Part shown: positions 1 through 5,722 of the stretch, piece by piece | How the letters are laid out: every line of letters starts with the position of its first letter | How positions within the stretch are numbered: position 1 is the stretch's first letter | IMG/VR virus record: IMGVR_UViG_2695420503_000022 | Origin: a virus | Lineage: Duplodnaviria; Heunggongvirae; Uroviricota; Caudoviricetes | Strand: one strand, 5' to 3' | DNA: 5,722 nt | Position numbers and translations under genes: made by a program | The notes under the pieces: generated by a model | Database searches by the model: none | Seen by the model: only the letters and a program-made list of their open reading frames with translations | What the model was told of the DNA's origin: nothing

Positions 1-66
1 GCAACCCTGACAAAAGTTGGGCGGGATATTCTTGCGAAATCGACCGTTGCCGCCGTTATCGAATAA
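1..66 (+). pseudogene. Orphan 3' end of a second side-tail-fibre constant-region copy, ending at TAA 64..66 (left boundary off-window)
   Basis: Frame 1 reads [21 protein letters not shown]. Nt 1..65 are the exact reverse complement of 3972..4036 inside the minus-strand stf gene (...[26 protein letters not shown]...). Where the active gene continues TAC CTC (Y L), this copy has TAA followed by an A-run. Confidence 0.6.
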
Positions 67-90
67 AAAAAAAAAACGGAAACGGTAAAC
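56..90. other. Degenerate crossover-site relic of recombinant (inverted-state) type: Sc-side half-site, A-tract in place of the core, then the Sv'-side flank
   Basis: 56..65 TTATCGAATA equals the Sc-proximal half of the 3956..3981 site (reverse complement). 78..90 GGAAACGGTAAAC is identical to 897..909 (end of the 875..900 site plus first Sv' codons). The two matches are colinear with no gap, but the 12 nt between them are A11C instead of CCTCGGTTTACA. Confidence 0.55.
65..76. repeat. A12 homopolymer tract
   Basis: Twelve consecutive A directly visible; it occupies the position of the crossover-site core in the relic. Confidence 0.9.
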
Positions 91-139
91 TTTTGAACCT
101 TATCCCGCGGCGTTACATGGTCAATTTGATTCCATTTCC

Positions 140-439
140 ATGTTTTACCTTCTTCACTGCCTGCCTGGAAATATATCTACAAAAAGCTGTGTAATACGCA
201 ATGCGGCGCAGGCCTTAACTGACGATGGAACTCTATACGGAGCCACAATTCTTGGCGATGGAGTTGTGCACAATAGCTTCGGTCAAAAACTGATGCGCAT
301 TTACAATCAGAAAGGCATCTTTTCAAACACAAAAGATTCCGAAGAAGGCTTAACACATATACTCTCAGAGCATTTCGAGAATGTTAAAACCAAGGTTCAA
401 GGTACTGTAGTAATGTTTTCCGCTTCAGGGAAAAAATAG
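140..439 (+). CDS. Hypothetical 99-aa protein, unassigned; possible cargo/moron gene
   Basis: Only sizeable ORF in the 67..493 gap; stop TAG 437..439. No purine-rich Shine-Dalgarno within 15 nt of the ATG (tttgattccatttccATG). No recognisable family from the translation. Composition looks AT-richer than the tail-fibre genes. Confidence 0.3.
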   Translation: MFYLLHCLPGNISTKSCVIRNAAQALTDDGTLYGATILGDGVVHNSFGQKLMRIYNQKGIFSNTKDSEEGLTHILSEHFENVKTKVQGTVVMFSASGKK

Positions 440-446
440 CATCCAA

Positions 447-479
447 CCGCAGCACGTTCTTGCTTAAGACGTGCTGCGG
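447..479. terminator. Strong stem-loop (11-bp perfect stem ccgcagcacgt / acgtgctgcgg); probable terminator of the ancestral stf-tfa operon (minus strand)
   Basis: Perfect 11-bp inverted repeat with 11-nt loop. It lies 15 nt 3' of the tfa-remnant stop (494..496, minus) and 8 nt 3' of the ORF99 stop (plus). On the minus strand a T6 run follows about 10 nt after the stem; no T-run on the plus strand, so not a canonical intrinsic terminator in either direction. Confidence 0.4.
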
Positions 480-493
480 CATAATCCCAATGA

Positions 494-586
494 TTACTCC
501 CTGACAGGGTTCGTAGGCCACTCAATATCAGGTGCAGTTGATGTATCAACACGGTTCAGCAACACCCGATACTTTTTCCAGGCTTC
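494..586 (-). pseudogene. tfa: C-terminal remnant (~30 codons) of a third tail-fibre assembly (Tfa) gene, fused in frame behind the invertase remnant
   Basis: Minus-strand translation in the pin frame reads [30 protein letters not shown] (stop 494..496). It shares the E-W-x-x-Y ... RVDT ... EWP pattern with the C-termini of both in-window tfa genes ([25 protein letters not shown]; [27 protein letters not shown]) and matches my recollection of the lambda Tfa C-terminus. Confidence 0.7.
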
Positions 587-820
587 CACCACCAGCACGA
601 CAAGATGCCGCATACAGTGAACCAGTCAGTCCAGTTTTCAGACAACCAGTGCGTCACCTTTTTGAAGGCGCTTTAAAGCACGTTTTAATCCAGGTCGGCC
701 TGTCCTTGTTCCGCTTAATTTATCTTCAAATATTTGTTCATATCCTGCACAAACAAGAGCGTTTCGTTGCAGATCTGTATTCTGGTCATTTGTTGATACC
801 CTTACATAGCCAATCAGCAC
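587..820 (-). pseudogene. pin: Serine DNA invertase (Pin/Gin/Hin/Cin family) remnant: N-terminal ~78 codons with two in-frame TGA stops, 3' part deleted
   Basis: Translation [76 protein letters not shown] matches the invertase N-terminus as I recall it (MLIGYVRVSTNDQ...DTLVVWKLDRLGRSMKHLISLVGE), with TGA at 638..640 where Trp is expected and TGA at 626..628 where Arg is expected. Likely start is GTG 818..820 preceded by GGAG (the ORF track extends to another GTG at 844). The catalytic Ser in YVRVSTNDQ is present, but the rest of the catalytic domain and the C-terminal DNA-binding domain are absent. Confidence 0.8.
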
Positions 821-874
821 GCTGAATCTCCCGTCCAAAAGCACAAATCATGCCATACAGGCCAGAAACCGCCA

Positions 875-900
875 TTATCTAAAACCTCGGTTTACAGGAA
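875..900. other. 26-bp invertase crossover site (gix/pix-like), invertase-proximal
   Basis: TTATCTAAAACC TC GGTTTACAGGAA: imperfect dyad around a 2-bp core. It matches the gix/hix-type site as I recall it and matches the reverse complement of 3956..3981 at 22 of 26 positions. It is read in frame into the Sv' cassette. Confidence 0.8.
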
Positions 901-1914
901 ACGGTAAACAAGGCTGGTAACGCCGTTCAGCGTTCCGGCGATAAAATGACCGGAGAACTGAAAATTGGCACGGTGAATGCGCTGCGAATTTTCAATGATG
1001 CCTTCGGTCTTATTTTCCGTCGTTCAGAAGATTTTCTTCATTTCATTCCGACGGCTGAAGGACAAGGCGAAAACGGTGATATAGGCCCATTAAGGCCATT
1101 CGCTATAAATCTGAGAACAGGTGCTATATCTGTCAGCCACGGGGCCAAAATTGATGGTGGGCTGGCGCTTGGTACAGATAACGCACTGGGCGGTAATTCC
1201 ATTACTCTCGGAGATAACGACACTGGTATTAAACAGGGCGGCGACGGTGTCCTTTTATTCTATTCAAATGGACAACTGGCATTTGGGCTTCAACCCGCAT
1301 CTGCTGATTTTTATAAGCGGGTTGCATATATTCATCAGGGAATAATTCCTGATGGAAGTGGCGCATTTGCAGACCAGTTGAATAATGCCACCGCGCCTTT
1401 TGTTCAGACGCAGTTTGCCTGGAATCCCACTCCTGGTGGTCATTACGTGCCGATAGTTAAGGGCTTGTCCATTCGCAATGGACAGGGCTATCCCGGCGCG
1501 GTCAGCTTTGGGTATTTACTGACAGAACAGTATGGATTTCCGGTTCCATGTATTCATATGCGTGGCGATGGCGGTAATGATGCTTTATGGCAGTTTAACC
1601 CGAACGATAAATCCTTTATTTCACCGGGTGCTCTTATTGCGGGTGGCGTCCGTTATAACACCGATGGAAATATATTTGGTGGGTGCTGGGGTTCAAACTT
1701 AAATGATTACCTGAATAGTTCTTTTATCAGAAATGTGCGTCTGGGAGGCAGACGTTCTGACACATTATATCGCGGAGGACTTTGCGAACCAGGTAATGGT
1801 CATGTGACAACAGGATTGCAAATTATTGGTGAGGTTGATGGAGATGACTGGATGGTGTCACGACCACTACAAAAATACATTTCTGGTAACTGGTATAACG
1901 TTGAACAGGCATAG
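889..1914 (+). CDS. Alternative tail-fibre C-terminal receptor-binding cassette (Sv'), promoterless and start-less in this orientation
   Basis: Open frame runs continuously from the crossover core (GGT TTA CAG GAA ACG ...) to TAG 1912..1914; the ATG at 946 is in this frame but probably incidental. Shares ALGGNSI[TV]LGDNDTG[IF]KQ[GN]GDG and a C-terminal QKYI[SN]G[NT]WYNV with the expressed cassette. Inversion would fuse it to the stf constant region. Confidence 0.8.
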   Translation, partial: GLQETVNKAGNAVQRSGDKMTGELKIGTVNALRIFNDAFGLIFRRSEDFLHFIPTAEGQGENGDIGPLRPFAINLRTGAISVSHGAKIDGGLALGTDNALGGNSITLGDNDTGIKQGGDGVLLFYSNGQLAFGLQPASADFYKRVAYIHQGIIPDGSGAFADQLNNATAPFVQTQFAWNPTPGGHYVPIVKGLSIRNGQGYPGAVSFGYLLTEQYGFPVPCIHMRGDGGNDALWQFNPNDKSFISPGALIAGGVRYNTDGNIFGGCWGSNLNDYLNSSFIRNVRLGGRRSDTLYRGGLCEPGNGHVTTGLQIIGEVDGDDWMVSRPLQKYISGNWYNVEQA

Positions 1915-1929
1915 CCATCAGGAGAATAT

Positions 1930-2457
1930 ATGCAACATCTGAAAAATATTACCGCCGGAAACCCCAAAACCATTGAGCAGTATCAGCTTACGAAAAAAGC
2001 TGGCGTTATCTGGCTATATACAGAAGACGGTAAAAACTGGTATGACGAATTAAAAAACTTTCAGGATGATACTTTAAAAATAGCTTATGACCAGAAGGGG
2101 ATTATTCGTTGTATTGAGAAAGACGTATCAACACTTAACCCTGACGGGTTAAGTGTTGTTGAGTTACCGAATATAACAGCCAACCGTCGCGCCGATATCT
2201 CGGGAAACTGGAAGTTTCTGGATGGTAAAGTAGTAAAGCGGGAATATACAAAACAGGAACTGCAACAGCAGGCAGAGTTACAAAAAGCCGCTTTGCTTTC
2301 CGAAGCGGAGTCTGTGATTCAACCGCTGGAACGTGCTGTCAGACTGAATATGGCAACTGATGAGGAACGCACACGACTGGAATCATGGGAACGCTACAGC
2401 GTTATGGTCAGCCGTGTGGATACTGCAAAGCCTGAATGGCCACAGAAACCAGAATAA
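1930..2457 (+). CDS. tfa: Tail-fibre assembly chaperone partnered with Sv' (Tfa/U' family)
   Basis: 175 aa; AGGAG at 1920..1924 five nt before the ATG. N-terminus [38 protein letters not shown] is a close paralogue of the minus-strand tfa and Mu U-like; typical Tfa C-terminal motif. Confidence 0.85.
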
Positions 2458-2466
2458 CAACAAATT

Positions 2467-2486
2467 AAGGCCCGTACGGGCCTTTT
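2467..2486. terminator. Bidirectional intrinsic terminator between the convergent tfa genes
   Basis: aaGGCCCgtacGGGCCtttt: GC stem with a 4-nt loop, T-run on the plus strand and a T-rich tail (aatttgttg) on the minus strand. It sits in the 30-bp gap between stop 2455..2457 and stop 2488..2490. Confidence 0.55.
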
Positions 2487-2487
2487 C

Positions 2488-3021
2488 TTATTCTGGTGGT
2501 TCCGGGAATGTTACAGGAAGAACCGAGGTATCAGTTGTCTCAACCTGTTGCACGTATCGCATCCAGTTCATCAGTTGCTGTCTGTCTGAATCAGTGATAA
2601 TCCCCAAAGTAAGCTGTGTTTGCCAGAACTGCGTTTTTTCTCTGGCCTGCTGTAATAATATTTTTTTCTGGTTTTCCGTCTGTAGGCGCAACTCTTCTTC
2701 GGTATATACACGTTTAATGACTGCGCCATCTTTAAACATCCATTTACCTGAGTCGTCAGCACGCCGGTTGGCGGTAATATCAGGAATCTCAACGACGCTA
2801 TAACCTTCAGGGTTAAGTGTGGAGGCATCTTTGGTTATGGCAACAATAATATTATTTTCATCGTAAACAATCTTTATGGTGTCTGGCTGAAAGTTTTTCA
2901 CTTCCTCATACCAGTTTTTTTCGTCCTCAGAGTAAAGCCAGATAACTCCGTGTTTCTTTGTTAACTCATACTGTTCCAGTGTTTTAGCATTACCCGCTTT
3001 TATGTTCTTTAAGTGCATCAT
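2488..3021 (-). CDS. tfa: Tail-fibre assembly chaperone for the currently expressed fibre (Tfa/U family)
   Basis: 177 aa; its ATG (3019..3021) lies one nt after the stf stop (3023..3025), indicating translational coupling. N-terminus [59 protein letters not shown] resembles Mu U / Tfa proteins as I recall them. Confidence 0.9.
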
Positions 3022-3022
3022 A

Positions 3023-5722
3023 TTAAACGCTCGCTACATTATACCAGGTGCCATTTATATACTTTTGAACGGGTCTGTAATAAACGCCCGCTATATTATC
3101 GGCAGAGTTAGACCCTGTATCCTGAACATTAATACCAGACAATACATGACCTGAAGGGCACCGGAAATACCATGTTTGCCAGTTGTTCACTCCATAATAT
3201 TGCTGTGAACCAAGTCGAACATCTTTCACATAACGGGAATCAAAGTTACCGTAATCCGAGGGGTTAACACGCCCTGTAATATTTATGGTTTTATTACTTT
3301 GAATGCTTCCGGAGACAAAGCGCATAACATGGACGTTATTAGCATAAACATCCAGATTACCATCGCCATTTTGTTTAAAGCCCGTGTCATTATCACCCAA
3401 TACAATCGAATTACCGCCAAGAGCACTGGATGTTCCGATACCCAGTGTACCATTCAGTTGACCACCAGATAACGGCAGTGCACCAACATCTCCTGCTGAA
3501 GGTTTTCTGGTGGTGGTGTAAAATTCGGACCAGTCGGCTTCAAAACCATAACCATCACGGGCTGAACGATAAAAAACACCGCCATTTTTATAATTAATCC
3601 GAAACTGAGCTGCAGGACAACTTCCTTCTCCCATATAAAAATGAATAATTAACGTTGATGCACCACTAATAGTTGCGTTATAGGCTCCGCTACTCCAGTT
3701 CCATCCAACTGCTTTATCATTCGCAACGGTGCTTCCTGTTTTCCCTAAGGCAAACGCACCAACATGACTTGCTTTTAATGTGATATCGGAGGAACCATCA
3801 AAAGCCACATTGCTTATTTTCCTGGCAGTTTTTAATTTTGCAGCTGTAGAAGCATTGCCGGATAGTTCACCAGAAAGGCCACCGCTGAATGTTTGTCGAT
3901 TAGTCCAGGTATTCGCTGTACTGAGTAACGGTATTTTCTCCCCGCTTGTGCCGAGTTCTCGTAAACCGAGGTATTCGATAACGGCGGCAACGGTCGATTT
4001 CGCAAGAATATCCCGCCCAACTTTTGTCAGGGTTGCCAGACTGGCAACATCATTCCCCGTAAAATACGGAAACCTGTCTGCCGCAGTAGCAAGCCCGGCC
4101 AGCGCCGTCAGGGTGGCATCTTTCGGTTGCTTACCCGCAAGCGCGTTAGTCATGGTGGTCGCAAAATTCGGGTCGTTGCCCAACGCCGCAGCCAGCTCGT
4201 TCAGCGTATTCAGTGCGTCAGGCGACGAGTCCACGAGGGCAGCGATCGCAGCCATAACATAAGCCGTGCTTGCGATTTGGGTATTATTCGTTCCCTGTCG
4301 CGCAGTTGGTGTTGTTGGCGTTCCGGTCAGTGCAGGACTATTTAAGGGCGCTTTCTTGTTCGTTTCACCCATTACCGCCTTAACCGCTTTTGGCGTTGCC
4401 GCCAGTGACTCGGAAGTGCTGTTGGTCGCACTGCTGAGCTGTACTATCCCCTTTTTCGTCGTGCTCGCATCCTCCAGCGCCACGGCGGATGCAATATCCT
4501 CTGCCCGTTTTGCTGCTGTCTCGGCGCGCGTTGCCGCGGATTCCGCCGTACTTTTGCTCTGAGCTGCCGCCGTCACACTACCAGCTGCCTCTGATGCTTT
4601 CATTGTTGCTGTCGTGGCACTACCTTTCGCTGCTGACGCTTGTCTGGTCGCCTCATCTTTTGAAGCAGACGCAGATGATGCCGATGACGCCGCTGAACTG
4701 GCTGACGATGCGGCTGCCGCCTTAGAGGAAGCAGCATTGTCTGCTGAAGTCTTTGCATTTGTTTCAGAGGTTTTTGCTGCAGAAGCAGACCTCGCTGCTG
4801 CAGTGGCTTGCTCAGTGGCTTTGCCAGCCTTCGTTGTGGCTGTTGAAGCGGATGATGCGGCGCTTTCTGCCGATTTTCCGGCGGCGGTGGCACTGGCTGA
4901 GGCCTGCCCGGCACTTGTTGACGCGGCACTGGCAGACGACGCAGCCGCTGTTTTTGAGCCTGCCGCAGCCGAGGCGCTCTGTCCCGCTGCCGTTTCAGAA
5001 GACCTGGCGTTTGTCTCAGACGTCTTTGCCGCCTTCGCGGAATTGCCTGCCGCCGTTGCCGAGGAAGCGGCACTACTGGCGCTTGATGATGCGTTCGTTT
5101 CTGATGATTTCGCTGCCTCTTTTGAGGCCGCCGCATCCCGGGCTGAGGTGGCTGCTTCTGACGCCTTCGTGGTCGCGGCGGATGCAGAAGTGGCTGCTGA
5201 TTGTTGTGACGCTGCCGCATTCGTTTCTGACGTTTTCGCCGCAGCGGCACTGGTAGCTGCCGCGCTTTTTGAGGACTCTGCAGCAGCAGCACTTTTCGAT
5301 GCTTCACTGGCCTTTGTTGATGCCGTTCCTGCGCTGGAAGACGCTGACTGAGCCGACGACGCGGCCTGTCCGGCTGACGTGCTGGCGGCACGTGCTGAGG
5401 CTGCAGCATCGGTTGCATGAGTTACCGCCTCGCTGGCTGATGCACTGGCATCGCTGGCTGATTTTTTCGCGGCTGCCGTATTCTGTGCAACCGCGGAGGC
5501 GTTACGTGACACTTCTTCCACCATCTGCTCAAAGCGGCGCAGTGCCTCCGGTCGGACATCATCCTCCGTCATGGCACCGAGAAAATCATTCAGCGTACCT
5601 GGTCTGGAACCTTCATAGACGGTAATGGTCCCGGCATGTGAAGGCGGAAAACCTTCAACCAGCAGGGTGACGCTGTACTGACCATGCTCAACATCCATGC
5701 TGTAACGTCCGGCTTCATCCGG
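3023..5722 (-). CDS. stf: Side tail fibre protein (lambda Stf-like), 5'-partial: constant region (3970..5722) fused through the crossover site to the Sv cassette (3023..3967)
   Basis: The open frame continues past the first in-window Met to the window edge (...[37 protein letters not shown]...). N-terminal domain and the KTSETNA-containing Ala/Ser-rich shaft resemble lambda Stf / E. coli StfR as I recall them. The C-terminal part carries the [13 protein letters not shown] motif and ends ...[14 protein letters not shown]. Confidence 0.9.
3956..3981. other. 26-bp invertase crossover site inside the stf coding sequence (codons I-E-Y-L-G-L-R-E)
   Basis: Plus strand TTCTCGTAAACC GA GGTATTCGATAA; its reverse complement TTATCGAATACC TC GGTTTACGAGAA matches the 875..900 site at 22/26 with an identical TC core and lies in inverted orientation to it. 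Confidence 0.8.
3972..4036. repeat. Right arm of a 65-bp perfect inverted repeat (left arm 1..65)
   Basis: Reverse complement of 3972..4036 is identical to 1..65; identity breaks at position 66 versus 3971. Confidence 0.85.
4530..5500 (-). repeat. Low-complexity Ala/Ser/Thr-rich periodic repeat region encoding the fibre shaft (approximate bounds)
   Basis: The protein shows reiterated A-A-K-T/S-S-E-T-N-A units and A/S/T runs. At DNA level, degenerate ~27-bp repeats of the type gcNgcaaaaacNtcNgaaacaaatgc (minus sense) recur at about 4747, 5030, 5095 and 5225. The GC-rich, stop-poor sequence generates long spurious ORFs in other frames. Confidence 0.7.

What the first reader, a model, noticed from the sequence alone, without database searches (positions are those of the whole stretch)
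1..90. Fossil inverted-state junction: orphan Sc end plus crossover-site relic with an A12 tract replacing the core
Nt 1..65 are 100% identical (inverted) to the stf constant-region end. The next 25 nt are colinear with a crossover site of recombinant type (Sc-side half TTATCGAATA ... Sv'-side flank GGAAACGGTAAAC), exactly what an Sc-Sv' junction would look like after inversion. The central 12 nt, including the 2-bp core and most of one half-site, are replaced by A11C, which creates TAA and destroys the site. Perfect identity in the coding part next to a wrecked site is not what neutral decay would give. It points to a recent duplication or gene conversion of the junction, followed or accompanied by a discrete event at the core, or to a second tail-fibre locus abutting this one. 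A 12-nt homopolymer is also a classic sequencing or assembly trouble spot.
Basis: seen in the sequence. Interest (0 to 1): 0.7.

Follow-up and report, generated by a model that had tools for sequence, protein, structure and literature searches.

The report
Chimeric junk at a contig end
The 90 bases are real in the record, but they are the last 90 bases of a short draft-assembly contig: a copy of the flipped-state junction of an ordinary invertible phage tail-fibre switch with 12 bases overwritten by A's, most likely an assembly artefact.

Summary
Nt 1-65 are an exact inverted copy of 3972-4036, and 78-90 are an exact copy of 897-909. The whole 1-90 equals the natural flipped-state Sc-cix-Sv' junction seen in relatives, except that 12 nt (cctcggtttaca) are replaced, in register, by aaaaaaaaaaac.

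1. The window is an entire 5,722-nt contig (GCA_001285105.1, CYAU01000092.1). Position 1 is a contig end, so no second stf gene can be read to its left.
2. At 90/91 the patch is fused without homology to the middle of a SAM-methyltransferase gene. That gene is intact in every relative, including one identical over all 5,632 remaining bases.
3. Neither junction was found in 5,426 complete E. coli genomes, the GTDB species representatives, IMG/VR or the JGI metagenomes.

The tail-fibre segment flips actively: 545 complete genomes carry the flipped junction and 329 the window state. A culture would therefore supply minority flipped-state reads.

Best reading (about 0.6): a contig-end chimera built from such reads, with a run of uncalled bases written as A. 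Rival (about 0.3): a real, private rearrangement scar, which would be non-functional. Only the reads can decide. The underlying Pin/cix switch is already known, so interest is low.

The parts
1..65 (+). Orphan copy of the 3' end of the constant part (Sc) of the side tail-fibre gene. It reads [21 protein letters not shown] and then TAA. It starts at the contig end.
   Evidence: 100% inverted repeat of 3972-4036. The same 65 nt occur in 997 E. coli records, and no match runs past nt 65. The contig end was shown.
66..77 (.). A11C block that replaces, in register, the 12 nt cctcggtttaca. These are the end of the left half-site, the 2-bp core and most of the right half-site of the crossover site.
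   Evidence: Alignment to the natural flipped junction of L007. The pattern is absent from all collections scanned.
78..90 (+). First 13 nt of the Sv' side of the crossover site (end of the right half-site plus the first Sv' codons).
   Evidence: Exact direct copy of 897-909 (D19), in register with L007.
91..439 (+). 3' 349 nt of a 669-nt class I SAM-dependent methyltransferase gene. The breakpoint at 90/91 has no homology.
   Evidence: All relatives align from nt 91 exactly. The gene is intact, at 222 aa, in L001 and L020 and matches Pfam methyltransferase domains.
494..598 (-). Remnant of a tail-fibre assembly gene.
   Evidence: RefSeq annotation of the matching stretch in WS3294A (the window coordinate is the L001 coordinate minus 7910).
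638..820 (-). Stump of a Pin-type serine invertase gene. It encodes the N-terminal 60 aa only, so there is no functional invertase in cis.
   Evidence: Pfam Resolvase N-terminal domain, E=4.6e-15, covering profile positions 2-69 of 145.
875..900 (.). Left crossover (cix-like) site, TTATCTAAAACC TC GGTTTACAGGAA.
   Evidence: Inverted repeat I3, 869-900 with 3956-3987. It is an inversion end-point in the comparison with L007.
901..1914 (+). Silent alternative tail-fibre C-terminus (Sv').
   Evidence: ORF 946-1914. It is fused to Sc in flipped relatives.
1930..2457 (+). Tail-fibre assembly gene that partners Sv'.
   Evidence: Pfam Caudo_TAP, E=9e-35.
2488..3021 (-). Tail-fibre assembly gene that partners the expressed Sv.
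   Evidence: Pfam Caudo_TAP, E=6e-32.
3023..5722 (-). Side tail-fibre gene (Sc plus the expressed Sv). It is cut at its 5' end by the other contig end.
   Evidence: Pfam phage_tail_N. The 941-aa gene is complete in L020. The exact 899-aa partial product identifies the contig.
3956..3981 (.). Right crossover site, inside stf at the Sc/Sv boundary.
   Evidence: Inverted repeat I3. The 869-3987 segment is inverted in L007 at 99.55% identity.

Best explanation
Nt 1-90 are not part of the isolate's chromosome as written. They are a contig-end chimera in a fragmented draft assembly.

Shown: the window is a whole 5,722-nt contig. Its body (91-5722) is a normal lambdoid-prophage tail-fibre inversion locus in one orientation. 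The same segment is found in both orientations among near-identical genomes.

Inferred: the sequenced culture held a minority of cells in the flipped state, so the library contained Sc-cix-Sv' junction reads that fit nowhere in the majority path. One or a few such reads, carrying about 12 uncalled or failed cycles, were attached to the open left end of the contig. That end lies in a methyltransferase gene, which is a frequent break point in draft assemblies of this region. Sequencing by synthesis stays in register when base calling fails, and some k-mer tools write N as A. That would explain a 12-for-12 overwrite by A's between perfect flanks.

The patch has no function. The stump encodes 21 codons and a stop, and the site lacks its core and one half-site.
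For: 1. The contig is CYAU01000092.1 of GCA_001285105.1, 5,722 nt long, and the partial product is seen on this one contig only.
2. L020 is identical to window 91-5722 with 0 mismatches and 0 gaps, and it has the intact methyltransferase upstream. WS3294A shows the same.
3. No record among 5,426 complete E. coli genomes extends a match past nt 65 or before nt 91. Junction patterns give 0 hits in genome contigs, viral contigs and metagenome contigs.
4. The replacement preserves length, and the 78 flanking nt carry no change.
5. Flipped-state molecules are common: 545 genomes are flipped and 329 are in the window state. Isolates of one series at the same chromosomal place differ in state: 4/1-1 and 4/4 are flipped, 2/0 and 4/0 are in the window state.
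6. Other draft contigs also break inside this methyltransferase gene (L007 and L009).
7. N-to-A conversion by a k-mer tool is documented for Diginorm (PMC5496428). That Velvet does the same is my recollection only.
8. Nt 1-76 are common to both natural states, and nt 77 is the first flipped-specific base. A graph assembler with k=77 would therefore start that branch exactly at nt 1 (inference; k is unknown).
Against: De Bruijn-graph assemblers do not invent k-mers, so reads or a gap-filling step must have supplied both the A-run and the 90/91 join. I cannot name one artefact that gives both. A simple failed-cycle read should continue into Sv' after nt 90, not jump to the methyltransferase gene. 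Low-coverage tips are usually clipped. The two joined pieces lie only 0.8-3.9 kb apart, which is closer than random ligation chimeras would be. The assembler, the read length and the coverage of this assembly are unknown to me.
Confidence: 0.6

Rival explanations
1. The patch is a real, private rearrangement scar, either fixed in the isolate or present in a sub-population. A flipped-state chromosome suffered a complex break or template-switch event. That event placed an inverted partial copy of stf (Sc end, crossover site, 13 nt of Sv') against the middle of the methyltransferase gene and filled the crossover core with an A-tract. The contig stops after 65 nt because Sc is then a two-copy inverted repeat in the assembly graph. 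The scar would be non-functional.
For: Graph assemblers normally report only k-mers that are present in reads. A contig that enters a repeat and stops after about k bases is normal behaviour, and 65 nt is a plausible k. The crossover site is a quasi-palindrome (I3), which is the kind of sequence at which inverted duplications start (general knowledge). The joined pieces are neighbours in the chromosome.
Against: The scar is unique among all collections searched. The predicted 625-aa truncated Stf is absent from about 15 billion proteins, although the left copy need not be complete. I know of no E. coli pathway that replaces 12 nt with exactly 12 nt of near-pure A. Serine invertases cut at the 2-bp core and neither of the two novel boundaries fits that chemistry. 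The contig runs on through Sc for 1.75 kb on the right side, which is unexpected if Sc were an equal-copy repeat.
Confidence: 0.3
2. A second complete tail-fibre locus or prophage abuts this one. The patch would be the end of its stf gene, inactivated at the crossover site.
For: Many E. coli genomes carry the same 65-nt Sc end at two or more places (up to 5 places per genome).
Against: No complete genome has an Sc end next to this methyltransferase gene in this orientation. The neighbour at nt 91 is the interior of a gene that is intact elsewhere, not a prophage boundary. The record ends at nt 1.
Confidence: 0.07
3. The patch is a deliberately or selectively locked switch. The A-tract would be a functional change that kills the crossover site to fix one tail-fibre form, or a slippage-prone phase-variation tract.
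For: The core and one half-site are precisely the parts removed.
Against: The two working sites, 875-900 and 3956-3981, are intact, so the segment is not locked. TAA at 64-66 lies upstream of the tract, so length changes cannot restore the frame. Only 13 nt of Sv' follow the tract.
Confidence: 0.03

Closest known systems
Gin/Cin/Pin/Hin-type serine-invertase tail-fibre switches (Mu G segment, P1 C segment, e14 P segment of E. coli K-12)
   Same: The body of the contig has the full anatomy. There is a constant stf part (Sc), and two 26-bp inverted crossover sites that match the TTATCNAAAACC-TC-GGTTTACAGGAA pattern. Between the sites lie two alternative C-termini, each with its own assembly gene. 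A resolvase-family gene sits next to one site. Both orientations occur in nature. Nt 1-90 copy the recombinant junction of this switch.
   Different: The cis invertase is a 60-aa stump, so flipping must be driven in trans. That is an inference. There is a precedent: PinQ of prophage Qin inverts the e14 segment (PMC12529663). The 1-90 patch is not itself a site: its core is AA instead of TC and only 5 of 12 right half-site positions are kept.
Contig-end chimeras and N-to-A artefacts of short-read assembly
   Same: The patch sits in the last 90 nt of a small draft contig. It is built from sequence of a minority structural state. It has a length-preserving homopolymer overwrite and a join without homology, and it is unique to one assembly.
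   Different: I could not identify the assembler or see the reads. A single known artefact that gives both anomalies was not found.
Tandem-inversion or fold-back duplications that start at quasi-palindromes (described in Salmonella; general knowledge)
   Same: An inverted copy of nearby sequence is joined at or near a dyad-symmetric site, with a second asymmetric junction.
   Different: Such junctions show short microhomologies and no homopolymer fill. Neither the copy number nor the second junction can be checked here.

Membership tests
Gin/Pin-type crossover (gix/cix) site, applied to nt 56-81 | Two 12-bp inverted half-sites close to TTATCCAAAACC | tested here: not met
   The left half TTATCGAATAAA keeps 10 of 12 positions of the local site. 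The right half AAAAAAACGGAA keeps 5 of 12.
Gin/Pin-type crossover (gix/cix) site, applied to nt 56-81 | A central 2-bp core identical to that of its partner sites (TC here) | tested here: not met
   The core reads AA, whereas both working sites have TC.
Gin/Pin-type crossover (gix/cix) site, applied to nt 56-81 | Seen as an inversion end-point in relatives | tested here: not met
   No relative carries this sequence at all.
Serine-invertase tail-fibre inversion switch, applied to the contig body 638-4036 | A pair of inverted 26-bp sites flanking alternative tail-fibre C-termini and assembly genes | tested here: met
   Sites at 875-900 and 3956-3981 (I3). Sv'/tfa' and tfa/Sv lie between them.
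Serine-invertase tail-fibre inversion switch, applied to the contig body 638-4036 | Both orientations occur | tested here: met
   L007 has 869-3987 inverted at 99.55% identity. 545 complete genomes are flipped and 329 are in the window state.
Serine-invertase tail-fibre inversion switch, applied to the contig body 638-4036 | A functional invertase gene adjacent to the segment | tested here: not met
   Only residues covering positions 2-69 of the 145-position resolvase domain remain, and there is no DNA-binding domain. Supply in trans is inferred (PMC12529663).
Serine-invertase tail-fibre inversion switch, applied to the contig body 638-4036 | A Fis-dependent recombinational enhancer | not tested
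   In Gin and Hin the enhancer lies in the 5' part of the invertase gene (general knowledge). That part is retained here, but I did not examine it.
Assembly artefact | Not supported by independent, good-quality reads | not testable with these tools
   Reads of GCA_001285105.1 are not available here.
Assembly artefact | Located at a contig end and absent from closely related genomes | tested here: met

The most novel reading that the evidence does not exclude
The junction is real DNA: a scar of an aberrant event at a serine-invertase crossover site. The cleaved core was resected and filled with an untemplated A-tract, and the end was joined in inverted orientation 3.9 kb away. That would point to an unknown break-repair or fill-in route in E. 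coli acting on failed invertase reactions.
Probability: 0.05. Interest if true: 0.6.

Novelty: not a real feature. Interest (0 to 1): 0.1.

Why it matters
As a biological finding it matters little. The switch it derives from is a textbook system, and the patch is inert under any reading.

It has some practical value as a warning. Actively flipping segments leave minority-state reads that can be stitched onto contig ends in draft assemblies. Scans for relic recombination sites or for duplicated tail-fibre genes should therefore discount features within about one read length of a contig end.

A modest real point concerns the switch itself. This very common E. coli prophage switch keeps flipping, with both states frequent and differing between isolates of one series, although its own invertase gene is a 60-aa stump. 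This fits recent evidence that Pin-type invertases act across prophages.

Tried and rejected
1. I looked for the junction elsewhere. I ran megablast and blastn of 1-900, 1-220, 1-90 and the whole window against 5,426 complete E. coli genomes and against phage records. I also ran six exact-pattern scans of GTDB representatives, IMG/VR and JGI metagenomes. Nothing was found.

2. I looked for a second stf copy ending in AAVIE*. The exact look-up of the predicted 625-aa protein found nothing. This is a weak test, because it assumes an identical full-length copy.

3. I looked for an independent sample with the same contig. The tool reports '2 samples', but the partial protein is on one contig only, under a RefSeq accession. 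The two are therefore probably the GenBank and RefSeq copies of one assembly.

4. I considered Pin-mediated recombination with a pseudo-site in the methyltransferase gene. A TTATCC motif lies 9 nt to the right of the join, but the rest does not resemble a site and the join is not at a core. Rejected.

5. I considered a phase-variable homopolymer. The stop codon precedes the tract, so this is rejected.

6. I considered neutral decay of an old site. It is excluded by 78 of 78 identical flanking bases.

7. I considered a polyadenylated-RNA or retro-element origin. It is rejected because the sequence resumes in register after the tract.

8. Literature searches for the accession prefix and for Velvet's handling of N gave nothing usable. 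The exception is the Diginorm statement.

Full report
WHAT IS THERE

The window carries a lambdoid-prophage side-tail-fibre inversion locus of E. coli. On the minus strand lie stf (3023 to beyond 5722; Pfam phage_tail_N) and its assembly gene (2488-3021). On the plus strand lie a silent alternative C-terminus Sv' (about 901-1914) and its assembly gene (1930-2457).

Two inverted 26-bp crossover sites bracket the segment, at 875-900 and 3956-3981 (I3). They read TTATCTAAAACC-TC-GGTTTACAGGAA and, in reverse complement, TTATCGAATACC-TC-GGTTTACGAGAA. To the left of the segment are a 60-aa stump of a resolvase-family invertase (638-820, minus strand), a tail-fibre assembly remnant, and the 3' part of a class I SAM methyltransferase gene (91-439).

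CHECK OF THE OBSERVATION

- Nt 1-65 are a perfect inverted copy of 3972-4036 (I1).
- Nt 78-90 are a perfect direct copy of 897-909 (D19).
- A relative that carries the segment in the other orientation (L007) shows the natural Sc-cix-Sv' junction.
- The window's 1-90 is identical to that junction and in register with it, except for 66-77. There cctcggtttaca is replaced by aaaaaaaaaaac.
- This creates TAA at 64-66 and a 12-nt A run at 65-76.
- That run is the only homopolymer of 9 nt or more in 263 kb of related loci.

First, every relative aligns from nt 91 exactly.
- L020 (GCA_052765905.1) is identical over 91-5722 with no mismatch or gap. WS3294A is nearly identical.
- In both, nt 91 lies 320 nt inside an intact 669-nt methyltransferase gene.
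- The patch is therefore fused to the middle of a gene, and there is no homology at the join.

Second, the exact look-up of the partial Stf product shows that the window is a complete contig.
- It is CYAU01000092.1 of GCA_001285105.1, 5,722 nt long.
- The product is known from this one contig only.
- Nt 1 is therefore a contig end, and the patch is the terminal 90 nt of a small contig in a fragmented draft assembly.

Third, the patch is unique.
- No complete E. coli genome out of 5,426 extends a match beyond nt 65 or before nt 91.
- No phage record does so either.
- Six exact-pattern scans of GTDB representatives, IMG/VR and JGI metagenomes found nothing.

THE SWITCH IS LIVE

The flipped Sc-cix-Sv' junction is present in 545 complete genomes, and the window-state junction in 329. 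Isolates of one series at the same chromosomal place differ in state: 4/1-1 and 4/4 are flipped, while 2/0 and 4/0 are in the window state.

L007 has 869-3987 inverted at 99.55% identity. Because the cis invertase is a stump, inversion must be catalysed in trans. This is an inference. A precedent is PinQ of prophage Qin, which inverts the e14 segment (PMC12529663). Cultures of such strains are therefore expected to contain both junction types.

EXPLANATION

A length-preserving overwrite of 12 nt by a near-pure homopolymer, between 78 flanking bases without a single change, is not neutral decay. It also matches no recombination or repair chemistry I know. Serine invertases cut at the 2-bp core, and neither of the two novel boundaries fits that.

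Register-preserving corruption is what failed base calls give, because sequencing by synthesis advances one base per cycle regardless. At least one k-mer tool writes N as A (Diginorm, PMC5496428). That Velvet does the same is only my recollection.

Four facts bear on the artefact reading:
- The patch sits at a contig end.
- It is unique to one assembly.
- The join at 90/91 has no homology.
- Minority flipped-state reads would be available in the culture.

On that basis I judge a contig-end chimera to be the most likely reading (0.6).

One further hint is inference only. Nt 1-76 are common to both natural states, and nt 77 is the first flipped-specific base. A graph branch for the flipped state would therefore start exactly at nt 1 if k=77.

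WEAKNESSES AND RIVALS

Graph assemblers do not invent k-mers, and I cannot name a single artefact that yields both the A-run and the jump at 90/91.

A real private rearrangement remains possible (0.3). It would be an inverted partial copy of stf joined to mid-methyltransferase, fixed or sub-clonal, with the contig stopping about k bases into the repeated Sc.

A full second stf locus has no support (0.07). The predicted 625-aa truncated Stf is not among about 15 billion proteins, and no genome shows such an arrangement.

A functional 'locked switch' or a phase-variable tract is contradicted by the sequence. Both working sites are intact, and the stop codon precedes the tract.

COMPARISON AND VERDICT

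The contig body is an ordinary member of the Gin/Cin/Pin/Hin-type tail-fibre switches, with a decayed cis invertase. Nt 56-81 fail the tests for a crossover site: the core is AA rather than TC, the right half-site keeps 5 of 12 positions, and no relative uses it.

The patch is inert under every reading. Only the reads of this assembly, or a long-read assembly of the isolate, can settle whether it is an artefact or a scar. Interest is low.

Noticed in passing
window 638-820 (minus strand), with 875-900 and 3956-3981: The invertase gene next to the invertible tail-fibre segment is only a 60-aa stump. Even so, the segment is found in both orientations in hundreds of complete E. coli genomes (545 flipped, 329 in the window state), and the orientation differs between isolates of one series. 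Flipping must be driven in trans by an invertase encoded elsewhere.
   Followed up: partly
window 91-598; L001 7300-7531 and 8350-8508: In relatives the methyltransferase gene is flanked on both sides by similar remnants of tail-fibre assembly gene 3' ends. This suggests an older insertion or duplication that brought the methyltransferase gene into the tail-fibre region. The same methyltransferase plus tfa module (window 91-591) occurs in several free lambdoid phages, such as 2G7b, ev243 and the PhiR series.
   Followed up: no
window 946-1914 and 1930-2457; L001 8796-10365: RefSeq marks the silent Sv' gene and its assembly gene as frameshifted in WS3294A. That record differs from the window by two gaps, whereas the window and L020 have open frames. 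These are probably homopolymer errors in that complete genome rather than biology.
   Followed up: partly
window 4600-5420 (minus strand, stf): The N-terminal half of Stf is a long Ala/Ser/Thr-rich repeat region, with DNA repeat families spaced by multiples of 21-42 nt. It also carries long spurious ORFs on the opposite strand and in other frames (245 aa, 272 aa).
   Followed up: no
L002 (AP022360.1, a complete genome), whole locus: This record has the same locus in the flipped state. Nearly every gene, including the trp operon, is broken into fragments, which looks like an unpolished long-read assembly full of indels.
   Followed up: no
L012 9972-12849 and L018 8955-12969: In some relatives stf is truncated, and terminase, HNH or lysis genes follow directly. 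The tail-fibre end of this prophage is therefore a hotspot for deletions and rearrangements between prophages.
   Followed up: no

Follow-up and report, generated by a model that had tools for sequence, protein, structure and literature searches.

A 99-codon open reading frame beside an invertible prophage tail-fibre segment is most probably the dead 3' stump of a ybcY-family methyltransferase gene

The window in this study is a 5,722-nucleotide stretch of viral DNA (Duplodnaviria; Heunggongvirae; Uroviricota; Caudoviricetes; IMG/VR record IMGVR_UViG_2695420503_000022), taken at its full length. It contains an invertible segment, in which two alternative tail-fibre ends and their tfa genes are flanked by gix/pix-like crossover sites. 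The right crossover site (869..900) has its partner at 3956-3987, and the two sites (TTATCTAAAACCTCGGTTTACAGGAA and TTCTCGTAAACCGAGGTATTCGATAA) form an inverted repeat of 32 nt that is 84% complementary. The expressed tail-fibre gene occupies 3023-5698 on the minus strand. The Ala/Ser-rich repeats of the constant part of the tail fibre, with families of 26-nt and 20-nt direct repeats, are found at 4600-5420. The long open reading frames (ORFs) over this region, 245 aa on the plus strand and 272 aa on the minus strand, are shadow ORFs and not genes. The alternative fibre end Sv' (946-1914) and its tfa gene (1930-2457) are intact ORFs in the window, and they are frameshifted in the annotation of Escherichia coli WS3294A (locus 4796-6365). 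The aligned lengths of the window and WS3294A are 2 nt apart over 5.6 kb at 100.0% identity, which suggests that the WS3294A frameshifts are homopolymer errors in assembly.

Two gene remnants, both on the minus strand, are located to the left of the right crossover site. The stump of a serine invertase of the Pin/Gin type (641..844) retains the N-terminal 68 codons and matches positions 2-69 of 145 of the Resolvase profile (E = 4.6e-15); RefSeq annotates it as a 183-bp 'recombinase family protein'. The tfa remnant (497..613) is a C-terminal end only, matching positions 104-130 of 131 of Caudo_TAP (E = 5e-13), and RefSeq annotates it as a pseudogene in identical sequence. The WS3294A record has untrimmed overlapping ends and shows the invertible segment in both orientations. 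The presence of both orientations, though the invertase of the element itself is a stump, suggests flipping in trans by the invertase of another prophage.

The ORF of interest occupies 140-439 on the plus strand. It starts with ATG and has 99 codons, exactly as reported in a preliminary description of this DNA. In the ORF listing, it is the longest ORF between the copy of the constant tail-fibre end (Sc) at 1-65 and the tfa remnant. The preliminary description regarded it as the only candidate gene of that stretch; it is indeed the longest, and RefSeq also annotates, in identical sequence, a 45-aa 'hypothetical protein' (WP_001309429.1) at window positions 384-521 on the minus strand. The latter ORF overlaps the 3' end of the 99-codon frame, crosses the downstream hairpin, and has no Pfam match; it is probably a spurious call. 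The tfa remnant, the invertase remnant, and the expressed tail-fibre gene are all encoded on the minus strand, so that the ORF is convergent with the tail-fibre genes, as proposed. The strong hairpin said to separate them was also found. It lies at 447..479 (CCGCAGCACGT...ACGTGCTGCGG), between the stop codon of the ORF and the tfa remnant, and has a folding energy of -23.9 kcal/mol (z = -5.85; none of 200 shuffles folded equally well). No T-run is present 3' of the hairpin on the plus strand, and the terminator scan gave no result there. The hairpin is identical in WS3294A and in phage ev243, where it occupies the same place 3' of intact copies of a methyltransferase gene.

The ORF has a GC content of 41.0%, compared with 48.5% for the whole window. 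The GC content is 50.5% for the hairpin plus the tfa remnant, 43.5% for the invertase remnant, 44.4% for the left block, and 41-46% for the invertible segment. The ORF is therefore AT-richer than its neighbours, as the preliminary description held, and the difference is modest against the invertible segment. No Shine-Dalgarno (SD) sequence or convincing promoter had been recognised, and this observation was borne out. Pairing with the anti-SD sequence was estimated at +0.6 kcal/mol for ATG140 versus -7.4 for the tfa gene at 1930. A simple-consensus scan, which weak promoters could escape, returned no promoter-like site in window positions 1-950. A non-coding RNA in 1-950 was considered and rejected; Rfam gave sub-threshold matches only, all on the minus strand and overlapping the hairpin and the tfa remnant, namely CssrB at 448-510 (32.6 bits vs a gathering score of 76) and IS009 at 537-616 (47.5 bits vs a gathering score of 117). 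Both probably arise because these families were built from related prophage sequence, to which the window is partially similar.

The length of the ORF is weak evidence on its own, because a complete ORF of at least 99 codons arose in 3.9% of shuffles of positions 1-520. The frame is nevertheless real, since the profile search matched the 99-aa product to positions 120-218 of the 218 positions of phrog_2132 (E = 1e-67). Only the C-terminal 45% of this family of ~218 aa is thus represented in the window. When window positions 1-950 were compared with complete E. coli genomes by megablast, thousands of matches were obtained, every one starting at base 91 and falling under a gene annotated 'class I SAM-dependent methyltransferase'. 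Lambdoid phages, e.g., ev243 and 2G7b, gave the same pattern of matches from base 91 in the phage records. The intact methyltransferase gene is 669 nt long in both E. coli WS3294A and phage ev243. In a three-way alignment with these two, window positions 91-520 matched the 3' portion of the intact gene, and the hairpin that follows it, at 100% identity; to the left of the 90/91 boundary, no similarity to the intact gene was seen.

The first homologous base is 91, which is the third position of codon 107, and the breakpoint at 90/91 corresponds to codon 107/108. According to the alignment and translations, an in-frame methyltransferase remnant (92..439, plus strand) comprises codons 108-222 and the stop codon. 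The reading frame of the ORF is that of the intact gene, and ATG140 is the internal Met124. An in-frame TAA at 86-88 shuts the methyltransferase frame upstream; Met124 is the first in-frame start after this TAA, which accounts for a 99-codon ORF that spans Met124 to Lys222 and the stop codon. Searches of Pfam, NCBIfam, and PADLOC with the 99-aa product gave no significant match. NCBI already lists an identical 99-aa sequence as 'putative AdoMet-dependent methyltransferase; DLP12 prophage (fragment)', in a cluster of 96 entries named 'methyltransferase, partial'. The ORF had been described as unassigned, a status that does not agree with this entry. As judged from sequence comparison, the gene is one already known and annotated, and its family is ybcY / WP_000240999.1 / phrog_2132. 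We conclude, with a probability of roughly 0.93, that ORF 140-439 is what remains of the 3' end of a prophage accessory gene rather than a gene of its own, and that it is almost certainly dead. No sequence decay is evident in the stump, which is 100% identical to the intact copies; hence, the loss either happened very recently or did not happen in the organism.

The intact gene product has 218 aa, or 222 aa if counted from the first ATG. The position of the promoter suggests that the second ATG is the real start, giving 218 aa, and this length agrees with the PHROG profile and with most homologues. Of 5,426 complete E. coli genomes, 3,799 (~70%) contain the gene with a coverage of at least 80%; there are up to four copies per genome, and the identity is always at least 95%. 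Most of the listed homologues have 215-230 aa. Those from other genera of Enterobacterales (Salmonella, Citrobacter, Enterobacter, Klebsiella, Yersinia, Erwinia, and Pantoea) have 217-230 aa, with identities down to 56%. Listed homologues with lengths well outside this range are fragments, for the most part of E. coli and Shigella origin. Many residues are invariant in the homologue alignment, both before and after Met124. For the intact protein, Methyltransf_12, _23, _25, and _11 all score above their Pfam thresholds over residues 52-182 (37.5 bits for Methyltransf_12 vs a cut-off of 30); the 99-aa product contains no Pfam methyltransferase domain above the gathering score.

The intact protein was modelled by AlphaFold with a pLDDT of 90.6 and a pTM of 0.87. 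A Foldseek search of the PDB with this model returned only small-molecule and lipid class I methyltransferases (probability 1.00, TM 0.55-0.66). A sequence search of the PDB gave weak similarity to JHAMT and UbiG (E about 1e-3). In PADLOC, the sole match of the intact protein was mad2, which was non-significant (E = 0.0091, 12.9 bits). From the predicted structure, we are confident that the intact protein has the fold of a small-molecule type class I methyltransferase. A role as a DNA methyltransferase or in defence was dropped on the PADLOC, Pfam, and fold results.

In the window, nothing 5' of codon 108 is present, and a 90-nt patch stands in its place. The promoter, the ribosome-binding site, the start codon, and the conserved N-terminal helices are absent with the 5' part, as are motif I (LDIGVGTG), the acidic residue ending beta2, and strands beta1-beta4. 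A sigma-70 promoter of ybcY, TTGATT-17-TATAAC, was identified by genomic SELEX in the H-NS-bound ybcY/tfaX spacer (PMC3946193). This sequence is readable just 5' of the start in the intact loci and is missing from the window; ORF 140-439 has neither a promoter nor a ribosome-binding site of its own. Motif I, the glycine-rich loop (GxGxG), is formed by LDIGVGTG at residues 58-65 of the intact protein, 5' of the breakpoint, and is absent here. The acidic residue for SAM ribose at the end of beta2 is the nearly invariant D81 (LMDLN), in the deleted part. In the AlphaFold model of the intact protein, beta1 spans residues 56-60 and is followed by motif I; beta2, beta3, and beta4 span 76-81, 99-104, and 119-125, respectively. 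The ORF opens in the last residues of beta4, so that only beta5-beta7 of the seven-stranded core and their helices are kept. Lacking a promoter and an SD sequence, the stump should not be produced to any meaningful extent. Lacking the SAM-binding half of the modelled Rossmann-like sheet, its product could not be expected to bind SAM or methylate a substrate. Read-through transcription from the left of position 1 may reach the stump.

An exact-protein look-up of the 99-aa product returned 115 blocks of assemblies. Ten loci from this look-up were examined; eight had identical ORF DNA, and one further locus was a contig end. Each of the eight retains a 5' half of the gene that is disrupted (in one, as far as the contig reaches). 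The lesions are TTA115 to TAA (n=4), AAA to TAA (n=1), and frameshifts (n=3). The junction of the window at 1-90/91 was in none of the loci from the look-up. Conservation of the ORF in relatives that keep the surrounding sequence had been put forward as a check. It went against an independent gene: close relatives with the same surroundings never show the 99-codon unit, and carry the full-length gene or the full-length gene with point lesions. Going by these loci, the 99-codon ORF is a recurrent by-product of lesions 5' of Met124 and not a conserved unit. In natural E. coli, genes of the ybcY family are repeatedly pseudogenised by differing lesions, ybcY of K-12 included, despite the presence of the gene in ~70% of genomes.

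The patch at the left edge (1-90) is composed of three pieces. Positions 1..65 (plus strand) are a perfect inverted copy of 3972-4036 (65 nt, 100%) and represent the end of Sc together with the first 10 nt of the crossover site (TTATCGAATA). The frame in this piece ends in ...AAVIE and is followed by TAA (64-66). The patch matches in complete E. coli genomes all end at base 65. Positions 66..77 consist of A11, which makes a run of 12 A with base 65, and C. In the flipped Sc/Sv' junction, precisely these 12 positions are taken by the crossover core CCTCGGTTTACA. Positions 78..90 (GGAAACGGTAAAC, plus strand) directly repeat 897-909, which are the opening bases of Sv' beyond the right crossover site. 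At 90/91, the breakpoint into the methyltransferase gene shows no microhomology. More than 380 genomes, WS3294A among them, carry the unaltered flipped junction at 100%. The 1-90/91 junction was absent from 5,426 complete E. coli genomes (megablast and blastn), phage records, and plasmids, and exact patterns across the two junctions gave no match in GTDB representatives, JGI metagenomes, or IMG/VR.

Several simpler routes to the patch were considered and rejected. In a clean exchange of the Hin/Gin type at a pseudo-site in ybcY, the identity to the crossover site would not stop 2-4 nt before the central dinucleotide, as it does here, and the core has been replaced, not recombined. Nor can one inversion between the Sc site and ybcY account for the junction, because the remainder of the window (91-5722) would then no longer follow the reference arrangement. 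A fusion of the Sc-like frame (1-66) to the methyltransferase frame is precluded by the TAA at 64-66 and by stops in the methyltransferase frame at 8-10 and 86-88.

As the source of 1-90, a chimeric contig end and a genuine, very recent rearrangement have about even odds in our view. If the contig end is chimeric, the truncation would stem from a chimeric read or from an artefact of amplification or editing, and the true genome would carry the intact gene. The absence of the junction from every collection searched is in keeping with such an artefact, as is the position of the patch at the extreme edge of the window. The other 5,632 bases (91-5722) are 100.0% identical to WS3294A, in which the methyltransferase gene is intact. 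The patch is made wholly of pieces of the window, with its core swapped length for length for an A-run. Both orientations of the segment occurred in at least one sequenced culture, and molecules with the flipped junction were thus available for mis-joining. However, the 90/91 boundary has no shared sequence on which a graph assembler could mis-join, and three oddities within 90 nt are equally awkward for an artefact and for biology. Among real events, it seems unlikely that a trans-acting serine invertase reacted aberrantly on the flipped Sc/Sv' site, put an A-tract in place of the 12-nt core, and fused the site into the middle of ybcY. If this did take place, it would have removed the ybcY promoter and the SAM-binding half and left an orphan second constant end of the tail fibre, and the patch would be an unusual trace that illegitimate recombination by an invertase has left in a prophage. 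An artefact would count only against truncation in vivo and would not touch the identity of the ORF; whichever origin applies, the 99-codon ORF is part of ybcY.

Two further explanations concern the function of the ORF. An independent, expressed small accessory or defence gene read from ATG140, i.e., cargo comparable to mom of Mu or mcrA of e14, would fit an intact ORF with a GC content below that of its neighbours, a hairpin 3' of its stop codon, and a position where prophages carry morons. We regard it as very improbable: the ORF equals residues 124-222 of a longer conserved protein, stands alone as a unit in no relative, has no SD sequence or promoter, and by itself gives no match in PADLOC, Pfam, or NCBIfam. 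By the model, its product would begin where a beta-strand of a Rossmann-like fold ends and would lack the SAM-binding half, and the intact protein resembles small-molecule methyltransferases, unlike DNA-modification or restriction enzymes. We give even less credence to a stump that is weakly translated from read-through and has acquired a new role, e.g., interference with the intact YbcY of other prophages in the cell. With up to four gene copies per E. coli genome, a cell with the stump could also hold intact copies, and the stump does keep the well-conserved C-terminal part. Against such a role, oligomerisation of the protein is hypothetical, and translation signals are absent at the stump; moreover, the recurrent and varied lesions in other strains resemble neutral decay, not selection for the fragment. 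The dead 3' stump of a ybcY-family gene is hence the reading that we retain.

The result is a clean negative, in that an orphan-looking 'cargo' ORF is a fragment of a very common, annotated prophage gene. For that reason, it should not go forward as a candidate new gene. The interpretation of the locus as an accessory cargo gene is partly supported. Relatives do have an accessory gene at this site, beside the tail-fibre/invertase module at the prophage end, as the preliminary description anticipated. The gene proposed there was small and novel; the ORF is instead residues 124-222 of a protein of 218/222 aa whose family occurs in about 70% of complete E. coli genomes. Of wider relevance is the intact ybcY-family methyltransferase, which is this widespread in E. 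coli, is often multicopy, has a confidently predicted small-molecule type fold, and is repeatedly broken.

The closest known counterpart is ybcY of E. coli K-12 (b0562), a pseudogene of the DLP12 cryptic prophage that lies between tfaD and tfaX and is annotated as a 'putative SAM-dependent methyltransferase'. It shares 99% nucleotide identity with the window copy over 91-591, has the same downstream hairpin, and adjoins tfa remnants. The two copies differ in the extent of damage; the K-12 gene keeps its whole body and is dead by lesions at the 5' end, whereas the window copy has no codons 1-107 and no promoter. WP_000240999.1, gp26 of phage ev243 (YP_009910063.1), and phrog_2132 represent the intact class I methyltransferase of lambdoid (pro)phages; they are 100% identical to the window copy over the 115 retained codons, but are full-length (218/222 aa) and possess motif I and the N-terminal helices. 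Among solved structures, the folds nearest to the intact protein are juvenile hormone acid methyltransferase (7ec0), phosphatidylethanolamine N-methyltransferase (8ys9), and SgvM (8rpr), together with NodS (3ofk), phosphoethanolamine methyltransferase (3uj7), and UbiG (4kdr). Sequence identity to these enzymes is just 12-21%, and the likeness does not specify a substrate; the window stump lacks the half of the fold on which the comparison rests. Mom is a DNA-modification enzyme, and McrA is a restriction nuclease. The analogy drawn to mom of Mu and mcrA of e14 applies to map position only, namely an accessory gene by an invertible tail-fibre/invertase module near a prophage end. It does not extend to the protein, for the intact YbcY-family enzyme has a predicted small-molecule type fold and a PADLOC match that is non-significant, and its significant Pfam matches are generic class I methyltransferase domains only.

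Follow-up and report, generated by a model that had tools for sequence, protein, structure and literature searches.

The window (the whole 5,722-nt, or 5.7-kb, stretch of DNA analysed here) contains the tail-fibre end of a lambda-like E. coli prophage, and its minus strand joins the 5′ part of a DNA invertase gene (pin) to the 3′ end of a tail-fibre assembly gene (tfa). Translation of positions 865–494 gives ...VLIGYVRVSTNDQ..., in which invertase homology gives way, with the phase kept, to a Tfa C-terminus. Taking the explanation as a whole, this is very probably a non-functional recombination scar of a known kind, located at the right end of a lambda-like tail-fibre region, where a host-range module of Mu/P2/e14 type would have replaced the 3′ end of stf and the 5′ end of tfa in a lambdoid stf-tfa-ybcY backbone. 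Although the fusion is in phase, it has no evident function as coding sequence, and both halves of the joint are already labelled as pseudogene fragments by RefSeq/PGAP.

The breakpoint lies at 588..589, with G589 the last pin-specific base and T588 the first tfa-specific base. In a three-way alignment, the window reads GTGCTGGTGG before the breakpoint and TGGAAGCCTGG after it, e14-type pinE reads GTGCTGGTGG followed by AGGAGTTGCGC, and the tfa gene of lambdoid PhiR26_1 reads CTCATTGC followed by TGGAAGCCTGG. G589 agrees with pinE and not with tfa, while T588 agrees with tfa and not with pin; these alignments give a joint at 589/588, not at 587/586 as proposed in a sequence-only reading of the same DNA. 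No perfect microhomology spans 589/588, the parents sharing merely a patchy TGnnGGA in register, and no intact invertase was found with GCTGGTGGTGGAA or GCTGGTGGTGGAAYTGCG, either of which could move the breakpoint. A 'VLVVE' invertase parent, which would have supplied 5 nt of microhomology, was considered and rejected, as none of the eleven GCTGGTGGTGGAAYTGCG matches is an invertase gene.

The invertase side of the joint (589–820, minus strand) is a pin pseudogene remnant comprising gene nucleotides 1–232 from a GTG start, out of a full gene of about 555–580 nt. Its 77 codons plus one base compare with 193 aa in intact Mu Gin and 184 aa in e14-type PinE; ending at codon 77/78 of 184–193, it lacks a complete catalytic domain and the C-terminal helix-turn-helix. 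The match to PF00239 (Resolvase N-terminal) covers profile positions 2–69 of 145, under half of the domain (E=2.9e-15), and Ser9 is kept within VRVSTNDQ. Related invertases do not naturally end here: Mu Gin and e14-type PinE both continue for more than 100 residues. The remnant is itself a hybrid, with nucleotides 1–190 (approximately window 631–820) matching Mu gin at 183/190 positions and pinE at 136/190, and nucleotides 191–232 (approximately window 589–630) matching pinE at 37/42 positions, against only 20/42 for Mu gin. Two in-frame TGA codons interrupt it, at 640–638 (W61*) and 628–626 (R65*). The single continuous frame described earlier therefore stands only in that the phase is kept from pin into tfa; it is not open from the pin start, and PGAP annotates a 60-aa 'recombinase family protein' at 638–820. 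Truncated and carrying two nonsense codons, the pin of this cassette is dead. A relative in ATCC 43896 shares the joint and the stop at codon 65 yet still reads TGG at codon 61, showing that decay of pin went on after the join. No intact pin of this lineage occurs in 5426 complete genomes. The ancestor query was a chimera of the window pin part and a P2-like 3′ half, and its best full-length matches, in Mu-like or P2-like prophages, were just 82–83% identical.

On the other side of the joint, positions 494–588 (minus strand) hold the TG of a Leu164 codon, the last 30 codons of tfa and its TAA stop (496–494). The translation of 494–586, tested for similarity to Tfa proteins, gave a significant match to PF02413 (Caudo_TAP) at 49.8 bits (cut-off 22.1; E=5.1e-13; profile positions 104–130 of 131). 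The encoded residues are identical to PhiR26_1 Tfa at 30/30 positions and to lambda Tfa at 27/30, with 86% DNA identity to lambda tfa. At 30 codons without a start of its own, versus 194 aa in PhiR26_1 and lambda Tfa, the stub is a gene fragment; in strain WS3294A it is annotated by PGAP as 'tail fiber assembly protein, incomplete, missing N-terminus'. It sits after the pin stump, and the parental copy in PhiR26_1 sits after stf. The suggestion that this is a third, distinct Tfa C-terminus is borne out, as both intact tfa genes of the window (1930–2457, plus strand; 2488–3021, minus strand) end differently.

Directly 3′ of the tfa stop lies a hairpin with an 11-bp stem, followed by a T-run on the minus strand (447–479). 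Folding of 420–500 on that strand gave −30.7 kcal/mol (z = −3.5), and an identical copy is present in PhiR26_1. A simple promoter and terminator scan of window positions 1–1000 returned nothing and missed this hairpin, whose 11-nt loop is beyond the range of the terminator scan; it was detected by folding. The hairpin probably first served as terminator of the stf-tfa operon, was brought along with the tfa stub, and probably still has that role. Beyond it, positions 91–439 (plus strand) belong to a ybcY-like gene for a class I SAM methyltransferase, of which the 3′ two-thirds are present (full gene at 5681–6349 of locus L001); this gene is part of the same lambdoid backbone as the tfa stub.

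Upstream of the joint, the minus-strand order from high to low coordinates is stf, tfa, inverted tfa, inverted alternative stf C-terminus, crossover site and invertase. The invertible segment (901–3955) contains two stf C-termini, each with its own tfa: the C-terminus in use (open reading frame 3023–3955, minus strand) with the tfa in use (2488–3021), and the alternative C-terminus (open reading frame 946–1914, plus strand) with the second tfa (1930–2457), both tfa open reading frames giving full-profile Caudo_TAP matches. Two 26-bp crossover sites form an inverted-repeat pair bracketing this segment, with matching GA/TC cores. The left site (875–900), pix/gix-like, reads TTATCTAAAACC TC GGTTTACAGGAA and lies beside the 5′ end of pin; the right site (3956–3981), reading TTCTCGTAAACC GA GGTATTCGATAA, lies inside the long stf gene (5698–3023, minus strand). 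The left site together with the 5′ part of pin is 92–95% identical to Mu-like gin, and the left site shows 94–95% identity to the gin/G-segment boundary of Mu-like phages.

This cassette still inverts although its own pin is dead. The opposite orientation is found in 243 complete genomes with 100% identity over the inverted-state junction; in strain 4/1-1, window positions 869–3987 are reversed at 99.5% identity beside the same truncated pin and tfa stub, and in strain 4/0, from the same deposit series, the cassette has the window orientation. Since the cassette flips and its own pin is dead, an invertase from elsewhere must act, presumably one of the Gin/Pin family supplied in trans. In the Hin and Mu systems the invertase gene itself contains a Fis-dependent enhancer, located some 100 bp away from a crossover site (PMC3798978). 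The equivalent region kept in the pin stump (approximately window 710–775) is 96% identical to Mu gin, and a Fis-consensus scan gave only one match, at 736–750; the retained 5′ part of pin would span a putative Fis-dependent enhancer region.

About 11% of complete E. coli genomes (588 of 5426) carry the joint, among them ST131 strains such as JJ1886; it also occurs in IMG/VR contigs, among which the sequence past the tfa stub varies. It occupies at least two chromosomal sites; the potB/pepT prophages carry a different cassette. Outside E. coli, species-representative genomes contained no match to an exact 35-mer taken from the joint, and a 21-mer searched against other species matched only unrelated high-GC organisms. 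Because the joint sequence is identical wherever examined, a single origin is indicated, which points to a joint that would have arisen once and then spread, with further recombination around it. From position 91 onward the window is 99.96% identical to strain WS3294A, the sole differences being two single-base gaps, and in that strain the region is flanked by J-lom on one side and by the prophage end adjoining ompW'/yciE on the other. Stubs of tfa 3′ ends and a DUF4376 stub lie scattered at the prophage end, a sign of repeated rearrangement there. Window bases 1–90 look anomalous; the join at 90/91 is absent from the complete genomes, metagenome contigs and viral contigs searched.

Turning to the parental contexts, PhiR26_1 has the order stf, complete tfa, hairpin, ybcY-like methyltransferase and tfa stub. 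Window positions 91–591, spanning the tfa 3′ end and the methyltransferase, are 99.8% identical to PhiR26_1, and positions 4377–5290 are 92% identical to its stf. Between these, the 3.8 kb of window 592–4376 takes the place of 2.1 kb in PhiR26_1, made up of 487 nt at the 5′ end of tfa and 1.6 kb at the 3′ end of stf. This comparison supports the earlier proposal that the cassette was grafted into a lambda-like stf-tfa operon, replacing the stf 3′ end and the tfa 5′ end. Positions 3961–4473 share 90–93% identity with H/S fibre genes from P2-like (90% for locus L006) and Mu-like phages; lambda stf aligns at 78% over approximately 3969–4567, and P2 gpH at 91% over the crossover stretch. The overlap of the P2/Mu H-type and lambda stf alignments indicates that the right boundary of the graft was a homologous crossover in a fibre segment common to these groups, for which we propose the zone 4377–4473 (minus strand), where P2-type H and lambda-type stf both align. 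On these alignments, the right boundary of the graft is apparently homologous (~4377–4473) and the left is the homology-free joint at 589/588. The grafted module would comprise the end of an H-type constant region, the two 26-bp sites, two fibre tips with their tfa genes and the invertase gene; one boundary would have been set by homologous crossover in the stf/H segment common to lambda, P2 and Mu fibres, and the other by a homology-free join of invertase nucleotide 232 to tfa codon 164.

The same end product could have come from a deletion instead, if a lambdoid ancestor that already held the cassette and an intact pin lost the DNA from pin nucleotide 233 to tfa codon 164, the downstream source of tfa being another stf-tfa pair or a co-integrated P2/Mu-like genome. 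We consider this route possible, though the less probable account. The repeated rearrangement recorded by the tfa 3′ and DUF4376 stubs at the prophage end speaks for it, and RecBCD resection of a broken chromosome as far as Chi, with repair by end-joining, would fit equally well. Against it, the complete genomes searched contain neither an intact pin of the lineage nor a pin followed by a co-directional tfa; intact invertases of Mu-like prophages are followed by com/mom, and those of P2-like prophages by tail genes. The tfa side also lacks a plus-strand Chi. A graft and an ancient deletion cannot be separated here, as the sequence-only reading had allowed, because no intact invertase of the exact lineage exists among the 5426 genomes. 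One locus considered as an intermediate, L010 (WWCOL-256), was rejected: it is Rac-like, with an intact tfa and, 60 nt later, an internal pinE fragment.

The pin side of the joint ends in a Chi octamer, 5′-GCTGGTGG-3′ (589–596, minus strand), which covers pin codons V75-L76-V77 and the first base of codon 78. Neither strand of the window, nor of the 17.6-kb locus L001, contains another Chi; the average density in E. coli K-12 is one per 4.6 kb, and in many lambdoid phages the count is zero or one (PMC12315714). The same Chi occupies the same codons in e14-type pinE (V75-L76-V77-E78; L008 position 4045) and in L010, which shows that it existed before the joint; a second Chi lies at nucleotides 171–178 of e14-type pinE. 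The octamer had been described as sitting exactly at the joint. It does end there, the last pin-derived base (589) being the 3′ G of Chi, but it lies wholly within the pin part and was inherited from a PinE-type parent. RecBCD reads Chi from its 3′ side, on the 3′-ended strand (PMC12315714, PMC5041463), and the Chi here is oriented for RecBCD arriving from lower coordinates, that is, from the tfa and prophage-end side. The orientation is consistent with a resection that would spare the retained 5′ part of pin and the cassette.

Recombination promoted by RecBCD, as the earlier reading suggested, can therefore be kept only in part. With no homology at the joint, Chi-stimulated homologous exchange does not apply; at most, resection halted at Chi was followed by an illegitimate join. 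In such a scheme, RecBCD would come from the tfa and prophage-end side and degrade linear or broken DNA up to the Chi in pin, and the Chi-protected end would then be ligated to tfa, either by homology-facilitated illegitimate recombination or by RecBCD/LigA alternative end-joining. Homology-facilitated illegitimate recombination in E. coli shows 0–1 nt of homology at the illegitimate end, with Chi protecting the linear DNA (PMC3240628), and a RecBCD-dependent, RecA-independent end-joining has been described in the same species (bioRxiv 10.1101/605246). That RecBCD set the invertase-side end of the joint at Chi is a possibility to which we give slightly less than even weight. The canonical RecBCD nick falls 4–6 nt 3′ of Chi (PMC5041463) and the joints described here fall at 0–1 nt, so that extra trimming or a mode of degradation up to Chi is needed. 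Purine-rich 3′ flanks are the most active for Chi (PMC5041463), and the pinE flank AGGAGTT is only partly so. Furthermore, Chi is absent from the remaining remnant boundaries of L001, a locus with a single Chi, and the literature searched did not describe any natural junction located at a Chi.

Recurrence was examined by scanning IMG/VR with a 21-mer of pinE that ends at the Chi. Among the 124 loci listed from its matches, a sample thus chosen for carrying pinE sequence as far as the Chi, about 91 continue as an intact invertase, and 31 have the tfa joint in several alleles (12 of these 31 with a TAG inside the stub). Two have a different joint, GCTGGTGG followed directly by ACGAAGATTTAGAGC... 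(ACGAAGATTT...), in which an otherwise open pinE in an e14-like remnant is cut at nucleotide 232/233 and continues into unrelated AT-rich cargo. This second joint is present in 12 complete genomes, for example H1827/12 near paoCD, and is annotated by PGAP as 'pinE, incomplete, missing C-terminus'. Further independent pinE truncations among the listed loci fall at nucleotides 267 and 292, without Chi; an apparent end of pinE homology at nucleotide 440 (L150) was rejected as a truncation, as it reflects divergence inside an intact gene. Thus, two of the four independent 3′ truncations of pinE among the 124 listed loci lie 0–1 nt after this Chi. Since the hypothesis was drawn from the first joint, only the three further events count as replication, of which one is at Chi (p ~0.02–0.06 for a 2–7-nt target in 323 nt). 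No joints were found after the other pinE Chi (nucleotides 171–178) in 77 loci. The second joint at the same Chi is suggestive and adds support for Chi-limited resection, and does not settle the matter. Tentatively, and with some doubt, we raise the idea that the Chi at pinE codons 75–78 may be a recurrent natural stop for RecBCD, at which homology-free joins leave scars at the same nucleotide. Resection starting from a broken prophage end, or from cassette-bearing DNA that has entered a cell, would end there, and the tfa joint and the AT-rich joint of the e14-like remnants would be two independent scars of this kind.

The position of Chi could equally be coincidental, and the joint an ordinary scar of illegitimate recombination; we hold this to be an evenly balanced proposition. 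The octamer is inherited coding sequence, not made by the join: CTG-GTG-GTG (Leu-Val-Val) consists of common E. coli codons and falls in the conserved HLVVLVEEL of PinE-type invertases. With two Chi sites per 555-nt PinE, a random breakpoint would lie 0–6 nt from one of them in roughly 1–3% of cases, and this one was noticed post hoc. The truncations at nucleotides 267 and 292 and the empty first pinE Chi agree with chance, as does a joint nearer to Chi than the canonical nick, and the replication for a role of RecBCD is thin. Coincidence has more difficulty with a second, unrelated joint 0–1 nt from the same Chi, and with the sole Chi in 17.6 kb being oriented so as to protect the side that was retained.

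Two other explanations carry little weight. One is that the fusion encodes a functional small protein, either a 39-aa product of the ORF at 613–494 or a Pin-Tfa chimera. The phase is kept and the 39-aa ORF starts with ATG, but the in-phase outcome has a one-in-three chance, two TGA codons lie upstream in pin, the region ahead of the ATG at 613 lacks a Shine-Dalgarno-like sequence, the TAG noted above disrupts the tfa stub in 12 of the 31 listed loci, and PGAP calls the parts pseudogene fragments; we regard a coding role as extremely improbable. It is very improbable, too, that the invertase itself made the joint at a pseudo-crossover site or that the joint is an assembly artefact. The invertase and its sites do adjoin the joint, and the first 90 bases of the window are anomalous; however, the surroundings of 589/588 are unlike the 26-bp crossover sites, and the identical joint recurs in 588 independently finished genomes.

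Considered by itself, the joint adds another instance to the modular exchange known from phage tail-fibre regions, and a cleanly resolved one, in that each parental context can be named and the breakpoint is fixed to one phosphodiester bond. A host-range module of contractile-tailed phages appears to have been inserted into a lambda-type prophage, and ~11% of finished E. coli genomes now carry that prophage. The pairing of a dead invertase with a flipping cassette calls for caution when phase-variable host range of phages or tailocins is inferred from annotation alone. Two unrelated joints at one Chi also suggest a testable idea, namely that the end-points of natural illegitimate recombination are determined by RecBCD and Chi. 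If so, Chi would keep the host-range cassette, along with the 5′ part of the invertase gene and its putative enhancer, from being lost, and natural genomes would be a readable record of Chi-limited illegitimate recombination.

Among known systems, the window resembles the Mu G segment with gin, the P1 C segment with cin and the e14 P segment with pinE in its order of constant part, site, tip with tfa, inverted tfa with tip, site and invertase. As in the window, the invertase of those segments is transcribed away from the segment, and both orientations are natural; inversion of the e14 segment is documented (PMC4272514). Unlike them, the window has an invertase reduced to a 232-nt stump with two stops and fused to tfa, in a lambda-like J-lom-stf backbone. 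PhiR26_1 shares with the window the tfa 3′ end, the hairpin and the methyltransferase (99.8%), and a methyltransferase bracketed by direct repeats of the tfa 3′ end is a PhiR26_1-type arrangement found also in the window lineage; in PhiR26_1, by contrast, tfa is complete (194 aa) and directly follows stf. The order of stf-tfa, ybcY-like methyltransferase and second tfa stub is what we take to be the DLP12-type arrangement of K-12. Phage LLS is likewise of lambda type, with two opposed fibre genes and a DNA invertase, but its invertase is intact and it carries 23 Chi sites (PMC12315714), whereas here there is one Chi and a dead invertase. Systems of illegitimate recombination and end-joining resemble the joint in having one homologous anchor and one join with 0–3 nt of homology, with RecBCD resecting the ends and Chi protecting linear DNA (PMC3240628; bioRxiv 10.1101/605246); they differ in being laboratory events of very low frequency. 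Finally, the octamer, strand and orientation at the joint fit RecBCD cutting at Chi, and the distance differs, at 0–1 nt in place of 4–6 nt (PMC5041463).

The tail-fibre cassette (875-3981) still flips despite its own invertase being dead, presumably by way of a trans-acting invertase. In 136 complete genomes a single unbroken alignment spans 80% or more of the window, which we took to mean the window orientation, and the inverted-state junction is present in 243 genomes. Orientation also differs within one deposit series, isolate 4/0 being in the opposite state to 4/1-1 (locus L012) or 4/4. Within the cassette, strain WS3294A has one base fewer than the window in a run of four T's (window 1722) and one fewer in a run of four G's (window 2097). 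These single-base gaps account for the PGAP frameshift labels on the alternative stf tip and tfa of WS3294A; the corresponding window ORFs are uninterrupted, at 322 and 175 aa.

The left end of the window looks anomalous. Positions 1-65 repeat 3972-4036, where the stf constant part ends, perfectly and in inverted orientation; they are followed by 12 A's and then by cggaaacggtaaac, a copy of 896-909. Taken together, positions 1-90 read like an inverted-state stf-site-tip junction in which the 13-nt core acctcggtttaca has been swapped for aaaaaaaaaaaac. This inverted-state-like stretch is attached at position 91, in the middle of the ybcY-like methyltransferase gene. A search of 5426 complete E. 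coli genomes did not recover the 90|91 join, and it was also absent from the metagenome and viral contigs searched; either an assembly artefact or a one-off rearrangement could account for it.

Turning to the tfa side of the joint, the ybcY-like methyltransferase gene is surrounded by direct repeats in the 17.6-kb locus around the joint (L001 5297-5531 and 6357-6508, the second copy corresponding to window 445-588). The repeats are ~90% identical, and each comprises a tfa 3' end plus a hairpin; a DUF4376 stub lies further out, past them. This arrangement suggests that recombination recurred at tfa 3' ends, because tfa tails are stacked at the prophage end. Among 31 IMG/VR loci carrying the pin-tfa joint, 12 (L051, L056, L062, L065 and others) have TAG where the EAWKK stretch of the tfa stub has its Trp codon, a change which shows the stub to be drifting as a pseudogene. 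A further tfa/pin association occurs in strain WWCOL-256 (L010 4950-5800), where an intact lambda-type tfa is followed, after a gap of 60 nt, by a same-strand internal pinE fragment that spans about codon 27 to nt 292 and adjoins rnlAB. We considered this locus as an intermediate of the window's pin-tfa joint and rejected it, since an intact tfa with an internal pinE fragment 60 nt on constitutes a different association.

An unrelated second truncation of pinE falls directly after the same Chi octamer (L063, L070 and L171 5889-6125, the last from strain H1827/12). Its setting is an e14-like remnant close to paoCD, and on its 3' side are AT-rich genes of unknown function, including one for a predicted protein of 365 aa. 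In the window, the pin stump (589-820) is a Gin/PinE hybrid: up to gene nt 190 it is Gin-like (96%), whereas its last 42 nt are PinE-like (88%, versus 48% to gin). The switch from Gin to PinE lies within the conserved GGTGAC..CTGGAAACTGGA block, with four to five clustered substitutions at ~612-625 followed by 35 nt identical to pinE.

Follow-up and report, generated by a model that had tools for sequence, protein, structure and literature searches.

An invertible tail fiber cassette in a lambdoid prophage of Escherichia coli whose own invertase is a stump and whose inversion probably relies on invertases acting in trans

Can the tail fiber switch of a prophage keep operating once its own recombinase gene has been broken? 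This question is raised by a 5,722-nucleotide stretch of caudoviral DNA (IMG/VR record IMGVR_UViG_2695420503_000022; hereafter, the window), in which an invertible pair of fiber cassettes adjoins the remnant of a serine invertase gene. A first-pass annotation had left two outcomes for this switch, i.e., inversion by an invertase supplied in trans or a fiber locked in a single state.

With its first 90 bases set aside, the window matches the genome of E. coli WS3294A at 100% identity, apart from 2 bases by which WS3294A is shorter across the match; its identity to ST131 genomes such as JJ1886 is 98.8%. The 2-base shortfall is likely due to homopolymer errors of the WS3294A assembly. Two cassette genes (i.e., Sv' and tfa'; see below) are annotated there as frameshifted (WS3294A locus 6796-8365), and the corresponding open reading frames (ORFs) of the window are intact. 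In WS3294A and the ST131 genomes, the locus forms the right end of a lambdoid prophage at ompW, beside the trp operon; it is prophage Phi4 of the E. coli ST131 strain EC958. The leftmost gene is the 3' part of a class I SAM-dependent methyltransferase gene (ybcY-like; 91-439, plus strand; PGAP on identical DNA and Pfam on the full-length homolog), which is convergent with the invertase remnant. Between them lie the last 29 codons and the stop of a lambda-type tfa gene (494-590, minus strand; stop codon at 494-496), identified by a match to phage PhiR26_1 and by Pfam (Caudo_TAP). RefSeq places a 45-aa hypothetical protein (WP_001309429.1) at 384-521 (minus strand), across the 3' end of the methyltransferase gene and the stretch downstream of the tfa fragment; this is probably a spurious gene call. 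A GC-rich hairpin (gcagcacgt...acgtgctgc; 449-478) past the methyltransferase stop, between the convergent genes, looks like a bidirectional terminator, as does a second one (aaggcccgtacgggcctttt; 2461-2480) between the convergent genes tfa' and tfa. A promoter and terminator scan of 380-960 returned nothing, and the hairpin at 449-478, which lies inside this region, was not flagged.

The invertible segment measures 3,081 bp between the core dinucleotides of two crossover sites (888-3968) and 3,107 bp from site to site. The site beside the invertase stump (875-900, minus strand) reads TTCCTGTAAACCGAGGTTTTAGATAA, and the site within the fiber gene (3956-3981, plus strand) reads TTCTCGTAAACCGAGGTATTCGATAA. 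The first-pass annotation had described these sites as well preserved, with intact cores, and direct comparison confirmed that they are identical at 22/26 positions and share the same GA core. A pattern written from both sites found only these two and gave 0 matches in 200 shuffles. Compared with the gix site of phage Mu, the site at 875-900 is identical at 25/26 positions and the site at 3956-3981 at 22/26.

To the right of the segment lies the constant part (Sc; 3969-5722, minus strand; Pfam phage_tail_N and PGAP) of a lambda-type side tail fiber gene (3023-5722, minus strand), which runs past the right end of the window. In the window orientation, Sc continues into the expressed fiber C-terminus Sv (3023-3967, minus strand), which is paired with a chaperone gene, tfa (2488-3021, minus strand; Pfam Caudo_TAP, E = 6e-32). 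The silent alternative C-terminus, Sv' (889-1914, plus strand), comes in frame with the constant part once the segment is inverted, and it has its own chaperone gene, tfa' (1930-2457, plus strand; Pfam Caudo_TAP, E = 9e-35). Each cassette thus consists of a fiber C-terminus followed by a Caudo_TAP gene. Two inverted 26-bp sites with an identical central dinucleotide are present, as in a Gin-type tail fiber switch, together with mirror-image fiber C-termini and chaperones, each in frame with the constant part in its orientation. The layout resembles the G segment of Mu, in which the constant fiber part is followed by Sv-U and U'-Sv' between inverted 26-bp sites and the invertase gene lies just outside, reading away, with its start 67 bp from the site center. 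Mu, however, encodes a complete Gin of 193 aa, whereas the window retains 79 codons with two stops, and the element that carries them is not a Mu-like phage but a lambdoid prophage whose Stf constant part is of the lambda type. Within Sc, the region at 4600-5420 (minus strand) is a long Ala/Ser/Thr-rich stretch of degenerate repeats, whose spacings are multiples of 21 nt (i.e., 84, 126, and 252 nt). This is where the window departs most from JJ1886 (57 differences in 1,754 nt).

Positions 1-90 (plus strand) are anomalous and do not belong to the usual locus. The end of the constant fiber part (3972-4036) recurs there as an exact reverse complement (bases 1-65), an 11-A run plus CG stands in for the 13 central bases of a crossover site, and bases 79-90 equal 899-910 (the start of Sv'); the sequence then leaps, at base 91, to a point midway through the methyltransferase gene. 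The left end looks like a damaged copy of the flipped-state fiber junction (i.e., Sc-site-Sv') stuck onto the locus. Its junction was absent from 5,426 complete E. coli genomes, and exact-pattern scans of genome, viral, and metagenome contig collections gave no matches. The truncated methyltransferase ORF (99 aa) is too common to be informative about the origin of this end.

The invertase remnant occupies 584-820 on the minus strand (79 codons, with a GTG start at 820), and its translation from this start reads VLIGYVRVSTNDQ...GDALVV*KLD*L. The GTG start is common to the stump, the intact invertase of UTI89/ST131 Phi1, and Mu gin. An invertase N-terminus with the nucleophilic Ser in YVRVSTNDQ had been recognized at first pass, and both profile and structure matches agree. 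With the stops read through, Pfam Resolvase (PF00239) aligned to residues 3-83 (E = 2.7e-21; profile positions 2-91 of 145), and the Gin structures 4m6f and 3uj3 matched the stump at E = 1e-40 with Ser9 aligned (codon TCA at 794-796, minus strand, placed by translation and by alignment to these structures). The stump thus contains the N-terminal catalytic domain with the Ser nucleophile in the YxRVST motif. The first-pass annotation had further let the homology end after about 78 codons, with a boundary at 587, and had called the gene a pseudogene without most of the catalytic domain and all of the DNA-binding domain; we place the end at codon 79 (window 584-590), and the Pfam scan supports the loss of both parts. 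No helix-turn-helix (HTH) domain (PF02796) was detected in the Pfam scan of the read-through stump, in which Caudo_TAP (PF02413) takes over from residue 79, and the alignments revealed no invertase-like sequence beyond codon 79, i.e., past window 584-590. A continuing, diverged invertase homology to about codon 100 was considered and rejected, because the DNA from 591 downstream matches the 3' end of a phage tfa gene at 99.8% identity; the DTS(T/S) similarity past the junction, which HMMER aligned to Gin, is coincidental.

The stump also lacks the complete catalytic domain with the DRLGRS arginines, the oligomerization (E) helix, and an uninterrupted ORF of about 185 to 200 codons (intact relatives, 184 to 199 aa), and PGAP labels the gene as incomplete, missing its C-terminus. 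Two TGA codons that had been noted at 638-640 and 626-628 (minus strand) are indeed seen in the translation, as codons 61 and 65. Since the frame contains two stops and has lost the DRLGRS arginines, the oligomerization helix, and the HTH domain, the stump cannot catalyze recombination. The segment is therefore adjoined by a 79-codon stump and not by a functional cognate invertase.

We surveyed the orientation of the segment in complete E. coli genomes by using two 838-nt probes, each of which joined the methyltransferase, tfa fragment, and stump region to 250 nt of one of the two cassettes. The genomes with the same stump flank comprised 144 in the window orientation and 239 in the flipped orientation, although these counts partly reflect shared ancestry and not independent flips. 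Exchange at the core should yield reciprocal hybrid sites, and exactly these are present in the flipped genomes; the crossover lies inside the identical central stretch in every case. The near-clonal genomes Esc9 and Esc22 have 0 differences over a left flank of 12,288 nt, and their 3,081-nt segments are exact reverse complements of each other (0 differences) with reciprocal hybrid sites. JJ1886 and U13A exhibit the same inversion pattern, again with the segment as an exact reverse complement. The fiber ORF is complete in both states (Stf of 941 aa in Esc9 and 968 aa in Esc22), and a flipped construct likewise contains an uninterrupted fiber ORF with Sv' in frame with the constant part. In addition, PacBio sequencing of EC958 recovered both Phi4 alleles from one culture, with the alternative allele assembled as its own contig (Forde et al. 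2014, PMC4134206).

These observations bear directly on the possibility that the switch is frozen, i.e., that the fiber, for want of a cognate invertase, is locked in the Sv state (as had been allowed at first pass) while the silent cassette decays. The cognate invertase is certainly dead, and PGAP marks some flipped-state fiber genes as "incomplete; missing C-terminus," with about 690 bp left unannotated (locus coordinates 9015-11249 and 15015-17249). This label is an annotation artifact, since the flipped-state ORF is uninterrupted at 968 aa; the lack of a Pfam match in Sv' probably causes the miscall. A locked fiber and a decaying cassette do not agree with the intact flipped ORF, with the uninterrupted ORFs of Sv' and tfa', with the presence of both orientations beside an identical stump (144 and 239 genomes, plus the near-clonal pairs), or with the mixed orientations in a single EC958 culture (PMC4134206). 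The frozen state is already refuted at the population level, and we consider it highly improbable for the locus. The switch is orphaned, yet it is not frozen.

Inversion might instead arise by RecA-dependent homologous recombination between the 32-bp inverted repeats, without a serine invertase in trans. RecA recombination needs roughly 23 to 27 bp of identity. The inverted arms are perfectly identical over 12 bp at most, which is well below this need, and homologous recombination is therefore an unlikely source of the inversions. The location of every crossover within the identical central stretch is compatible with RecA, but either mechanism would give that result. The matches of the sites to Mu gix (25/26 and 22/26, with a matching GA core) point to a serine invertase, as do the switching in EC958, which was common enough to give the alternative Phi4 allele a contig of its own (PMC4134206), and the cross-prophage action of an invertase demonstrated in K-12 (PMC12529663). 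On this evidence, the RecA route is left with a very low probability.

Since the cognate gene is a pseudogene and the sites are intact, inversion must depend on an invertase acting in trans. This is the only route to inversion that the first-pass annotation had admitted. The invertases Gin, Pin, Cin, and Hin are classically known, since the 1980s, to complement one another in trans. Intact paralogs elsewhere in the genome, which had been named at first pass as the enzymes to look for, were found in JJ1886 (a Gin/Pin-family invertase of 199 aa in the P2-like Phi1), in Esc9 (a Gin-like invertase of 190 aa in a Mu-like prophage), and in WS3294A (an invertase of 188 aa in a P2-like prophage); this survey covered selected chromosome regions and no plasmids, and other invertases may exist. 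An intact paralog would also be expected in the window's own strain, judging from WS3294A, which is the closest complete genome. The action of an invertase on the segment of another prophage has an experimental precedent in K-12, where PinQ of prophage Qin inverts the P segment of prophage e14 (Kirigo et al. 2025, PMC12529663). Phi1 cannot be the sole donor of the enzyme, since the Esc9/Esc22 pair lacks Phi1 and still differs by inversion. In Esc9, serS abuts dmsA, which shows the absence of Phi1, and the genome matches the invertase 5' region at one place only. Esc9, which is ST131-like, keeps a Mu-like prophage between aroA and ycaL, and it offers a natural test case for the invertase that flips Phi4. 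As for which enzyme flips the Phi4 segment, we infer a serine invertase of a co-resident prophage (i.e., P2-like Phi1, Mu-like Phi2, or similar).

Taken as a whole, the explanation that we favor (probability, about 0.88) is a Phi4 cassette with a dead invertase stump that is flipped in trans by the invertases of co-resident prophages. The lambdoid Phi4 end carries a Mu G-segment-type invertible tail fiber cassette, and of its own invertase gene a stump of 79 codons remains. Illegitimate recombination would have fused this stump to the final 29 codons of the lambda-type tfa gene that normally lies beside the ybcY-like methyltransferase gene. Because both 26-bp sites and, very probably, the Fis enhancer in the retained 5' 190 bp are intact, serine invertases of co-resident prophages could still invert the 3,081-bp segment, and each inversion would exchange two complete fiber-plus-chaperone pairs.

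The enhancer of this explanation was sought in the stump itself. Fis sites have been reported inside the gin coding region (PMC3378877). The first-pass annotation had held that the gene still has its 5' portion, the expected place of the Fis enhancer in this family, and gene nt 1-192 are indeed retained in the stump with 96% identity to Mu gin. The candidate enhancer (713-775, minus strand), proposed from conservation across invertase genes, contains three candidate 15-bp cores, placed from the consensus and spacing of Fis sites, at gene nt 46-60 (761-775), 71-85 (736-750), and 94-108 (713-727). Across 7 invertase genes, all three cores keep G(-7). At position +7, cores two and three always have C, and the first core has either C or T. 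Every remnant allele agrees with Mu over the whole third core. The outer two cores are 48 bp apart, which is the spacing in Hin. An alignment to Gin/Hin had been proposed for locating the Fis sites; the alignment of the seven genes gave these candidate cores, but a scan with a strict Fis consensus (G..YR..W..YR..C, at least 6/7) found no site pair 48 bp apart. The conservation across the seven invertase genes weakly suggests a candidate Fis pair, and the stump may accordingly be viewed as a putative source of the enhancer in cis. A further and more tentative proposal, to which we give somewhat less than even odds, is that the 5' 190 bp of the stump is kept as the sole cis-acting Fis enhancer of a host-range switch that relies on the invertases of unrelated co-resident prophages, with the Gin of the Mu-like Phi2 serving in ST131 strains where the P2-like Phi1 is missing.

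The retention of the stump could alternatively reflect a function of its product, if an N-terminal peptide of 60 to 64 aa were still made and, for example, modulated the invertases acting in trans. The stump occurs widely and varies little (95 to 100% identity among carriers), and some records annotate it as an ordinary coding sequence. A cis-acting enhancer or recent spread would explain this conservation equally well. Moreover, the fragment lacks both the dimerization helix and the DNA-binding domain, a scan of 380-960 gave no sigma-70-like promoter, and ST131 has gained the extra stop at codon 61 with no visible consequence. A functional peptide thus has a very slim chance of accounting for the stump.

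The history of the two stops can be read in part from their distribution. Both had been derived, at first pass, from the expected codons by single transitions. This stands for codon 61, which is Trp in every intact homolog (TGG to TGA). It is not demonstrable for codon 65, the first and catalytic Arg of the DRLGRS motif, since intact homologs have CGC, CGG, or AGG at this place and codons 65-69 form a cluster of changes. Window 612-628, which corresponds to these five codons, has six to seven nucleotide changes packed together. The scrambled codons (RLGRS to *LVHC) destroy the catalytic motif, and they separate two parts of different affinity: codons 1-64 are Gin-type (184/192 nt identical to Mu gin; 96%), and codons 70-79 are PinE-type (29/30 nt identical to K-12 pinE; 97%). 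The stump is a Gin/PinE mosaic. A reading of 592-629 as filler was also considered and was rejected on the match of codons 70-79 to K-12 pinE (29/30 nt).

The codon 65 TGA is common to the remnant alleles in prophages at three different attachment sites, and the invertase-tfa junction accompanies it in prophages at prfC (strain K71-77) and potB (strain ETEC-2264). Since the same junction and codon 65 TGA occur in the prfC and potB prophages, the truncation is old and shared. The K71-77 and ETEC-2264 alleles retain TGG at codon 61. The codon 65 stop, being present at three attachment sites, is the older of the two, and the codon 61 stop is a recent, lineage-specific G-to-A change. The remnant, including both TGAs, is identical in JJ1886, where the differences in the left flank are confined to positions 560, 579, and 857, and 378 records match window 600-910 at at least 99% identity; from this we conclude that the stops are real. 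A base-by-base check of the junction and both TGAs covered 5 genomes, of which H1/WS3294A and JJ1886 are in the window orientation and U13A and Esc22 are flipped; the fifth is Esc9. The reading of the stops and the truncation as sequencing or assembly errors that hide a full-length invertase, for which the anomalous and apparently chimeric left end (1-90) might speak, has a negligible probability given the recurrence of the junction and the codon 65 TGA at three attachment sites, these 378 records and five checked genomes, and the PGAP annotation of the gene as incomplete.

The fusion itself was placed by a three-way alignment of the remnant, K-12 pinE, and the tfa gene of PhiR26_1, in which the stump passes into the lambda-type tfa 3' end at a TGGA microhomology around 584-590 (minus strand). 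The active phage PhiR26_1, whose full-length tfa product has 194 aa, matches window 91-591 with its tfa 3' end and ybcY at 99.8% identity. The tfa fragment of the window covers Caudo_TAP profile positions 104-130 of 131, and the full-length chaperone domain is absent from it. In active lambdoid phages, PhiR26_1 among them, the same methyltransferase gene follows a complete tfa gene, and the invertible module therefore looks like a graft in an stf-tfa-ybcY end of the lambda type; one boundary of the graft falls within the invertase gene. The active lambdoid phages PhiR26_1 and 2G7b have a full-length tfa gene and no invertible cassette, and the ybcY-tfaX region of the K-12 prophage DLP12 matches window 300-591. 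In contrast to these three, the window has the invertible module and the invertase stump in place of the first 165 codons of tfa.

Parts of this picture were already published for EC958 in 2014, i.e., the truncated invertase, the inversion in culture, and the proposal of an enzyme in trans. Forde et al. (PLoS One 9:e104400; PMC4134206) described the same 26-bp sites in Phi4, a truncated invertase (EC958_1582) without PF02796, and an invertible segment of 3,106 bp (3,107 bp by coordinates), and they concluded that another enzyme acts in trans, possibly the Phi1 invertase. The EC958 locus is the same as that of the window but is in the flipped state, so that it has the reciprocal hybrid sites; apart from the opposite orientation and a few single-nucleotide polymorphisms, the two differ in nothing essential. 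The e14 P segment with PinQ is similar in that the invertase of one cryptic prophage inverts the fiber segment of another, whereas e14 keeps an intact pinE and its sites differ from gix at 8/26 positions. The details added here are the Gin/PinE mosaic origin of the stump, its microhomology junction with tfa, the relative ages of the two stops, the population census of orientations, and flipping in a lineage without Phi1.

For the handling of sequence data, an invertible segment such as this one occurs in either orientation in near-identical assemblies and can yield spurious duplicate contigs, and it leads annotation pipelines to label an intact fiber gene as a pseudogene. For the prophages themselves, the locus indicates that those residing in one cell can share recombination machinery and that the loss of its own enzyme need not end a tail fiber switch, provided that the sites and the cis enhancer are preserved. 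If the stump is indeed kept as the enhancer, a gene fossil would survive as a regulatory element, and co-resident prophages would set the rate and timing of fiber switching in Phi4.

Follow-up and report, generated by a model that had tools for sequence, protein, structure and literature searches.

Organization of the side tail-fibre locus

The window, that is, the entire 5,722-nt stretch of DNA analyzed here, carries a side tail-fibre gene, stf, whose ORF occupies positions 3023..5698 on the minus strand. The constant part of this gene, Sc (3982..5722, minus strand), extends past the right end of the window, with approximately 50 N-terminal codons absent; in strains 4/0 and 4/1-1, the complete gene has a product of 941 or 968 aa. 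Sc matched both PF08400 (phage_tail_N; E 2.6e-38, profile positions 51-134) and PHROG tail-fibre families, and in WS3294A, 4/0, and EC958, J and lom precede stf, giving the order J-lom-stf. The variable C-terminal cassette Sv (3023..3955, minus strand) is currently in frame with Sc, as determined by in silico frame analysis. Residues 66-161 of Sv are a close match to Mu S' (PDB 8ju3, E 7.6e-54), and its C-terminus resembles Mu S (5yvq_A). The start of tfa, encoding a tail-fibre assembly chaperone co-oriented with Sv (2488..3021, minus strand; 177 aa; PF02413, E 6e-32), is 1 nt past the stf stop codon; the protein matches Mu U (5yvq_B, E 4e-69), and the counterpart of the gene at the DNA level is Mu U'.

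A silent alternative C-terminal cassette, Sv' (901..1914, plus strand), was recognized from frame analysis and from matches to PHROG tail-fibre families (E 7e-73), and its C-terminus also resembles Mu S. It is accompanied by its own chaperone gene, tfa' (1930..2457, plus strand; 175 aa; PF02413, E 9e-35), which matches full-length Mu U (E 2.8e-86) and is 56% identical to tfa in a pairwise comparison. The two PF02413 chaperone genes are both intact ORFs in a mirror arrangement. Sv and Sv' have just two short motifs in common, and their matches fall on different parts of Mu S/S', a dissimilarity that would fit, rather than prove, different receptor specificities. Between the convergent chaperone genes lies a G+C-rich hairpin that is followed by a T-rich tail whichever strand is read (2467..2484), a candidate bidirectional terminator, proposed from a consensus scan, that would end whichever cassette is expressed. 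This hairpin alone was notable in the terminator scan, which otherwise returned about as many sites as shuffled sequence; the promoter scan returned fewer than shuffled sequence, and no Rfam hit was obtained in the window. Long ORFs on both the plus and minus strands at 4600..5418 were also considered as genes and rejected, given that they overlap the stf repeat region on the opposite strand or in another frame, and they were treated as by-products of the Ala/Ser-rich composition of these repeats.

On the far side of the silent cassette is the remnant of a gin-type serine invertase gene (638..820, minus strand), which matches only the N-terminal part of PF00239. Over codons 1-60, identity to Mu Gin is 95%; W61 is replaced by TGA, and in an alignment to Mu the homology stops near position 630. 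In RefSeq, this remnant is labelled 'recombinase family protein', with a length of 60 aa. No functional serine invertase gene was found beside the segment or elsewhere in the window, where gin is limited to these 60 codons.

Crossover sites and inversion in silico

Two gix-like sites of 26 bp delimit the cassettes. Site L (875..900), between the gin remnant and Sv', has the sequence TTATCTAAAACC-TC-GGTTTACAGGAA, with its TC core at 887-888. Site R (3956..3981) lies where the constant and variable parts meet within the stf reading frame; its reverse complement is TTATCGAATACC-TC-GGTTTACGAGAA, so that the core appears as GA at 3968-3969 on the plus strand. Pairwise alignment indicated that the sites are in inverted orientation and identical at 22 of 26 positions, with the 2-bp TC core common to both. 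Both consist of 12-bp half-sites that form an imperfect dyad, with self-complementarity at 14/26 positions for site L and 18/26 for site R, and a repeat search of the window detected an inverted repeat spanning both (869-900 / 3956-3987; 32 nt, 84%). When the window was queried with Mu gix, allowing up to 3 mismatches, 875..900 was the sole match, with 1 mismatch (25/26), compared to 0 matches in 200 shuffles, and alignment to the annotated boundary of the Mu G segment confirmed this single mismatch. The half-sequences of site R are those of the EC958 Phi4/Phi1 sites listed in Table 3 of PMC4134206, where the site consensus was built on Mu, P1, e14, p15B, and S. boydii, and a sequence match indicated that site R is identical to one site of EC958 prophage Phi1.

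Inversion of 887..3969 in silico preserved the reading frame and changed the length of the in-window fibre from 891 to 918 aa; the first 579 aa were unchanged, and a 312-aa tail (Sv) was exchanged for one of 339 aa (Sv'). A preliminary description of this DNA, made from the sequence alone, had proposed two inverted sites with identical cores, one of them inside stf; a lambda-Stf-like constant region; and two in-frame cassettes, each with a cognate chaperone, such that inversion would swap a C-terminus of ~310 residues. The site alignment, the position of 3956..3981 within the minus-strand ORF, the PF08400 match together with the J-lom-stf order in relatives, the PF02413 and Mu U matches, and the in silico flip are all in agreement with that proposal. 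The present orientation is likewise as described, with Sc-Sv and minus-strand tfa forming a continuous reading unit.

At the left end of the window, positions 1..90 have the appearance of a chimeric junction, and no match spanning either of its joints was found in complete E. coli genomes or in genome, viral, and metagenome contigs. The possibilities that this stretch is an additional, third crossover site or arose by recombination with a quasi-site were considered and rejected, because strand exchange at the core cannot turn the 11 central bases into A's and because the 90/91 joint resembles no site. For the neighboring 99-aa ORF (140..439), all 8 of 8 matching contigs either have ordinary methyltransferase sequence upstream or end before that point.

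Natural inversion of the segment in E. coli

Comparison of strains 4/0 and 4/1-1, which belong to one isolate series, demonstrated natural inversion with exchange of half-sites. Their loci are identical over 10,600 bp (~10.6 kb) except for one block of 3,065 bp, which is an exact reverse complement with 0 mismatches, and the breakpoints fall inside the shared CCTCGGTTTAC, with the half-sites swapped. Among complete E. coli genomes, the flipped Sc-Sv' junction was found in 243 and the native Sc-Sv junction in ~226, counted as matches with at least 80% coverage and possibly including a few related loci. Additionally, in the WS3294A record, which is 99.96-100% identical to the window, an untrimmed terminal overlap gives two copies of the locus, one per orientation, and the hybrid sites agree with expectation. 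Artefactual duplications in deposited 'complete' genomes, such as that in WS3294A, can arise from cultures of mixed orientation.

The segment is in fact the Phi4 locus of the ST131 strain EC958, already known since 2014, and is ordinary. Forde et al. (2014, PLoS One 9:e104400, PMC4134206) described in prophage Phi4 a 3106-bp invertible tail-fibre segment with an invertase truncated so that the HTH domain is missing, and reported both orientations, ~50% mixed, in PacBio reads of one culture. The window has the same four half-sites and the same flanking genes as Phi4 and is 99.5% identical to it over the segment and 99.6% over the left flank. In contrast, the EC958 reference is in the opposite orientation, and hence has hybrid versions of the sites, and the constant part of stf differs at 57 of 1762 bases (96.8% identity). 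The preliminary description had made its reading depend on detection of both orientations, and both have now been seen in 4/0 compared to 4/1-1, in WS3294A, across the 243 and 226 genomes, and in the published PacBio data (PMC4134206).

Given the truncated invertase gene, the locus might instead be read as a set of Mu-like G-segment relics that no longer invert. Consistent with this, gin is reduced to 60 codons ending in a premature stop, and the truncation is old, as one deletion junction is common to 535 of 5,426 complete E. coli genomes (~10%). However, the two orientations are about equally frequent among near-identical loci, the exact inversion that separates isolates 4/0 and 4/1-1 argues against a single ancient flipped clade, and both orientations coexist in one assembly (WS3294A) and in one PacBio culture (PMC4134206), making the loss of inversion exceedingly improbable.

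Inversion could also proceed by RecA-dependent homologous recombination between short inverted repeats, with no site-specific invertase involved, and both the lack of an invertase gene beside the segment and the placement of the sites in an imperfect inverted repeat of 32-36 bp would accommodate this. However, the perfect identity between the two site arms spans only 11 bp, CCTCGGTTTAC, which is far under the length efficiently used by RecA recombination. Moreover, the arms are a near-perfect match to the Gin/Cin/Pin crossover sequence, ST131 genomes encode an intact homologue of Gin, one of whose own sites is identical, and the ~50% mixture of orientations in one culture (PMC4134206) implies a high rate. 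We therefore regard a RecA route as very unlikely.

Proposed inversion in trans, the putative enhancer, and related switches

Based on the data presented above, we estimate a probability of about 90% that 875..3981 is a Mu-G-type invertible segment, lying within a side tail-fibre operon that belongs to a lambdoid prophage of E. coli, and flipped by a serine invertase acting in trans. Since the adjacent gin gene consists of 60 codons followed by a stop, flipping requires an invertase supplied from elsewhere. In such a mechanism, a Gin/Pin-family serine invertase would bind both inverted 26-bp sites and, with the assistance of Fis on an enhancer that probably persists in the gin 5' stump, would cleave both at the central TC, after which strand rotation and religation would turn the ~3.08-kb segment around. 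Inversion in this way connects the constant 5' portion of stf, on the minus strand to the right of 3981, in frame with either Sv and tfa, as at present, or Sv' and tfa', and the virions or fibre proteins produced by the prophage would bear one of two putative receptor-binding tips, each with its own chaperone. The enzyme would be provided by another prophage, for which the candidate in ST131 is the Gin homologue of the P2-like EC958 prophage Phi1; this gene is intact, and its 199-aa product, WP_000905061.1, is 85% identical to Mu Gin. Forde et al. likewise proposed that the Phi1 invertase acts in trans on Phi4 (PMC4134206). Inversion of e14 by PinQ, the invertase of a different cryptic prophage, is an experimentally established precedent for such action in trans (PMC12529663).

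The preliminary description had called this switch complete, which is borne out for both sites, both cassettes, and probably the enhancer, but not for the invertase, as no functional gene for it is adjacent. The locus has the inverted dyad sites, the known site sequence, both orientations, and the in-frame C-termini with chaperones that characterize invertible segments of the Gin/Hin/Pin/Cin type, and without a functional serine invertase gene alongside it is an orphan, trans-dependent member. A Fis-dependent recombinational enhancer (sis) is predicted at 735..800, in the retained 5' end of gin and at a distance of 88-152 bp from the site L centre, its exact position being presumed from the Hin enhancer sequence. 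This interval differs from Mu at 2 positions. The enhancer of the Hin system is 65 bp long and ~100 bp from the hix site (PMC3798978), and the title of Kahmann et al. (1985), as cited there, places that of Mu 'within the invertase gene'. These similarities suggest that the enhancer probably survives in the gin stump, although the conservation of 735..800 could reflect the coding history of gin alone. It is conceivable, though rather unlikely in our estimation, that the stump has been kept for its Fis-bound enhancer and that the orphan switch is set by the invertase of an unrelated prophage, P2-like or other. If so, the host could also benefit from control across prophages, for instance where Stf variants block receptors as StfE2 does. 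Since all 535 orphan loci have one junction, they provide no independent gin truncations for testing enhancer retention.

The consequence of flipping might also be something other than a change in virion host range, with Stf and Tfa acting inside the cell, for instance in receptor blocking, or with the inversion being selectively neutral. There is precedent for such a role in the e14 P segment, which has been shown experimentally to be inverted in trans by PinQ of another cryptic prophage, creating StfE2, which blocks T2 adsorption (PMC12529663). Moreover, the prophage is perhaps defective, with lom split by ISEc12 in the ST131 copies. In contrast, both cassettes and both chaperone genes are intact ORFs, as expected of working tips, the end copy in the WS3294A record has an apparently intact set of tail genes, and no data tie the locus to defence. 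We consider this explanation improbable, and infer that flipping by an invertase in trans may alter host range.

In comparison with known switches, the locus has the architecture of the Mu G segment, as had been proposed from the sequence, and is homologous to it. The interval 630..915 is 91.6% identical to the 5' end of Mu gin plus gix, the gene order is the same, and the segment is ~3.08 kb here and ~3.06 kb in Mu. Additionally, U is the counterpart of tfa' and U' that of tfa, and S' is matched by part of Sv. It differs from Mu in that the constant part is the lambda-Stf-type side fibre of a lambdoid prophage, rather than S, in that Sv' is without a DNA-level match to Mu, and in the loss of gin after codon 60. 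The Mu reference is in the G(+) state, whereas the window is in a G(-)-like state. The e14 P segment, served by Pin and in trans by PinQ and PinR of Qin and Rac, is likewise an stf/tfa serine-invertase switch in a defective E. coli prophage, but is 1797 bp long and has kept its own pin gene, a likeness that we draw by description. Also by description, the C segment of phage P1 (Cin) and the Min system of plasmid p15B belong to one crossover-site family with this locus, and in them, too, fibre C-termini are exchanged; p15B, with its multiple sites, reaches a shufflon-like complexity, in contrast with the two functional sites of the window.

The switching of fibre tips by Gin-type invertases has been in the textbooks ever since Mu and P1, and because of this, and because the locus itself has been published as EC958 Phi4, the switch adds little biologically. 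A trans-dependent switch in about one tenth of complete E. coli genomes is a modest but testable case of cross-talk between prophages. The result also confirms that a genuine programmed inversion switch can be recovered to the exact base pair by reading raw sequence, at a locus whose silent cassettes are carried in RefSeq as pseudogenes or 'hypothetical protein'.

Crossover sites and gene arrangement

The preliminary description placed two 26-bp imperfect-dyad sites at 875..900 and 3956..3981, and comparison showed these positions to be exact. Site L (875..900) reads TTATCTAAAACC-TC-GGTTTACAGGAA, and the reverse complement of site R (3956..3981) reads TTATCGAATACC-TC-GGTTTACGAGAA; both are imperfect dyads, identical at 22 of 26 positions and with the same core. 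The pair was also detected as a 32-nt inverted repeat, site L differs by a single base from the Mu gix at the annotated G-segment boundary, and no gix-type match was found in shuffled versions of the window. In-silico inversion of 887..3969 preserved the stf frame, so that the earlier claim that both cassettes are in frame holds: the first 579 in-window residues of stf are common to both orientations, followed by a variable tail of either 312 residues (Sv, in the present orientation) or 339 residues (Sv', once inverted).

The window comprises the tail-fibre end of a lambdoid prophage of E. coli. Across positions 91..5722, identity is 99.96-100% with strain WS3294A and about 98.8% with many ST131 genomes; in these genomes, the counterpart is found downstream of J and lom and close to trpA-yciE-ompW. 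The main gene, stf, occupies 3023..5698 on the minus strand and continues past the right edge. The lambda-Stf-type domain PF08400 ('prophage tail fibre N-terminal') matches its N-terminus from profile position 51, and therefore approximately 50 stf codons lie outside the window (in related genomes the full-length protein has 941 or 968 aa). Next in minus-strand reading order is the chaperone gene tfa (3021..2488, minus strand), separated from the convergent tfa' (1930..2457, plus strand) by a hairpin (2484..2467) that could act as a terminator for whichever cassette is expressed. The silent cassette Sv' (901..1914, plus strand) lies between tfa' and site L, placing the two cassette and chaperone pairs in mirror image. 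The Ala/Ser/Thr-rich part of stf (4600..5420) contains degenerate repeats, spaced mostly at multiples of 21 nt, and its composition gives rise to long but spurious reading frames, both in the other frames of this strand and on the opposite one (e.g., 4614..5351, plus, and 4600..5418, minus).

Several parts of the window are related to Mu. The 5' end of Mu gin together with gix is 91.6% identical at the DNA level to 630..915. Along its whole length, the tfa' product matches Mu chaperone U, whose structure is solved (E 2.8e-86), and that of tfa, which is 56% identical to tfa', matches the same structure with E 4e-69; at the DNA level tfa aligns with Mu U'. A close match to Mu S' (PDB 8ju3, E 7.6e-54) covers residues 66-161 of Sv, and a Mu-S-like C-terminal domain is found at the ends of both Sv and Sv', which have only two short motifs in common. 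With Mu as the reference, the state of the segment is G(-)-like. The window therefore carries a Mu-G-type module, but its constant region is of the lambda-Stf type, and the Mu and PF08400 matches bear out the earlier proposal that the former was grafted onto the latter. A switch of this kind is well known and the locus has already been published in detail; it will not surprise specialists and opens no long-standing questions.

Natural inversion of the segment

Four lines of evidence concur that the segment inverts naturally. First, the loci of 4/0 (urinary infection) and 4/1-1 (faeces), two isolates from one Swedish series, are identical across 10,600 bp save for a central 3,065-bp block that is an exact reverse complement, with 0 mismatches. 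Both breakpoints lie in the shared CCTCGGTTTAC, with the outer half-sites exchanged, as expected for exchange at the core. Second, 5,426 complete E. coli genomes were surveyed with a 600-nt query over the predicted flipped junction between the constant part of stf (Sc) and Sv'; at a coverage of at least 80%, the flipped Sc-Sv' junction was present in 243 and the native Sc-Sv junction in 226. Third, both ends of the WS3294A record (NZ_CP035819.1, deposited as 'complete, circular') lie in the same prophage, leaving an untrimmed terminal overlap of ~16.5 kb that spans the tail genes. Outside the segment these copies do not differ; the segment itself is oppositely oriented in them and has the expected hybrid sites, and the copy at the record start contains frameshifts. 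Evidently the sequenced culture was of mixed orientation, and the overlap is an artefactual duplication of the public record for which the switch is apparently responsible. Fourth, this locus has been described as prophage Phi4 of EC958 (Forde et al. 2014, PMC4134206): its invertible segment measures 3106 bp, its site sequences are the same, its invertase is truncated, and one culture yielded PacBio contigs in the alternative orientation. At the coordinates given there, the window is 99.5% identical to EC958 across the segment, in inverted orientation. These orientation data contradict the possibility that the switch is a dead fossil.

A further detail, separate from the switch itself, concerns the left end of the window. 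Over 1..65 this end repeats, perfectly and in inverted orientation, the last stretch of the constant part of stf as far as the site's outer 10 bases (3972..4036); 11 A's then stand exactly at the place of the central CCTCGGTTTAC and are followed by CGGAAACGGTAAAC, 14 nt corresponding to the start of Sv' with one change. The joint at 90/91 is abrupt and leads into the middle of a methyltransferase gene. The stretch 1..90 has the appearance of a damaged duplicate of the flipped Sc-Sv' junction, joined to unrelated DNA. Neither joint was found in complete E. coli genomes or in the genome, viral and metagenome contigs searched. Strand exchange was rejected as its origin, since it cannot yield such a product; the stretch is probably the chimeric end of a contig assembled from a mixed-orientation culture.

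Truncated gin and the source of the invertase

The gene adjoining site L retains codons 1-60 of Mu Gin (95% identical), including the catalytic serine region. In this stump (820..638, minus strand), W61 is replaced by TGA and a further in-frame TGA stands three codons on; homology extends to ~630, a few codons past W61, before giving way to unrelated DNA. The stump lacks the remainder of the catalytic domain as well as the DNA-binding domain and so cannot be the invertase, and flipping must therefore be catalysed in trans. This deletion junction recurs in 535 of the 5,426 complete E. coli genomes, implying a single old deletion event. In EC958, the P2-like prophage Phi1 encodes an intact Gin homologue of 199 aa that shares 85% identity with Mu Gin, and has one crossover site of its own that is identical to site R. 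The Phi1 enzyme has been proposed as the flipping agent in that strain (Forde et al. 2014, PMC4134206), and trans action between cryptic prophages has been demonstrated experimentally for PinQ on e14 (PMC12529663). Inversion by RecA-mediated recombination between the sites is unlikely, given that perfect identity between the arms is only 11 bp and that the same genomes carry a matching invertase and site.

By analogy with the established Gin/Hin mechanism, cleavage would occur at the central dinucleotide of the sites, inversion would depend on a Fis-bound enhancer, and the invertase would be supplied by another prophage. The enhancer of Hin and Gin systems, 65 bp long and bound by Fis, sits within the invertase gene, ~100 bp away from one of the crossover sites (PMC3798978; Kahmann et al. 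1985 cited there). The corresponding stretch, at about 735..800, is retained here and differs from Mu at two positions. Its exact placement follows the Hin enhancer sequence and is putative. As read from the sequence, this putative enhancer fits a switch that is complete in cis but enzyme-less. That the stump has been maintained for its enhancer, making this a widespread orphan switch controlled by the invertase of an unrelated prophage, strikes us as improbable, but would be moderately interesting if true.

The precedent of Mu and P1 suggests that the two fibre tips may confer different host ranges. Alternatively, the switch may have a role other than virion host range, for example in host defence, as with StfE2, or its flipping may be neutral in a decaying prophage; this would affect the pay-off of inversion and leave the mechanism unaffected.

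Methyltransferase side and annotation

Beyond the gin stump lie a fragment from the 3' end of a third tail-fibre assembly gene (598..494, minus strand; repeated stretch 445..588) and, oriented against the tail genes, a class I SAM-dependent methyltransferase gene represented by its 3' part (91..439, plus strand). At full length in related genomes, the methyltransferase gene encodes 222 aa (PHROG 2132, function unknown). The 99-aa ORF at 140..439 is no more than an internal ATG-to-stop piece of this gene. In full genomes, a second tfa-3' copy of ~145 bp, ~90% identical, lies beyond the far end of the methyltransferase gene (e.g., 726..870 of L003, a related locus), so that the methyltransferase resembles a cassette set between direct tfa-3' repeats. 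Between its stop codon and the tfa fragment, a hairpin at 449..480 with an 11-bp perfect stem (CCGCAGCACGT ... ACGTGCTGCGG) is followed a few bases downstream on the minus strand by a T-run; it is likely a terminator, as predicted from these features, and was not among the results of a consensus terminator scan.

The switch goes unrecognised by automatic annotation. In RefSeq, the silent cassette is labelled 'hypothetical protein', 'tail fiber protein, missing N-terminus' or a 'frameshifted' pseudogene (in L001, from WS3294A, and the related loci L003, L004 and L014), and the expressed full-length stf is labelled a pseudogene in EC958 and in the end copy of WS3294A.
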